A stretch of DNA of 64,000 nucleotides from Candidatus Thorarchaeota archaeon (GCA_046758445.1 JBHIAE010000010.1:1-64000); one strand, 5' to 3'. Counted from the stretch's first letter, positions 1-64,000 are shown. A program made the numbers and translations. Notes: generated by a model not told the origin, from the letters alone.

Positions 1-770
1 TCAAGAATGTCTATAGCCTTCTTCTTGGCATCGCCAGGGAGCCCGAGCTCGGTCCCGAACCTATGCACGAATTCCACTGGGTTGCTGTGTGGAATCTTCA
101 GGTTCAGATAGCGGAGAATTAGTCTAACGCAGAGGCTCAGTTCCTTCCTTGTGATGTGTATCTGATCTGTGATTTCTTCGAGGGGCCGTGGAACCTGATG
201 CACTCTACAAGCGAGGTATAGTGAAGCTGCAATCATCCCAAGGATTGTACGTCCTCGGGTGAGACGCTTTCGGAGAGCCTTTCGGTAAATCACTGCAGAA
301 GTTTCTCGAATTGAGTAGGGGATGCTCAATTGAGAACTGATTCTATGGAGTTCAGTCATTGCAACCGCAAGGTTGCGCTTGTCAGAGGAATGTACCTTGG
401 TGCGTATCTGCCACTTTCGCAGCCTATGTATCTGTGCTCTTCGTGTAGAAGTCAGTTTTCTCCCAGAGGCATCGACATTTTGACGTCCGATTATTGTCGT
501 CAGTCCTTGGTCGAACTTACTCCAGTCAGTGGGACCCCCCACGCGCTGCCGGGCGTTCTGCTCATCGGCAGTGAACGCACGCCACTCAGGACCCATATCA
601 ATAGATCTGTCAGAAAGAACAAGCCCACAGCTCGAACAGATTATCTCTCCCCTGGTACTATCAATGAAGACTTCGTTTGAGCTACAGGTAGAACACACAT
701 ATCTGGCCGCACCAAGTACTTTATCTCTGGATCTCTTTGTCTTCGCCTGTCTGCTGGCCAGTGCAATCAT
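1..770 (-). CDS. tfb: Transcription initiation factor IIB (TFB); C-terminal part runs off the window start
   Basis: Not in the ORF track; translated by hand from ATG at 770 (GGAG just upstream): Zn ribbon CSTC...CSSCG, B-reader DMGPEWRAF, RLRKWQ and cyclin-fold LYLACR motifs. Confidence 0.95.
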   Translation of the reverse strand, partial: MIALASRQAKTKRSRDKVLGAARYVCSTCSSNEVFIDSTRGEIICSSCGLVLSDRSIDMGPEWRAFTADEQNARQRVGGPTDWSKFDQGLTTIIGRQNVDASGRKLTSTRRAQIHRLRKWQIRTKVHSSDKRNLAVAMTELHRISSQLSIPYSIRETSAVIYRKALRKRLTRGRTILGMIAASLYLACRVHQVPRPLEEITDQIHITRKELSLCVRLILRYLNLKIPHSNPVEFVHRFGTELGLPGDAKKKAIDIL

Positions 771-1081
771 CTCCCTGCAAACCCTATCGAAAGATAGAGT
801 TGCCGTCAGAGCAGTTGTGGATACCGGTGCAGTGTGCCCACCCATGGCGTTGAAAGGGCACGTGTTAGTGACGCGCGAGTTCTCAGAGAGAACAGGTTGC
901 GCAGACAGAAAATCATTATAAACTCTTTGCCGCTTTCACTGAAATCATTCATTGTATAGTTGAAGAATGTATAGCTCATGTTTCGTGCTAATACTATCGC
1001 CATTTGTGCCCTTGGTACCACGGTCGAGCATCTCTAGCGTTTCATTTATGAGCCAAGCAAATCATTCTCGTAGTCAATGAG

Positions 1082-3007
1082 GTGAATTGTATCTTGGGTG
1101 GTGAGAAGGCCATTGACAATCCCTGGGCTCATGCCGTCGACCTAGTGATGGAAGCGATAGCGAGAGCAACAGGAGGCGAGTTGGAGACTGTCAAGGGCCA
1201 TCTAGAGATTCCTCCGGACTCAGCTCTCGGGGATCTCGCCATCACTCTGGCCTTCCGCATCGCCAAGGAGCGAGAGGAGAATCCCGCCAAGATTGCAGCC
1301 GAGATGTCTGAAAAGTTGAAGCGGGAGGCGGATTTGGAACCACTGATCGACAGAGTAGAAGTCAAAGGACCCTACATCAATCTGTTTCTGTCAAGAGGCC
1401 CCCTAGCAGACCTAACCATACACACAGTGGACAACCTAGGTCCGGAGTATGGCAGAACCCGAGATTACATAGGAAAACGTGCTCTCATAGAATCACCAGC
1501 CGTAAACCCCTCAAAGCCGTGGCACATCGGCCATACTAGAAATGCAGTACTTGGTGATACGCTCGGAAACATTCTCGAGGCTGTTGGGTACGAGGTTATC
1601 AGAACGGACTGGATAAACGACCTTGGTCTTCAGATTGCTCAACTGCTCTGGCGCCTGATGCAGGAAAAGAAGACCAAGCCAAAGGAGAAGTATGATCACT
1701 ATCTAGGACGTCTATATGTCGATGCTCAGGAGAAATTCGAAACAGACGAGAAGGTCGAGGTCGAGATTAGGGAGGTTTCACGGGATCTTGAGCACCGCGA
1801 TACAGAAGCAGCAAAGAGAAGCGAGAAGATGGTGACAGAGTGTCTCAAGGCACAGTGTCAGACTGCCTACCGTCTGGGCATATATCATGACTTCCAGATA
1901 TGGGAGAGCACAATTGCTCACAGTGGGCTCCTTGATCGTGCGAGGGAAATGATGCTGGAAAGCGAGAACATCTTTGTCCCAGAAGAGGGCGATAAGGCAG
2001 GATGTGTCGTGGCTGACCTTCGCACCATTGACGAATTCAAAGACATGAAGGATCCTTACAAGGTACTATTCAGGTCGGATGGAACCAGAACGTACACAGG
2101 CGCCGATGTCGCATTCCAGATGTGGAAGTTCGGGATGGTTGAGGACCCGTTTCTCTACAAAGTCTTTGAAAGACAGCCAAACGACAAGGATGTCTTCAAG
2201 ACCGCTACGGAAGGTACGAAGCACGACTTCGGCAAGATTGATCTCGTGTTCAATGTCGTCGGCTCCGACCAATCTCAACCACAGCGACTCGTGTACACTA
2301 TCATGGATCTCCTGGGTTTCAAGGAGCAAAGCGAGAACTCGCATCATATCGCATACGAGTTTGTCGGGCTTGAGGGCGTCGATTTCTCAGGAAGGGAGGG
2401 AACTTGGATAGGATACTCAAGTGACGAGGTCTTGGACAAGGCTCAGAAGCTGGCAAGAGAGGAGGTCGAGAAACGAAACCCCGAAGAAGATGATACATTC
2501 AAAGACAGGGTAGCGACAATGATCGGGTCAGGCGCGGTCAGATATCACCTTCTCAAAGCATCACCTGACAGGAAGATCACATTCAGGTGGGATGATGCAC
2601 TTGACTTCAACGGAGATGCCGCCCCGTATCTCCAGTACTCTCACGCAAGAGCGCAAAGGATTCTCGAGAGGGGAGGAACTGAAAGATCTTCGACTGTCGA
2701 CCTTACCCTTCTTTCAAAGGACGAGGAATTTGCTCTCGTCAAGGCTATGGCCAGACTACCTGAAGAAGTACTAGAGGTTGCACGTGGACTCAGGAAAGAA
2801 GTATGGGGGACAAGTTTCAACTCAAATCATGTGACATCATATTGCTACGAACTCGCAACGCTGTTCAGTAAGTTCTACGACTCATGTCCAGTTCTGAAAG
2901 CAGAACCTCAGCTAAGGGCCGCCCGACTCGAGCTCGTGAGGGCCTTCAGAACGACCATGGCCAATTGTCTGCGGCTAATCGGAATTCCTGTCGTGGAGAG
3001 AATGTAG
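1082..3007 (+). CDS. argS: Arginine--tRNA ligase
   Basis: NPSKPWHIGH (HIGH) motif, NDLGLQ, APYLQYSHAR, C-terminal DALR domain ending ERM. Confidence 0.97.
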   Translation: MNCILGGEKAIDNPWAHAVDLVMEAIARATGGELETVKGHLEIPPDSALGDLAITLAFRIAKEREENPAKIAAEMSEKLKREADLEPLIDRVEVKGPYINLFLSRGPLADLTIHTVDNLGPEYGRTRDYIGKRALIESPAVNPSKPWHIGHTRNAVLGDTLGNILEAVGYEVIRTDWINDLGLQIAQLLWRLMQEKKTKPKEKYDHYLGRLYVDAQEKFETDEKVEVEIREVSRDLEHRDTEAAKRSEKMVTECLKAQCQTAYRLGIYHDFQIWESTIAHSGLLDRAREMMLESENIFVPEEGDKAGCVVADLRTIDEFKDMKDPYKVLFRSDGTRTYTGADVAFQMWKFGMVEDPFLYKVFERQPNDKDVFKTATEGTKHDFGKIDLVFNVVGSDQSQPQRLVYTIMDLLGFKEQSENSHHIAYEFVGLEGVDFSGREGTWIGYSSDEVLDKAQKLAREEVEKRNPEEDDTFKDRVATMIGSGAVRYHLLKASPDRKITFRWDDALDFNGDAAPYLQYSHARAQRILERGGTERSSTVDLTLLSKDEEFALVKAMARLPEEVLEVARGLRKEVWGTSFNSNHVTSYCYELATLFSKFYDSCPVLKAEPQLRAARLELVRAFRTTMANCLRLIGIPVVERM

Positions 3008-3008
3008 T

Positions 3009-4358
3009 TTAACCCGAGCTGACCTTCGCTGATGATATCACTATGGACGGGCTTATGATTGAGAGAGAAACTCTCGTGTCTTCACCAACCATCTCAACAC
3101 GCTGAAGAAGATCCCGCATGTTTATGCCCACAAGGGTGCTCTTGACCGGATGCTGAATCTCCCCATTCTCGAAATATGCGCCCTCCATCACCATCGCACT
3201 AAGGTCACCAGTCGTCATGTTTGGACGATCTCCTGTGTTACGGCACAGAATCCCTTTGCCAACTTCTGACACCAAATCATCAAGTGAGCCTTTCCCAGGA
3301 GTCACCACAAGATTGGACGTTGAGATTGATGGTACACCAGAATACGATGGTCGGCTAGCGTTTCCAGTGTTGTCGACGTCGTCTTTGTTGGCGGTGTATG
3401 AATTATGGAGGAGGCTCTTCAGAACACGGTTCTCAATTACCTCGGTCTTCTGTGAAGGGAAGCCTTCGGCATCGAATGACCGTGAGCCAACACCCCCAGG
3501 CAGCAACCCATCGTCAACAAGGTGGAGCGACACCGACGCGATCTCTTCTCCGAATGCATCCGAGATATATGACCGCCCATATTGTACCTCTTCGGCGTTG
3601 ACTGCTCCTGCGAAGCCCCCTCCAAGAACCGTACCTGACGCAAGAGGAGCCAGTATGACTGGCATGTCGCCGCCCTCAACGGTCTTGGCTCCAAGATTGT
3701 TCACTGCATTCTCCGCAGAGGTGCGACCAATCCAATCGGGATCAATGTCCTTGAGTGTGCGGGAAACCTGTAGCTCGTAGCTTGATGTCTGGTCCGTTTC
3801 AGTCTTGATGGTCGGAGACATGTACATCCAAGAGGATGTGGATTCGGCCGAACATGAGATTCCCAGCGAATTGACAATGACCCTCGCGCCGGTCGAGACA
3901 CCAAGTTTCCCCTCGATTGCGAACTTGTATCCTTCAAGTGCATGACTCGTAGCATCGACTCCCCTCGCAATGAGATCTGCTGCATCCTCAGAGTCCAGTG
4001 CTTGAATTCTCGGGTCGAAAAGGCCTTTCACATCTGGGTAACTCGCTCTAACTGATGGTAGGCTGATGAAGTGGGGATCCTCTACGGAAGCTTTTGCCAG
4101 CTTCACAGATTTCTCTGCGGCTTCTATCAGGTCACTCTCCTGGACCGTCGTGACGTAGGCAAATCCAACCTTCTTGCCCACCACTGAGCGAATTCCGCAA
4201 CCTGCATCGCGTTTGTCGGACGCACTCTTGATAGCATTGTTCTCGACATCGATGGAGAATGATCGTGTTGAACCTATGTACACCTCTGCCTGATCTGCTC
4301 CAAAGCCTTCAGCCTTTTGAGCCGCCTTGTGCGCAATGTCAAGAAGACGGTCTTTCAT
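3009..4358 (-). CDS. pmbA: TldE/PmbA family protein
   Basis: FDAEG and TGNASR motifs, no HExxxH; start trimmed to MKDRLL, 2 nt after the tldD stop. Confidence 0.92.
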   Translation of the reverse strand: MKDRLLDIAHKAAQKAEGFGADQAEVYIGSTRSFSIDVENNAIKSASDKRDAGCGIRSVVGKKVGFAYVTTVQESDLIEAAEKSVKLAKASVEDPHFISLPSVRASYPDVKGLFDPRIQALDSEDAADLIARGVDATSHALEGYKFAIEGKLGVSTGARVIVNSLGISCSAESTSSWMYMSPTIKTETDQTSSYELQVSRTLKDIDPDWIGRTSAENAVNNLGAKTVEGGDMPVILAPLASGTVLGGGFAGAVNAEEVQYGRSYISDAFGEEIASVSLHLVDDGLLPGGVGSRSFDAEGFPSQKTEVIENRVLKSLLHNSYTANKDDVDNTGNASRPSYSGVPSISTSNLVVTPGKGSLDDLVSEVGKGILCRNTGDRPNMTTGDLSAMVMEGAYFENGEIQHPVKSTLVGINMRDLLQRVEMVGEDTRVSLSIISPSIVISSAKVSSG

Positions 4359-4359
4359 T

Positions 4360-5754
4360 TCACATTCCCCCCACCGGAATGCTTCTGATACGAGCATGTG
4401 GCCCTCCAGACATGTCCGGGACCATCTGTCCGTTCTTTCCGCATGTGCCAGCATCCATCTTGAAGTCCTTACCAACAGCATCGATCTTGGGAAGCACCTC
4501 AAGTATCTGTCCCGCAAGAGAAACATCTCTCACCATCTGTCCAATCTCACCCTTCTCAATGATGTAGCCATGACTGGCCTGAAACATGAATTGGCCTTTC
4601 GATGGTTCGGTGTAACCATAGTTGAAACTGCACAGCAGGATTCCCTCTCCGGTATCAGCAATCAGTTCATCAACATCCCAGTCGCCGGGCTCCATCAGAG
4701 TATTGGACATTCTGGGCAAAGGTGAGTGCATGAAGGACTGTGCTCTTCCGGCCCCGTTTGGCTGCATCCTCAACCGGACAGAAGTCTCTAGTGTGTGAAG
4801 AAGTTCTGTCAGTATTCCATCCTTGACCAAATGTCTCTTACTCGTTTTGGTACCTTCCCAGTCGTAGTCGAAGCTGCCACGCTCGCCAGGCATTGTTGGG
4901 TCGTCACTGAGGTTCAGGTGCTCAGGACCCACGCGCTTCCCGACCTTATCCTCGAGGACTGTCGTGTGTGCAGGCCAATTGTCTGCCTCACATGCATGTC
5001 CAAAGGCCTCATGTACCATCACACCATTCAGCACCGGGTCCATGACAACGTCATAGTTCCCACCCTTCGCTGCAACAGAAGATAGCAAGTCAATTGCCAT
5101 CGTTGCAGACTCCTCGCCAATGTTCTGCGGCCTTTCTCTTTCAAGCTCTTCGAAGCCGCCCTTGACCCCATGCGACTTGAAAGCACGTTGTCTGCTTGTG
5201 CCGTCCCTGGCAGTTGACATGGAGATGATTCGTGGTAGCGTGTTCGTGGTCCGGACGTCTGTACCCAGAGAGTTGGCAATGTAGAGCTCAGTCCAAAGGT
5301 CACCATACACTGTTCGCGTGTTTATGATTCGATTGTCGAAAGACCTAGCTTGGTCATCAATCATCTTGACGTAGATCATCTTGTCCTCAAATGTCACGTC
5401 GTCAAATGGTTTTGGCACCCGGTAATCAATGCGGTCCTTGAACGTAGGACCGTCTATGTCGAACTGCTCCGCCACTCTGGACTTTGTTGCAAGAGCCAGT
5501 TTGGCTACAGACCTTCCGGTTTCTCGCATTCCTTCATTGGTCAAATCAGTGGTTTGACCAAAAGCCCAGGCCCCATCGATGAAGGCTCGTATTCCAGCGC
5601 CCCTGAGACGAGAGGCCAAGAACCTCTTGGTAACACCGTCGGTCATCTCGATAATCGTAGTGACCGTGTTCTCGATCCGCACATCCGCGAAGGATGCGCC
5701 TTCATTCAGAGCTGCTTCGATTGCGGCTTGTGCAAGATTCTCCATTGGCATCAC
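4360..5754 (-). CDS. tldD: TldD family metalloprotease
   Basis: HEAFGHACEAD zinc motif, PRMSNT, C-terminal CGKNGQ..P. Confidence 0.95.
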   Translation of the reverse strand: MMPMENLAQAAIEAALNEGASFADVRIENTVTTIIEMTDGVTKRFLASRLRGAGIRAFIDGAWAFGQTTDLTNEGMRETGRSVAKLALATKSRVAEQFDIDGPTFKDRIDYRVPKPFDDVTFEDKMIYVKMIDDQARSFDNRIINTRTVYGDLWTELYIANSLGTDVRTTNTLPRIISMSTARDGTSRQRAFKSHGVKGGFEELERERPQNIGEESATMAIDLLSSVAAKGGNYDVVMDPVLNGVMVHEAFGHACEADNWPAHTTVLEDKVGKRVGPEHLNLSDDPTMPGERGSFDYDWEGTKTSKRHLVKDGILTELLHTLETSVRLRMQPNGAGRAQSFMHSPLPRMSNTLMEPGDWDVDELIADTGEGILLCSFNYGYTEPSKGQFMFQASHGYIIEKGEIGQMVRDVSLAGQILEVLPKIDAVGKDFKMDAGTCGKNGQMVPDMSGGPHARIRSIPVGGM

Positions 5755-5929
5755 GGTGATGTCAGTGATGCCGACTGAAACCGTGTGAATCCATTATAAC
5801 TGATGTGGACTGGCAGCTTTCTGTAGTACTGAGTGTGTCCTCATACTCAGAGGACCTACTAATACGAGCGTGATACACGGGTTATTCTTAGCTTGCATTG
5901 GTACAGTACAGGACATAGGAGCTATACAC

Positions 5930-7486
5930 TTGACCCTAGATTCTTCGTCCAAACGTTGTCCCTCATGTCAGCGTAACAATGCCAGTCACATGTGTGAGGA
6001 CTGTGGCACTGTGCTATGCTCTGAGTGCTTGGAACCTAGATCAAGTGAATACCAAGTATGCAAAGACTGTCACAACTCAGTATCCAGTTCGTACGAAGAG
6101 GACAAGATAGAAGTCTGTCCTGAGTGTGAGTCTGAGAACATAAGCACCGGTCGACGCACCGAGGACATGTGCCCCCGATGCCACTCAGGCCGCATCGTCC
6201 TTCTTGAAGAGAAACGAAGAAGCCTTGCGCAGGACCTTCGCCATGCAATAATGAACATTCAATATGGCCATACTAGACTTCGCGAGTTCGCGAATCGATT
6301 GGACTCAGCTAAGAGGATACTTGTTTCGTTGAGGATGGCGAACTTCCTACATTATCATTGGCTTGAGGACAAGATTGAAACAATCCAAGAGGAGCTTCCT
6401 GCAATCAAGAACAGGGTTGGTAACCAAGCTGAGATAGTATCCCGAAGAATGGCAGCGGAAACAAGCGGACTAATAGACTACAATCGGTGGACTCCAGGAC
6501 AATTTCCATTCATCGAAGGGGTCACAAACAGGGTTTCAGAGATTAGCAACCACTACAAGCAGAACGTAGACGATGCTCTGGATGAAGTGAAGCCCTTACT
6601 GAATGACGTGAGTACGCAGCTTGATGGACTGAGCTATCACCGGACCGAGTTCAAAGAGTTCTATGAACATGGCGAGTTATCCGTGAATGAACTGCCTGTC
6701 TGTGCTCTGCCAGATATCAAGATGGTGGGGAGCAACTTCCTGAAGAATGACAAGGCCGAGGGGACCATGTATATCACCAACAAGAGGTTGATCTTCGTCG
6801 CTGAAACTGGCAGGCTTCGTAAGAAGACAGAGATTGTGTTTGACTTCCCACTCGTCTACCTGAAGGAGATAGAAGAGGACGGTCGCCTGAGGAAGAAGCT
6901 TGTCCTAAAGATGAAACAAGGAAACCTGCGGATTAGCTGCAATGAAGAAACGAAGAAGGTCCTTCCCGACTACATTGAGATTGCCAGACGATTTGAGAGG
7001 TACATGCAGACTGACCTTCAAAGAGTAAGGAAGATTGAGCAGAAGTCAGTGAGCATCAGCGATGTCCGACTCAAAATCGAAGGTTTGGTCTACTCCCTCC
7101 TTTCAGGTGGAAACATAGAGCTTCAAGACGGGTTGCCTACAAGACGGTGGCTGGACACTAGGGCAAAACCCACCCCAATGAGGATGCGCGATAATGCGTC
7201 AAGATATGACTACTATGACAGCTCAAAGAGGTTCAGAGACCACTTGGAAGACACCATAGGTCGGGCTGACTATGGTACAAGAGGCCAGGACACACAATTG
7301 GAAACACTGCGACGAAACGCAATGGAAATCGATGGGGCAATTGACGAAACAATTCGATTGATGCGTAGCGGCCATTTGGTCACTGAGGACTTCATCAGAA
7401 GGTATCGTGGACTCATGCGTGACTCATACTACACGAGAAGAGAGATTGAACGTGTTGCCAGGGAAATGGGCAGATACAGATGGTAG
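5930..7486 (+). CDS. Multi-domain ESCRT-I-like protein: Cys-rich Zn fingers, helical region, PH/GRAM-like domain, C-terminal steadiness-box (Vps23-core)-like hairpin
   Basis: CPSC..CEDC..CSEC, CKDC..CPEC, CPRC; EGTMYITNKRLIF (GRAM/PH-like); AIDETIRLMRSGHLVTEDFIRRYRGLMRDSYYTR resembles the Vps23/TSG101 steadiness box; TTG start at 5930 after AGGAG; adjacent to ESCRT-III. Confidence 0.7.
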   Translation: MTLDSSSKRCPSCQRNNASHMCEDCGTVLCSECLEPRSSEYQVCKDCHNSVSSSYEEDKIEVCPECESENISTGRRTEDMCPRCHSGRIVLLEEKRRSLAQDLRHAIMNIQYGHTRLREFANRLDSAKRILVSLRMANFLHYHWLEDKIETIQEELPAIKNRVGNQAEIVSRRMAAETSGLIDYNRWTPGQFPFIEGVTNRVSEISNHYKQNVDDALDEVKPLLNDVSTQLDGLSYHRTEFKEFYEHGELSVNELPVCALPDIKMVGSNFLKNDKAEGTMYITNKRLIFVAETGRLRKKTEIVFDFPLVYLKEIEEDGRLRKKLVLKMKQGNLRISCNEETKKVLPDYIEIARRFERYMQTDLQRVRKIEQKSVSISDVRLKIEGLVYSLLSGGNIELQDGLPTRRWLDTRAKPTPMRMRDNASRYDYYDSSKRFRDHLEDTIGRADYGTRGQDTQLETLRRNAMEIDGAIDETIRLMRSGHLVTEDFIRRYRGLMRDSYYTRREIERVAREMGRYRW

Positions 7487-8095
7487 TTAGATTCCAAGTT
7501 CGCGCTCCAGCTCTTTGATGTCTTCTTCTAGAGACTCGGTTTCTGAAACAGGCTTAGCCACAGCAGAGGCGTCCAAAAGGCCTGCTTCTACATCAAGTTC
7601 CTGCATTGCACTTGATAGATCTTCAGAACTCACATCCATGGTCATGTCAAGTGCTTCACCGGAAATGCTGGCCTCAATCTCGAAATCATCAAGTCTTCGT
7701 GCGATTTCATCGACGTTCTCAACTAGCTTCTTCGCATCTGAAGTATTCCCGAGCATTCCGAGTATCTTACCGACTTCTTCTAGCGCGCGGCTCGTCTTCG
7801 CAGACGTCTGTGCTCGATTCAAATGAGCAAGTATCTTCAGTATTTGAAGACGCGACTTGTCTACGGAAAGAGCGAACCTACGAAAGCGAACCATCTCCGT
7901 CGCATAGGTTCGGAATGCCTCAACTTGCCCGGTCTTCCTGGCTTTGACAGCCCTGGCCTTTGTGTCCCGTTCCTCTTTCTCTAACTTGTTTCTCTGTCGC
8001 TCCAGCTGTTTGGCCAGGATTCTTAGCTGACTGGATACCTCGCCAGCATCAGGCCTCTTGCGACCCCATGAGAACGCCTTCCTTAGTGAATCCAA
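7487..8095 (-). CDS. ESCRT-III subunit, Vps2/24/46 (CHMP1-3) type, Snf7 family
   Basis: Basic N-terminal helical hairpin (KARKTGQVEAFRTYATEMVRFRR, CHMP2-like), acidic C-terminus ending in a MIM-like helix LEEDIKELERELGI; divergent from vps4. Confidence 0.9.
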   Translation of the reverse strand: MDSLRKAFSWGRKRPDAGEVSSQLRILAKQLERQRNKLEKEERDTKARAVKARKTGQVEAFRTYATEMVRFRRFALSVDKSRLQILKILAHLNRAQTSAKTSRALEEVGKILGMLGNTSDAKKLVENVDEIARRLDDFEIEASISGEALDMTMDVSSEDLSSAMQELDVEAGLLDASAVAKPVSETESLEEDIKELERELGI

Positions 8096-8151
8096 GAAAA
8101 CTCACCACGTCTACGGGACATATTCCCTGAAGTCTAGCTTGGAAGTTCCGC

Positions 8152-8240
8152 GTTTAAACCTTCGCAGGACAGGCCAATCTGAAGGTCATCTCATCAGGAG
8201 TATACCACGTATGGTAACAGTCACACAGAAGTTATTAACG
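8152..8240. promoter_or_regulatory. Divergent promoter region between ESCRT-III and vps4, with TATA-like boxes
   Basis: GTTTAAAC at ~8152 and TTATTAA at ~8232 in a 174-bp divergent spacer. Confidence 0.45.
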
Positions 8241-8269
8241 TCAGAAGGCCCCAATAGACCTGAACTCGG

Positions 8270-9487
8270 ATGTCTGATAGGTTAGACCTGGGCTTGAAGA
8301 AACTTCTCGACAAGGCCATAGAACTGGACCAAAGGGGAATGAAGAAGGAAGCATCGCAGTACTATCTCAAGGCAAGCAAGGTCTTGATCAAGCTGTCTAA
8401 CGCATCATCTCTTCCTTCTGTCAAGAAGCACTATGTGGATAGGGCTCAGGAATGTGTGGACAGGGTCAGATACATCTCCGGTATCAAGAAGAAAGCCAGG
8501 GGGCCTCCCGACGGTCTAACGACTCCGCTCTCACCAAGTCCTGTCAGAGATGCAGAGGCCATCAGCGAAACGGAACCAGAAGCCGAAGTGGAAATGGATG
8601 AGGACACTCGAAGACTGCAGGAGATGATCGCGGACACGATTATCTCAGAGAAACCCAGCACAAAGATGTCAGAGGTGGCTGGCCTCGAAGCAGCAAAGCA
8701 GGCCATCAACGATGCGATTGTCGCACCAATGAAACATCCCGAGCTATTCATGGCGAAGGCTAGACAACCATGGAGGGGAATTCTCTTCTATGGTCCAGCA
8801 GGCTGCGGAAAGACACTGATCGCGAAAGCAGTGGCTGCAGAGGTCAATGCCACATTCTTCAATGTTTCAGCAGGAAACATAGTCAGCAAGTGGCTGGGAG
8901 AGTCGGAGAGACTTGTCATGACCCTATTTCAACTGGCCAGAAAGAGCCAGCCAGCGATAATATTCATGGATGAGCTTGACTCAATTGGGGTTTCCAGATC
9001 CGGCGACGACGTTGGCGGAGAGAGACGTCTAAAGACCCAACTATTGACAGAACTTCAGGGACTAGCTAGTGAGGCTCAGGATAGAATAACTGTGATTGGC
9101 GCGACCAACTTGCCGTGGGAGCTGGATTTCGCACTCAGATCTCGGTTTGAGAAGAAGATTCACGTTCCACTTCCTGACAAGACTGCACGAAAGAACATCT
9201 TTCAGATTCACATGGAGGACATTGAGGTTTCATCGGAGATTGACTACGATGAGCTTGCGGACCTCAGTGAAGGATACAGCGGCCGAGACATTAGCGTTGT
9301 GTGCAGAGAGGCAGCAATGGAGCCGATTAGAGACCTCCAACACTCAGGTCGAATGGATGAGGAAGAAGAGATTCTAGATATTCGTCCTGTTTCCAGAGAG
9401 GACTTTCTCCAAGCGATTGAGAACATAAGACCGGCCACTTCTCCTGAGGATGTCAAGAGATACATCGACTGGGCGGAGGGTTCGTAG
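8270..9487 (+). CDS. vps4: Vps4 AAA+ ATPase with N-terminal MIT domain
   Basis: MIT helix (AIELDQRGMKKEASQYY), PWRGILFYGPAGCGKT, SKWLGESERLV, IIFMDELD, GATNLPWELD, EGYSGRDI. Confidence 0.96.
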   Translation: MSDRLDLGLKKLLDKAIELDQRGMKKEASQYYLKASKVLIKLSNASSLPSVKKHYVDRAQECVDRVRYISGIKKKARGPPDGLTTPLSPSPVRDAEAISETEPEAEVEMDEDTRRLQEMIADTIISEKPSTKMSEVAGLEAAKQAINDAIVAPMKHPELFMAKARQPWRGILFYGPAGCGKTLIAKAVAAEVNATFFNVSAGNIVSKWLGESERLVMTLFQLARKSQPAIIFMDELDSIGVSRSGDDVGGERRLKTQLLTELQGLASEAQDRITVIGATNLPWELDFALRSRFEKKIHVPLPDKTARKNIFQIHMEDIEVSSEIDYDELADLSEGYSGRDISVVCREAAMEPIRDLQHSGRMDEEEEILDIRPVSREDFLQAIENIRPATSPEDVKRYIDWAEGS

Positions 9488-9490
9488 GTT

Positions 9491-10222
9491 TTGGGAGTCA
9501 AGGAAAGGCGCAAAGAGAAGGAGAAGGCAGAAGCTGCGTCAAAGACTGCAGAAGAAGAAGTCGAACCTGTCAAGGAGATTCGACCTCAGAGCATTGAAGA
9601 AACCCACAGACCTGTTGTTGAGATCGTAGAAGAGGCATCGGAGATTGTTCCGGAGGCTACCAATGAGGGGGTTGTCGAAGCAGTTGCAGATGACGTCACA
9701 ACCTCACCTGTGGAAACCATTCTCCTCCCTTCGTGGGGCAATCAGAACGAAACTGAATGGATGTACAGCATACCCCCTAGGGAGGAAGACAAGAAGATGT
9801 GGGCGGAGGAGTGGGCAGACTTCGTTCTAGGGTGGGCTGAAGCAAGTGGAATTCACGTGCTCTCCGTCACTACATTCATCAAGGAGCCTCCTTTCAGCGA
9901 TATCTCTGGGAAGGTAGATTCATTCCAACTGATTGGTGAAGTGCTGGTCGAGAAGAAGATTGCAGAGTGGCTTGACGAGGCGAGAAGACAGCTCCGAGTC
10001 TATTGGAGATTCCTCGAGGAATGGGCTGACATCATGTATCAATGGGCAATGAAGTCCGGAAAGCTAAGACTCGATGTGAAATCCATTGTAATCCAAGAAG
10101 AGGAACAGGGTTTCGCGAATCTGCCCGAAAAGGACATCCACATAATCATGAGAATCATGGTTGAGAAGGGAATGGCGACCTGGGTCGACAAGACGAAGGG
10201 TGCCATAAAGGTCAAGGTCTAG
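9491..10222 (+). CDS. vps25: ESCRT-II Vps25-like protein with acidic disordered N-terminus
   Basis: VYWRFLEEWADIMYQWAMKSG matches the Vps25 W..PEEW..IYQW motif; tandem winged-helix size; begins 3 nt after vps4. Confidence 0.85.
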   Translation: MGVKERRKEKEKAEAASKTAEEEVEPVKEIRPQSIEETHRPVVEIVEEASEIVPEATNEGVVEAVADDVTTSPVETILLPSWGNQNETEWMYSIPPREEDKKMWAEEWADFVLGWAEASGIHVLSVTTFIKEPPFSDISGKVDSFQLIGEVLVEKKIAEWLDEARRQLRVYWRFLEEWADIMYQWAMKSGKLRLDVKSIVIQEEEQGFANLPEKDIHIIMRIMVEKGMATWVDKTKGAIKVKV

Positions 10223-10225
10223 AGC

Positions 10226-10984
10226 TTAACGGGCAGACCCAAAGGATTGGTCACTCTTATCCCTGGCCCTAAGGCCGGGAAAGTAATAGCGGCCTCCAGT
10301 GGAGAAACGAATGTCAGCCACGGCCATTCCAGCATCGACGAGGCTCGCGAGGACTTGACGTGCATGGTCTTCTGACCATTTGAACTGCATCATTACCTCC
10401 TCAACCGATACATGACCTTTTGAAGCTGCTAGGTTGACAACGTCAGCCTGGTCTCTTCTTAGCTCTAAGGGGCGAAGCTCAACTACTTTCACACCGCCTC
10501 TAAGAGTACGAATCCCAGGGATAAGGCCATGTTCCGCCACTCGATTCACAGCCTCAATCACATCACTGTAACTCACGGCCTTGAGCTCAGGGAGACGTTT
10601 GACAACCTCAACGATCAGCTCTGCCAGCCCCATGAGACCTTTCGAAGCGTTTGCAGTGGCAACGTCAAGTATGGCGAGCCCAATGTAGTCATAGTACTCC
10701 TCTTGGGACATTCCGTCTGCTCTTGGATGAGTTTCAGACCTTTGAAGATTCAGCAGCTGAATAGCATCAGCAAATCGTTCTGTTAGCCTCTCCATCTCCA
10801 TGAAAGAACTGATGTCAAGCCCAATCCGACTGAAGTCATCGATATTGTGTTTGACCTCTCTTGTAAGTGCTTCAGACTCTCTTTGATATGACCTGATATC
10901 GACCACTCCCAAATCGAACATCTTCTTCAGTTGGTCCAGCGTGGCTATGGACGCGTAGAGTTCTGACTGAAGTCGCTCCTGCAT
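10226..10984 (-). CDS. Fusion of a Vps28 N-terminal-like hairpin (ESCRT-I) and a Vps22/Vps36 EAP30 domain (ESCRT-II)
   Basis: N-term ELYASIATLDQLKKMFDLGVVDIRSY resembles Vps28 ELF(A/S)..TM..LEKAY; C-term YYDYIGLAILDV...GLMGLAEL...PLEL..DQ..V...KWS...RQVL...YYFPGL resembles Vps22/SNF8. Confidence 0.85.
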   Translation of the reverse strand: MQERLQSELYASIATLDQLKKMFDLGVVDIRSYQRESEALTREVKHNIDDFSRIGLDISSFMEMERLTERFADAIQLLNLQRSETHPRADGMSQEEYYDYIGLAILDVATANASKGLMGLAELIVEVVKRLPELKAVSYSDVIEAVNRVAEHGLIPGIRTLRGGVKVVELRPLELRRDQADVVNLAASKGHVSVEEVMMQFKWSEDHARQVLASLVDAGMAVADIRFSTGGRYYFPGLRARDKSDQSFGSAR

Positions 10985-11080
10985 AGAGGTCTACCTTCAT
11001 CCAACTACAAGACCCAGACCGGGCTGTGAGATGAGATTGGGGGGATGCTACTATAAGAGAGAGTATTATTCGCTGACGCT

Positions 11081-12439
11081 CTAAGGAGTGATTCTATCTC
11101 TATCTCTAGGAAGTAGTGTTGCTTCTCTGATGTTTTCAATCCCAAGCATCTGCATTGTCAGCCGCTCCACGCCCAATCCGAGACCTCCATGGGGTGGTGC
11201 CCCGAATTTGAAGGGATCAAGGTAGAAGGCGAAATCATCTGGATTGAAACCCTTCGCTTTGAATCTCTCTATGAGGAGGTCATAGAGATGAATGCGCTGG
11301 CTGCCGGTTGTGATCTCCATGCCTTTGTAGGTAAGATCGAAACTCTCAGTCATGCCCTCATCTGTGAGACTAGGCATTGTATATGCAGGACGCAATTCCA
11401 TAGGATAGTGCGTTATGAAGACCATATCAGTACCGTACTTCCTTGGAAAGATCTCTCCAAGGAGGCGCTCCCCCTCTGGATCGATATCTTCAGTGATTGA
11501 GATCTCCTTCCCTTCTTGGTTCAACAGATCGATAGCCGTTTCGAACTTGATTCTCTTGAATGGAACCTTGGGTATCTCCAGATCTATCCCCAGAAGCTCA
11601 AGTTCTGCTGCTGATGCCTTTGCAGTTTCTTTGAATGAATGGTGTAGCATCTTCTCCTCCATCTTCATTACATCATCGACGTCACTGATCCAGGCCATCT
11701 CATAGTCAAAAGATGTGTATTCGTTAATGTGGCGGCGTGTGTTATGCTTCTCAGCTCTAAACACCGGGGCAATCTCAAAGACTCGACCAAAGCCCGCAAG
11801 CAACATCAATTGCTTGTAGAACTGTGGACTCTGTGCTAGGTACGCTTTCTTGTCAAAGTACTTTATCTCGAAGAGGTTGGCTCCACCCTCAGTCGCCTCA
11901 GCAACTATCTTGGGTGTGTGAATCTCTACGAAGTCATTGGCTTCGAGAAACTCTCGGGCGAATCTCACAAGGGAGTGTTGGATGTGGAATATTGCATTGA
12001 CCGTGGGCTTCCTTAGATCAAGTATTCTGTGATTTAGGCGAGTGTCGAGTTCGACGTCTACCTTACCTTCCACGACATCAATGGGTAGACGTTCCGCTCT
12101 ATTGATAATACGAATCTCTTCAGGGATAACTTCTACACCTGATGCGACCTGTTTCGCAGATACTACTGTGCCTTTCACAGCAACAGCATATTCGGGCTTC
12201 AGCTGTCTCGCCACTTCGAAGACAGCCTCTGAAACCTTCTTCTGGGGAATGGTGATTTGAACTGTGCCGTGTTCATCTCGTAGAATCAGGAACTTGATCT
12301 TGCCCTTGTCACGCAGAATGTGAACCCATCCCAGCAGTGCTACTTCAGTATCAATGGCGTCTGCTGTGATCGCGTCACTGAAGTGAGTGCGTCTTCCTTC
12401 GCCAATTGGTTCAACACCTGCTTCACTGTAGAAGTCCAT
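11081..12439 (-). CDS. aspS: Aspartate--tRNA ligase, archaeal type (probably non-discriminating)
   Basis: OB fold GWVH..RD.G, LAQSPQFYKQ, FRAE, PPHGGLGLGVERL; His in GWVH is typical of non-discriminating enzymes. Confidence 0.95.
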   Translation of the reverse strand: MDFYSEAGVEPIGEGRRTHFSDAITADAIDTEVALLGWVHILRDKGKIKFLILRDEHGTVQITIPQKKVSEAVFEVARQLKPEYAVAVKGTVVSAKQVASGVEVIPEEIRIINRAERLPIDVVEGKVDVELDTRLNHRILDLRKPTVNAIFHIQHSLVRFAREFLEANDFVEIHTPKIVAEATEGGANLFEIKYFDKKAYLAQSPQFYKQLMLLAGFGRVFEIAPVFRAEKHNTRRHINEYTSFDYEMAWISDVDDVMKMEEKMLHHSFKETAKASAAELELLGIDLEIPKVPFKRIKFETAIDLLNQEGKEISITEDIDPEGERLLGEIFPRKYGTDMVFITHYPMELRPAYTMPSLTDEGMTESFDLTYKGMEITTGSQRIHLYDLLIERFKAKGFNPDDFAFYLDPFKFGAPPHGGLGLGVERLTMQMLGIENIREATLLPRDRDRITP

Positions 12440-12547
12440 TCAGTTTCGCCTCGCTAATACGACAAACACTCCTTCAAGATTGCATTATGAGGCTTTTGGG
12501 CCGACTGTAATGCGGTGCCGGAACGCATTTGGAAGAAAGGGAAGAGA

Positions 12548-12569
12548 TCCCTGGGACTGTCCCCAGGGA
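12548..12569 (-). terminator. Hairpin downstream of the small wHTH gene
   Basis: TCCCTGGG-actgtc-CCCAGGGA perfect 8-bp stem followed by a pyrimidine tract on the minus strand. Confidence 0.45.
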
Positions 12570-12593
12570 AATCGTTCATGTTGCCATCCCAGA

Positions 12594-12827
12594 CTACATG
12601 GGCGCCGAAACCAGCTCATAGACCGTCCGTCGCTTGTCCTCGCCATCTTCAGACTCCCGGATTAGGCCCAAGTCCTTCAATCGACTGAGGCCGTAGTTTA
12701 CCGTTCGTGGAGGCAGAAAGGTTCTACTGATCAGGTCCTGCCGGGACATCCGGCGCCTGTTCTTAAGAAGAACGTAAAGGAACTTCGCAGACGGAGGAAG
12801 AGCTAAGAATGAGCGTTGGGCAAACAT
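12594..12827 (-). CDS. Small winged-helix DNA-binding protein (MarR/TrmB-like)
   Basis: LPPSAKFLY..L...SRQDL...T.LPPRTVNYGLSRL...GLI...D.RR..Y pattern of small archaeal wHTH proteins. Confidence 0.85.
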   Translation of the reverse strand: MFAQRSFLALPPSAKFLYVLLKNRRRMSRQDLISRTFLPPRTVNYGLSRLKDLGLIRESEDGEDKRRTVYELVSAPM

Positions 12828-12973
12828 GATCCCACCTTAGAGTTGATACCATGTTTCGTCTTACCTCCGTTATGTTTGCCGTGTCTGTACCTCATCTGCA
12901 AATAAGGATTCGCGTTTCAACATTCACAGGACCTGACGTAGGTCTTATCTCTGTTAAGACAGGTTGTTAGGTC

Positions 12974-13648
12974 ATGTACTCCTTTGATGCCCTCGAGATT
13001 ATTGGTCATCGCAGCCTACCAGTTCCCAACACCTTCTATAGACTGGAAAGGAGGTCTAATAGACTTGCTTTGGTTTTCCCAGGACGAGGGTATACCTCAC
13101 AAGCTCCACTGCTCCATTACACAATAAGCACACTGATTGCTGCAGGGTTCAATGTGCTAAGTGTGAACTATTCGTATCTTCACAACAATGACTTTGAGTC
13201 ACTCCGGAGAGAGGAGCAAATGAGATGGTTGTATGATGATGTGGAAGCCGCGTATCATGTAGCCACCAAGAAGCTAGATGCAGAAGTGGATGTTCTCATT
13301 GGCAAATCCTTGGGTACTATTGCAATAGGCCATTTGCTTGACAAACATCCAAGACTGTCACAGTGTAGGGTGGTATGGCACACGCCATTGATACTCTTGC
13401 CTGAACTCCAGCAGCAGATCAAGAACCATCACCCACAATCGCTCTTCGTGATTGGCACGGCAGATCCACACTATGATCAAGATACGTTGGCGGAGTTGGT
13501 GGAATCGACCAATGGCGAGGCAGTGGTTGTTGAGGACGCGAACCATGCAATGGAAGTGCCTGGAGAGGTCAATGACTCGTTGTGGATCATTGGTAAGATC
13601 ATTGACAGCGTCGGGGAGTTTCTGGGGGTCACTGCTTCTGAAGGATGA
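12974..13648 (+). CDS. Alpha/beta hydrolase
   Basis: FPGRGY oxyanion region, GKSLG nucleophile elbow, GTAD and ANH catalytic Asp/His. Confidence 0.88.
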   Translation: MYSFDALEIIGHRSLPVPNTFYRLERRSNRLALVFPGRGYTSQAPLLHYTISTLIAAGFNVLSVNYSYLHNNDFESLRREEQMRWLYDDVEAAYHVATKKLDAEVDVLIGKSLGTIAIGHLLDKHPRLSQCRVVWHTPLILLPELQQQIKNHHPQSLFVIGTADPHYDQDTLAELVESTNGEAVVVEDANHAMEVPGEVNDSLWIIGKIIDSVGEFLGVTASEG

Positions 13649-14987
13649 GAATCCACTCACCGTGCATTCGTTCCCTCCGCGGGATACGGATGAAATGTCT
13701 GATGAGCGCAGAGAAGAAGACCTTATCAAGACTGAAACCAACATCTTCAGCTGTGGCAATCTCTGAGAGGATTTCGTGAGAGGGGACCTCAACATTGCGA
13801 ATCAAGTTGTTGCCTATCGCCACACAATAATGCCCACCTGGTTTCAGCACCCTAGCCATCTCCTGAAACTGGAGCTTCATGTCCTCGAAGAACTTGTAGG
13901 TGATGAATGACCGTCGTGGGTCCTGGTCGAATATCTCCTCAAGAATCGGGTCCAGAGTTTCAACGCCAGAGATTTTGAGTCGTTCATATTCCCTCTTGTA
14001 GACCGTTTCGGTTCCGATGTACTTTCGCTTCATATTTGAGAGAGGACCCTCCTCCACGAGCCCGAGCCAATACATCTCGAGCTGATGGGTTCGTGGATAG
14101 TCGACTGCGTTTATATATGGAGGAGAGCTCACGGCGAGGTCAATAGCAGAAGTTCTCAGTCCAGTTTCCATAGCATTTCCATCAGGAAGTCGAACCTCTC
14201 CAACTCCCGAAGTCTGATATAATGTATGTAAACGCTTCATGCCATCAAGCTGTCTAGAGAGAGCTGAGTAGAATCTAGCAATAGTGTCTCCAGCACTGAT
14301 CTTCTTCACGAGGTTCTTTCGTATGACGGTCCTGGTACAGTGTGGATCGGCATTGGAAGCATCTCTGATTATCGATGAGAACACGACCTGCATGAAGTCA
14401 ACGACATCACTATGATGCGAGCTGGTTCGGGTCACCCCTAGGTCGGTGAGGTCAAGATCGCATATACTCTCTAGAATGATGCCAAGCTCCCTGAGAACGA
14501 ACGGACGAAACCACGTATCTCTATAATTGAAGTCAGGGATATGTGGTTCGGAATCACGAGCTCTTTCTTTCTTCTTGATGGCTTCCATCAGTTTCTCGCA
14601 CGCGGATTCGAGCAGAAACTCCTCTATTGGAGTCGTTTTGACCTTCGTTATCAGGCGTGCCATTGGGTCGATGTCAATTCCAACTGCATTTCTTCCTGAT
14701 AGCATCGCCTCAAGAACCACTGTACCACTGCCGCACATTGGGTCCAGAACCTGATGATTCCTCTCAGAGTATCTTCGGATCAGATAGCGTGGCAGCTCGG
14801 GGAAGAACTTGGCTGGGAATTTGTGGATTCCATGTGTTAGGTAGGACTGGTCCCGGCTAATTATCAGTATTTTTGCATGATTGGGTATGGAGGTGTCTGG
14901 GTCGATGTCCCCATGAATCTCTAGAAGCTCTTCATCGCTGTCACTGGAACTATCCAAAGGTCGACTGCGACTAGAAGGGGTTCCCAT
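13629..14987 (-). CDS. DNA methyltransferase, likely N4-cytosine; orphan
   Basis: THGIHKFPAKF, DPMCGSGT SAM-binding motif, SPPY catalytic motif, RVLKPGG. Confidence 0.88.
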   Translation of the reverse strand: MGTPSSRSRPLDSSSDSDEELLEIHGDIDPDTSIPNHAKILIISRDQSYLTHGIHKFPAKFFPELPRYLIRRYSERNHQVLDPMCGSGTVVLEAMLSGRNAVGIDIDPMARLITKVKTTPIEEFLLESACEKLMEAIKKKERARDSEPHIPDFNYRDTWFRPFVLRELGIILESICDLDLTDLGVTRTSSHHSDVVDFMQVVFSSIIRDASNADPHCTRTVIRKNLVKKISAGDTIARFYSALSRQLDGMKRLHTLYQTSGVGEVRLPDGNAMETGLRTSAIDLAVSSPPYINAVDYPRTHQLEMYWLGLVEEGPLSNMKRKYIGTETVYKREYERLKISGVETLDPILEEIFDQDPRRSFITYKFFEDMKLQFQEMARVLKPGGHYCVAIGNNLIRNVEVPSHEILSEIATAEDVGFSLDKVFFSALIRHFIRIPRRERMHGEWILILQKQ

Positions 14988-15139
14988 TCAGATTCTTCTC
15001 CCAAGTGGACTGCGCACTGCTCTCTGTCTGCTGCTGCCCTTCACATAATAAGGTCGCCGCTCTCTTGTATGTCATTCGCGCGGAAAGCTCTCTCACCCTG
15101 ATGGAATTGGGTTGAGAGTGAGGGCGTCCAAGGCATTCT

Positions 15140-16489
15140 TCAAACGCTGTCTGATATGGCCTTGTCGAGTCGATCTGCGACGTTGTCGATGTCTTCCTTA
15201 GTCATGATGTAGCTTGGAGTGAACCTTAGCACATTCTGACCAGCACCGAGAATCCATAGTCTATGTTTCTGGACTGCATTCTTGAGAATCCTGTTCCGCA
15301 GCTTCGGAGCCTTCTCTTTTGACTTCTTGTCTTTCACAAGTTCGACGCCAGTCATCAGGCCGATTCCTCGAACGTCGCCGACGACCTCATGTTTGTCCTT
15401 CAGTTCATCGAGTCTCTTTCTGAGGTAGACCCCGCTCTCTGCATTCTTCTTGAGGAAATCGCCATCCTCGATGTTCTTCAGAATCCAGAGAGAAAGAAGA
15501 GACATCTTTGGCTCCGCGGAGAAGGTTTCAGAATGACGCGCACCTGAAGTGTACATTGGCGCTGGACCAATGGACGCACCCATCGGATAACCACCTCCAA
15601 GCGCCTTGGCCATCGAGATATAGTCTGGAACGACATCATGATTCTCAACCGCGAACCACCTGCCAGTGCGTCCCATTCCGGCTTGTACCTCATCAGACAT
15701 GAAGAACCCACCGGCCTCTTTCGTGACCTCATACATGCCCTTGACGGCCTTGGCCGGAGGCACAATCAGTCCACCTTCGCCACAGATTGGTTCCATTACT
15801 GTGGCGGCGATATCATCACCTTCAACCTGTAGCGCGTACCTCAGTGCCTCAACGCATTCCAAGTTGCAGTCCTCAACATTCTGACCGTACGGACAACGGT
15901 AACAGTAGGGATAGAAGACACGAATCACATCTACACCTTGTGGAAATCCATACTTGTGCTTCGAGTTCGTGGATGTAAGTGCAAGAGCATATCCTGTTCT
16001 CCCATGAAAGGCGGGTCTAAAAGTGACGAATCTGCGCCTACCTGAGATGTCCATCGCAGATTTCATACATCCCTCTACAGCGCGACTCCCAGACGTGGTG
16101 AAAACGACACGTTTCTTATGACTGCCGGGACTAATCTTGGCCAGCTTCTCAGCGAGCAACGTCTGAGGAATTGCATCGAAGTCCATGCCAGGGAACTCGC
16201 GAATGACATCATTGATTCTAATCTCAAAGTCAAGATACGGCTTATGCTGCAGTCCGAACGCTCGGACGGCCACTCCGCCCGTGACGTCAAGATACTCCGT
16301 TCCCTCAACGTCGTAGATCTTGACTCCTTTGCCCCTAGTATGGTCAAGACAGCCATAGACATCTCTGTCTTGAGTCGTGATGGCCAAAGCCTCAGCAGCT
16401 CTCTTCTTCCAATAGTCATTCGTCATCTCTGCGGAACCTATGTCTTCAAACCCAAGCTCCTTGAGAATCTGAATATGCTTGTCATCCAT
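15140..16489 (-). CDS. Class III PLP-dependent aminotransferase
   Basis: AFHGRT, MEPICGEGG, SDEVQAGMGRTG, MAKALGGG; start trimmed to MDDKH. Confidence 0.93.
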   Translation of the reverse strand: MDDKHIQILKELGFEDIGSAEMTNDYWKKRAAEALAITTQDRDVYGCLDHTRGKGVKIYDVEGTEYLDVTGGVAVRAFGLQHKPYLDFEIRINDVIREFPGMDFDAIPQTLLAEKLAKISPGSHKKRVVFTTSGSRAVEGCMKSAMDISGRRRFVTFRPAFHGRTGYALALTSTNSKHKYGFPQGVDVIRVFYPYCYRCPYGQNVEDCNLECVEALRYALQVEGDDIAATVMEPICGEGGLIVPPAKAVKGMYEVTKEAGGFFMSDEVQAGMGRTGRWFAVENHDVVPDYISMAKALGGGYPMGASIGPAPMYTSGARHSETFSAEPKMSLLSLWILKNIEDGDFLKKNAESGVYLRKRLDELKDKHEVVGDVRGIGLMTGVELVKDKKSKEKAPKLRNRILKNAVQKHRLWILGAGQNVLRFTPSYIMTKEDIDNVADRLDKAISDSV

Positions 16490-16656
16490 TATGCTCACTT
16501 CACAAAGCGGTTGGGTCGCTCGAGGGTCCACTCCATTATCTAATTTCCGGATACGGCGTAATCACTTCGTATTGAGATGACACCACAGAAAAAGATAGGA
16601 AAGAGCGGGCGGGAGTTCCCATACCTGCTCAATTCGATCGTATTCTAGTCACGTGC

Positions 16657-16986
16657 CTACTTGACTACGTAGAGCAGGGCTCCAGTGATAACGAGTATGG
16701 CAGCAATGCCGCCACTCACAATCAGCATCAGTACTCCGAGAATCAGAAGAACAACCCAGTTGTTGTCGAACTTCAGTGCAGGAATGTTGATCACACCGCT
16801 GGTGGCCAGCACAATCAGGGAAAGGAGAACTAGGATTATCCCCTCAACCAAAGCCTCAAGGATACCAAGACCCCACAAAGAGAGACCATAGGTTCCGATT
16901 CCGGCGGCGATTAGAATCCCGAATAGGAGACCGATAAGTCCCCCAAGGACTACGAGTAGCTCGCCGATTTTCTTCAAGTTTGCCAT
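16657..16986 (-). CDS. Small multi-pass membrane protein
   Basis: 109 aa with about 4 hydrophobic Gly-rich segments. Confidence 0.8.
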   Translation of the reverse strand: MANLKKIGELLVVLGGLIGLLFGILIAAGIGTYGLSLWGLGILEALVEGIILVLLSLIVLATSGVINIPALKFDNNWVVLLILGVLMLIVSGGIAAILVITGALLYVVK

Positions 16987-17005
16987 TTCATGACATCCCC
17001 TTGTT

Positions 17006-17374
17006 CTAACTCTTAGTGATTACCAAGATTCCGGCGATGAGAATCATCAAGCCAGCAAGTGTTCCCGCGTTCATTAGCCAGCCGATGACATCAAAGCTGA
17101 CATTGCGAAGAACAATGACGATAGCTATGAACCCGAATACCGCCAGAAGAATACCGTTTCTCGCTACCCTCCAGTATACATACCCGGACGCATCGACGGA
17201 GAGAACGGCAATCAAGATGAGCGTAATCGCCAAGACCGTTTCTATGACGCCTTCGAAGTCCCCACCTAGAGCCTGGTTGATTCCGCCGATGAGCATTTGA
17301 AGAGCATACACCAGCAGAACCAGAGCGCCTAGGAGAGTGAAGCCTTGAGCGGCGCCTTCAGCTTTACATCCCAC
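17006..17374 (-). CDS. Small multi-pass membrane protein, probable paralog of the downstream gene
   Basis: About 4 TM segments, similar L..(A/T)SG..N/W pattern, 19-bp spacing. Confidence 0.75.
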   Translation of the reverse strand: MGCKAEGAAQGFTLLGALVLLVYALQMLIGGINQALGGDFEGVIETVLAITLILIAVLSVDASGYVYWRVARNGILLAVFGFIAIVIVLRNVSFDVIGWLMNAGTLAGLMILIAGILVITKS

Positions 17375-17580
17375 GTTATCTTGTCCCCAAACAATGTTCT
17401 ATGACACGGATATGTATTGGCACAAACGCCCACATCGTCTGACCCCGAGCAGAGGTAGAACAATGATAAAAGTATCGCTTCGCAACGACCAACCTTGAAC
17501 GGTTTTGGACAGCCACGGGCGTAATACATAGGATTGTATTCGATGGCAGACCACCTCTTCATGTACGAAAGAAGACTGGG

Positions 17581-18459
17581 GTGACCACAACGCGATATCC
17601 CACATATGAAGGGAGCAAGTCCTCAGAGCGCTCAGTAAGACTGGATCGCACTGAAGGGCACATTGTCATTGAGGGGAGAGCATATCCCGCTAGAGAACTT
17701 GTAGAAGCGCTTGCGCAATCTGGATACACTGAACTGAAGGCAGTTGGTGACTCACTCATGCTTGGCAGGAAACGTATAACTCCCATTTTCAAGTCTAGAC
17801 AGGATCGAGCAATGGCCAGTGTCTGCCACGGAAGTCTGGCTTTCTGTTGTCCTCTATCGAAGAGATGTGCAGAGCGAGATCGTGCACTGGAGATGTTGGG
17901 CCTAACTCCCGATGAATATGGTCGAATGAAGAATGATGCACACCTGAGGTTCGTCGAGTCCGCAAGAGGGTTGTCCACTGTGGATGATTCTCCTACATAT
18001 GACGAACGACGACACAGACTAGCAAACGAGCCCGCAGTAGACCGGGGTTATGGCTCTGACGACTATCGCAGGGACTTTGATTCACTTGAACGCACTGTTC
18101 AGCCATATGGCCGACCATCTGAGAGAGTGACTGATCCATGGATGCGAGGTCGTGACACGTCGCATCCGCGGGACCATCCTTCCCTCTACACAGACAGTGA
18201 CCAAGCAGACTCGTATGCGGACCTAAGCAATCTCTTCGTAGATGAACACAAGTCACAGGGTGGCTTTTCATCCGCACCAGCCTGTGATATTCGTACTGGT
18301 GAGAATGTTGAAGGCCTCGGTGCATTGTTTGCACAAGGCGAGCTAAGTCCATTTAGTTCGGAATCTGATGGGAGAGAGAGTAGGACATTCTGTTTCTCCT
18401 GTGGTAGAACATTCAGGGCCGGGACAAAGGTATGTCCATGGTGTGGAGTGCCACAATAG
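17581..18459 (+). CDS. Hypothetical protein with a methanogenesis-marker-9-like Cys domain and C-terminal zinc ribbon
   Basis: CHGSLAFCCPLSKRC.ERD..L...GLTPDEY..MK; C-terminal FCFSCG...CPWCG. Confidence 0.7.
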   Translation: MTTTRYPTYEGSKSSERSVRLDRTEGHIVIEGRAYPARELVEALAQSGYTELKAVGDSLMLGRKRITPIFKSRQDRAMASVCHGSLAFCCPLSKRCAERDRALEMLGLTPDEYGRMKNDAHLRFVESARGLSTVDDSPTYDERRHRLANEPAVDRGYGSDDYRRDFDSLERTVQPYGRPSERVTDPWMRGRDTSHPRDHPSLYTDSDQADSYADLSNLFVDEHKSQGGFSSAPACDIRTGENVEGLGALFAQGELSPFSSESDGRESRTFCFSCGRTFRAGTKVCPWCGVPQ

Positions 18460-18466
18460 GACTGAA

Positions 18467-19498
18467 CTAGTAGCTACCTATCGCACTCTCGCGTCGGGTG
18501 GAATAGTCGCTTGGATAACTGAAAGTAGTGGCTATGCGATTGACACCAGCGTCTTTGGCCAACGCCTTTAGCTCCAGGAGCTGCTCGATTGACGTGACCC
18601 CCCATCGGAAGAGTGTGGCCATTCCACCACGGCGCTGAAACTCATTGGTGAAGTATAGAGATTCAATCAGCTCATCATACTCACCAGAACCTTCACTAGG
18701 CAGAATGGGACTCCATGGATAGAGATTGATGAGGACATTCCCAGTGATATCTAGGATGCTATTGTAGTCGTAGCCGTATTGACACTTGGCACCCTCGGAG
18801 AATCCTGTTTCAGGATCTAGAAGTACTTCAACCGAGATGCGCAGAGGATTCTCCCTGCCAACCTTCTCATCGGCATCACGTGCGGCCTCTTGCAGATGCT
18901 TGAGCCCCTGATTCACCTTGCCTGTCCGCCACTCGTGCCATTTGTCATGGTGCTCTGGTTCCTCAGTTATGTATTCATACGTCAAACGATTTGGCTCTTG
19001 ACCGACCATGGGTGCAAACTCGTTCCTGCACCTCTCACAGAAACAGAAGTGATCACGTATGAAGCCTGCACCGAAAAGCAGTATCTCATCAATGGGATAG
19101 GAGGCTAGCTCGCTGACAATCTCTGCGCCATATGCCCAAAACTCCTCTCTGTTCGGACATATCTGGTGAGGCATCACCTCGCCCCGCGGCGCGATCGTGA
19201 AGTACTTGGGGTCCTTTGCGAACCATGCATCCGTATAGAAGTCCATACCGGCAACAGTATGAATGTCCAGAGTGTTGGAGAGACTGATGAGTTCCTCAAA
19301 GAGTTGAGTGTGCTCCTCGTTCACAGGGGCTGTGCGGCTTGGATACATGGCATGTCCTGTGGGTGCCTTTCCGACAATTCCAATCGATTCCATGTAAGAC
19401 GCAAAGTTCGATATGAATTCCTTCGCAGACATTTCGATTTCAGTAGGTCTCAAGAGAATGAGGGGTTTGTGTAGGAAGAATTCCCTGAAATTAGGCAT
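18467..19498 (-). CDS. Hypothetical protein, glycoside-hydrolase-like TIM barrel with Cys cluster
   Basis: D.WFAKDPKY, ICPNREEF, FCFCERCRNEF and W.EWR motifs, as seen in GH42/GHL-type barrels. Confidence 0.6.
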   Translation of the reverse strand: MPNFREFFLHKPLILLRPTEIEMSAKEFISNFASYMESIGIVGKAPTGHAMYPSRTAPVNEEHTQLFEELISLSNTLDIHTVAGMDFYTDAWFAKDPKYFTIAPRGEVMPHQICPNREEFWAYGAEIVSELASYPIDEILLFGAGFIRDHFCFCERCRNEFAPMVGQEPNRLTYEYITEEPEHHDKWHEWRTGKVNQGLKHLQEAARDADEKVGRENPLRISVEVLLDPETGFSEGAKCQYGYDYNSILDITGNVLINLYPWSPILPSEGSGEYDELIESLYFTNEFQRRGGMATLFRWGVTSIEQLLELKALAKDAGVNRIATTFSYPSDYSTRRESAIGSY

Positions 19499-19627
19499 TT
19501 TGTCAACTCCGCCGGCAGTGAAATGTCTGCGGCTGTCCTTTAGCGTTTGACCTGTTGTATGCTATAAGAATTTCTTCGACACTCCTAGTCGGGCTGGATT
19601 TGACTTAAGTCATAGCTGGTCTCAGGA

Positions 19628-22432
19628 TTAGAAGAACTTGTCAAGAGTAGTGAAGCCTAAGAGCTCCTCAAAGTCAATTCCAACGGAATCCAAGACCTGC
19701 TCGAACACTGAACGTAGTGTATCAAGATACTTCTCTTTGTCAATCCAATAGGCTCGATCCTGAGCAAGTTGAATCGGTAGCACTCCTCCGTCACCTTTCG
19801 TCTTCATGTATTCCACGATGGTCCCAGGGGGAACCTCATAGCCCGCATCTCTGAGCATCTCTGCAGCCCTTACATGCTGCGGCTTTGATAGACCATAATC
19901 TCCCACGCGTTTGGTCATCTGGACTCGGAAGGCGAGCTCCTCGGGCGTGTAGGATTCGGTCTTCTCTTCCAGGCGGTCAATGACAGAGTTCACTATCTCC
20001 TTGATATCTTTCTTGGCAGTTTCAAACCCTTCCTCGCTCTCGACTCGGCTGAGAACGTCGAGCATCTTCTTGAATGCACCCTGTACGAAATCGGGAGTAT
20101 TACGTTTCTTCCCGCTCAAACCCTTGACTTCTACCCATCCGGACTCAAGGACGCCGATGTAGTTCTTCTTTCTCTCAGAGAGGGCCACATACTTGTAGGT
20201 CTTCTCAACCTCAAGATCAATTCCGAGCTCCTCTTGGGACCAGCGAACCAGCTCCGACTGCTGTTCCTCTGTTGGATTGTCTAGAAAGACAGAGTCTGTG
20301 TCACCGTAGAGGACCTTGACTCCCATGGATTCAGCCTTCTCCTGCGTCTTGACAATGGCATTGCGTCCATAGGCAGTGACACTTTCAGCTGCAGGCATGC
20401 AGAACAGCTCGAAGTGCTGCGCTCCTGTCACGCCATAGGATGCGTTCAGGAACACCTTCAGTGCTTTCTCAACGACGCCGTACCAGTTCATCGTTTCTTC
20501 GCCGAGAGACTTGTCCTTACTCTTGGGCTTGAACCAGTTCACGCGAGTATCTCTGAAAAAGCCAATCGTCTGACTGATCATCCCCTTGCGTTCACTACAC
20601 ACCCAATGGTCTGTTTCGGGAACACGATTATTCGGATCTAGTTTGCAGGATTCGTGAGGACAGTCGATTGTTTCATAGCTGATGTTGTGATGCTTCATGA
20701 TTGTCGGGTACAGACTGGCAAAATCGAGAACTGTCGCTTTGAAGTGCACTCCCGCAACAGGTTCTATCACAATCGCACCCTTGAAGCTCTTATCCTTGAT
20801 GATCGCCTCCGTCTGCGCTTCCGCTGACTTCACACTATCGATATCGACACGCCGAGGAATCAAGTATCCCTGTGACCTATGCTCCTGCCGAAACAATGAT
20901 TGAATCCATGAGGAGATGTACAGTCTCGTCACGTCTTCCATTGAAAGGCGTGAGATTCGCATCAGAAGAACAATCAGACGTAGGAGAAGATTGTTGTCGA
21001 AAGTAGTGAGTTGTAGAGTCAGATTAGTATCACGCCAGCAATAGTGAGCAAGTTCGTGATATGGCAGTGAGGAGATGTCAGTGCTGAGCTCGAGCTTCCC
21101 GATACCGAGCAGACCCTTGGTGATTGATTCCAGATTGAATTGCTCGTAGGCGCCCGACAGCGCGTAAAGGCGAATTGAGGGATTCTTCAAGAACCGATAC
21201 AAGTCGACGTGCACACCTCTCTGAAGCAGTGCAACATCTCTCCCTAGGTATATAGGACACTGCTTCGTCATGTCAATCCCAAGCCTCTCTGCACGGTGAT
21301 ACAAGTAGCTTAGATCGAATGCGTCCCCCACAAACGTCAAGACGATTGGATAGCTATCGATTGTTTTGAACGCATCGACAAGCATCTCCTTCTCATCATC
21401 ATAGAAAACAATCTCCATCTCTGGCGGGTAATCTTTGCTCTTCGGGCCCTCTGATATCCCCGCCCTTTTCAGAAGGAAGCACTTGTCGCAGCCTTCATTG
21501 TCAGAGAGTCCAATAGCAATCACTTCATACGGTGCAGTCCTCGCATCTGGAATCCTGTTCTTCACAGGTGTATAGACCTCAATGTCAATTGCAATACGGC
21601 GAATGTCGGGTACTTCGGTGAACAACATAGGAGCATACTCAGAGATCAATCTCTCAGTGCCCTCTTCGGCACCAATTGCGCTCCTAAACTCCCTGAGCAG
21701 TTTCTTGTCAAGTTCGGGTGAGCTCGGAACGAGGCTTCCTTTCTCAATTCTGTAAGGAAGACCTGATACTATGTTAGTGTCATATGTGTAACAATTGCGA
21801 TAGCGGATTGCGGCCTCCCATGCGTGACTAACGGTTTGGTCTCCAGAAGCATCTACCAGACGGTCTCTGATTGCTCCAGCGGATCCTCCAATAGAGAGTG
21901 GGTCACTAGCAATCACCTTGGTCATCTTCACAGGTTCATCCCGGAGTAGGTCGGTCAGCTCTACCTCCTCTGAATGTACAAACCCACCGTGACGACCAAT
22001 CTTCTGTTCCGCAATCTGCACTGGATAGTCGGTGTAGCAGTAGGGCTGATGGCCAGTGTTGTCAAACCAGAAGTAGATTCTCTTGTCATCAGGGTTGTAG
22101 AGCCTTGCGAACGCCTTTCTCTGAGCGCCTGCATAGTCAACAGAGAGGAGATAGGAGGGTGCTAGGTCTTCTGGAGTTTCCCGTTCACCTACACGCAGCT
22201 CTGAAACAGTTTCCTCTGTTTCATCAATCATAACTTTGTCTTCGATTTCTTCTTCCTCGGAGAGAGCATTGTGGGATTCAGATGCTTGTTCAATCTGATT
22301 CTCCTTCGCTGGAATGGCTCCTTCTTTCGGAGGCTCCTCTGCCGGCTCTTCTGACTCATCGACCTCGGATGAGTCGAAAAAATCCTCAAGACTCGACTGG
22401 GAGTCGTCTTCGGGCCTCTTATCTTTCGCCAA
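19628..22432 (-). CDS. polB: Family B DNA polymerase (PolB1 type)
   Basis: DIEV exonuclease motif, DFASLYP, KVFLNASYGV, YGDTDS, KKNY; N-terminal LLSVDY...DNTGHQPY typical of PolB1. Confidence 0.96.
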   Translation of the reverse strand: MAKDKRPEDDSQSSLEDFFDSSEVDESEEPAEEPPKEGAIPAKENQIEQASESHNALSEEEEIEDKVMIDETEETVSELRVGERETPEDLAPSYLLSVDYAGAQRKAFARLYNPDDKRIYFWFDNTGHQPYCYTDYPVQIAEQKIGRHGGFVHSEEVELTDLLRDEPVKMTKVIASDPLSIGGSAGAIRDRLVDASGDQTVSHAWEAAIRYRNCYTYDTNIVSGLPYRIEKGSLVPSSPELDKKLLREFRSAIGAEEGTERLISEYAPMLFTEVPDIRRIAIDIEVYTPVKNRIPDARTAPYEVIAIGLSDNEGCDKCFLLKRAGISEGPKSKDYPPEMEIVFYDDEKEMLVDAFKTIDSYPIVLTFVGDAFDLSYLYHRAERLGIDMTKQCPIYLGRDVALLQRGVHVDLYRFLKNPSIRLYALSGAYEQFNLESITKGLLGIGKLELSTDISSLPYHELAHYCWRDTNLTLQLTTFDNNLLLRLIVLLMRISRLSMEDVTRLYISSWIQSLFRQEHRSQGYLIPRRVDIDSVKSAEAQTEAIIKDKSFKGAIVIEPVAGVHFKATVLDFASLYPTIMKHHNISYETIDCPHESCKLDPNNRVPETDHWVCSERKGMISQTIGFFRDTRVNWFKPKSKDKSLGEETMNWYGVVEKALKVFLNASYGVTGAQHFELFCMPAAESVTAYGRNAIVKTQEKAESMGVKVLYGDTDSVFLDNPTEEQQSELVRWSQEELGIDLEVEKTYKYVALSERKKNYIGVLESGWVEVKGLSGKKRNTPDFVQGAFKKMLDVLSRVESEEGFETAKKDIKEIVNSVIDRLEEKTESYTPEELAFRVQMTKRVGDYGLSKPQHVRAAEMLRDAGYEVPPGTIVEYMKTKGDGGVLPIQLAQDRAYWIDKEKYLDTLRSVFEQVLDSVGIDFEELLGFTTLDKFF

Positions 22433-22530
22433 ATCCTCTCACTGATATTGTGAAATGACTAGCCCTGATAAGCACTTCCAATTGTGAGAATGGCGAACCC
22501 TTCATTAATCAGGAAGGTTCTGCTGCCTTC

Positions 22531-22965
22531 ATGGTTCGTACAAAACTCACAGCTGTCAAGGGTGCCATAATCTCACGAATGGAGCCCGGAGAAGACATTC
22601 TCAATACAATTGAGACCGTGGCCGCAAATCATGGTATCAAATCAGGCCAACTCTCACTAATAGGAGCGGTTTCAAGGGCCAAACTTGGTTATTTTGACCG
22701 AGCTTCCGGAGAGTACAAGGATTTCGTGGTCGACAGAGATCTCGAAGTTGTTTCTTGCGTGGGAAACATCTCACACACAAGAGATGGCAGACTAGTTGTT
22801 CATGCTCACATAGTGGTTGCTGACGAAAACGGCAAATGCTACGGAGGTCACCTATTGGCCGGTTGCGAGGTTTCAGTCACCATCGAGCTAGTGATTCTTG
22901 AAATGGAATCCGAGATCTTCCGAGCGAAGGACGAGCTGACTGGCCTAAACCTCATGGACATCTAG
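22531..22965 (+). CDS. PPC/DUF296 domain protein
   Basis: IGAV, EVVSCVGNIS, HAH, GGHL motifs. Confidence 0.92.
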   Translation: MVRTKLTAVKGAIISRMEPGEDILNTIETVAANHGIKSGQLSLIGAVSRAKLGYFDRASGEYKDFVVDRDLEVVSCVGNISHTRDGRLVVHAHIVVADENGKCYGGHLLAGCEVSVTIELVILEMESEIFRAKDELTGLNLMDI

Positions 22966-22978
22966 CCGTTGGTGCATT

Positions 22979-23416
22979 TCAGACACTTGGACTGGCCTCT
23001 CCGATAAGCTTGGCGAGATTGTCAAGTTCATCCCTTGGTGCTATTTCATCCCGGTATCCAGGGGGAAACTTGAAACCAAATGCGTCACCACTGTTTCGAG
23101 GAATTATGTGAAAATGGAGATGAGAGACCTCTTGACCAGCACCAGGACCGTTGGCTGCCACGTTCAGGACGCCTTGTGGACCAAGTACGGTATTGACCTT
23201 ACGTGTGAGCTTGGCCAGACGCTTACTCAGATGAGCGAGAAGTTCGAGGTCAATGTCGAATAGGTTGACGTAGTGCTCCTTTGGAATCAGAAGACAATGG
23301 CCTTTGGTTACCGGAAAGATGTCCATGAATGCCATTGAGAGGTCGTCTTCAAAGATGACAGAAGCGGGCATCTCTCGGTTGACGATTTTGCAGAACACAC
23401 AATCATTCATAGTCAC
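22979..23416 (-). CDS. HIT family nucleotide hydrolase
   Basis: CVFC, GHCLLIPK, AGQEVSHLHFHIIPR histidine triad. Confidence 0.95.
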   Translation of the reverse strand: MTMNDCVFCKIVNREMPASVIFEDDLSMAFMDIFPVTKGHCLLIPKEHYVNLFDIDLELLAHLSKRLAKLTRKVNTVLGPQGVLNVAANGPGAGQEVSHLHFHIIPRNSGDAFGFKFPPGYRDEIAPRDELDNLAKLIGEASPSV

Positions 23417-23528
23417 AGGCGAAGCAGAATAGCGTGATAAAACATTTGAACCCTAGAGGATACCTGCGCAAGTCTCATTAGTTGTCCCTCATGCACTCTA
23501 ATCATACAGGACAGTAGGTGCCCCAGCC

Positions 23529-24695
23529 TTGAGCGGAAGAAGGAAACTAGTCTTCTTTGACCAGACACAAAATGAGCGCGGCAGAATAGACACCACATAT
23601 TCGGAGCTTGCCAAACTCCTAAGAAACAATGATTTCGATGTTGAACCATACACCGAGTTCATGATTCTTGCAAAGAACATTGAGAATGCTGATGTCATCG
23701 TCTTCGGTTGTCCGAATAGCTCGAAGCTTAGACCTGCTGAAATCGATGTCCTAAAACGATACGTGCAGAAGGGTGGAGGCCTATTATTGCTCTCTCTATC
23801 CGGAGGGGACAGAGGCCTCATGAACAACATGAGCCAAATCTCGAGAGGTTTTGGAATAAGCTTCGAGAACACCGCGTTCCGTGATGAACGTAGTAATGCG
23901 GGAATCCCCACAATGCCCATCATCACAGACCTAATATCGCATCCTGTCAATGAAGGGATAGAGGACTTGCTTGTGCCATCAAGTTGTACATTGAAGGTCA
24001 CTGCGAAGGGGACGGTTCTTGCCTCATCTTCAAACACAGGAGACCCTCCTAACAAACCGATTGTGGCCATTGCAGAACCCAAAAAGGGGCGGATGATCTG
24101 CGTAGGAAGTTATGAGGTATTCAGAAGAGGAGGCGGAATGAAACATCCAGGAAACAAGCAGTTTGCAGTTAATACGTTCAAGTGGCTGAGTGGAGAAGTC
24201 AGTCTTGTCAAACCTAGCGAAGTGGATGACGCAAAGAAGGTAACGGCAGCCAAGGCTAGGGTTTCCAAGAGAGAAGCTGCAGAGATGGAGAAGACTATGC
24301 GGAGACTCGTAAACGCAGTCTTCGACCTACAAAAGGACATAGGAAAGGTCGCCAAACAAGTGACGAATGTGGAGAGGAATGTCGAGCTGTTGCGAGATCA
24401 GTTTCAAGATTTCGCTGAAAAGACGCAGACCCAACTGGGCGTGATGATTCCAGCGGGGCAATTCAGGACTGAGGAGGAGAATCAGGCCGCAGAGATTGAG
24501 GCTGACATTAAAGCGCTGGAGAAAGAAGTTAGGTCAGTTCGCCAGCTTAGAGATCACGTTGAAGGGAAACATTCCTCCGGGGCTATGCCCAAGGAAACTT
24601 ACATGGAGCAGGCAGAGAAACTAGATGGAAGACTGAGGAGTCTTGAGAAGAGACTCAAGGGTCGGAAGAAGGAATTAGAGAAGATTCTCAGTTAG
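23529..24695 (+). CDS. GIFT-domain (IFT52/GldG-like) protein with C-terminal coiled coil
   Basis: EIDVLKRYVQKGGGLLLL...GG, N.....FGI, P.SCTL.V, P.NKPI.A, G.....GS, N......FKWL; no signal peptide; heptad-rich C-terminus. Confidence 0.75.
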   Translation: MSGRRKLVFFDQTQNERGRIDTTYSELAKLLRNNDFDVEPYTEFMILAKNIENADVIVFGCPNSSKLRPAEIDVLKRYVQKGGGLLLLSLSGGDRGLMNNMSQISRGFGISFENTAFRDERSNAGIPTMPIITDLISHPVNEGIEDLLVPSSCTLKVTAKGTVLASSSNTGDPPNKPIVAIAEPKKGRMICVGSYEVFRRGGGMKHPGNKQFAVNTFKWLSGEVSLVKPSEVDDAKKVTAAKARVSKREAAEMEKTMRRLVNAVFDLQKDIGKVAKQVTNVERNVELLRDQFQDFAEKTQTQLGVMIPAGQFRTEEENQAAEIEADIKALEKEVRSVRQLRDHVEGKHSSGAMPKETYMEQAEKLDGRLRSLEKRLKGRKKELEKILS

Positions 24696-24702
24696 TCGGC
24701 TC

Positions 24703-26193
24703 CTACTCTCGATTCCTAGCTGCGGCCCGATTCCGGATTTGTGTGTCGAGTCTTCTGATTGGGGAAGTGACCCTTTGATATACTTCTGAGAAGGGCTTAT
24801 GAAGGACGTAACCGAGAATGATTAGAAAGAGGAACAGCAGGTAGAAGTTGCGATCAGGCACCAACACAAGGAAACTGATCAATAGTGGGACGGCAATCAT
24901 AGGCAGGGAAATCCTTGCGGAATATGGCTCCCGCCGGCAAATTGCGGATGTTGACATGATGCTAAAGAATGGAACAAGCGCAACCATGTAGTACTTGTAG
25001 ATGCCCCGAGGCGAGAAGAAATGTGCCCAGAACAGCAGGACTAGGGTCAGGAAGAGCATTCTTCTCCAGTAGCCCTCAAGGTTGCGATCATCCTTCACCT
25101 CAAGAAGCATCATAGCTAAGAGCGGCAGTATACCCAAAGTCAATGCGACCGAATAGTAGGTGATTAGATTCACTGCTTGGATAAGCCATTCGGGAGCACC
25201 AAGGATAATCAGTACAACTGCGGGCGTTATTGGGTTGTTTATGGGAGGCGGAGTTGTGAGGTCTCTTAGCAAGGTAGCACCAACGCGCTGAAAGATATAG
25301 AAGAAGTAGTTGGAGAAATCAATGAGGTATGGCATAGAGAGAGCGCCTGCAAAGAGCAATACAATGATGGCAATCTTGGCGAATCCTTTGAGGTCGAAAT
25401 CATCACTTGTAGGTTTCTTTGTAGTCGACTCTGTGTCCTCTGAATCATCACCCATTTCTAGTGGTCCTGGAGGTTTCTTTAGTAGCACTGCAACGAGTGG
25501 CAAAGCCAGAAAGAATGCCGTTTGTTTGAAGAATGCAGCTGTGGTCAACGCGAGAGCTCCAGAAACGCGTCTGTTCTTAATGACGAGGTAGAATGAGAGT
25601 ACCGCAAAGAAGACAAAAGGTGCGGGATTCAGCCATTCGAAAGCAGTATGGTAAAGGACTATGGGGTTTAGCAGATACATAGCGGCTGATACTGCTCCCA
25701 CATCTCGGTTCTGTGAGAGGTATGTCGCAATCCCGTAGACAGGGAACGACGTGAGAAATCCAAACCCTGAGATCAGCAGGCCGATACCGATGTCTGGGTG
25801 GATTATCTCACCAAGAGCGCACATGTAGACGTACAGCGGCGGAAAGAAGTAGATAACATTGTACTCTGTGCTACCTCGAAACAGCCGATTGAAATCATCT
25901 GTATAGGGCATGCGACCGCTCAGAAACTGATCTGCCCAGCTATGGTAGAAGTAGTCATGGTCTGCCCAGCCCTCAAAATGCACTGCAAGTGTATAGCCGA
26001 AGATGTCGATGCTACCCTCGCCATTCCAGACAGCTCTTGGCCAGTTCGGGTTTGCGACAAACTCAGTAGCGGCTCGGATGAACATCATCGTCCATACAAA
26101 TGAGGCTGTGACAATAACAATCAGAAAGAGCCAGTGTCTACGTATTAGGACCAATAAGCGGTCCGATGTTCCACTTGATTGTTTGCTCATCAA
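24703..26193 (-). CDS. GT-C fold multi-pass membrane glycosyltransferase (GT87/PIG-M/ArnT-like), paralog 1
   Basis: FEGWAD...Y, G.MPY, YFFPPL, LLNP, FKQTAF, RGIYKYY; more than 10 TM segments. Confidence 0.75.
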   Translation of the reverse strand: MMSKQSSGTSDRLLVLIRRHWLFLIVIVTASFVWTMMFIRAATEFVANPNWPRAVWNGEGSIDIFGYTLAVHFEGWADHDYFYHSWADQFLSGRMPYTDDFNRLFRGSTEYNVIYFFPPLYVYMCALGEIIHPDIGIGLLISGFGFLTSFPVYGIATYLSQNRDVGAVSAAMYLLNPIVLYHTAFEWLNPAPFVFFAVLSFYLVIKNRRVSGALALTTAAFFKQTAFFLALPLVAVLLKKPPGPLEMGDDSEDTESTTKKPTSDDFDLKGFAKIAIIVLLFAGALSMPYLIDFSNYFFYIFQRVGATLLRDLTTPPPINNPITPAVVLIILGAPEWLIQAVNLITYYSVALTLGILPLLAMMLLEVKDDRNLEGYWRRMLFLTLVLLFWAHFFSPRGIYKYYMVALVPFFSIMSTSAICRREPYSARISLPMIAVPLLISFLVLVPDRNFYLLFLFLIILGYVLHKPFSEVYQRVTSPIRRLDTQIRNRAAARNRE

Positions 26194-26287
26194 TCTAGCT
26201 CCTCGTCAGGGTGTAGCCATCGACATCTTGATTCTCGGAGTGAGTGTTCAGACTACCATTGGGGTATGCATATGAATGCATTCTCTC
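26141..26287 (+). repeat. Imperfect 147-bp direct repeat, copy 1
   Basis: Ungapped match to 27765-27911 (offset 1624), 27 mismatches counted by hand (~82%). Confidence 0.93.
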
Positions 26288-26393
26288 TTCGCCTCTGACA
26301 TTGCCTTCCAATGAACACCGAAATCATCATGTGTTGTAGCGTCAGGGAGTAACTGGACTCAAAAAGGTCCCGTCGGAGAGTCACTCGAGTGAG

Positions 26394-27734
26394 GTGACTG
26401 CAATCCCAAAGAAAAAGGACATAGATAGCCTCCTTGGAAACGCTAGGAGCATGTTGGCACAGGGAAGACTCGGTGACGCTCATGATCATGCAAAACGTGC
26501 CCTCAGCATTGCGACTGATATACTGCAGATCGCGGAAATACAGATGTTGTTGGGAGAGGTCTTCCGAAGTAGGGAAGAATGGAGTACGGCTGTGGCCCAT
26601 TTCAGAAAGGCCACAGAGATTGACACTGAGAACAAAGAGGCATGGCTCGGTCTTGCAGAGTCCTTGGAGAGTTCCGGGAAGGGAGATGATTGGAAGACTG
26701 CAGCCGAGAAGACAGTCCAACTGGGAGGAGGCGATTCAAGCCTCCGTTCTAAACTAGCTGATTACATTGCAGTCGACGAGGGGACCGACCGGGCCAAGGT
26801 CCAAATCGCCCTCAACCAGAACGAGGAAGCGGAGAAGACTCTCAAGGAGCTGATTCCCTTGCTTCCTAGTGATCCGAAAGGCAACGATGAATTGCGATGG
26901 ACAACCGTTCTCCTTCAGCTGGGCCAAGTTAAGAGAAGATTGGGCAAGTATGAGGAGTTGGAAGCTTGTTCTAAGAAACTCCTGAGCTTCAAGAAAGTCC
27001 ATGATGTACTTCTATTTCGAGGCATTATGAACATCAAAGTTGACCTCGCTGTGGCTCTCAAGGGACAGAACAAGATGGAGGAGCTAGATACTCTCGTGAA
27101 AGAGGTCCTAGCCGTTACACCAGATGATTCAGAAACGCTGTTTCAGAAGGGTCTTCTTCTCGGCTCAATAGAGCATCATTATGAGGCGGTCAAATACCTT
27201 CGTCAAAGTCTGAAGATGGACCGATTTGATGCAAGAGCCATGCATAGGCTCAAGTTTGAACTCGAAACAATTGGCGATGCAAGAACGCAGTTCTGGTGTC
27301 CACACTGCCAGGAGAAATACACTATCCCAGTCTATCCAACAGACCCAGCTGGAATCCCGACCATGGTGTTCTATATCAAGACAGAGGACGTAATCCCAGA
27401 CAGTGTTAGACATGTATCGTGCCGGTCATGTGGCAGAATGACTGCTCTCATACTCTGGGTGTGTAGAAACTGCCTAGAGGGTTATGCTGGGTCACTCCAA
27501 GTTAGAGTCGATCCAGCCTCTCCAATAGTCCGAGGACAAGGGCGCGAAACATACTATCATCGCGTGGGTAGGGCCTGTGACTCGTGCGAAGAGAATGAAC
27601 CACGTGTGCACATCAGAAATAAGGATCCTAGAGAGAAACGTTTCTTCGAAGGTATGTTGACACTTAGGCCAGACCTGGTCGAACAGATTCGCGTCTTTGA
27701 CCAAGTAGAGAGTGAAATGAATCAATTCGAATAA
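26394..27734 (+). CDS. TPR-repeat protein with C-terminal Cys-rich (zinc-binding) domain
   Basis: TPR helices (LGEVFRSREEWSTAVAHFRKA, KGLLLGSIEHHYEAVKYLRQSL); CPHC, CRSC, CRNC, CDSC pairs. Confidence 0.82.
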   Translation: MTAIPKKKDIDSLLGNARSMLAQGRLGDAHDHAKRALSIATDILQIAEIQMLLGEVFRSREEWSTAVAHFRKATEIDTENKEAWLGLAESLESSGKGDDWKTAAEKTVQLGGGDSSLRSKLADYIAVDEGTDRAKVQIALNQNEEAEKTLKELIPLLPSDPKGNDELRWTTVLLQLGQVKRRLGKYEELEACSKKLLSFKKVHDVLLFRGIMNIKVDLAVALKGQNKMEELDTLVKEVLAVTPDDSETLFQKGLLLGSIEHHYEAVKYLRQSLKMDRFDARAMHRLKFELETIGDARTQFWCPHCQEKYTIPVYPTDPAGIPTMVFYIKTEDVIPDSVRHVSCRSCGRMTALILWVCRNCLEGYAGSLQVRVDPASPIVRGQGRETYYHRVGRACDSCEENEPRVHIRNKDPREKRFFEGMLTLRPDLVEQIRVFDQVESEMNQFE

Positions 27735-27764
27735 TCCGCTACCCTTCCAACGGCAGCATCCGTT

Positions 27765-27911
27765 CGCATCAGGACCAGTAAGCGGTCTGTTCTTCCACTT
27801 GATTGGCTGCTCATCAATCTAGCCCCTTGTTGCAGTATCGCCTTCGACATCTTGTTCTTTGGACTGAGTGTTTAGACTCTCATCGGGGTACGCATATGAA
27901 TGCATTCTCTC
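27765..27911 (+). repeat. Imperfect 147-bp direct repeat, copy 2
   Basis: Matches 26141-26287; spans the stop of GT-C paralog 2 plus a remnant 5' end of paralog 1. Confidence 0.93.
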
Positions 27912-29492
27912 CCTGAACTTGGAAATCCGAATCGAGAACGGATTAAGAGCGGAGCTGATGCGCCTGTTTACCTTTCTGAATGGAGTCTTAGCATAGTACC
28001 AGGTCTCACCAAGCTTCTTTGATGCGATGTAGCCGCCAAAAATGACGATGACATACACGAGGTAGATGTTCCTGTGCGGAATCAGAATCATTGCACTCAG
28101 AAGAAACGGCACCCAAATCATGGAGAATGAGAAAGGAACTCTCTGTTCCATGCTTGTCGCGATGGTTGAGGACGAGAAGATTGAGAAGAACGGGGCAAAC
28201 AAGGTGAAGTAGTACTTGTACACGCCTCTAGGTCCTGCAATGTTCACCCAGAGCATCATCAGAAGAGTGAGGAAGAGCAGGCGACGAAGGTATACTTTGG
28301 ATTGACCCTCGAGTTTCGGCTCCACCAGCATCAGAGCGGCGAATACAATGACGCCGAAATACAAGAGCCCACCAGAGTACACGATGAAATTCATGATCCT
28401 AGCAAGCTCCGGAAGTCCTGCAATCACGGGAAGAACCTGTAGTCGCATGGGACTTCCATATCCAGGCGGTTCGGTGAAGGATTCTAGCCTGAAGCCTCCT
28501 GCCGCTAAACGCATGTAGGACCAGAAGTTGGGTTGAGCCACCACGAACGGGAACATAACGGCGGCAACGAAGACTAGGACAACAAGTACACTGACGATGA
28601 ACTTGCGGAGATCTAGGTATTCTGTCATGAGATTTGTGAGATTCTGGAGGCGTCCAAGTTTGCCCTCTTGGTCAGACACTTTGACAGACTCCTGATCTGA
28701 ATCTACCTCCGTGCTGACATCTTGGGATGTGTCCTCGGCACTAGTAGTAGGTTCTGGTGTACGTGATTTCATTAGAAGGTACACAACGAGAGGAATTCCA
28801 AGGAACCAAGCGGTCTGCTTGAACAACGCTGCAGTGACTATTAGCAAGGTGCCTGTGTGGCGTTTCCCCCGAACAAGCATATAGTAGCCCGAAAAGAAGA
28901 AGAATATCATCGGGGAGGGGTTTAGCCAGAGATAGTCGATGTGGAAGAGTACATTTGGTGCAAGTAGATAGGTAAAGGCAGCGACCTCGCCCACGTGTCT
29001 ATTGCCTGAGAACTCCTTTCCTAGACCGTATACAGGGAGCGCGGTCAGGAACCCTAGTGCTGCTATGAGGAATCCGATACCCCAGTTGTCTGGTAGGATC
29101 CATGTGCCCAGTCCGTAGAAGACAGCTGTCAGCGGGGGAAAGATATAGAGACCATTGTTGTTCTCGTATCCGTCAAGGACTATGTGTCCAAACTCGTCGC
29201 TGTAGGGCATCAATCCACTGAGCATGTTGTTGCCCCAATGAACGTAGAAGTACGGGTAATCAGTATAGCCCTCAAACTGATAGTTGATTGTGTAGCCGAA
29301 TATCTCAAAGTGGCCTGGGTCATTTCCCAGCCAGACGTCCCAATTTATCCACAGGTCTTCGCTGAGATATCCCTCCAAAGAGAGATTGAAGATTGGAACC
29401 CATATGGCCAGACCTACAGCGAGTATCACCAGAAGTATTCCATACTCGATTATGAAGCGTGCGACACGTTTCTTAATCTGTTCCAAGTCCAT
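27819..29492 (-). CDS. GT-C fold multi-pass membrane glycosyltransferase, paralog 2
   Basis: FEGYTD..FY, GLMPY, YIFPPL, FKQTAWF, RGVYKYY shared with paralog 1. Confidence 0.75.
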   Translation of the reverse strand: MDLEQIKKRVARFIIEYGILLVILAVGLAIWVPIFNLSLEGYLSEDLWINWDVWLGNDPGHFEIFGYTINYQFEGYTDYPYFYVHWGNNMLSGLMPYSDEFGHIVLDGYENNNGLYIFPPLTAVFYGLGTWILPDNWGIGFLIAALGFLTALPVYGLGKEFSGNRHVGEVAAFTYLLAPNVLFHIDYLWLNPSPMIFFFFSGYYMLVRGKRHTGTLLIVTAALFKQTAWFLGIPLVVYLLMKSRTPEPTTSAEDTSQDVSTEVDSDQESVKVSDQEGKLGRLQNLTNLMTEYLDLRKFIVSVLVVLVFVAAVMFPFVVAQPNFWSYMRLAAGGFRLESFTEPPGYGSPMRLQVLPVIAGLPELARIMNFIVYSGGLLYFGVIVFAALMLVEPKLEGQSKVYLRRLLFLTLLMMLWVNIAGPRGVYKYYFTLFAPFFSIFSSSTIATSMEQRVPFSFSMIWVPFLLSAMILIPHRNIYLVYVIVIFGGYIASKKLGETWYYAKTPFRKVNRRISSALNPFSIRISKFRERMHSYAYPDESLNTQSKEQDVEGDTATRG

Positions 29493-29576
29493 GACGAGTG
29501 GCTTTCAGAAACACTCCCTAATATTTCTCCTCATCGGAATCCAAGGGCCTAATGGTGGCTGTTTGAGAGCATGGGT

Positions 29577-31676
29577 CTATGTGTCCGACGATAGTGATAG
29601 AACTGCAGTACTTGCTGGGCCGCTCTTGCTCACTTCCACCACCGGAACACCCTCCCATCCTTGTACATCTGTGTGCGTAATCAAGAATATCTGTTCAAAA
29701 CTCTCGTCGTTTACCAGATTCCTTACGACTGACTCTCTGCGTGCCCTGTCAAGCCCTCCAAGCGGTTCATCCAGAAGAACACAACGAACTCGTGGAGCTA
29801 TCGATGGACTGTCTTTGAAGGGCCGTATACTGCTCATCGTCCTGCTGATTCCAAGTCGTAGACCGAGACTTACGGCTGTCCTGTCACCGAAGCTTAGCTG
29901 AGATGACTTCTTCTTCGCCTTGTCTCGTTCATCCCAGATCTTGAGAAGTAGACCCGAACCAGACCTGCCCTTCGCCTGGGTCGGTTCAAGGTCTACAGAG
30001 GTGTACTGTCCATTTGTGAATGAACTCACATATTGATTGGTTGCCTTCCGTACTATTCCGATCAGGCGTTTCTGAAAGACATAGTCTGCTATGAAACCAC
30101 TCACAAGCTTCCTCCGCACGTACGTGGCATGCGCTTTCAGCTCCTCAAGGTTCTTGATCTCAGCGCCGAGCTCCTTCATCTTTACCTCTTTGCCCTCGAG
30201 CTCTTTGATTGCTAGTCTTTCTTTCTCAATCCTTCTCATTGCAGATTCGTACTGTGTCTGAAGTGAGCTAAGAGTTGTCTGCAGCTTCACTATCTTATTT
30301 CGAAGGTCATCTAAGCTACCAACATCATGCTTTGCTAGCAGTTTCTCCACAGTGTCTGCATCCATTCCCTTGAGCAATGTGCCAAGCATACCCGCCATCT
30401 TCTCGATGTCCTTTGTTGTGCGATCCACATCCTTGTGTTGTTTTGCCACTCGTCGTACTGCTTCTATGGCCTGTGGAATGGTTCTGAGTCTTTCCTCAGT
30501 TTCCTCCATCTCTCTCAGTATTGTCTTGCGTTCCCTCTCAAGGTGCGACACCTGTGATTTGAGCTTCTTGATTGACCCGTTGTACTTCTTTACGAGCTTC
30601 TCGCGTTCCGCGGCTGTCAACAGTTTCTCGCATGTAGGACATGGAGCATCAGCAAGTTCGCCGGACTCTTCGTGGATTGTAAGGTGGTCCGCCTTCTCCT
30701 CAATGTCGCGGATGATACCCTCGTGAGTTCCAATTTCACGGTTGATTTCGTCAGACTTCTCAAGAGATGCCTTTCGCTCTTTCTCCAGTCGCCGATTCTC
30801 TTTTCTCAATGATTCCAGACGGGTCTTCGTGATTTGGGGACTGGAGTCGACAAGTCCAGCCTCCTTGAGTTCCCTCTTTACTTCGTCCATGCTTCGATTG
30901 AGTTCATCTTCCGATCTCTCAAGTTTCATGAATAACTCATGGATGGCTTTCAATCCCTTTGGCGATGGCAGTTGTTTTAACAGCTTCTCGGACTTGGCCT
31001 TCTCTTCGGCAACAGACTTCAGTTCTTCCTCTTCGAGTTTGATTCTTGACTCGGCCTCCGTCATTTGTTCACGAATCATCTCTGGGGGCCTGTACTCCTC
31101 ATTCAGCACTCGAATCTCAGTAGTGAAACTCGCCTCCAAGTTCTCCAACTGCTTCTTCATCTGGTCCAGAAGCTCAATGTTGTACACCTTCTCTAGAAGT
31201 CCTCTAAGAACAGTAGGAGTCGCGCTAGCAATCAAGGCCACCTCGCCCTGTCTCACGAGAAGTGTCTGCAACGCCTGATTCAGCTCAAGATTCAGAATGT
31301 CCTCAACCTTCCTGTTGACTGTCTGACTCTTGTCAGCAATGCGTTTCCAGGTGTCCTCCGTCCTCTGTGAAAGAATGACGGCCATCTTGTTCGCAGAATC
31401 ATACGTGCGTTTAATCAAGTAACGAATACCAGCGACTTCAAAGACAAGCTCTACCCGAGTGAATGAAGAAGAGAAATTGATGAGCTCATCATTCGTGAGA
31501 CCGACAGCTGTCGGACCCCATAGAGCCCACAGAATGGCCTCGAAGAGCGATGATTTCCCTGTAGAATTGGCCCCTCTGACTAGTATCAGACCCCTAGGCA
31601 ACTCATCGTCATCCTGGGGAATTCTGAGATTTCGAAAGGGCTTGAAATTCTGAACATCAATGCTGACGAGCCTCAT
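29577..31676 (-). CDS. rad50: Rad50/SbcC DNA double-strand break repair ATPase
   Basis: GANSTGKSS Walker A, Q-loop RQGE, CPTC zinc hook, LLDEP Walker B, ITH; overlaps mre11 by 4 nt. Confidence 0.93.
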   Translation of the reverse strand: MRLVSIDVQNFKPFRNLRIPQDDDELPRGLILVRGANSTGKSSLFEAILWALWGPTAVGLTNDELINFSSSFTRVELVFEVAGIRYLIKRTYDSANKMAVILSQRTEDTWKRIADKSQTVNRKVEDILNLELNQALQTLLVRQGEVALIASATPTVLRGLLEKVYNIELLDQMKKQLENLEASFTTEIRVLNEEYRPPEMIREQMTEAESRIKLEEEELKSVAEEKAKSEKLLKQLPSPKGLKAIHELFMKLERSEDELNRSMDEVKRELKEAGLVDSSPQITKTRLESLRKENRRLEKERKASLEKSDEINREIGTHEGIIRDIEEKADHLTIHEESGELADAPCPTCEKLLTAAEREKLVKKYNGSIKKLKSQVSHLERERKTILREMEETEERLRTIPQAIEAVRRVAKQHKDVDRTTKDIEKMAGMLGTLLKGMDADTVEKLLAKHDVGSLDDLRNKIVKLQTTLSSLQTQYESAMRRIEKERLAIKELEGKEVKMKELGAEIKNLEELKAHATYVRRKLVSGFIADYVFQKRLIGIVRKATNQYVSSFTNGQYTSVDLEPTQAKGRSGSGLLLKIWDERDKAKKKSSQLSFGDRTAVSLGLRLGISRTMSSIRPFKDSPSIAPRVRCVLLDEPLGGLDRARRESVVRNLVNDESFEQIFLITHTDVQGWEGVPVVEVSKSGPASTAVLSLSSDT

Positions 31677-32980
31677 TCTTCGCCCTCCGATAGCGTTTCA
31701 AGAGTGAGTCGCTCATCAGTCCGGGATACTGATAGCTTGAGCGCCTTCACTGCGATCTTCGTTAAGGTTCCCTCATCAAACCTCTCATCAACATCCAGTG
31801 TTTCCAGATAGGCTCTGAAGTCACTCTCAGGATTCTCAATTAGATACTCTGATTCAATCTCAGGATATGCAGGTGTGACATACTCGGCATCTGGTTGTCG
31901 AATGGTCCACACAAGCTGCGCGATGTTGTACTCACTGTCCGGGGAGTGAATCTTCGATCGGAGTGTTTCCATGGCTACAGTCAGTCCAAAAGCGCTCAGT
32001 CTTGTTGCCTGCCCCTCAATCATCAGCCGGACTCGTGCAGCTGAAACCGAATCCCAGCTGGTGACAAGCCCCTTCTCGTGAAATATTGCTTCCGCCTTTT
32101 CAACAACAGTGTCTTCTGTGTCATCGGGATCCACGAGAATCTTCTCATTATACACAGGTCTAGTGAACTCGAGCTTGACTGGTGTGACCTCTGGAGTTTC
32201 ACCATGTTCAAGCTCCACTATCAAGAAACCTTTGTCATATCGACTTTCATCGAATCTCCACCGTTCCGGAGACCCTGCATACCACCTGTTACTCGAATGC
32301 TTGTGTTGATGATGGTCATGCCCTAGTGCTACATAATCATAGTCCATCTCAAATATGGTGGTGTGAAGAGACCTGTCAATCTCCATTCCGTGAGCGACCC
32401 CAATGGACACTTTCTTTGGCTTGGGGACTTGACACTCAGATATCCAGTCATTGAAGTTGGCCACTTGGTTGGTGGATTCGAGTACCTCATAGTCGATGAA
32501 CGGAAAGCAAAACACGTCAAGCTTATCAAAAGAGTACATGAGAGGCTCATTGCTTGCCAGAGCTCGTTTTAGATCCACCTGAGTTGCAACATAGAGTCCC
32601 GGCACGGCCATCTTTAGAGAATCTAGCAGGGAAACTTCCAATGAGCGGTACAAGCCGTGATTGCCCTCGATTATGACTACTGGAATGTCCGTTTCCTCGA
32701 TGAACTTCTTGAGAACTGATATTGCGGTTTCCTGTGCTACAACTGGCGGCTGAGAGGGATTGTATTCCCAGGGAGAGTCATAGAGGTCTCCAGAATGGAC
32801 AACTATGTCGACAGGTGGATCGAGTTCTGCAATCCTGTGGAATAGCTCAACGAACCTCTCATAGAAATCATTCTCTAGAAGTCGGCTTCTCATCTCCACT
32901 CCCCAGACGTTATGCTTCACCCCTTGGCGAGGCCGAGCTCCGAGATGGGTGTCGGAGATGTGTGCTATTCGAACGGGCAT
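31673..32980 (-). CDS. mre11: Mre11/SbcD nuclease
   Basis: HISDTHLG, SGDLYD, EGNH, AHG, ALGHDH, YAGSPE. Confidence 0.94.
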   Translation of the reverse strand: MPVRIAHISDTHLGARPRQGVKHNVWGVEMRSRLLENDFYERFVELFHRIAELDPPVDIVVHSGDLYDSPWEYNPSQPPVVAQETAISVLKKFIEETDIPVVIIEGNHGLYRSLEVSLLDSLKMAVPGLYVATQVDLKRALASNEPLMYSFDKLDVFCFPFIDYEVLESTNQVANFNDWISECQVPKPKKVSIGVAHGMEIDRSLHTTIFEMDYDYVALGHDHHQHKHSSNRWYAGSPERWRFDESRYDKGFLIVELEHGETPEVTPVKLEFTRPVYNEKILVDPDDTEDTVVEKAEAIFHEKGLVTSWDSVSAARVRLMIEGQATRLSAFGLTVAMETLRSKIHSPDSEYNIAQLVWTIRQPDAEYVTPAYPEIESEYLIENPESDFRAYLETLDVDERFDEGTLTKIAVKALKLSVSRTDERLTLETLSEGEE

Positions 32981-32990
32981 TCCTTATTCC

Positions 32991-34748
32991 TCAGAGAACG
33001 TGCTTCTCACTCTTCTTCGATTGTTTCCCTTTGTACCTATGCTTGTCACGCTCAAAGACCGTGTCAAAGAGAGGTATCCGCACTGGTACTGGCATCTCGC
33101 GATAGGAAGCGGTCAAGAGGCCTTCACCCCTAGACATCACTCTGAATTCGTTCTCAAAGCCAGAGATGTTGACACTTGCATTCTCGATGCACGATCTGAT
33201 CTCGCGTTCGTTACCTAGACGCAAGTTGATTTCGGTGTTCATTTGGCTCAAGATGACATTGTCAAGAACACTGACCTGTTGACTTACGACTAGAAGCCCC
33301 ATGTTGAACTTGCGACCCTGACGAGAGATGTCCTTGAAGACGGACCTTCCGCGCATAAGTTCAGGATTGAGAATTGAGGGCGCCTCTTCTACAGTGACCA
33401 AGATTACTGGGAGTTCTCTAGGGTCTTGTACAGGGTTGCTGTCTTCAATCCCACCCTCCCCATAGAAGGCCTTTGCCTGCTCCTTGACTGTTTTGAAAAA
33501 GGGTGTAGGAAGACGCATTTCTCCCTGACGTTCGAAATCACCCAAGTTTCCACTGCTTTTGAGGGCGCGCCTCAAGCCGGAAAGCGTCCTAGTTACTATT
33601 GTCGTAAGGAGGAACTGCTCCATGTCACGCATTAGGCTAGTGTTAACGACAAGAATTCGACCAGTTTCCATTGCTACGAAGACATCTTTGAGAATGGAAG
33701 TACCTTTCTCCACAAAGATTTGCGAGCGTCGTAGGAAGCCGAGTCGACGTTGCACTGCATGAAGCGTTCCGGACGGTGTGCCATCTGGATCTTTTTCCAT
33801 GTCAAGAATGGCCTTAATCCACCCATCCCGGTGAAGATTGAACTGAGCATCTATGAATGCAGACATTTGGGGAGTGAAATCGGTAATAGAGTAGAGGTCC
33901 TGAGGGCGAATCTCCTCCCACAACACACGAATCTCCTTAGCGTACCTCCGTATCTCCCTGGGCGTTGCCCTCTTGTGCGTTGTGAGGTAGTAGAAGTCCC
34001 CAACAACATCCTTTCGCGTCTTCTGATCCATGGCCTCGACCACATTTTGAATCCCATAGGTGTCAACGCCTCTCGCAAACTCATCGTGGGGATCTATGCA
34101 GAACGCGGAAACTACCTTCTTCTCGCTGCTTGCGTCACGATAGACCTTCAGGTTCGAATCGATAATCGATTTGATCAACACCATCATCAGGTTGCTCTTC
34201 CCAGCACCTGTTGACCCGAAGATGCCCACATGCATCGGAAGGAACTCAGATGGTACCATCACTGGAACATCTAGAGTTGCCTCTCCAACTTGGAGGTCGC
34301 CGATGTATACGTCACCATCAGTTTGAGAGCTGAGCATTTCTCTGACAGGGTCATCTGATTTGCTCGGAACTGGTCGATACACATCGGCCAGATGGTCCGG
34401 TAGGCGACGTGGTGACATGAATCTCCACTTACCAGCTCTATCCTCCGCATAGCCAAGCATTCTACCATCAACAAACAGTAGCATGTTACGCTCAATACCA
34501 GAAAGGTATGCATCACCCTCAACCATCAATGTGCCCGCCACTTGGGTCATGTCATCAACTTGTCTGAGGTAGTTCTCAAGGCCTAGGACTCTGAAGAAGA
34601 AGACTCTCTCATGGCCATCCCGCTGAGAGTATATCATGAATATCTCACCAACACTCACATCACGGTTGTTCCCCATGATTCCAAGCATAGTCTGGTTCCC
34701 AACACCAACTTTGCCATAGAGCTCCCCAAGTTTGTCTTTATCAAGCAT
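32991..34748 (-). CDS. herA: HerA bipolar DNA helicase
   Basis: HVGIFGSTGAGKSN, IDPHDE, VEEA, RQGRKF, SQQ, SQMNT. Confidence 0.93.
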   Translation of the reverse strand: MLDKDKLGELYGKVGVGNQTMLGIMGNNRDVSVGEIFMIYSQRDGHERVFFFRVLGLENYLRQVDDMTQVAGTLMVEGDAYLSGIERNMLLFVDGRMLGYAEDRAGKWRFMSPRRLPDHLADVYRPVPSKSDDPVREMLSSQTDGDVYIGDLQVGEATLDVPVMVPSEFLPMHVGIFGSTGAGKSNLMMVLIKSIIDSNLKVYRDASSEKKVVSAFCIDPHDEFARGVDTYGIQNVVEAMDQKTRKDVVGDFYYLTTHKRATPREIRRYAKEIRVLWEEIRPQDLYSITDFTPQMSAFIDAQFNLHRDGWIKAILDMEKDPDGTPSGTLHAVQRRLGFLRRSQIFVEKGTSILKDVFVAMETGRILVVNTSLMRDMEQFLLTTIVTRTLSGLRRALKSSGNLGDFERQGEMRLPTPFFKTVKEQAKAFYGEGGIEDSNPVQDPRELPVILVTVEEAPSILNPELMRGRSVFKDISRQGRKFNMGLLVVSQQVSVLDNVILSQMNTEINLRLGNEREIRSCIENASVNISGFENEFRVMSRGEGLLTASYREMPVPVRIPLFDTVFERDKHRYKGKQSKKSEKHVL

Positions 34749-34767
34749 TGTCCATCACATCACTCTA

Positions 34768-36060
34768 TCATAGATTATAATCCGCTCTCATCGGGTCAGT
34801 CGTTCGTTGTTCTAGACCCATCTCCATCCGCACATCTCTGCATATCTCGCGTGCAAGACGCAAGTCTTCATAGCTTAGCTTGCAGGACTCATGTGCCAAT
34901 GCCAGTGCCACTGGATAGCCGTACCATCTTGCGTCACGCGACATGAACTCCAAGTCACAGAAGAGAGATTTCTCGTTCTGCCTGGTTGCAACAGGATCAT
35001 TTGGAACAAACACGTTCTCAAGCCACCAGATTCTATCAAAGTCGATACGTGAAGGCCTATTGTCACGAGAGAAGCTGAACAAGTAGGGAACCGCAAGAAC
35101 GGGAGGAATGTAGGTCCTGTCCTCTGTTATGTGGAGTCCTCCCCCAAGGTCTTCTTTTGATGGGAGAAGACAGAACCATTTCGCACCCTCTCCAAATATG
35201 TCCTGAGCCATCTTTGCGATGCGATGTGCAAAGGGAATGGTGTGATTCTTGCTTACCCCACACAATATGACACCCTCTTTGCGTGCCAGTGTGCATAGCT
35301 CTCTGAGCATGAAGCCACTCGGCAATGAAGGATACTTGCGTATGAAATGCATAAAGACTGACAGTCCACCGTCTAGAAGCAGGTACCTTGGATTCAGGTC
35401 GCTACTCAGCAATTGTCGAGCGGCTGCATATTCCGACGCTTTGCGTAGCTCATCATGGACTATAGGATTCGTCAGAATCTGCGCTCTGGAAATGAGCGAT
35501 TCCATCTCTCTGAGCTCAGGGAGATGCTTCTCATAATCAGTGCCTGCGAAGTCAGAGATGGATGAAATCTCCTCTCCTGTAAAGTCGTTGAAGAATGGTA
35601 GAAGCAGATTCACGATGTCCTTCAGCGGATAGATGTGCTCCAGCGTTTCAGCCATCTTCTTTTGAGCATCGTTTCTCACACCGGAATGCCAGTGGACATC
35701 GAGATGGGGTTGACTTCCAAGCCTGGCTTCGAGCGCCTCTCTGCTGATTGGACTGAATAAGTTCTCTGCACGAGTGTTAGTGTCCAACACAACAGTGGTT
35801 GTACTCAGGAGATGAACCCTGATATCATCAAGCAACATCAGACCATCTGTCCCCGACCCGTCTACAGCGGCCACTAAGAAGTCCTCTTCAAGCAATACAT
35901 CAGCAGGATGCGGCTCAATCGTATCGAGTAGTTTCTCCTTGATCCTTGCTTCGTCCTTCGAGAACTCCTCAGCATCACGTCGGTCTTGTTGATTGTCTAT
36001 GTCTCTGAAGACGAGCCTCAGTATGTCCCTGAATCTGCCAGTCAGGATCTTTTCGAGCAT
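34768..36060 (-). CDS. nurA: NurA nuclease
   Basis: AAVDGS, LLDGGL, GVSK, GYPVALALAHE; first gene of the herA-mre11-rad50 operon. Confidence 0.88.
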   Translation of the reverse strand: MLEKILTGRFRDILRLVFRDIDNQQDRRDAEEFSKDEARIKEKLLDTIEPHPADVLLEEDFLVAAVDGSGTDGLMLLDDIRVHLLSTTTVVLDTNTRAENLFSPISREALEARLGSQPHLDVHWHSGVRNDAQKKMAETLEHIYPLKDIVNLLLPFFNDFTGEEISSISDFAGTDYEKHLPELREMESLISRAQILTNPIVHDELRKASEYAAARQLLSSDLNPRYLLLDGGLSVFMHFIRKYPSLPSGFMLRELCTLARKEGVILCGVSKNHTIPFAHRIAKMAQDIFGEGAKWFCLLPSKEDLGGGLHITEDRTYIPPVLAVPYLFSFSRDNRPSRIDFDRIWWLENVFVPNDPVATRQNEKSLFCDLEFMSRDARWYGYPVALALAHESCKLSYEDLRLAREICRDVRMEMGLEQRTTDPMRADYNL

Positions 36061-36254
36061 ACAACCCTCTCTCAATCAGCGTCGTGAAACAGCTGGGTCA
36101 ACCTCATCAATCTCTCTTGGCACGGAGATAAAAACATAGCACTCGGATTGGTCGAGTAGTGCCTAGAAATGGAGCTGCAGGGAATAGAACGGTCGTTGGC
36201 TCATTCACGACTGTTGACCCTGTGAGGGAGAACCGCTGTCTATTGAGATCTTGT

Positions 36255-36548
36255 CTACATCCTGGCGCCGAGGTACATCAGAATGACACCAATGATCAGA
36301 GCGGATGCTATGATGGCCAACTCAACCATACCGAGAATCAGTCCGGTAGTTATCACCCAATAGCCGTACCAAGAGAGCGGCGTCACCGGAATCATGAAAC
36401 CCACTATGGCAATTCCTGCTCCCATCAGATGGTTTCGTCTTATGAGGCCCTCCATTTCTCTTTAGCCTAGTACGATAAGCACAATCCCAATCAAGAAGCT
36501 GAGAGCCAGCAGAGAAGGTATGGATACTGCAAACATCGTTTCCTGCAT
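36255..36548 (-). pseudogene. Small membrane protein interrupted by an in-frame TAA
   Basis: MQETMFAVSIPSLLALSFLIGIVLIVLG*REMEGLIRR...: the hydrophobic frame continues through the TAA at 36462-36464 into the 66-aa ORF. Confidence 0.6.
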
Positions 36549-36725
36549 CTTCTTGAAAACCCCTTTCAGTAACTTCAGAAGCTCAGGAGGGCATGAAATG
36601 AGCTGGAAATTAAGGATTTCCTTCGTTCCTCTGAGATTTTCTTAAAAGGAACGAGTTCATCGATTTCTTTGACCGCAAGGATTCTGGCATACTGGCGACT
36701 ATGCGGAATGACGGGAAGTGGTCCA

Positions 36726-37445
36726 TTGCTTAGAATTACGTACTTTGGGAAGACATCGTTCGCATTGGAGTCCAAAGACACTTCTGTGCTTCTCAATCCA
36801 GGAGTGTGGGACAACGAACCCATGGTATCTGACGACTTTGACTGCAGAGTGATAATCGCGACCAATCACGAAGATGATGCTCTCGGGAACGCATCCACAA
36901 TTGCAGTCAACTCCAAAGCATGGATTCTTGGCAATGAAGCCACGATTGAGAGAGCACGTGAACAGGGCGCTAAGGCATGGCTCCTGCATGTTCTGAAGAT
37001 TGAAGAACCCTATGAGATTCCCGGTCTGAGAGTAGTACCGTTTGCACTGCAGAAGGGCGGTACAGAAACAGGCCAAGCAATCGAGAATCTTGGACTGCAG
37101 ATTGACATCGGATCTATGAAGGTTTCTTACCTTGGCGACACTAGGGTTCGAGGACCCTTCGGGGATCTTGAAACCAATGTGATGATTGTGCCAGTCAGTG
37201 GAGAAGGCGTCTTTGAAGTGAAAGACGCAGTGAGTCTATGCATTGATGCTAGACCACAGATCGGCATCCCGGTGAGATGGACTTCCCAAGACCAACCTCA
37301 GAAGTTCATCAGGTACATCGACCAATTCGGCAAAGGAACAACTCCGTTCAAGATGGACTCAGGGCAAACTCTTGAGGTCCAGTGGGCGGCTGGTCAAGAG
37401 TTCCAGCACAAGGTCGTGAGTTCTGATGAGCCAGAGCCAGAATAG
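36726..37445 (+). CDS. Metallo-beta-lactamase fold protein (UPF0173-like) with degenerate metal site
   Basis: ITYFG..SF.LE, LGDT, VPVSG...F; the HxHxDH motif is replaced by TNHEDD. Confidence 0.75.
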   Translation: MLRITYFGKTSFALESKDTSVLLNPGVWDNEPMVSDDFDCRVIIATNHEDDALGNASTIAVNSKAWILGNEATIERAREQGAKAWLLHVLKIEEPYEIPGLRVVPFALQKGGTETGQAIENLGLQIDIGSMKVSYLGDTRVRGPFGDLETNVMIVPVSGEGVFEVKDAVSLCIDARPQIGIPVRWTSQDQPQKFIRYIDQFGKGTTPFKMDSGQTLEVQWAAGQEFQHKVVSSDEPEPE

Positions 37446-37488
37446 TCACCCGGGAGGGTGAACAATCGCAGAAGTGGGTGAAAGCTAA

Positions 37489-39288
37489 TTGGCTGAGAAT
37501 AATGAACACAAAACGGTCATCGTTGACTTGGAGGAAGCCGAAAGGGCCGAAGTAGGCGGGCTCAGCAAACTTGAGCGCGCTGAGGCTAGTGGCGTCCTGA
37601 GCGTCAACAATGTTTCAGAAAGATCCCGCATTTGGAATGTCCGAGTACTATTGCCTGGAGGCTCCAAAGGTACTAGCATAACCGAGGATAGTTTCGCTGC
37701 AGGAGAGATTGATGCGGGCGCCAAATGGGAAACCGAGTATGATATTGAAGTAAAGAAACCGATTCTGACTCTTACTGAAACGTATGACACGTGCGGAACT
37801 GTCGATACCACAGAGCCACACTGGGCCTATGTGTATGGCAAGGAGAATCCTGTGAGGATAACTATCAAGGTCAAGAACGAAACAAATGGAGAGATTGACA
37901 ACATCGTCATCAACAAGATAATACCCCCGGAACTCGAGATGTTGAACATCGAGAATGCCAGTTCTGGCTCGGCAGAGATTGATGAGGATACAAAGACAGT
38001 CATCTGGAGGGACTTCGTTGTCTATCCAAAGGAAGAGGCGACGATTCTCATATCTGCCATTGGGACCGTTGAAGACACAGACATCAAGAGTGCCGGTCAG
38101 ATTGTCGCTACATATCGGGGCGAGGGACAGCAAATATCCGTCCTTAAACCTGATATGACGGCTCTGTCTGAGTTCTTGACAGGAATAGAAACTGCTGAAA
38201 CCGAACCGAATCAGTGGGAATGTACCCTAGAGTGCTCCAATGAGAGCGATCTGATGGTTCGACTTGACAAGGCGGAAGTCTATTTGATTCCCGAGGACGG
38301 CAGCGACAAACAAAAGATGATTGATGAAACTCCAAAGCTGGAGATGTCACCGAGCCAGGAGTGGAGCTCGACTTTCGAGATTGAGAGCAAGTCACCTCCA
38401 AAATGCACTCAGGAGGTAGTCTACACTCCCATGAGGACCATCAACAAGAGAGTGCTCGGCACGATAGAGAAGACTCCTCAAGAGGTTCCAGTGATTCAAA
38501 TTGACTATAGGAAGGAGTTCGATCCGCCGGAGGTAAACAGCTTCGACAAGACTCCTGTTGAAGTGACAATTGAGGTAAAGAACACTGGCACCGCTCGAAT
38601 TAACGAATTCATCATTGAAGACAACCTTCCTGACGATGTGATGCCACCACAGGCCGAACATGTCAAAGTCTGGGTCAGAGGCAAGGAGTACGCTGAAGAA
38701 CTTGAGGTGAAAATCGATCCTGATGATCAGAATCCCGAAGTGCCGCACAAGATTACCTTCAGAATCCCAAATCTAAAGGACTCTGGAGATGAGCTCGAGC
38801 CAGGAGACAGCGTGATGGTCAACTATGCCATCATGGCTTGGAGGAGTCGACCTGAGAAGGAATATCCTTCCCCCATACGTTGCTTAGCGAACACCTATCC
38901 TCCTGGACTACCTGTCGAGAGCGCCAGTGCTGAGGATGGACACAAGCTTGGCATTCTCTACAAGAAGAGAAGCATATCCGCCAAGAAGGCCATAAACAAG
39001 GGCGCAGACCCTGGTGAGTACATAGTCGTGCTGGTCATCGAGAACAAAGGAGAGGTCACTGTCGAGAATGTCGAAGTGACCGATTGGATACCCACAGGCT
39101 TCGATTATGTTTCTACTGACCCTGATGAGGAATCACCGATCGTGAGTCCTACGGCAGATGGCACGAATCTGGTCTGGAAATGGACCAGGATGAATCCTGG
39201 TGACAAGAGAAGGGTCAACGTTACCGTCCAAGCTGGCGAAGAAGCTGGTGAGTACGAGCGACGAGAGCCTCAGACCACTTCAGACTAG
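37489..39288 (+). CDS. Acidic multi-beta-sandwich (Ig-like/DUF11-like) protein without signal peptide
   Basis: Repeated V.I.V.N.G...I..D.(L/I)P..F units (VTIEVKNTG, LVIENKG...VTDWIPTGF). Confidence 0.7.
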   Translation: MAENNEHKTVIVDLEEAERAEVGGLSKLERAEASGVLSVNNVSERSRIWNVRVLLPGGSKGTSITEDSFAAGEIDAGAKWETEYDIEVKKPILTLTETYDTCGTVDTTEPHWAYVYGKENPVRITIKVKNETNGEIDNIVINKIIPPELEMLNIENASSGSAEIDEDTKTVIWRDFVVYPKEEATILISAIGTVEDTDIKSAGQIVATYRGEGQQISVLKPDMTALSEFLTGIETAETEPNQWECTLECSNESDLMVRLDKAEVYLIPEDGSDKQKMIDETPKLEMSPSQEWSSTFEIESKSPPKCTQEVVYTPMRTINKRVLGTIEKTPQEVPVIQIDYRKEFDPPEVNSFDKTPVEVTIEVKNTGTARINEFIIEDNLPDDVMPPQAEHVKVWVRGKEYAEELEVKIDPDDQNPEVPHKITFRIPNLKDSGDELEPGDSVMVNYAIMAWRSRPEKEYPSPIRCLANTYPPGLPVESASAEDGHKLGILYKKRSISAKKAINKGADPGEYIVVLVIENKGEVTVENVEVTDWIPTGFDYVSTDPDEESPIVSPTADGTNLVWKWTRMNPGDKRRVNVTVQAGEEAGEYERREPQTTSD

Positions 39289-39306
39289 AAACCGCCCACC
39301 CTCCCG

Positions 39307-39360
39307 CTAGGCAGGGGGCCCTCCCCTTGCCTGGTTGGTCACTTTTCTGTTCTCTTTCTC
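39307..39360 (+). terminator. GC-rich hairpin plus pyrimidine tract between convergent genes
   Basis: CTAGGCAGGGGG-ccct-CCCCTTGCCTGG followed by CTTTTCTGTTCTCTTTCTC. Confidence 0.55.
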
Positions 39361-39366
39361 CGCAGA

Positions 39367-40470
39367 TCATCTATCTTTTGGGACTCTATATCTGTGAACT
39401 AGAAGTGTGAAGTCCTCGTGTTCCAGAGTATGACGCCACAGCTGCTTACACCCACACTCCAACCCTTCAATTGCGGCTTCCTTCTGGTCCAAGGAGAAAG
39501 AACGTATCGCATTGGTGATTACTTCGTCACAACTTCCGCAGTTGTGAGTACCACGTGGCTTTCCAGCCCCAACTGGATCGCACACAATGTTGATTGACCG
39601 GTCAATCTCGTTCCTAGAGCTGTGAAGTACGTCAATGAGTGACCAGAGCCATGGAGGACGGTAGAGTCCTCTTGACCACATTCTCTCAACTAGTGTATGC
39701 TTCTGCACATTGACTGGATTTACAGAGATTGTTGTGACTTCCATCTTCGCTGCGTCTTCAATCGTGCCTTTCGCGTCCAACAGAGCGTCACGTTCTGTCA
39801 GGAAAGGCGGCTTGAGAAGCACATACGCTCTGACACCAATTCCATGCGACCCAGCAATCTTCACGGCACTCTCGAAGTCCTTGGTTTCAAAACCTTTGTT
39901 CACGCATAGAGTTCTGATTGCGTCGTTACTACTCTCAAGACCGATGCCAATCTCAACTTGGCACTCTCCCAGCATACTTCGTATATTTGCCATTTGGTCA
40001 TCTGTTACGAATTGTGGGCGGGATTCCAGCACTACTTCGCTGACTCGATCATCGCCACCAATTACCCGCAGAATCTCATCACGTGCAGGAGTCGGGACCT
40101 CTTCTGGATCGAGGAAACTACCACTTGTATACACCTTTACGGAGAGTGGACCTGTTTCTGAGTCTAGGCTCTTCGCGGCTTCATCAAACTGCTGGATGAG
40201 CTTGTCTGCTGGAACCGCTTCGTGTGATCCATCCAGAATGTAACTGCACATAGTGCAGCCTCCACTATCACCACGTGCATGGCTACATCCAGAAGTTGCC
40301 AAGACCACAGAGAGAGTCGTGCCAATACTTGAGCCAACCCTGCTTTTGGACACCCAGCTGGCTGCTGGTCTTGACAGGTTACGTCTACGGATCCTGTCCA
40401 ACGAACTGCCTCGTGCACTTAGGTTGGCGTCCGCTATTGTGCTGTGCAAAGACTCAGGGATGTGGGACAT
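39367..40470 (-). CDS. Archaeosine biosynthesis radical SAM protein RaSEA
   Basis: GC.......GGCTMC, TSGSFLD, ESRP, GLES, LLKPPFLTE, YRPPWLWS, RGTHNCGSCD; abuts arcS. Confidence 0.92.
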   Translation of the reverse strand: MSHIPESLHSTIADANLSARGSSLDRIRRRNLSRPAASWVSKSRVGSSIGTTLSVVLATSGCSHARGDSGGCTMCSYILDGSHEAVPADKLIQQFDEAAKSLDSETGPLSVKVYTSGSFLDPEEVPTPARDEILRVIGGDDRVSEVVLESRPQFVTDDQMANIRSMLGECQVEIGIGLESSNDAIRTLCVNKGFETKDFESAVKIAGSHGIGVRAYVLLKPPFLTERDALLDAKGTIEDAAKMEVTTISVNPVNVQKHTLVERMWSRGLYRPPWLWSLIDVLHSSRNEIDRSINIVCDPVGAGKPRGTHNCGSCDEVITNAIRSFSLDQKEAAIEGLECGCKQLWRHTLEHEDFTLLVHRYRVPKDR

Positions 40471-42414
40471 CTACTTTCCACGCTCCACCTTGTGCCGTAG
40501 AGTCACCGCTCGGCCTTTGTCAAGTTCACACATCTCTAGGCCCGACATCTCACTTCTGCCAACGGCGGCAACTTGACCGCTCGAGTCAAGGACAATGACT
40601 TCGTCCCCAGGACGGATTCCAGGATCGGCTTCACGAACACCGACAGCAAAGATGGACCCTCCTACAATCTCCTTCCCCTCAAAAAGAACCCAACCTTGTT
40701 TCAACGGTTCTAGCAGACGGCCCCCAGCAAGCGTGAGCGACACTGTGCCAGATTTTGACACATAGGTGCAGACCTGGTAACCGCCTACTCGGCAAGTGAC
40801 TGTGTGATACAGCTTTCCGCGTAGACTTGCCCCCTGAGGAATCAGGAGATCTCCGGCTCCACGGCCAAACTGAAAGTCGGAAGAAGCACGTAGAGTGTCC
40901 TCTAGGTCAGTTCGTTGTTTGTTTGTGATGTCCAGAACCTTGGCCATGTCCTTTAGAGTGTCCTGAAGCTCTTCAAGCGAGGCTCTGCTTGTAGCTGACT
41001 CATCAGGAGTTGTGTAGATGATGCTCTGTGGTATTCCTTCCTCTGCTTTCTTGACAATGTTCATGTACCCTCCCGATACGTGCGCGACAACTACGGTTGA
41101 TTCGCTGAACTTCTGCAGGTGTTCTTCAAGTGCGTGTACCGCAATCTCTGTTTCTTCTGCATCCCAATCACCAGTGACTGGTATATCATATTGAGCAGCC
41201 GGAGGCATTCTCTCAAGCTCTCGAGGGACCACACCTAGTGGTGAAGTCAGAATTGTTTCAGCAACTCTGAAGCGCAGAGACCCAAGTGCAGACTCCACAG
41301 CCCGGAGAAAACGTTTGTGCGACTTTGAGTCCGAGTAGGGCTTTCTGGCTGAGCATGGTAGGAGCAGTACAATCTTCTTGTGTTCCGGAGGGCGATAGCG
41401 CTTGACCACTCTCTCTCGAAATCGCCTAATCATAGGCGAGTTGTATGACTCAGGACCGATCAGTGGGATGGCCCCCCTACCGGTTGTAGGAGTAAACTCT
41501 TCCAAGTAGGAGTAGAGTTCGGCATCGATTCTCCTTAGAAACGCAGCCATGGATGGACTGGCATGAGTCATGGATTCAACAAGCCATCGCAGTTTCCCAG
41601 AGTGCATCGCTTGAGTACACTCCGACATCAGCATCTCATAGACCGCAAGATTGTGTTCAGTAAGGATCTTTGTCATTTGGCAATCAGAATCCAAGTCTGT
41701 TTCAGCAAGAGATACACATGCAGGACACGAGCACAAGCGCAGACTCTTCCATGATCCGATAATCTCGGAGTCCATGCGCCATAGTCTCATCCTTCTCGCT
41801 GCAGCCTCAAAAGCATGTCCGACGTCCAGAATATCAAAACCTAGGTAGTATAGAACAGGCATAGTGTATGGTTCTACCCTTCCGATTGATAGCGCAAGCC
41901 AGTTGCGAGGAAGTTTCCGTCGGAGTAGTACCGATCTGAAGTCGGAAGGCCCAAGGTCGCAATTGAGTTGGAAAGCCGCTGCCTTGAGGCCGAGCTGGTC
42001 GAATCTCCTGAACGCCCTTTCAGCTGCATCAAGATCGAGAGATGATGGTACTCTAAGAATCGTCTGTGAGGGAACAACCTCTGATTCAATCTTCTTGAGA
42101 GTCTTCTCCTGGTACTCAAGCAACTTTTCTCCGGTCTCAATCCCGAGTGATTCGCCTGCAATCATTGAGGGAAGAATCAACATGTCTTCACTGACGAGTG
42201 CTATTTCATTCTCAAATGAGAAGGGTAGAGAAAACACAACTGGATGACCGTCTGTAGCCTTGTCTCGGTTCAGAGTAGAATAACGGATTGAGAGCCTTCC
42301 GGCATGTGTCGGGCCAATGAGCGAGGGAGTAGCAATCGCCGTTTCTCCCAACCTCACAGACCCTACTCTCGCAGGGCCATCGTGACCGCGGTCAATCAAG
42401 AACACACTCAACAA
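40471..42414 (-). CDS. arcS: Archaeosine synthase subunit alpha (TgtA2/ArcS) with PUA domain
   Basis: DGPARVG, LLLPCSARKPYS.SKSH, TSPLGVVPRELE, YDIPVTG.W, C-terminal PUA domain (IRPGDEV). Confidence 0.92.
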   Translation of the reverse strand: MLSVFLIDRGHDGPARVGSVRLGETAIATPSLIGPTHAGRLSIRYSTLNRDKATDGHPVVFSLPFSFENEIALVSEDMLILPSMIAGESLGIETGEKLLEYQEKTLKKIESEVVPSQTILRVPSSLDLDAAERAFRRFDQLGLKAAAFQLNCDLGPSDFRSVLLRRKLPRNWLALSIGRVEPYTMPVLYYLGFDILDVGHAFEAAARRMRLWRMDSEIIGSWKSLRLCSCPACVSLAETDLDSDCQMTKILTEHNLAVYEMLMSECTQAMHSGKLRWLVESMTHASPSMAAFLRRIDAELYSYLEEFTPTTGRGAIPLIGPESYNSPMIRRFRERVVKRYRPPEHKKIVLLLPCSARKPYSDSKSHKRFLRAVESALGSLRFRVAETILTSPLGVVPRELERMPPAAQYDIPVTGDWDAEETEIAVHALEEHLQKFSESTVVVAHVSGGYMNIVKKAEEGIPQSIIYTTPDESATSRASLEELQDTLKDMAKVLDITNKQRTDLEDTLRASSDFQFGRGAGDLLIPQGASLRGKLYHTVTCRVGGYQVCTYVSKSGTVSLTLAGGRLLEPLKQGWVLFEGKEIVGGSIFAVGVREADPGIRPGDEVIVLDSSGQVAAVGRSEMSGLEMCELDKGRAVTLRHKVERGK

Positions 42415-42429
42415 GAGTCACCTTATTTC

Positions 42430-45102
42430 CTAGACAAGAGGCTCGTATCCCGCATATCCCTTCGTATCCACGTCCGTTTCAACCTTCCCCAGAATCTGCT
42501 TGACACTGTCAAGCGCACCGAGCTTGAAGAGGGGTCTGTTATTGTTTCCACACTGATACGAATAGGTGCACAGTGGACAGCCATCAACTGTATTGCAGTC
42601 ACATTTCCCAAGGATTGTTTCTGTTCTTCTGAAAGCCTCATCAAGTCTTGTGAAGAGAAGCTTGGACGCACCGTTTCCCCCTGGACTGCCATCATATACG
42701 AAAATGATCCCAGAGTCCCCCATCGAAACACCACCAATTTCCCTTGTGCTTCCACCCGTAAGCATATCGCTGGACTCTATCACGACATGTTCCAGAGCGT
42801 GGAATGCACCTCCATACAGGTCAGCAGGACCCAATCTAGGGCCCTTGGCGTCAGTCAGCTTTCCACCTAAGTAGTCGTTAACAACATTTGTAGGTCCGGG
42901 GGCTGTGAAGGCAAAGCCTCGAGTGACATACTTGTAGACCAGGGGTTCAGACAGATCAGATCTGCCGACGACTTTCCCTGTTCTGGTTTCCTTCTTCACG
43001 TATCCATACACAGTCTGTGTCATCTCTAGTGCACAGTAGACTACGTTGAGACCCAGGACCTTTCGTTCTTCGATCACCTCCAGTAATCGAGGCATGGTAG
43101 AGTAGAGAGGGCGAGTGTGGACGCTTCGATCCTGGAAGGGGACTATGGTCGCCCTCCCAAATCCAGGTGCATAGCGGAAGTCCACAGACATGTAGTTCTT
43201 TCCACCGTGAAGATAAATCGCCCCTGGATGGAGTTCCTGTGAGGCCATTGGCATGCACCTCTGACCAAGAGTTCGCTCTCCTGACCTTATCTGAACTGTA
43301 TCGCCAATACCACGAATGCTGTAGCCTCTCCATTTCTTCCGAGCTTGATCTGAGTCGGTGACACGAACGCTCCCATCCTCCAAGACGGCGATTATTCCGT
43401 CCTCAGCGAGAGTGTCTAGAATTCGCCTTTGACGGGGAAACATAGAAGCATTCAGTCTTCCAGTCATGGCGGCTGCGATCAGCTGGTAGTATCCGACAAC
43501 TTCATTCTCGGGCTCCATGTATGCTGAATCAATGTCAGTGAAGTACTTCTCAGGCTCGTATCTGTAGAAGGAGGATATCGGGTCTTTTTCGCGAAGAGCA
43601 AGAATGGCTACGCTCTCTTGACCCTTCCTTCCCGCCCGACCCGTCCGCTGAGTAAGGCGTGTAATTGACACAATCATGCTCACGACGCTGTCCAAGTCGC
43701 CGATATCAATACCCAATTCAAGTGTCGGAGTTGAAACGAGAACTTGCAGTGAGCCTGACTTGAATTGTGACTCCACTTGACTTCTGTACTTCTTCGAAAG
43801 CCCGGCACGGTGCACCATCGACTTCAATCCGGCATCACCGAGAAGCATATTGAGGACTTCGGCCTCTGAGTGAGTGTTTCCAAAGACTAAGGTCTTGAAC
43901 CCTCCCTCTCGGAGCCTCCTCACAAGGTCAACAATCATAGTATACTTGCTCCGATCACCGGGATAGAACATCATGAAGTGAATCGGACCTCTCTTGGCAC
44001 TTGTCGACTCGACAAGTTGTACTTTGCTGTCAAAGAGCTGGTCAGCAAACTCCTTGGGATTAGCTATAGTGGCTGATGCGCCTATTTTCTGAAAATGCCC
44101 CGCCTCCATCTCTAGTCGCTTCAGAATGTAGTAGACATTAGAGCCCATTGATCCAGTGTAGAGATGAATCTCATCAAGGACTACGTATTTCACGGTACGC
44201 AGTAGAGGAACAAGACGGGAACCGACCCATCCTAGATGATAGTGTAGGACATCGGGATTTGTCACAAGTATGTCGGGAGGTTTCGAGTAGATCTTCGTCC
44301 TTTGGCTTTGTGACACATCTCCATCGAAGATGGCAACGCTCAGTCCAGAAGCTTCACACATCTCTACGACCTTGTCATACTGGTCGCGGGCAAGCGCCTT
44401 TGTCGGATAGATCAGTAGTGCACGGACTCCAGACTCCATGAAGGAATCCTTAATGGTAACGAGAAGTTTCCTGATTATCGGGAGGATAAATGCCTCAGTC
44501 TTGCCCTGAGCAGTCGGAGCTGCCATGACGACATCTTCTCCCGCGAATATCAGATCGGCAGCTTGATCTTGAAACCTGTAGAGTCGTTCTATGCCCTTTC
44601 CTACGAGAAGCTCTTTCAAACGCGTCGGTATCTTGACTTCATCCATGTTTCTTCCGTATTCGGCATCGGTAGCTGGCATGTATTGATACTTCACAAGGTA
44701 ATCACGCCCGCCATCAAGGAGTGCCCGAACAGAATCACTCAGGTCTTCCAGGGCCATTCCGCCTCTGCTCGCCAGTCTGGAAACCTGTTCATTCGACTGA
44801 ACTCTAGATCCGCGCGGGCGCCTTGTCCTGGAAGAAGTCCTCTGAGAGGCGGCCACAGAACTTCTGGATCTTCTTCCTCTACGGACACTAGACGCCGAGG
44901 GTACTTGGTCTTTCAGGATGGCCTCACTGAAAGCCTCATAGGCATCAAACAGATCCTTGCCGCGGCCAGCCACCTGTAGCTCTGCGTCGCAATGAGAGCA
45001 AACCACTGTCCAGATATGGCTCCCTCTCGGACGGTTGATATGGAGTTTGGAGCCGCATTTGGGGCAGTGAAGAACAGGCATTGATTCAACCCTTCTTGCC
45101 AC
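42430..45102 (-). CDS. DEAD/DEAH-box helicase with DUF1998 (Hrq1/MrfA-like) and N-terminal Zn ribbon
   Basis: APTAQGKT, YPTKALARDQ, DEIH, SAT, LELGIDIG, QRTGRAGR, HALEH, CDC...GCPLC. Confidence 0.92.
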   Translation of the reverse strand: MARRVESMPVLHCPKCGSKLHINRPRGSHIWTVVCSHCDAELQVAGRGKDLFDAYEAFSEAILKDQVPSASSVRRGRRSRSSVAASQRTSSRTRRPRGSRVQSNEQVSRLASRGGMALEDLSDSVRALLDGGRDYLVKYQYMPATDAEYGRNMDEVKIPTRLKELLVGKGIERLYRFQDQAADLIFAGEDVVMAAPTAQGKTEAFILPIIRKLLVTIKDSFMESGVRALLIYPTKALARDQYDKVVEMCEASGLSVAIFDGDVSQSQRTKIYSKPPDILVTNPDVLHYHLGWVGSRLVPLLRTVKYVVLDEIHLYTGSMGSNVYYILKRLEMEAGHFQKIGASATIANPKEFADQLFDSKVQLVESTSAKRGPIHFMMFYPGDRSKYTMIVDLVRRLREGGFKTLVFGNTHSEAEVLNMLLGDAGLKSMVHRAGLSKKYRSQVESQFKSGSLQVLVSTPTLELGIDIGDLDSVVSMIVSITRLTQRTGRAGRKGQESVAILALREKDPISSFYRYEPEKYFTDIDSAYMEPENEVVGYYQLIAAAMTGRLNASMFPRQRRILDTLAEDGIIAVLEDGSVRVTDSDQARKKWRGYSIRGIGDTVQIRSGERTLGQRCMPMASQELHPGAIYLHGGKNYMSVDFRYAPGFGRATIVPFQDRSVHTRPLYSTMPRLLEVIEERKVLGLNVVYCALEMTQTVYGYVKKETRTGKVVGRSDLSEPLVYKYVTRGFAFTAPGPTNVVNDYLGGKLTDAKGPRLGPADLYGGAFHALEHVVIESSDMLTGGSTREIGGVSMGDSGIIFVYDGSPGGNGASKLLFTRLDEAFRRTETILGKCDCNTVDGCPLCTYSYQCGNNNRPLFKLGALDSVKQILGKVETDVDTKGYAGYEPLV

Positions 45103-45229
45103 CTCTCAAAGGTCAACTTATCAAAGTTTGGCAGAAGGGAAAGTAGTTTCACCGCGCCATAGCAAGCTTTTTAACGATTGTGCAAGATGCTTGCACAGTC
45201 GCTCTCAATCGCAGGGAGATGAAAGTTAC

Positions 45230-45586
45230 ATGGTTGAAGAGATTAGTGCCGACCGGATAGATCAGGTCGTAAATGAGAACAAGCTCGTTTTCGTGGATTG
45301 TCATGCCGTTTGGTGTGGACCGTGCCGCACTCTATCGCCTCTTCTTGAGGAACTAGACGGCAAGTATGGAGAGAAGGGCTTCAAAGTCGTGAAGCTAGAC
45401 GTCGACCAGAACAGAGACTTCAGTATGGAGAACAGAATCACTGGAGTTCCAAGTGTCTTCGTCTACAGCGAGGGCAAGCGCGTCGTTTTCGATGATGGCC
45501 GTGGAAGTAAATCAGATAGACTGATTGGAGTGATGCCTCCAGAGGTATACACTCAGATCATAGAAGAGCTCCTAGTAGAAGCATAA
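45230..45586 (+). CDS. trxA: Thioredoxin
   Basis: WCGPC active site, GVP cis-Pro; start trimmed to MVEEI. Confidence 0.93.
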   Translation: MVEEISADRIDQVVNENKLVFVDCHAVWCGPCRTLSPLLEELDGKYGEKGFKVVKLDVDQNRDFSMENRITGVPSVFVYSEGKRVVFDDGRGSKSDRLIGVMPPEVYTQIIEELLVEA

Positions 45587-45718
45587 TTAGTCAAGTGTTA
45601 CACCGTACAGATTCTTCATCTGTATCATGGGAACTCGACTTCTTCTGGATTCAGGGATCTTTGCAGCAAGATTCATAGCCTCCTTCTTGACTGACGCTTC
45701 GTCTGGGAAGAGATTGCC

Positions 45719-46087
45719 TTGGTCAGAGATGTCGGCATAGACAATGTTGAACATGCAGTAATGCAGGCAAAAGTGACGCTCGTCGATTGTTGGGCCCCGT
45801 GGTGCAGACCGTGTCTAAAACTATCGCCCATCCTAGAGGAGCTGGAAGAGAAGTATGCTGACAATCCAGATGTCGCCTTTCTGAAGATCAACGTTGAGCA
45901 ACATCAAGAGTATGGTACTCGGAACAGAATCTATGCGATACCCTGTGTATTGGTGTTTTTCAATGGGGAGCCTGCGCAGTTTGAGGACCCAAACAGTAAG
46001 CAGAGTGGTAGTTTGACGGATCGGCTTGTTGGACTTAGATCGATTGAGCACTATGAATCCGTCATAGAGCAACTATTGGGCAATTGA
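45719..46087 (+). CDS. Thioredoxin paralog
   Basis: WAPWCRPC, AIP cis-Pro. Confidence 0.92.
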   Translation: MVRDVGIDNVEHAVMQAKVTLVDCWAPWCRPCLKLSPILEELEEKYADNPDVAFLKINVEQHQEYGTRNRIYAIPCVLVFFNGEPAQFEDPNSKQSGSLTDRLVGLRSIEHYESVIEQLLGN

Positions 46088-46169
46088 ACCCCCCGCCCCA
46101 TTTCACCTGATGTTTTATATTCCTCTTCGCAACAACGGACTAGGACCAGAGTAAGTTGAGGTAGCAAGA

Positions 46170-46694
46170 ATGCCGATTCTGCCTTTTGGAGACAAGAACC
46201 CAAAGATTGACGAGAAGGCCTACATAAGCCCTCAAGCAACTATCGTTGGCGATGTCGAGATAGGCGCAGGGGTGAGTGTTTGGCCAGGCGCCGTGATAAG
46301 AGGCGACCAAGCCGCAGTTAGAATAGGTGAAAACACCTGTATTCAGGACAGTGTTGTGGTCCACGCCCACAACGAGGACAACCCAGCCATCATAGGGAAT
46401 CTAAGTGTCATGGGCAGCACCTCCGTTATCCACGGCGTGTACGTTGGTGACTCCGCAAACATTGGTGAGGGATGTGTTGTCTTTGATGGAGCAACACTTG
46501 GAGAAGGTATAATGCTTGCACCAGGAAGCATAGTCCCACCGAATATCGTCATACCTCCAAGGAGTCTGAACTCCGGAGTCCCTGCATCTCAGATACGTGA
46601 GCTCTCTAGAGAGGAGGTTGAGAAACAGTCTGCCAGAGCGGAAACAATCGCTCAGGTGTTTCAGAAACTGAAGAGATGGCAAGGAATACCCTAG
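46170..46694 (+). CDS. Gamma carbonic anhydrase-like hexapeptide-repeat protein
   Basis: A.IVGDV.IG...SVW.GAVIRGD, IQD; one Zn-binding His is missing (MGSTSVIHG). Confidence 0.9.
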   Translation: MPILPFGDKNPKIDEKAYISPQATIVGDVEIGAGVSVWPGAVIRGDQAAVRIGENTCIQDSVVVHAHNEDNPAIIGNLSVMGSTSVIHGVYVGDSANIGEGCVVFDGATLGEGIMLAPGSIVPPNIVIPPRSLNSGVPASQIRELSREEVEKQSARAETIAQVFQKLKRWQGIP

Positions 46695-47830
46695 ACAAGA
46701 GTTTCCCTTGCAACCGCGGAGAGACTCTCCACACCACTTGCTGTAACTAGAAGCACATCTGCAATCTTGATGGCACCAATCTCCGGCAAGTAGCATGAGG
46801 GATGAATCGAAAGAACCATTCCCTGCCTGAGCGAAGCGTCACACTCAGAGTATATGAGTGGAGGTTCCTGAAGATCAAGCCCTATTGAATTGCCAATAGG
46901 CTGGAGAAGACTGTCCGTAGGAACCCTCTTGCGTATCTTCTTCATTATCTTGCCATAGACATCTGTTACAGGGACACCTGGCTTCATGGTTCCCTCCGCG
47001 GTCTTATAGACCTGAAGCATTCCTTCGAACAGCTTCTGTTGGGCCTTGCTAGGCTTCCCGGTATGAAGAGTCCGTGCCACTTCGGCGAAGTATCCTGCCT
47101 GGCTGACTGTGATGTCTATTGTAACGAGTGCATCACTACCTATTCGACTTGCGCTAGAGGGAACAAAGGGGAATTTCGCGTGGTTTCCAGAAAGTACTGC
47201 GGCCCTGATACCCCTAAGCTGACCACCAGCGGCCCTCATAGCGGCCTCGATCTCAATTGATGCTTCATCTTCTGGCTTTCCGGGAACTACAATCTCCAGA
47301 GCCGTCCTGATTCCAATGTCTGCAATCTTCGCAGCTTGTCTAATGGCCTCTATCTCTGCTTCGTCCTTGACCTGTCTGAGTTTCCACAACGCGGATGAGA
47401 AGTCCTTGAACCCAGCTCCTGGGAGCACGGTCTTCAGGTAGTCGAATTCCTTGACAGAGATTCGATCCTGTTGGAGTCCAATCATCCCAGAATCCACTCC
47501 CAGTTCCTCAAGGACCTGGACTACAGAGTTCCAGAATGATGACCTGCGGTAATGTCCCCACTCGTTGTCATACTGGTCATCTATGTGCTGCACAGCGGCC
47601 ATGACTGAATCTTGACCTAGCGCCTCTTCCTGCAATCTTGACAATACTAGTTGAGATTGACGCCCCTCAACTACGACACAGCCTACAGGTAAAGCACTTA
47701 GCGGACTCTCGTATCCTGTGAAGTAATGAACATCTTGTCTTCTCGTAACTACCAAGGCCTCAATCTGCTCACTCCTCATTGAGCGATAAGCTCTCTCAAG
47801 TCGTTGCGGTGTGAACTGCATTCTTGGCAT
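46691..47830 (-). CDS. M24B (Xaa-Pro peptidase/creatinase) fold protein with substituted metal ligands
   Basis: Creatinase N-domain (YFTG), RQVKDEAEI, pita-bread fold; GNSIGL, IHP and IAD instead of GHGIGL, IEP and IED. Confidence 0.85.
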   Translation of the reverse strand: MPRMQFTPQRLERAYRSMRSEQIEALVVTRRQDVHYFTGYESPLSALPVGCVVVEGRQSQLVLSRLQEEALGQDSVMAAVQHIDDQYDNEWGHYRRSSFWNSVVQVLEELGVDSGMIGLQQDRISVKEFDYLKTVLPGAGFKDFSSALWKLRQVKDEAEIEAIRQAAKIADIGIRTALEIVVPGKPEDEASIEIEAAMRAAGGQLRGIRAAVLSGNHAKFPFVPSSASRIGSDALVTIDITVSQAGYFAEVARTLHTGKPSKAQQKLFEGMLQVYKTAEGTMKPGVPVTDVYGKIMKKIRKRVPTDSLLQPIGNSIGLDLQEPPLIYSECDASLRQGMVLSIHPSCYLPEIGAIKIADVLLVTASGVESLSAVARETLV

Positions 47831-47936
47831 CTCTCTTGGGAGTCACTCGGCTAACTTGGGTCACAGGGATTTGACGTAATCTGTCGAATTCAACGCTCAT
47901 TTAAGCGTAATGTCGATTCGGCGCGAAGAGAAACAG

Positions 47937-48014
47937 TGGCGGGACCGCCCGGATTCGAACCGGGGATTTCCAACTCCGCAGGCTGGCGCCTTATCCATGC
48001 TAGACTACGGCCCC
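47937..48014 (-). tRNA. tRNA-Arg(GCG), CCA encoded
   Basis: GGGGCCG/CGGTCCC acceptor stem, CCAGC-CT-GCG-GA-GTTGG anticodon arm, GGTTCGAATCC T arm, TATAAG about 25 nt upstream. Confidence 0.97.
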
Positions 48015-48094
48015 ATCAAGGCGGGACCAATACGGCTTATAGACCCTTCGCTGGGTTGCTGTTAGAAGAAGGACTCTGGCTATTTCTACTTGCT

Positions 48095-48313
48095 TCAAGG
48101 ACTTGTCCTAGGCACCGGCACTTGGAGTATCTCAACGACTGCCCTGCCTTTGTGCTTTGTCACCCTGAATGTGTGCTCTGCGGTTTGCAGTATGAAACTC
48201 TCGCCCTCATCTAGGGCGTCCAGTACAGTACGTCCCATTGGACCATTCAGGTACCGGGTAAACCTCTCGATAATTCGATCCGTGGGGGAACTGAACCGAT
48301 TCAGCATACTCAT
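48095..48313 (-). CDS. Hypothetical 72-aa protein between two tRNA-Arg genes
   Basis: MSMLNRF...; TTTAAAA box about 40 nt upstream; the longer ORF-track version overlaps a tRNA. Confidence 0.6.
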   Translation of the reverse strand: MSMLNRFSSPTDRIIERFTRYLNGPMGRTVLDALDEGESFILQTAEHTFRVTKHKGRAVVEILQVPVPRTSP

Positions 48314-48402
48314 GGTTCTTCGCCTCACATCAGAAGCGTGTGTCCTCTTGACGCTTTTAAACTCAGATTGAAACAAGTAGCGGGTGTGAGAAGGTGAATT
48401 GA

Positions 48403-48480
48403 TGGCGGGACCGGCCGGATTCGAACCGGCGATACCCAACTCCGGAGGCTGGTGCCTTATCCATGCTAGACTACGGCCCC
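48403..48480 (-). tRNA. tRNA-Arg(CCG), CCA encoded
   Basis: Same cloverleaf with anticodon CCG; TTTAAA box about 25 nt upstream. Confidence 0.97.
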
Positions 48481-48557
48481 AAGCATCCACTTTGGGCGGT
48501 TCTTTAAAGATTTGCTCTAGATCATCTACATCCTAGCGTCCTAGGACTTCCACAATA

Positions 48558-49079
48558 TTAATCTGCAATCAAAGCTCCATCGGTCAGCCACCAAGCGCCG
48601 CGCTTGCCTCTCACCTCTCCCTTCTCAAACGAAAGTACTGACTTGCCAAGAGCCTCCTTTGCACGCTCGTTCAACTTGGTGATTCGCACGTGAATGGTCT
48701 TCCGCTTGCTTGAATCTTTGAGTAAGCGTTCTGCAAGCTCAGGGGTGGAGGCACCCTCATACTGGAGAAGATACGCCAGGATTCTCCTATCCAGATCATC
48801 TCGACATACCTGAGTCTTTGTTACTTCATTCAGCCCACCCAGGAACACACTTGTTGACTGCATTCCTTCAAGATGCTCTACTCGAGTCTTGAGCTGGTTG
48901 ACTTCTTCGGCAAGCTCATGAACCAGTGGAGGAATCTCCTTGTTAAGTCGCCATAGGACTGCTTCCTCAATGAACTTCTGCCTGCCCCTTTCTCCTGCCA
49001 TTCTGTCAAGCCGCTTCAGAGTATCCCTGCTCAGTCGAACACGAATACTCACAACTTGCTGTCGCCTTGATTTGCTCAT
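48558..49079 (-). CDS. Transcription regulator: ribbon-helix-helix, coiled coil and winged helix
   Basis: SIRVRLSRDTLKRLD...R.KFIEEAV (RHH); DLDRRILAYL...GASTPELAE (wHTH). Confidence 0.75.
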   Translation of the reverse strand: MSKSRRQQVVSIRVRLSRDTLKRLDRMAGERGRQKFIEEAVLWRLNKEIPPLVHELAEEVNQLKTRVEHLEGMQSTSVFLGGLNEVTKTQVCRDDLDRRILAYLLQYEGASTPELAERLLKDSSKRKTIHVRITKLNERAKEALGKSVLSFEKGEVRGKRGAWWLTDGALIAD

Positions 49080-49235
49080 CCTGACCTACACTCCATTCAG
49101 CAGGCTCCAAGTATCTCCGCGTCTGAGAACCATCTTGAAAGGAAAAGCCTTCCTCTTTCATTCGGCGTCGCTTCTCCGACACAGTTATAACAAGTACATC
49201 GGGGGGCTCGCTGAAGAAGGCGAAGGTGATGGTCC

Positions 49236-49670
49236 ATGGTTAACAAAGAGAAAGCTGTGAAACGTGAGATAACCAGACTTAGGAAGAGACAGAACCCACA
49301 GCAAGTGGACTTTAGGAGAATGCGAAAGCTTCGCAAGGCTCGGGCCGATCTTTGGTCATCAAGGAAGCCTGTCGTCGTTAGGCCAACGATTGTCAAAGAG
49401 GAGAAGAAAGAGAAGGCTAAGAAGCCAAGGAAGAAGAAAGAACCCGAGTTAGAGATCATCGAAGATGAACCAGAACTCGAAGTCATCGAGGATGTCGCTG
49501 AGCCTATAGTCGTTGAAGAGAAGAAGAAGGCCAAGAAACCAAAGAAGGAAGAGAAGCCAAAGAAGAAGGAACCCGAGTTAGAGGTCATCGAGGAGGATGT
49601 AGAAATCGAGGAAATTGACCCGGAACTTGCGGACCTCTACACCTACGATGAAGAGATTGAAGACGAGTAG
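49236..49670 (+). CDS. Highly charged low-complexity protein (basic N-terminus, K/E repeats, acidic tail)
   Basis: GGTGA SD upstream; repeated KKKEPELE(I/V)IE(D/E). Confidence 0.75.
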   Translation: MVNKEKAVKREITRLRKRQNPQQVDFRRMRKLRKARADLWSSRKPVVVRPTIVKEEKKEKAKKPRKKKEPELEIIEDEPELEVIEDVAEPIVVEEKKKAKKPKKEEKPKKKEPELEVIEEDVEIEEIDPELADLYTYDEEIEDE

Positions 49671-49820
49671 GAATATCGCATATCCCTCTACTACCAAGTC
49701 AATCTCATGACAAAGAATAAGACTTGGGTGGTCCAGTACGCCTTACAAAGCAAACAGCAAGTAGGACGCAGATCGCATTAGTGGCCCTGCTTGCCCAATT
49801 GTCGGCACAAGGTGATTCAG

Positions 49821-50648
49821 GTGACAACTCTCCTTGATATTGTGAAGTATTTCGACGCCATAGCGCCACTGCGTCTAGTCTTCAAAGGACTAGAGAACAG
49901 AGTGGAAATCGGCCCTCAGTCTGAGAGCGAACAGGAGAAGACGACCATAAACAGGATTGTCATTGCGACATATCCATCAGGCCGAGTTGTAACGAAAGCA
50001 TCACAGGACAAGGCTAACCTGTTGATCACACATAGACCTCTCTTTCCATTCGCCATTGACAGAATCTCAGGTCAAGACTTGATTAGGATAAGACTGCTCA
50101 CCAAGAACTACATCTCAAGCTACACACTAGGTGGTCCATGGATATGCGCAAGAGATGGGATTGGGGATGCACTGGTTGAAACTCTTGGTCTTGACAGAAC
50201 TGGTGACTTCGTAATCCTGGGCGATCTAGATGAGATGGTCCCTGCCGGCAGATTATGCATTCCTCCTAGCGTCATGAATCACTCGCGCTTTGCAAACTAC
50301 TTGGTTGAGAAGCTAGGAATCGACGCAGTTACTTTCTCGGGCGACCTAGATGACGAAGTAGGGCAGGTTCTAGTGTTCCCTGGCAGCCATGTTGACGTGC
50401 CTGAGATAATCCAGGCAAGGAAACTCAATGTCAAAACTCTAGTCACTGGAGAGGTTTCCCCGGATGTCAGACTCCTTGGAGTCGAAGAGGGTCTACACAT
50501 CTTTGAGGTGGGAGCGTTTGTGACTGAGGAGCCCGGCATGAGAAGACTGAGGCATCAGTTCAGCCTTGAGTTTCCTGACCTCAAGGTAGAGTTTGTCGAA
50601 TCGCCTCCACTGACCAAGTCGCTCTCACAGAAGAAGAACAAGTTGTGA
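49821..50648 (+). CDS. NIF3/YbgI-like protein with degenerate metal site
   Basis: FDAIAP, ANLLITHRPLF, VTGEV, G.FVTE; GTG start after GGTGA. Confidence 0.8.
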   Translation: MTTLLDIVKYFDAIAPLRLVFKGLENRVEIGPQSESEQEKTTINRIVIATYPSGRVVTKASQDKANLLITHRPLFPFAIDRISGQDLIRIRLLTKNYISSYTLGGPWICARDGIGDALVETLGLDRTGDFVILGDLDEMVPAGRLCIPPSVMNHSRFANYLVEKLGIDAVTFSGDLDDEVGQVLVFPGSHVDVPEIIQARKLNVKTLVTGEVSPDVRLLGVEEGLHIFEVGAFVTEEPGMRRLRHQFSLEFPDLKVEFVESPPLTKSLSQKKNKL

Positions 50649-50652
50649 GCCT

Positions 50653-51543
50653 CTAGTCTACGTCTGGATATCGAATCAGAATCACATTCTTGTTGCGCTC
50701 ACAATCGAGATGCTGTGCTACAGGTAGGCACTTAGTTCTGAGAATGTGAACAGTGGGGCAAAGCGCCGTGAATTCGGTCATAGACTCGTAGTTACCCATT
50801 CCTTTTGCTATAACCAGCTCGGCAGAGCGAAGGACTTCTTTGAATGCTTCAGAGTTTCTTTCAAGGTTCACTCCAATGGCTGCTGCTCCTGTATCCATCA
50901 CATCATCTGCACGTTCGGAGAGACCCACTTCCATGGCGTCTGTCATAGTGGCGTCGTTCAAAACGGGTCCACCCTTGACAACGGCGAGTACCTTTGGTCC
51001 TAATCGCTTGATCTCAGAGATCAAAATCATGTCAAGTACCACCTCACCAGCATTGTCTGTCAGATAGACAACTTCATTGGCATTCAAGCAGAGATCCATG
51101 AATTCGTCAATCTGATCTAGCGCAAGATCTGATTCGATTTTTCCGATGATGTGTCTTAGCTCCTCAAGGCTGAAATCGCGACCTGATACATCGAACTCTA
51201 TCGCATTTGATGCTGCGGCGATGAGCGTTGCCCTTCGAAATCGCATCTTTGAATCGGTTGCTTCCTCTACCAGTTTCTCTAGTTCGGGAAGGATACTCAG
51301 AGCCATATTATTCGACTGACGTTTGAGCTCTTCATAGGGGTCTCTTCCTGTCATCCTCTGAACCAATAGATCTCTGTCAGTGCCTATGTGACTCGGCACT
51401 GAATCAGCATCGAATCTCTTGCCCAAGAAATCGAGCATGGCTGAAACTACGTCCATCTGAAGTTCGAGATCGTCAGTCGCCAATCTTGCTTGATTGACAG
51501 CCCGCTCAAGTAGACAGTGGGCACAGTCGAGGGTGACCTTCAC
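50653..51543 (-). CDS. ARMT1-like/DUF89 damage-control phosphatase
   Basis: DC.HC, DPYEELK, DNAGE...D, NDAT, KGMGNYE, KC.PVA. Confidence 0.92.
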   Translation of the reverse strand: MKVTLDCAHCLLERAVNQARLATDDLELQMDVVSAMLDFLGKRFDADSVPSHIGTDRDLLVQRMTGRDPYEELKRQSNNMALSILPELEKLVEEATDSKMRFRRATLIAAASNAIEFDVSGRDFSLEELRHIIGKIESDLALDQIDEFMDLCLNANEVVYLTDNAGEVVLDMILISEIKRLGPKVLAVVKGGPVLNDATMTDAMEVGLSERADDVMDTGAAAIGVNLERNSEAFKEVLRSAELVIAKGMGNYESMTEFTALCPTVHILRTKCLPVAQHLDCERNKNVILIRYPDVD

Positions 51544-51605
51544 ATTGAATCGCCGAATCCCGGAGGCTTCTGAATCAGTGAAAAATGAACCGGAATAGGA
51601 ACCAG

Positions 51606-52289
51606 TCACTTCCTCAATGGTTCTATCAATCCCTTTAGCACCTGTTCTGGCTTGTCGGACTTGGCTACAGCAGAGGCAAGAAGCACGCCCTGCGATCCAA
51701 GTTTGATGGCGGCTTCAACATCTTGGCCAGTGCTGATACCAGCCCCGCAGAGTATGGTGACATCTCGATTTACTGCTCGAATGATGTCGACAGTGCCCGA
51801 TATGACCTCTGGCTGAGACTGAGATACGGATATGCCTGTGCCGATGAGTTCTGGTGGCTCCACTGCGATTGCGTCTGGTTTCAGAGAGGCCGCTGCTGCG
51901 CTCACTAGAGGATTGTTTGTGCATACTAAGCTGTACAGCTGCAGCTTCTCCGCTCTTCTTACTGAGGCTTCAATGTCAGCGAGCTGCATTCTGTGTTCTG
52001 AGTGGTTCAATAGAGTTCCAGAGCATCCTGCCTCAACTAATGTCTCTCCAATTGCGTGACCTGTGAAGCGACCGGGTTCGCCGGAATCCATGTGCTGTGA
52101 GAAGACAGGAATCTCCACGGCCTTGCTGACTCTGTACAGGTCGGGAACTTGGGGACAGACGACAACTGATACACTATGCTCATTCGAAACCTTCTCACAA
52201 GTCTGCGCGAGGAGTACAGCCTTTTCGCCTGTGGCTTGAGGATAGGTCTTGAAATTGACTGCAATGATTGGAAGTTCAACCTTTGCCAT
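51606..52289 (-). CDS. tpiA: Triosephosphate isomerase, archaeal type
   Basis: VNFKTY, LNHSE, AVEPPELIGTG, CGAGI, LLASA. Confidence 0.97.
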   Translation of the reverse strand: MAKVELPIIAVNFKTYPQATGEKAVLLAQTCEKVSNEHSVSVVVCPQVPDLYRVSKAVEIPVFSQHMDSGEPGRFTGHAIGETLVEAGCSGTLLNHSEHRMQLADIEASVRRAEKLQLYSLVCTNNPLVSAAAASLKPDAIAVEPPELIGTGISVSQSQPEVISGTVDIIRAVNRDVTILCGAGISTGQDVEAAIKLGSQGVLLASAVAKSDKPEQVLKGLIEPLRK

Positions 52290-52384
52290 TGTGCTCTTTC
52301 CTGCCTAGCCGCATCTTTCTCCGACTCAGGCAGAGGATTCCGTACTGCGCCTGCTAATAAGTTGCTACGTTGAGAACATCAAGT

Positions 52385-53005
52385 TCAGCGCATCTGACCA
52401 ACGAGGAGCTTCAATATAGGTATCCTGGCGTAGCCTCTTCGGTTCATACTACTGATGTCCTTACGAATCTCAATCTTGACAAACTTGCCGGCATCTGGTT
52501 TCCTGTAGTGATGTATGTATACCTTTGAGAAATCTGCAAAGGTGGGTGCACTAAGCAACTCAGCAACAGTGCTATTGGAGATTCTCACAAAGACATCTTC
52601 CTCTGGCACTGTGCCGGTCCCAAAACTCACCTCTCCATGGGCTTGCTTCTTCACATTGAATCTCTCGCCCATCGCCATGAACTCGAGGGCGAACTCGTCA
52701 GGACCCTCCATTCCAGCAGCGGCCGTTGGATCCGCAAACAGGTACTTCAGGCGCTCAGTGAACTCTGAATGGTAGGGGATGGTGTCTCCCGGTCTGGCGG
52801 GCGTAGGCATCTCAGCTCTAGCTTCTGGCTCGGCTTCTTCAACCTCCGGTTCTGGCTCAGGTTCCGGCTGGCGTTCAGGTGCCTTGACCTCGGGCTCTGC
52901 TATCACTTCTGCAGGAGGGGCTTCAGCAGAAGGCTCTTCTTCTACAGCAGCCTTCTCGTCTTCCTTCTCTTCTTCGCGTCCAAGGAATTTCCTTATCCTT
53001 TCCAT
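52385..53005 (-). CDS. Hypothetical protein with Glu/Pro/Ala-rich N-terminus and alpha/beta C-terminal domain (possibly SCP2-like)
   Basis: EPEPEPE low-complexity region followed by a globular ~130 aa domain. Confidence 0.7.
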   Translation of the reverse strand: MERIRKFLGREEEKEDEKAAVEEEPSAEAPPAEVIAEPEVKAPERQPEPEPEPEVEEAEPEARAEMPTPARPGDTIPYHSEFTERLKYLFADPTAAAGMEGPDEFALEFMAMGERFNVKKQAHGEVSFGTGTVPEEDVFVRISNSTVAELLSAPTFADFSKVYIHHYRKPDAGKFVKIEIRKDISSMNRRGYARIPILKLLVGQMR

Positions 53006-53135
53006 CTTTCACACAGTCTCCTAGGATGAGTTGAACAAACAGGTTATGAAGCCTGCTTCTTACGGTGTGTTATTGGTCGACCTTGACCGACCGATAATGG
53101 CTTCAGTCATAGAAAAAGGTAATCTGAATGTACAG

Positions 53136-53366
53136 CTACGGTGGGGTCTCCGCCGAGCTTGTCTTGAGAGCGGCAGCCAACTCCTGTAGCTGAGCAACAA
53201 GAGGGATTGACCTCGATTGGGTTCTGTCACCCCAGAGCTCCTCCACAAGTAAGTCACGAATTGCAATCCTAATGACCTCAGAGCGGTTGGGGTACTTGCT
53301 CTGCCCGATGAGGTTGTCTAGCCCTTCAACATAGGACTCGGGCAGACATATCGTTACGACCTTCAT
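53136..53366 (-). CDS. Ribbon-helix-helix regulator (CopG/CdrS-like)
   Basis: MKVVTICLP...LD.L.....YPNRSEVIR.AIRDLL. Confidence 0.88.
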   Translation of the reverse strand: MKVVTICLPESYVEGLDNLIGQSKYPNRSEVIRIAIRDLLVEELWGDRTQSRSIPLVAQLQELAAALKTSSAETPP

Positions 53367-53535
53367 TGTTCACCAACCAACTTGGAGCCAAACACGCTAA
53401 AGAAAGCGTGTCATTTCCAGATTGACATCTAGGTATTATTCACTCTCTATCCCACTTCATGCCTAGTTGCACCACTTCCTGGGGCAGGTTTAAGAACGCG
53501 CATGTTGTTTCGCTGATTCATCAGCTGTCACGGTC

Positions 53536-53838
53536 ATGGTGAACCTTATGGGAAGAGGTAAGTCAGGAAAGATACGAGCCAGCCACGTTCTGGTCGACAA
53601 ACATAGCAAAGCTCTTGAGATAATCAGCAGGATTCGCGAAGGAGAAGACTTTGGAGCCATTGCGAAGCAGTACAGCGACTGCTCATCAAGGAAGAAGAGC
53701 GGAGACTTGGGCTGGTTTGGAAGAGGCAAAATGGTCAAGGAGTTCGAGAGGGCTGCTTTTGCTCTCAGTGTTGGAGCGATGACCACAGATCCTGTGAAGA
53801 CAGAGTATGGATATCACATCATAAAGCGCACTGGCTAG
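53536..53838 (+). CDS. ppiC: Parvulin-type peptidyl-prolyl isomerase
   Basis: ASHVLV, YSDCSS...GDLGWF..G.MV.EFE.AAF, VKTEYGYHII. Confidence 0.95.
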   Translation: MVNLMGRGKSGKIRASHVLVDKHSKALEIISRIREGEDFGAIAKQYSDCSSRKKSGDLGWFGRGKMVKEFERAAFALSVGAMTTDPVKTEYGYHIIKRTG

Positions 53839-53870
53839 ATCAAGTAGAGTGCTTCCTCAGATAGAGTAAC

Positions 53871-53905
53871 AGCTGGACCTGAGAGCCGAGTTTCTCAGGT
53901 CAGCT
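53871..53905. terminator. Hairpin between the convergent parvulin and fbp genes
   Basis: GACCTGAGA-gccgagtt-TCTCAGGTC perfect 9-bp stem flanked by AGCT. Confidence 0.55.
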
Positions 53906-53913
53906 TTCATCAC

Positions 53914-55077
53914 TCACTCTGCTGAGTCGGATGTGTCCTTTTCTTTGCCCTTTGGAACTATCTCATAGTCCATGAAGCGATTCTCACACTTGCTGAGAAC
54001 CTTGGGCAGTGTGCTGTATTCCATCCGATCTGACGATAGCCTGTGAAACTCGAATGGACCATGTTGGCGCAGGTAGTCTGCAATCTCCATCCCACGCTGG
54101 CGTGATATATCAAAGGCGATATCATCGAAGAGATCAACTGGACCTACCAGCTCACCATTGGAAATTTGGAAGCCTAATCCGATGACCCGCGGAGGACCAT
54201 CAAATCTCGTGCATCTTGAGTCTTTCAATGCAACAGGCAGAAGGGGACCAGCATGAGACCCACGCATCCAACCAGCCACCAAGTGAGGAATGGTGAAAGC
54301 CTCAAGCACTTCTCCCATGGCTGGTAGGCCTGAGTGCGCTCTGATGATGGCAACGGGGTCATCCTTTCCTACATACTTGCCAGCTATTGCATGGAGTTTG
54401 TCCGTGCTGACAGAAGCACAGACCATTCCGTCTGCGCGATAGACTTTCTTTATTGTGAACGTTCCAGTGCTACCGAGAAGAGCAAGCACGTCGTACATCT
54501 CTTCTGGGCACTTCATGTCCACAAAGCATGGGACATCTTTCATGATGTCTTGAATCACGAAGGTGAATCCATCATGCAGGTTTGGATCAATGATAAGCCC
54601 TGCGGTGTTGAACGGGTCAGCAAATATCTTGAACATAGGCAGATTGAATGCGCCCGGCTCGGTCTTGTCTGCCATGAAGATGGCAAAGGGCTCTGACCTT
54701 CGCTCCTGGATTGTAATCTCTGCAGAACCGGGACCCATGCCCTTCACGTTTCCGCTGAATGTGTCAGCAAGCATATCTTGTCCGGCTGCGTAGATCTTCT
54801 TCTCCCGAGCCTTCTCGGTGCCTTTGATGAATGTGTCCCAGGCAAGTCGGTGAACCTCTTCATTGTTCTCTCCCTTGTCATGGGTCATAATCAGCTCCAG
54901 ATCATCACCCGCGTGGGTGACATAGAAATCTTTGATGATCTTCTTGTCAACTGCTGCCTTCATCTCTTTCCTGGCAAGCTCGAGAAGGAAATCAGGCACA
55001 ACTACATGACCGGCAAGTGAACCAATGTCGGCCTTGATCACGCTAATGGTCGTTTCAACCAATACATTCCGCTCCAT
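53914..55077 (-). CDS. fbp: Fructose-1,6-bisphosphate aldolase/phosphatase (class V FBPase)
   Basis: SVIKADIG, GQDML, DKTEPGAFN, YVGKDDPV, GWMRGSH, RFDGPPRV. Confidence 0.97.
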   Translation of the reverse strand: MERNVLVETTISVIKADIGSLAGHVVVPDFLLELARKEMKAAVDKKIIKDFYVTHAGDDLELIMTHDKGENNEEVHRLAWDTFIKGTEKAREKKIYAAGQDMLADTFSGNVKGMGPGSAEITIQERRSEPFAIFMADKTEPGAFNLPMFKIFADPFNTAGLIIDPNLHDGFTFVIQDIMKDVPCFVDMKCPEEMYDVLALLGSTGTFTIKKVYRADGMVCASVSTDKLHAIAGKYVGKDDPVAIIRAHSGLPAMGEVLEAFTIPHLVAGWMRGSHAGPLLPVALKDSRCTRFDGPPRVIGLGFQISNGELVGPVDLFDDIAFDISRQRGMEIADYLRQHGPFEFHRLSSDRMEYSTLPKVLSKCENRFMDYEIVPKGKEKDTSDSAE

Positions 55078-55278
55078 TTACTGAATGCTATGAGAGCAGC
55101 ATGACGCCCTCGTACGGGACAGCAGGCCTAAAAGTTTGGGTTTTAGGTGTTTCGGAGACCCTGTCCCGAGCAGACTGCGATTATTCTATGAATGTATAAT
55201 AGTCTGTTGGTCCTGGTGTCTTGGAAGCGGCCCGAAACTGAAATAGCCTAGTTATGATGAGAAGAGAGGGGGACAAAG

Positions 55279-56112
55279 ATGCCCAAAGACAAGGTTTTTG
55301 CAGAACGACCTGAAACTCCCGACCACAAGCAATACCACATTGAGGTAAAGACTGAAGACGTAGCCGAGTCGGTGCTTCTCCCGGGAGACCCTCAACGAGT
55401 AGCCAAAATCAGCGCTGGTTGGGACTCCTTCAAAGAGACCGCCTCACACAGGCAGTATGTTACGCACACCGGTCTGTACAAGGGAACTCCAATCTCTGCA
55501 TGTTCTACTGGGATTGGAGGGCCTGGTACTGCTATAGCTGTCGAAGAACTGGCGAGCGTAGGAGTGAGGAATTTCATCCGAGTGGGGTCCTGCGCAACTC
55601 TAAAGGAAGACATCGTGATTGGTGATCTGATTATTACTACAGGTGCAGTTAGACTTGAGGGAACCAGTAAGCAGTATGTGCGGCCTGAATACCCTGCAAG
55701 TGCGTCCTACGAGATTGTAATGGCCCTGGTTGAAGCTGCTGACTCATTGGGTTTGAAATATCACCTAGGAATATCCGCCTCTACAGACTCGTTCTATCTT
55801 GGCCAATCAAGGCCAGGCTTCAATGACTACACGCAGAGCTTTAGCGAAACTCTGATTGAAGATCTGCAGAAAGCTAACGTTGCGAACTTTGAGATGGAGG
55901 CAGCCACCATCTTCACCCTTGCAAACATCTATGGGTTCAGGGCAGGTGCTGTTTGTGCAGTCTATGCCAACAGAGTTCATGATGAGTTTGCTGTCAAGGG
56001 AGAAGATGACGTTATTGCCTGTGGGAACGAATCCGTAAAGATTCTGGCAGAGATGGATGAGGAGAAGGCAATCGCGGGCAAGGATTTCTGGACACGAGGC
56101 TTGAGGAAGTAG
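55279..56112 (+). CDS. udp: Uridine phosphorylase
   Basis: QYHI, PGDPQR, STGIGGP...AVEEL, RVGSC, DSFYLGQ.R, NFEME. Confidence 0.93.
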   Translation: MPKDKVFAERPETPDHKQYHIEVKTEDVAESVLLPGDPQRVAKISAGWDSFKETASHRQYVTHTGLYKGTPISACSTGIGGPGTAIAVEELASVGVRNFIRVGSCATLKEDIVIGDLIITTGAVRLEGTSKQYVRPEYPASASYEIVMALVEAADSLGLKYHLGISASTDSFYLGQSRPGFNDYTQSFSETLIEDLQKANVANFEMEAATIFTLANIYGFRAGAVCAVYANRVHDEFAVKGEDDVIACGNESVKILAEMDEEKAIAGKDFWTRGLRK

Positions 56113-56194
56113 AACTTTGCGTAGATGGCACTGGTTCCTGAGAAGCAATGTGTCTAACACGAAACGCAGAGATTCTCATCCCAGAATGACACGA

Positions 56195-58006
56195 CTATTC
56201 CACGTAATAGTACTCTCCAGATGCCTTCTGCTGAGTATCCAATCTCGAGCCGTCCTTGTTCACCCTTGGTCTGCCTGTCTGAGAGTCTCTCCTGAATGTG
56301 ACGCCCATCTGTTTAAGAAACGCGTTCATCCCGCTGCGCAGAGTCGTTACAGAAGATGCGATCCCCTTCTTGCCAGGAACTCCTCCAAAAACCACCATGC
56401 TGTCACTCAGGTAGTCAGCCATCAAGATCGAGTGCTCAACCACAAAGGCAGTTCTCATCGAAGTTTGGATTGATCTTCTTATGGCTCTGGAGCTTGCCAG
56501 GCGCTGCTCAATGTCAAGGAAAGCAGATGGCTCGTCAAACAGATAGATGTCGGCATCTTGGGCAAGACATCGGGCAATCGCAGCTCTCTGGAGCTCGCCC
56601 CCGGACAACTCTGAAACAAGATGATCCATGAGATATTCGAGCTCCAGTTTTCGGATCACTGAGGACTTGAAGTCAGCACTATCGACAGTACTTCCACCTG
56701 CTTCCCGGAGATACATCCGAACATTCCCATCGTAGTCAGCGTCAATATACTGAGGTTTGTAGGCAACCTTGAGATCGAATCCAGAAACAGTCTTCTTGGG
56801 GGCCTCACCCTCATCAGGCTCCAAAGCACCTGCAAGCATCCTTACAAAGGTCGTCTTCCCAATACCGTTAGGACCAAGGACACCCACGATTTGCCCGCGA
56901 GTCACACGTCCTCCGTTCACATCTAGCGTGAAGTCTTCAAACTCCTTCTTCATATTGCCGTATTCAACCAGAGTTTCAGCTCCGATGAATTCCTCGTCCT
57001 CTCCTGTCATTCCTTTGAATGAAATCGCGGTATCGCGGAAACGCATGTTCTCGTCAGGGATGTATCCATCAAGGAAGATGTTTACTCCTACCCTAGTACC
57101 GTGGGGATGTGATACGATACCGTAGGTGCCGGGGCCCCCATACAGGATGCAGACAAGATCCGAAACATAGTCCAGGATCGAAAGGTCATGTTCCACTACA
57201 ACAACCGTCTTTCCAAGAGCAGAGAGCTGACGAACAGATCGAGCCACGCGTAGTCTCTCTCGCACGTCGAGATAGGCCGTTGGTTCGTCAAAGAAATAGA
57301 AGTCACCCTCACGCACTATTGCTGCGGTCATCGCGACTCTCTGAAGCTCGCCTCCACTCAGATACTGAATCGGTCGGTCCCAGATCTCACTAAGACCCAT
57401 GTCCTCCTTGAGCCCCTTCAACCTACCTGTAGTATCAGCCGCCTCTAGAAGATCGCTGATGGACTTTTCAGCGACTGTCTTGACTTCTGGTAGGTCGGTG
57501 ATATTTTGAGGCTTGTGAACGGGCGTGATCTTGCCTTCCTGAATCTTCTCGAAGAAGGGCTGTAGCTCAGAACCGCGATACTGTCGGATAATCTCATCCC
57601 AGCCGGGCGGATTCTCCAGATTCCCCAGGTTAGGCTGAAGCTCTCCGGCAAGAATTCTCAAAGCAGTGGTCTTTCCCACGCCGTTCGGGCCTATGACTCC
57701 CAATACCTTGCCCTCCTTGGGTATTGGAAGCCGGAACAGTTTGAATCCGTTGACGCTGTACCGATGACTTGTGTCAGTTTCAAGCTCCTCAGGAAGGTTC
57801 ACTATGCTGATCACATGGTAGGGACATTTCTTGACACAGATAGCTTCACCGGAGCACAGAGCCTCCACTATCGTTGGAGGCTTGTTTGGGCCATCGAGGA
57901 ACACTACTGTCTCGTCCCCGGTTCTGACACGTGGACAGAATCTCTGACACTCATGTGTGCAGTCTTTTGGTCTGCATCGAGATCTGTCGATTACTGCAAT
58001 GCGCAT
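56195..58006 (-). CDS. rli: ABCE1/RLI ribosome recycling ATPase
   Basis: N-terminal Fe-S domain, two nucleotide-binding domains (GPNGVGKTT, GPNGIGKTT, LSGGELQR), RPRVNK.GS. Confidence 0.97.
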   Translation of the reverse strand: MRIAVIDRSRCRPKDCTHECQRFCPRVRTGDETVVFLDGPNKPPTIVEALCSGEAICVKKCPYHVISIVNLPEELETDTSHRYSVNGFKLFRLPIPKEGKVLGVIGPNGVGKTTALRILAGELQPNLGNLENPPGWDEIIRQYRGSELQPFFEKIQEGKITPVHKPQNITDLPEVKTVAEKSISDLLEAADTTGRLKGLKEDMGLSEIWDRPIQYLSGGELQRVAMTAAIVREGDFYFFDEPTAYLDVRERLRVARSVRQLSALGKTVVVVEHDLSILDYVSDLVCILYGGPGTYGIVSHPHGTRVGVNIFLDGYIPDENMRFRDTAISFKGMTGEDEEFIGAETLVEYGNMKKEFEDFTLDVNGGRVTRGQIVGVLGPNGIGKTTFVRMLAGALEPDEGEAPKKTVSGFDLKVAYKPQYIDADYDGNVRMYLREAGGSTVDSADFKSSVIRKLELEYLMDHLVSELSGGELQRAAIARCLAQDADIYLFDEPSAFLDIEQRLASSRAIRRSIQTSMRTAFVVEHSILMADYLSDSMVVFGGVPGKKGIASSVTTLRSGMNAFLKQMGVTFRRDSQTGRPRVNKDGSRLDTQQKASGEYYYVE

Positions 58007-58361
58007 GTGATCACCCTAGTCCTTGAGGGGGATGAGGTCCAGTCTTCTAGACAGTATTTAGCGCTTTCTGACCCGTTTCCTAGAGATCGAGTGAACTTCG
58101 ACTGAAGGAAACTTCCATGTTCCACCCTTCCCTTGCCCGGTGTCGCCACCTCATAAACTCGAACGAGTCTGCAATCAGTAGGGGCTTTGTCTGTCATCAT
58201 TGGAATGAGATTCCTCCTCCAGACCCTGATGACGTACGTGAGTTCTTGGATCAAAAAATGAGGCAGCTGCTAGACTAGTACTCGATGACTCTAGACAGGA
58301 AGCTAAGGGCTGTAATCCGAAACGAGATGGAGGTCACGCTTGACATGCGGAATCTCTGAGG

Positions 58362-58760
58362 ATGATGCCCCACTATCGCTGTTTGGGGTCGGTGTTAAGA
58401 CTGACGGCGTCGGCGGGAAACGCCTCCTATGTAGAACTTGAGAATGCGGATGGAAAGAGATATTCAATCCCTGTCACACAACACCTGTATGACCTGAAAG
58501 AGGTTGGACCCATTAGTCCCGAAGTGATCGAGGAAGATGTAAGGAGCGAACTGGACGATTATACCCTAGGTGAAGAAGACATCCATACAGTACTCGATGA
58601 TTGCTCTTCGTCACCGAGGTATCATCAATATCAAGTCCTCGGAGGCGGAAGACTAATTCGAGTTTCGAAGAAACAAGGGAAATTGGAAGAGATTCTGGAA
58701 ATCCGGAAACGGTGGGGGTACCCACAAACCTTTAGAGCCCAAGCCGAATGTTTTGGGTGA
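58362..58760 (+). CDS. Hypothetical protein (uncertain, possibly a fragment)
   Basis: 132-aa ORF with no recognised motif. Confidence 0.35.
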   Translation: MMPHYRCLGSVLRLTASAGNASYVELENADGKRYSIPVTQHLYDLKEVGPISPEVIEEDVRSELDDYTLGEEDIHTVLDDCSSSPRYHQYQVLGGGRLIRVSKKQGKLEEILEIRKRWGYPQTFRAQAECFG

Positions 58761-58762
58761 AT

Positions 58763-59005
58763 ATGAAGTTACTAGACCGCCTCCTGGGCATCTTCAGCAG
58801 ACAGCGCCGGACAATCTTGGGAGCTGTCGAACAACCTGATGACCTCGCAAATGCAGTGCGCCGCATTAGAGCCCAAGTGTATCTGAGAATAACGGGCAAG
58901 AGCTATTATGAGCCATCCGCTCAAGCCAGCAAGTCAAAGAGTTCTCCAAGTGACATGTCTGAGAGGGTTTCCAGGGTACGCAGAATCACGCGTAGAGATG
59001 CATGA
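58763..59005 (+). CDS. Small basic hypothetical protein
   Basis: ATG after GGGTGA SD; amphipathic N-terminus MKLLDRLLGIF. Confidence 0.5.
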   Translation: MKLLDRLLGIFSRQRRTILGAVEQPDDLANAVRRIRAQVYLRITGKSYYEPSAQASKSKSSPSDMSERVSRVRRITRRDA

Positions 59006-59215
59006 TAGCATTGATATGACATTCTTGGGCCATTCTTACAGGGATGATGATGAAGTAGGGATGGCGAGCGCCTCATCAGCGTGATGAACCTATAAACCGC
59101 AATCTGACCACATTTGTGCATGTCAACATTACCGGATTCACCAACCATCCAATGACCATAGAACCGAGTATAGGTGCGATACTGAACAGCCCCCTTTGAC
59201 GGAGACTCGCTTACA

Positions 59216-59626
59216 TTGATGTCAATTGACTGTGCCCGATTCTGCACCGAAGTCAGAGTCTGTTGTACAGAAACCGAGATGACCCTAACGAGGGCGGATG
59301 TGGAGAGAATCAGCCTGCTCGGTCATTCAGCCAAGGATTACTTGGTACGGGTCACAGCAGGTTTCTGTGAACTGAAGAATGTTGACGGCTACTGCTACTT
59401 CTACGATCGGGACAGCAAGACGTGTCAAATCTATTATGCACGACCAGAAGGTTGTCGGTGGTATCCCATCATCTATGATGCTCGCAGCCGCAAATGTACT
59501 GCTGACAGGGACTGTCCTGCGGCTGATACGGTGACTCGAAATGAGATCAGGAAGGTGAGTAAGAGGGTGAGAACTCTTGTAGAAACTCTGAGACGGGAGG
59601 CCGCTAGTGGTGAGAGCCCGTGCTGA
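59216..59626 (+). CDS. YkgJ-family zinc/iron-chelating protein (CxxCxxCC)
   Basis: C...C.....CC, CYFY....C.IY..RP.GC..YP. Confidence 0.88.
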   Translation: MMSIDCARFCTEVRVCCTETEMTLTRADVERISLLGHSAKDYLVRVTAGFCELKNVDGYCYFYDRDSKTCQIYYARPEGCRWYPIIYDARSRKCTADRDCPAADTVTRNEIRKVSKRVRTLVETLRREAASGESPC

Positions 59627-60467
59627 CCTGCACACTCATTCCATACTCTCAGACGGAAGTGATACACCGACCACGCTTCTGAGGATGGCCGACGAGCTGC
59701 AACTCGGAGGCATTGCCCTCACCGACCATGATACTGTGAAGGGTCTGAGAGAGTTCATGGATGCAGATGCTTCCCCAGATCTGCAGAGAGTCCCGGGTGT
59801 AGAAATGAGTGCAGACTACAATGGAAAGGAAGTCCACATCTTGGGGTACTTCGTTCCTCTCGACTCAGATGAGCTAAATGATAGACTTGAGAACCTCAGG
59901 ACCCGCAGAGAAACCAAGTTCTCAAGGATGGTACAAAGACTTAGAGACCTCGGCATCGACGTTAAGCAGAACGAATTAGATGAGGTTCTCCAGGGAGTTG
60001 AAAGTCAGGCACGTCCTCATCTTGCAAGAGTCCTCGTCCAGAAGGGGATTGTCAGCAGTACAACTGAAGCTTTCGAGGTCTTTCTAGGAGAAGGCAAGCC
60101 GGCCTACGTGAAGAAAGAAAGGCCATCAGCAAGCGAGGTGATTGCTTTTCTTAGATCAATTGGGGCAGTTCCAGTTGTGGCTCATCCTCTGACGATTGGG
60201 GTAGCCAATCTTCGAGCCTTTCTCAAGTTGCTCAAACAGTGGGGTATTGAAGGTGTCGAGGCGGAGTATGACTATGGCCCAGTCGGCATCGTTGGAGGTC
60301 CCAAAGACGTCCAGGCTGCGGCATACGGGCTTGGTTTGATCGAAACGGGAGGAAGCGACTATCACGGCACTAGCGTGGTGATGGCCGACCTCGGAACCCA
60401 CACCGTGTCAGTGGAAGTAATCGAGAAACTGAGGAAAGCGGCAAAGGTCATCCTTTCGGAAGGCTAA
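59607..60467 (+). CDS. PHP-domain phosphoesterase (TrpH/YciV-like)
   Basis: DLHTHS..SDG, LTDHD, GVE, HILGY, RPH.A, AHP, GGSDYHG. Confidence 0.93.
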   Translation: MVRARADLHTHSILSDGSDTPTTLLRMADELQLGGIALTDHDTVKGLREFMDADASPDLQRVPGVEMSADYNGKEVHILGYFVPLDSDELNDRLENLRTRRETKFSRMVQRLRDLGIDVKQNELDEVLQGVESQARPHLARVLVQKGIVSSTTEAFEVFLGEGKPAYVKKERPSASEVIAFLRSIGAVPVVAHPLTIGVANLRAFLKLLKQWGIEGVEAEYDYGPVGIVGGPKDVQAAAYGLGLIETGGSDYHGTSVVMADLGTHTVSVEVIEKLRKAAKVILSEG

Positions 60468-60485
60468 TCTTACACCGACCCTCAG

Positions 60486-61412
60486 TTGCGTCTGAGTGAT
60501 GCGCTGTTGCGAATCATAGATTCCCATGTGCATACATGGACCAAAGAGATAATCAGCGACAAGGACCTTGAGGCACGGCGGATAGCGGCTGAGAGAGAGG
60601 GGATCAAGCCACAGCTCGATTCCCCCATTGAGAGCCTAAGGATGGCCATGCAAAAGGCGGGCATAGAGAAAGCCGTAGTGCTGCCTATAGACAGTGGTCT
60701 TAATCAAGAGATGCCTCTGACTCTCACAGAGAAGACTGACTGGCACGCCGACGAAGTGAGTGGTGATGCCAATATAGCAACTTTTGTAGGATTGGACCCC
60801 CGGCGGGGTGACGTGGGTCTCGCGGAACTTGAGAGGGCTGTGAAGGAGAAGGGCTGTTGCGGATGGAAGATGTATCCTCCGAATGGGTTCTACCCCGATG
60901 AACTGGAGTTCTACCCCTACTACGAGTTGTGTACGAAATTGGGAGTCCCCGTAACGATACATTCGGGGTTCACATCAAGGTTCAAGCACATGAAATACGC
61001 CCAGCCAGTTTACATAGACAAGGTTGCGGCTGACTTTCCAGGCCTCAAGATTGTAATCGCACATGCTGGTGTGCCATGGGTCGATGAAGCTCTAGCAGTG
61101 GCCGCAAAGAACCCAAACGTTTCAATCGATGTTTCAGGTTGGCAGGCATTTGCGTCGAGAGTGCCAATCAAAGTATACAGGATGATTGGAGATGCGAAAC
61201 TCATGAAGGTGTTTCCCAACCGCGTGCTATGGGGAAGCGACTTTCCGCTCTTTGAGCATTTCATGCCAATCGAGAAATGGACAGAATTCTTTCTCAAGTT
61301 TAAAGTTCCAAAGTCCCTTCTTGATACTGGATACCCGCCGATCACAGAGGATGAGATTGATTCAATGATGTGGAAGAATGCTGCGCGCCTGTTCTTTGGT
61401 GAGAAAGCATGA
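60486..61412 (+). CDS. Amidohydrolase-2 family metal-dependent hydrolase
   Basis: IDSHVH, K.YP, IHSG, IAHAG.PW, WGSDFP. Confidence 0.9.
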   Translation: MRLSDALLRIIDSHVHTWTKEIISDKDLEARRIAAEREGIKPQLDSPIESLRMAMQKAGIEKAVVLPIDSGLNQEMPLTLTEKTDWHADEVSGDANIATFVGLDPRRGDVGLAELERAVKEKGCCGWKMYPPNGFYPDELEFYPYYELCTKLGVPVTIHSGFTSRFKHMKYAQPVYIDKVAADFPGLKIVIAHAGVPWVDEALAVAAKNPNVSIDVSGWQAFASRVPIKVYRMIGDAKLMKVFPNRVLWGSDFPLFEHFMPIEKWTEFFLKFKVPKSLLDTGYPPITEDEIDSMMWKNAARLFFGEKA

Positions 61413-61891
61413 TCAAGTTCGTTGTCGATGCCATGTTGGGGAAGCTCTCACTTTGGCTCAGATTGGTCGGTTATGACACCCTATACTCGACTGATATCCA
61501 TGACGATGATCTCTTGACGATTGCCGAGAGAGAGGGTCGCTACTTGCTCACAGCGGACGCGAGCCTACACCAGAGAGCCAGGGAGAGAGCTATCGATTCA
61601 ATGCTTCTTAGAGGAAGCGTGGATGAGAGAGTTACCAGAGTCTTCCAAGAGTTTGGAATCCCTCCGCAAATTGATCCTTCGAAGTCGAGATGTTCCAAAT
61701 GCAATGGAGAACTGACAGAGATTGGTGCAAGTGAGAAAGAGAGAGTGAAGGACCTGGTCTTTGACGACACTTACAACCATTACGAGAAGTTCTGGCTCTG
61801 CAATGATTGCCAAAGCGTCTTCTTTCAGGGTGGTCAGTGGGAAAACATGCAGAAGTATATGTTGAGAATTGAGAAACTCATGAGTACTTGA
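61409..61891 (+). CDS. Mut7-C RNase (PIN-like) domain protein
   Basis: VDAMLGKL..WLRL.GYDT, RCSKCN, C..C...F..G..W. Confidence 0.92.
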   Translation: MIKFVVDAMLGKLSLWLRLVGYDTLYSTDIHDDDLLTIAEREGRYLLTADASLHQRARERAIDSMLLRGSVDERVTRVFQEFGIPPQIDPSKSRCSKCNGELTEIGASEKERVKDLVFDDTYNHYEKFWLCNDCQSVFFQGGQWENMQKYMLRIEKLMST

Positions 61892-61911
61892 GAATCATGA
61901 GAACGGACGTG

Positions 61912-62367
61912 TCACGCTGCTTCTTCAACAGAGATGTCATATTCAATGGGGATGCAATCAGCAATGGAGCGACTCAGATGGCAATATTCCTTCATCAATT
62001 CTGAACAACGTTCTCCAACACTCTGCTCGCCCTGAGATACGACAATGCTTCCTGCAACCTTCACTCCAACTATTTTGTACCCGGACCCATCAAACTCAGC
62101 AGTCGCATGACCCTCCAAATCAAGTGAGAGCAGCGTCATCTCGAAGCGACGCTGGAAGTCGAGGAAAGTGTTATTCAGACATCCAAGAAGTGCGGACACG
62201 AACAACTCATCAGGACAGATGCCCTCGCCCTTCCCCCCGAAAGTACTAGGCGTATCTATGACGACCTTCTGATTGTCTGTGACATAGCTCGTACATCCTG
62301 TTTTTCCATCCCAGGAGCTTCTCGCGCGGTACTCAACTTCCTCCGGGTATATTGGCTTCGGCTTCAT
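61912..62367 (-). CDS. OsmC/Ohr family protein
   Basis: GG.G....PDELF..AL.GC and YC..S Cys pair. Confidence 0.9.
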   Translation of the reverse strand: MKPKPIYPEEVEYRARSSWDGKTGCTSYVTDNQKVVIDTPSTFGGKGEGICPDELFVSALLGCLNNTFLDFQRRFEMTLLSLDLEGHATAEFDGSGYKIVGVKVAGSIVVSQGEQSVGERCSELMKEYCHLSRSIADCIPIEYDISVEEAA

Positions 62368-62516
62368 CTTTCTTTCTCTCCGTCGTCGGGCCTTGTGGCC
62401 AGATGGTTAAGGATTCCGGTCACAAGCGATTCTCAGTTGAAGCGGATTGTACGGATCGTTGCTAGTCAGCAAGTCATTTAAACCGACCAGCTATTGACAC
62501 CGCGGAGTCTGGACCT

Positions 62517-63560
62517 ATGGCACGACGAATGAATGCTGCTATGTTTCACGGCATCGGTGATGTAAGATATGAAGAAACCGATGTCCCGACGATAGGACCC
62601 GGTGAGCTCCTGATCAGAGTGGGAACGGCTCTGACTTGTGGGACTGACGTGAAGACCTTCAAGAGGGGGCACCCCATCTTACTCAGACACACACCAGCGC
62701 TCTTCGGACACGAATACGCGGGAACCATCGAGAAAGTGGGAGAGGGCGTGGAGGGCTTTGAGATGGACATGCGAGTCGTAGCCACAAACTCAGCACCCTG
62801 CGGTTCCTGCTTCTTCTGTAAACGGGGTAGTCCCAATCTCTGTGATGAGCTGAAATCATCATTTGTTAACGGCGCCTTCGCAGAGTATGTTCGCGTGCCT
62901 GAGCCAGTCGTTAGATGGAACACACATCGAATACCTGATTCGCTATCATTTCGTGATGCCGCTTTGACTGAACCCTTGGCCTGTGTCGTGCACGGTATCG
63001 AAGAAGCGAACATTCAGTTGGGGGACACAGTGGCCGTCATCGGAGCAGGCCCGATAGGTCAGATGATGATAATGCTTGCAAAGAAGCGGGGTGCTTCAGT
63101 GGTGATCGCATCTGACTTGGCCAAGCTACGACGGGCCACTGCAAAACAAGCTGGCGCTGACGTCGTGATAGACCCAGCGAAGGAAGATCCAATCCAACGG
63201 GTGAAGGAGGAAACTTCTGGATACGGAGCGGATGTGGTGATTGAAGCTGTTGGCCTTCCTGCGACGTGGGTACAGGCCGTGGACATGACACGTGAGGCAG
63301 GAATGACAGTTCTTTTTGGTGGAGCAGCGTCTGGTACGAAGTTCGAGCTTGACACGGTCCGATTCCATTATGGTCAGCTCACCATAAAGGGTGTCTTTCA
63401 TCTTGCACCCAGACATGTTGAACAGGCTCTCAAGCTAATCATCGCCGGAAACGTGGATAGTGATTTGCTCGTTTCTCATGAGATGCCTCTGGAGAAGATT
63501 GTTGACGCTCTCAAGATGATGAGTGCCGGAGAGAGTATGAAGATAGCCATCAAACCCTGA
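62517..63560 (+). CDS. Zn-dependent alcohol dehydrogenase (threonine/sorbitol dehydrogenase-like)
   Basis: CGTD, GHE, CGSCFFC..G.PNLC, EPLAC, GAGPIG. Confidence 0.93.
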   Translation: MARRMNAAMFHGIGDVRYEETDVPTIGPGELLIRVGTALTCGTDVKTFKRGHPILLRHTPALFGHEYAGTIEKVGEGVEGFEMDMRVVATNSAPCGSCFFCKRGSPNLCDELKSSFVNGAFAEYVRVPEPVVRWNTHRIPDSLSFRDAALTEPLACVVHGIEEANIQLGDTVAVIGAGPIGQMMIMLAKKRGASVVIASDLAKLRRATAKQAGADVVIDPAKEDPIQRVKEETSGYGADVVIEAVGLPATWVQAVDMTREAGMTVLFGGAASGTKFELDTVRFHYGQLTIKGVFHLAPRHVEQALKLIIAGNVDSDLLVSHEMPLEKIVDALKMMSAGESMKIAIKP

Positions 63561-63597
63561 ACCCGCATCAATAACAGAACTACAAGGTGATTTCAAC

Positions 63598-64000
63598 TTG
63601 AGCCGCGAGAACAAAGAAACACTGCGGGACAAGGTCGCCATCTACAGGGCCAGGCACAAGCAGCGTGCCGGCACTAGAAGACTCAGGGACAACGAGAAGG
63701 CTCTGATTGAAATCATCCAGGGTCTGGACAATGACTACGAGGGCCTTCTTGTGGTTGTGGAGGGAAAGCGGGACGAGTCTGTGCTCAGAAGTCTTGGTTT
63801 GAGAGCCCCTATAGTCAAGACCCAGAGTGGAGTTCCTAGGCCGAGATTCATCGACAAGCTGGCCTCCCAAGCAGGTAAGAAAGGGCAAGTGCTCATCCTG
63901 ACCGATTTTGATCAGAAAGGAAATGAGATTTCCAGTCACATTGGACGGGAATTGGATATCCGGGGTGTGAAAGTTCTTAGAAGGATACGGCGAGAAATCA
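63598..64000 (+). CDS. TOPRIM-domain protein (small primase/RNase M5-like), truncated at the window end
   Basis: Translated by hand from TTG at 63598 after GGTGA: VVVEGKRD..VLRSLG, ILTDFDQKG. Confidence 0.88.
   Translation, partial: MSRENKETLRDKVAIYRARHKQRAGTRRLRDNEKALIEIIQGLDNDYEGLLVVVEGKRDESVLRSLGLRAPIVKTQSGVPRPRFIDKLASQAGKKGQVLILTDFDQKGNEISSHIGRELDIRGVKVLRRIRREI

Follow-up and report, generated by a model that had tools for sequence, protein, structure and literature searches.

A Thorarchaeota member of the Znr_CC_PH_SB family, with zinc modules, a PH-fold domain and a Vps23-type steadiness box, encoded in an ESCRT locus

INTRODUCTION

In eukaryotic ESCRT-I the C-terminal part of Vps23 (Vps23-C) packs directly on the N-terminal part of Vps28 (Vps28-N), and Vps23 normally begins with a UEV domain. 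The GLUE domain of Vps36 carries inserted zinc fingers in yeast. Asgard ESCRT proteins serve to reconstruct the origin of eukaryotic membrane trafficking, and among them is the family Znr_CC_PH_SB (asCOG cog.011556), which Makarova et al. (2024, mBio; PMC10936438) described as 'a likely ESCRT-I component' whose PH domain 'is expected to be membrane associated'. The domain order in the name, Znr-CC-PH-SB, derives from Table S2 of that study (PMC10936438), and cog.011556 is also found among the steadiness/Vps23-box groups of a 2023 preprint. In the literature that we searched, experimental work on the family was absent.

Here we describe a gene within a 64 000 nucleotide stretch of DNA (the window) from a Candidatus Thorarchaeota archaeon (GCA_046758445.1 JBHIAE010000010.1:1-64000). 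The original prediction, made from the sequence alone, saw in its product a Vps23-like protein that combines zinc fingers and a GLUE-like module with an ESCRT-I core. The protein represents the Asgard-specific Znr_CC_PH_SB family in Thorarchaeota, with three zinc modules, a helical region, a PH domain and a steadiness box, and its domain order is identical to the published one (PMC10936438). Thus the domain set was predicted correctly, but the architecture is not new, having been described in 2024; the present analysis provides confirmation and a sharper hypothesis rather than a discovery, and its outcome is the correct rediscovery of a published, uncharacterized family together with a testable docking hypothesis. 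In Thorarchaeota, which are without ubiquitin and UEV-Vps23, Znr_CC_PH_SB is the sole upstream, membrane-facing ESCRT candidate, and its PH ligand and steadiness-box partner, once shown, would reveal ubiquitin-free targeting of an ESCRT pathway.

RESULTS AND DISCUSSION

Gene and domain architecture

The gene is present in a single copy, no second one being found in a search of its own genome, and its features and neighbours are listed in Table 1. The TTG codon at 5930, at whose equivalent position the homologues start and which has GGAG 8 nt upstream, is a plausible start for the 518-aa protein and is counted as aa 1 throughout; the ORF list also gives an alternative GTG start at 5870, from which the reading frame is likewise open. 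Of 167 close homologues, almost all carry the label Thorarchaeota. Searched alone, the protein has every one of its Pfam matches below the cut-off.

Table 1. Features of the gene and of the adjoining ESCRT genes, in window coordinates
Feature	Position	Strand	Basis
Whole gene, Znr_CC_PH_SB family protein, 518 aa	5930..7486	+	ORF list, translation
CxxC pairs 1-4 (C10-C47), B-box-1-like module	5957..6070	+	Eight invariant Cys, profile matches
CxxC pairs 5-6 (C63/C66, C81/C84), zinc ribbon	6116..6181	+	Invariant Cys, Pfam DZR, model
Helical region, four helices, aa 92-246 ('coiled coil' in the literature)	6203..6667	+	AlphaFold2, pLDDT 80-95
PH-fold domain (PH-GRAM/GLUE/bPH-like), aa 247-360, containing GTMYITNKRLIF	6668..7009	+	Structure alignment, Foldseek
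Short helices, then disordered polar linker, aa 361-453	7010..7288	+	pLDDT <50 at 395-431 and 444-452
Steadiness box, Vps23-core-type helical hairpin, aa 454-517	7289..7480	+	Profile, AlphaFold2, Foldseek
ESCRT-III (Snf7 family), convergent with the gene, stop codons abutting	7487..8095	-	Pfam Snf7, E 6.9e-10
Vps4 (MIT + AAA + Vps4_C)	8270..9487	+	Pfam
Vps25-like ESCRT-II subunit	9491..10222	+	Pfam ESCRT-II, E 1.8e-14
Vps22 (EAP30) with N-terminal Vps28-N-like steadiness-box hairpin	10226..10984	-	Pfam EAP30, aa 70-224

The protein is laid out as six CxxC pairs, a four-helix region, a PH-fold domain, a disordered linker and a C-terminal helical hairpin. In an AlphaFold2 model built on a 25-sequence alignment (mean pLDDT 77.8) the zinc region spans residues 1-91 and is followed by helices at 92-136, 143-178, 189-218 and 221-246, by seven strands at 256-336 with a further helix at 339-358, by disorder at 395-452, and by the hairpin at 454-479/485-517, across which lies the string DETIRLMRSGHLVTEDFIRRYRGLMRDSY (D..I..MRSG.L..EDF.R.YR.L.R..Y; aa 471-499). 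The long helical segment, the polar linker and the C-terminal hairpin that had been read directly from the sequence are thus all present in the model. Within the helical region R135 is invariant and H141 and E146 are nearly so in the family alignment. The top Foldseek matches of the whole model are DH-PH RhoGEFs (Vav1, Dbs; rmsd 17-22 Å, TM 0.2-0.3); only their PH part fits the protein, and the helical region was therefore not read as DH-like.

The ESCRT locus

The gene lies between a housekeeping region with ArgRS and two TldD/PmbA genes, upstream, and the ESCRT-III, Vps4 and ESCRT-II genes of Table 1, downstream of which is AspRS. A convergent Snf7 gene is its neighbour in 69 of 69 Thorarchaeota loci, and Vps4-Vps25-Vps22 then follow in 55 of 56, the lone exception having a scaffold gap; the peptide patterns used to search for related loci were Thorarchaeota-specific and for that reason returned Thorarchaeota only. 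Since ArgRS, TldD and AspRS are equally fixed, this synteny alone is weak evidence, owed in part to relatedness and not to selection for linkage. G118, a genome of a different Asgard family, provides stronger evidence: there the ortholog stands at the end of a cluster made up of UEV-Vps23, Vps28, a 98-aa ORF, Vps22, Vps25, Vps4 and two Snf7 genes, and is again convergent with Snf7; this cluster supports the ESCRT linkage of the family. In Loki-type genomes the family gene is outside the main ESCRT cluster, and in one of them (G156) the ortholog has a Snf7 gene at a distance of about 1.2 kb.

No UEV or UQ_con match was found in the protein, and none to these models, to Vps23_core or to ubiquitin in the genome that carries the window, which is 92.7% complete; these searches agree with the published absence of ubiquitin and UEV-Vps23 from Thorarchaeota (PMC9192718).

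The steadiness box and its candidate partner

The C-terminus of the protein is convincingly homologous to the Vps23 steadiness box, although its own sequence lies under the Pfam threshold: the protein alone gives no match to Vps23_core (PF09454) at E<=0.1, and a genome-wide PF09454 search does not recover its ORF. Among Thorarchaeota members 5 of 25 match that model at E<=1 (best 0.0019), and a profile of Thorarchaeota C-termini only, searched against the PDB, has three yeast Vps23 chains on top (E 0.02-0.07). A PF09454 survey of 301 Asgard genomes gave ORFs of about 500-700 aa with matching C-termini, and the five of these that were retrieved are full-length homologues (BLASTP 1e-32 to 1e-50, residues 5-512), with C-terminal scores of 27.5, 26.8, 26.5, 21.1 and 19 bits (cut-off 26.8). 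Among further long ORFs that Vps23_core matches, those of G029 (580 aa) and G048 (609 aa) were set aside as non-homologous to the protein, and a 490-aa ORF of G145 as a fusion of UEV-Vps23 with Vps28.

With the whole-family profile, matches in the PDB include yeast Vps23 (2p22_A, E 1.3e-6; 2f66_A, 6.4e-6; 2caz_A, 1.4e-5), TSG101 (6vme_B, E 0.0019) and VPS37B (0.084). A separate AlphaFold2 model of the last 100 residues, in which the hairpin has a pLDDT of 95-98, was compared by Foldseek with 350 542 PDB chains; ESCRT-I headpiece chains take nine of the ten leading places, with Vps23 superposing at an rmsd of 0.6-0.8 Å, and the first is 2f6m_C, the Vps23-C chain of the Vps23-C:Vps28-N complex (rmsd 0.6 Å, TMt 0.88, 23% identity). 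Both approaches therefore return the Vps23_core fold on which the original prediction staked itself at this end of the protein. The Thorarchaeota C-termini also align in register with the steadiness boxes of 11 Asgard UEV-Vps23 proteins, with an hhalign probability of only 1.8% (E 0.027).

These analyses establish the domain identities of the protein and its gene context. The reading that we favour, and hold to be reasonably probable, is that of an ESCRT-I-like adaptor of the Znr_CC_PH_SB family whose steadiness box may pair with the hairpin of the neighbouring Vps22; the general reading of the family as a likely ESCRT-I component is the same in PMC10936438. The PH domain, possibly with the help of the zinc module, would put the protein on a membrane or on cargo, and its C-terminal hairpin would pack on another steadiness-box hairpin, much as eukaryotic Vps23-C does on Vps28-N. 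In this genome the likeliest partner would be the Vps28-N-like hairpin that is fused to Vps22, a kind of fusion already published (PMC10936438). The N-terminus of Vps22 has a weak Pfam VPS28 match at aa 7-79 and matches the N-terminal half of the bona fide Vps28 of G118 (E 6.6e-6, 31% identity); this likeness to Vps28-N, and the origin of the best structural match of the hairpin in the 2f6m complex, suggest by analogy that the two steadiness boxes may pair. Contact with Vps22 would bring in ESCRT-II (Vps22/Vps25), which would nucleate ESCRT-III (Snf7), with recycling by Vps4. Recruitment would be independent of ubiquitin, because neither a UEV domain nor ubiquitin was found in the genome.

The Snf7 gene that abuts the family gene in Thorarchaeota and in G118, and lies near it in G156, brings to mind a more direct route, in which the protein would sit on the membrane as CdvA does and recruit the adjacent ESCRT-III protein without ESCRT-II. 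The hairpin superposes on the S. islandicus CdvA filament (Z 10.7), the steadiness box has been related to CdvA in published work, and yeast two-hybrid data hint that ESCRT-I/II of Thorarchaeota contact ESCRT-III while bypassing Vps25 (PMC9192718). Z scores of helical hairpins are non-discriminating, however: VIA-align of this hairpin against 48 161 chains gives 247 at Z>=8, among them CdvA, CHMP4B, Vps37B, Vps23 and designed hairpins, whereas sequence profiles choose Vps23 over CdvA. We identified neither an E3B-type peptide nor a winged-helix partner, and consider direct recruitment of this kind unlikely.

The PH-fold domain and its relation to GLUE

A PH fold for the central domain, the other point on which the original prediction turned, is given by both Foldseek and VIA-align (Z 10-12.8 over about 100-110 residues). 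AlphaFold2 builds the domain as a seven-stranded sandwich with the 339-358 helix as a cap, and the strand motif that had been claimed is found at aa 278-289 (GTMYITNKRLIF). With VIA-align, run on the Foldseek candidates, the PH-GRAM domain of MTMR2 superposes best (Z 12.8, 2.8 Å over 107 residues), followed by Lam6 (12.0), BBS5 (11.6) and the GLUE domain of EAP45 (2hth_B, 11.4, 3.6 Å over 107 residues; 2dx5_A, 10.4; 18-22% identity), with ordinary PH domains at about 10-11. Foldseek of the whole model also matched MTMR2 PH-GRAM (rmsd 3.5 Å, about 20% identity), the PH-like domain of Lam6, and GLUE (2dx5_A, E 9e-4, TMt 0.65).

Pfam models score this region of the protein below their cut-offs: GRAM (PF02893) at 19.8 bits against 23.6, Vps36_ESCRT-II (PF11605) at 14.6 against 24.1, and bPH_3. 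In a genome-wide search the corresponding values are 22.2 bits for GRAM and 17.9 for Vps36_ESCRT-II, again below both cut-offs, and the region is the best match in the genome to the GRAM model and to the GLUE model. Over 25 Thorarchaeota members, bPH_3 matches 18, GRAM 9 (E<=1) and the Vps36 model 6. A profile of the PH domain only, built from 20 Thorarchaeota and non-Thorarchaeota sequences, gave no significant PDB match (the best being a bacterial PH domain, E 0.22, then BBS5, 1, and Vps36, 1.1), so that a GLUE-specific relationship is unsupported. As modelled, the central domain is a PH fold to which the GRAM-like subgroup fits best, GLUE not being singled out; the GLUE-like label holds in so far as the domain is PH/GRAM-like and superposes on GLUE, but not as a specific sequence link.

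The myotubularin and Lam (GRAMD) PH-GRAM domains, which are the best structural matches (14-21% identity), have the G.L..TN.RL.F strand motif in common with the protein. The protein differs from them in context, in lacking a phosphatase or StART-like domain, and in its sub-threshold Pfam GRAM score. PH-GRAM domains are also known to bind proteins, and the only conserved basic positions of the domain in the family alignment are K298, K322 and K323; with so few of them, lipid binding by the PH domain is plausible but unproven.

Could the protein be the missing Vps36-like arm of ESCRT-II, with a PH domain directly ancestral to eukaryotic GLUE? The superpositions on EAP45 GLUE (Z 11.4 and 10.4) speak in its favour, as does the whole-family profile, for which Vps36 GLUE (E 0.052) is the only PH chain among the best 60 PDB matches listed. 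A GRAM-like PH fold and zinc fingers within one ESCRT-pathway protein recall yeast Vps36, and the neighbouring Vps22 has no PH or GLUE domain in Pfam, as the original prediction had stated. Yet GLUE is not the best structural match, about 1.5 Z or less separating it from MTMR2, Lam6 and BBS5; with the PH-only profile Vps36 falls behind the bacterial PH domain, and bPH_3 outnumbers the Vps36 model among the members. The zinc modules of the protein are moreover N-terminal and of B-box/ribbon type, whereas Vps36 has NZF fingers set within its PH domain, and Pfam finds no EAP30 or other winged-helix domain in the protein. We regard direct ancestry as improbable, and the suggestion that the protein bears on the origin of the GLUE domain was an over-reach, GLUE being structurally tied with MTMR2 PH-GRAM, Lam6 and BBS5. 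An extension of the adaptor reading that we favour is somewhat less doubtful, if still speculative: the protein and Vps22 together, with their PH domain, zinc fingers and winged helices, might substitute, independently of ubiquitin, for ESCRT-I and for the Vps36 arm of ESCRT-II, and, as a non-covalent pair, might represent a precursor whose fusion later gave the eukaryotic GLUE-bearing Vps36.

Distribution of the family and its relation to Vps23

Znr_CC_PH_SB occurs widely among Asgard archaea and does not occur in eukaryotes. The family profile matched 118 representatives at the 50% identity level, and a full-length profile reaches proteins of the same architecture across Asgard lineages, including proteins that NCBI names as Lokiarchaeota (P0137, E 7.9e-46 with the family profile) and Jordarchaeia (P0134). 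At E<=1e-8 the family profile finds matches in 241 of 301 sampled Asgard genomes, the weakest of which, at E of roughly 1e-9 to 1e-11, may cover one domain only; they include 73 of 76 genomes of the family to which this archaeon belongs and 64 of 68 of the Loki-type family f9. The strong, if indirect, tie to the published member As_004-p_01543 of Lokiarchaeum GC14_75 runs through other Loki-type sequences and a neighbouring gene: a 672-aa Loki-type ortholog (G156) matches the protein (BLASTP 9e-32), and the gene after it is MetE (cobalamin-independent methionine synthase), the arrangement of the published cog.011556 example of GC14_75.

This distribution bears on whether the protein is simply the Thorarchaeota ortholog of Vps23, with the UEV domain exchanged for zinc fingers and a PH domain. 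Of the chains with solved structures, those of Vps23/TSG101 come closest to its steadiness box, the two sharing a C-terminal Vps23_core-type helical hairpin, and Thorarchaeota lack UEV-Vps23, a Vps23_core match occurring in only 1 of 76 genomes of the Thorarchaeota family. In G118, however, the family member coexists in one cluster with a canonical UEV-Vps23 (Vps23_core, 31.2 bits) and Vps28, and in other genomes of the same family the ortholog and UEV-Vps23 are on the same contigs; the spread over most Asgard families moreover implies that Znr_CC_PH_SB predates any Thorarchaeota-specific loss of UEV-Vps23. The protein also differs from Vps23/TSG101 in having no UEV or PTAP-type recognition module, its N-terminal 360 aa consisting of the zinc fingers, the helical region and the PH domain. 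Coexistence in G118 indicates a distinct steadiness-box paralogue rather than a remodelled Vps23, which we think quite improbable, and the idea that a UEV domain had been replaced does not stand.

Against the published Znr_CC_PH_SB proteins the adaptor described here shows the same domain set, order, phylum and ESCRT association, and nothing essential is different. The Thorarchaeota form is short, with a linker of about 60 aa, while large insertions in Loki-type members extend it to about 400 aa, and the Thorarchaeota gene is directly inside the ESCRT-III/Vps4/ESCRT-II locus.

Zinc modules

The translation contains exactly six CxxC pairs (C10/C13, C22/C25, C30/C33, C44/C47, C63/C66 and C81/C84), where at least six had been predicted. 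All 12 cysteines are invariant in an alignment of 34 family members that have about 20-25% identity to the protein, and at such identity the zinc sites are real and under selection rather than products of chance; these invariant residues build three zinc sites. Pairs 1-4, spaced C-x2-C-x8-C-x2-C-x4-C-x2-C-x10-C-x2-C, form a B-box-1-like module that probably binds two zinc ions in a cross-brace. Pfam zf-B_box (PF00643) is sub-threshold for the protein itself (21.3 bits against 24.1), matches 17 of 25 family members (best E 1.9e-5) and is a precomputed match in three homologues, while ANCHR-like_BBOX matches 8 of 25; TRIM and COP1 fingers are among the PDB matches of the family profile. The label 'B-box zinc finger protein', which NCBI gives to some members, and a match of the family profile to the RNF4 RING (E 1.2e-5) might point to a B-box/RING-type regulator or ligase with an incidental ESCRT neighbourhood, a reading that is far-fetched given that no ubiquitin and no E2/UEV were found in the genome, that distant lineages also have both the steadiness box and the linkage to ESCRT genes, and that the ligands are all cysteines in a spacing that suits a B-box better than a RING. 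Pairs 5 and 6 form the zinc ribbon, for which Pfam DZR is sub-threshold in the protein (22 bits) and matches 19 of 25 members, and which the AlphaFold2 model builds as a beta hairpin at residues 71-80 with a strand at 89-91.

Discussion

With the Zn and PH modules set aside, R135 is the one residue that is invariant in the Znr_CC_PH_SB family; it lies in the helical region, referred to as a coiled coil in the literature, as do the near-invariant H141 and E146. Because this conservation exceeds the needs of a plain coiled coil, it suggests that the region holds a putative binding site; the turn motif that includes H141 and E146, and a loop conserved in the Thorarchaeota members, are located in the table.

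Features of the Znr_CC_PH_SB gene, its surroundings and related Asgard loci
Feature	Location	Strand	Details
Conserved stretch with turn motif LVSLRMANFLHY.WLE	window 6320-6370 (aa 131-146)		R135; H141 and E146 in the motif
W.P.QFPFIEG loop	window 6488-6523 (aa 187-198)		conserved in Thorarchaeota members
TldD/PmbA-family metallopeptidase ORF, downstream	window 3009-4526	-
TldD/PmbA-family metallopeptidase ORF	window 4360-5754	-
414-aa VPS28-like ORF	L079:835-2079 (G000:C13)	-	Pfam VPS28, 18.1 bits, E 0.002
myo-Inositol-1-phosphate synthase gene	L118:2262-3353	+	Pfam Inos-1-P_synth, E 1.2e-32
Znr_CC_PH_SB ortholog (G240:C122)	L118:3799-5421	+ (as synthase gene)	adjoins synthase gene
98-aa ORF (G118)	L116:4944-5240	+	between Vps28 and Vps22, complete Asgard ESCRT cluster
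490-aa single ORF (G145)	L113:1687-3156	+	UQ_con/UEV, Vps23_core, complete VPS28 domain

The TldD/PmbA pair upstream of the ESCRT locus is kept in all 66 of the 66 thorarchaeal loci. As listed, the two ORFs share 167 nt; the downstream one (3009-4526) probably has its true start further in. In a single Asgard genome outside the Thorarchaeota, a myo-inositol-1-phosphate synthase gene lies directly 5' of the ortholog on the same strand (n=1 genome), an adjacency that could be a hint that the PH domain binds inositol lipids, or could be due to chance.

Within the window's genome, a further VPS28-like signal comes from the 414-aa ORF alone, as a weak match that covers the C-terminal portion of the Pfam model; this ORF may encode a Vps28-CTD-containing protein away from the ESCRT locus. 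The 98-aa ORF of G118, for which a Pfam search returned no match, could encode either a stand-alone steadiness-box protein or a ubiquitin-like one. Long ORFs of 580 aa (L125, G029:C18) and 609 aa (L126, G048:C213), each with a Vps23_core match below threshold, were rejected as Znr_CC_PH_SB members since they have no homology to the family; they are putative steadiness-box proteins of other architectures. The ORF of G145 (Vps23_core, 28.6 bits; VPS28, 42.3 bits) is a UEV-Vps23-Vps28 fusion, as previously reported for Heimdallarchaeota.
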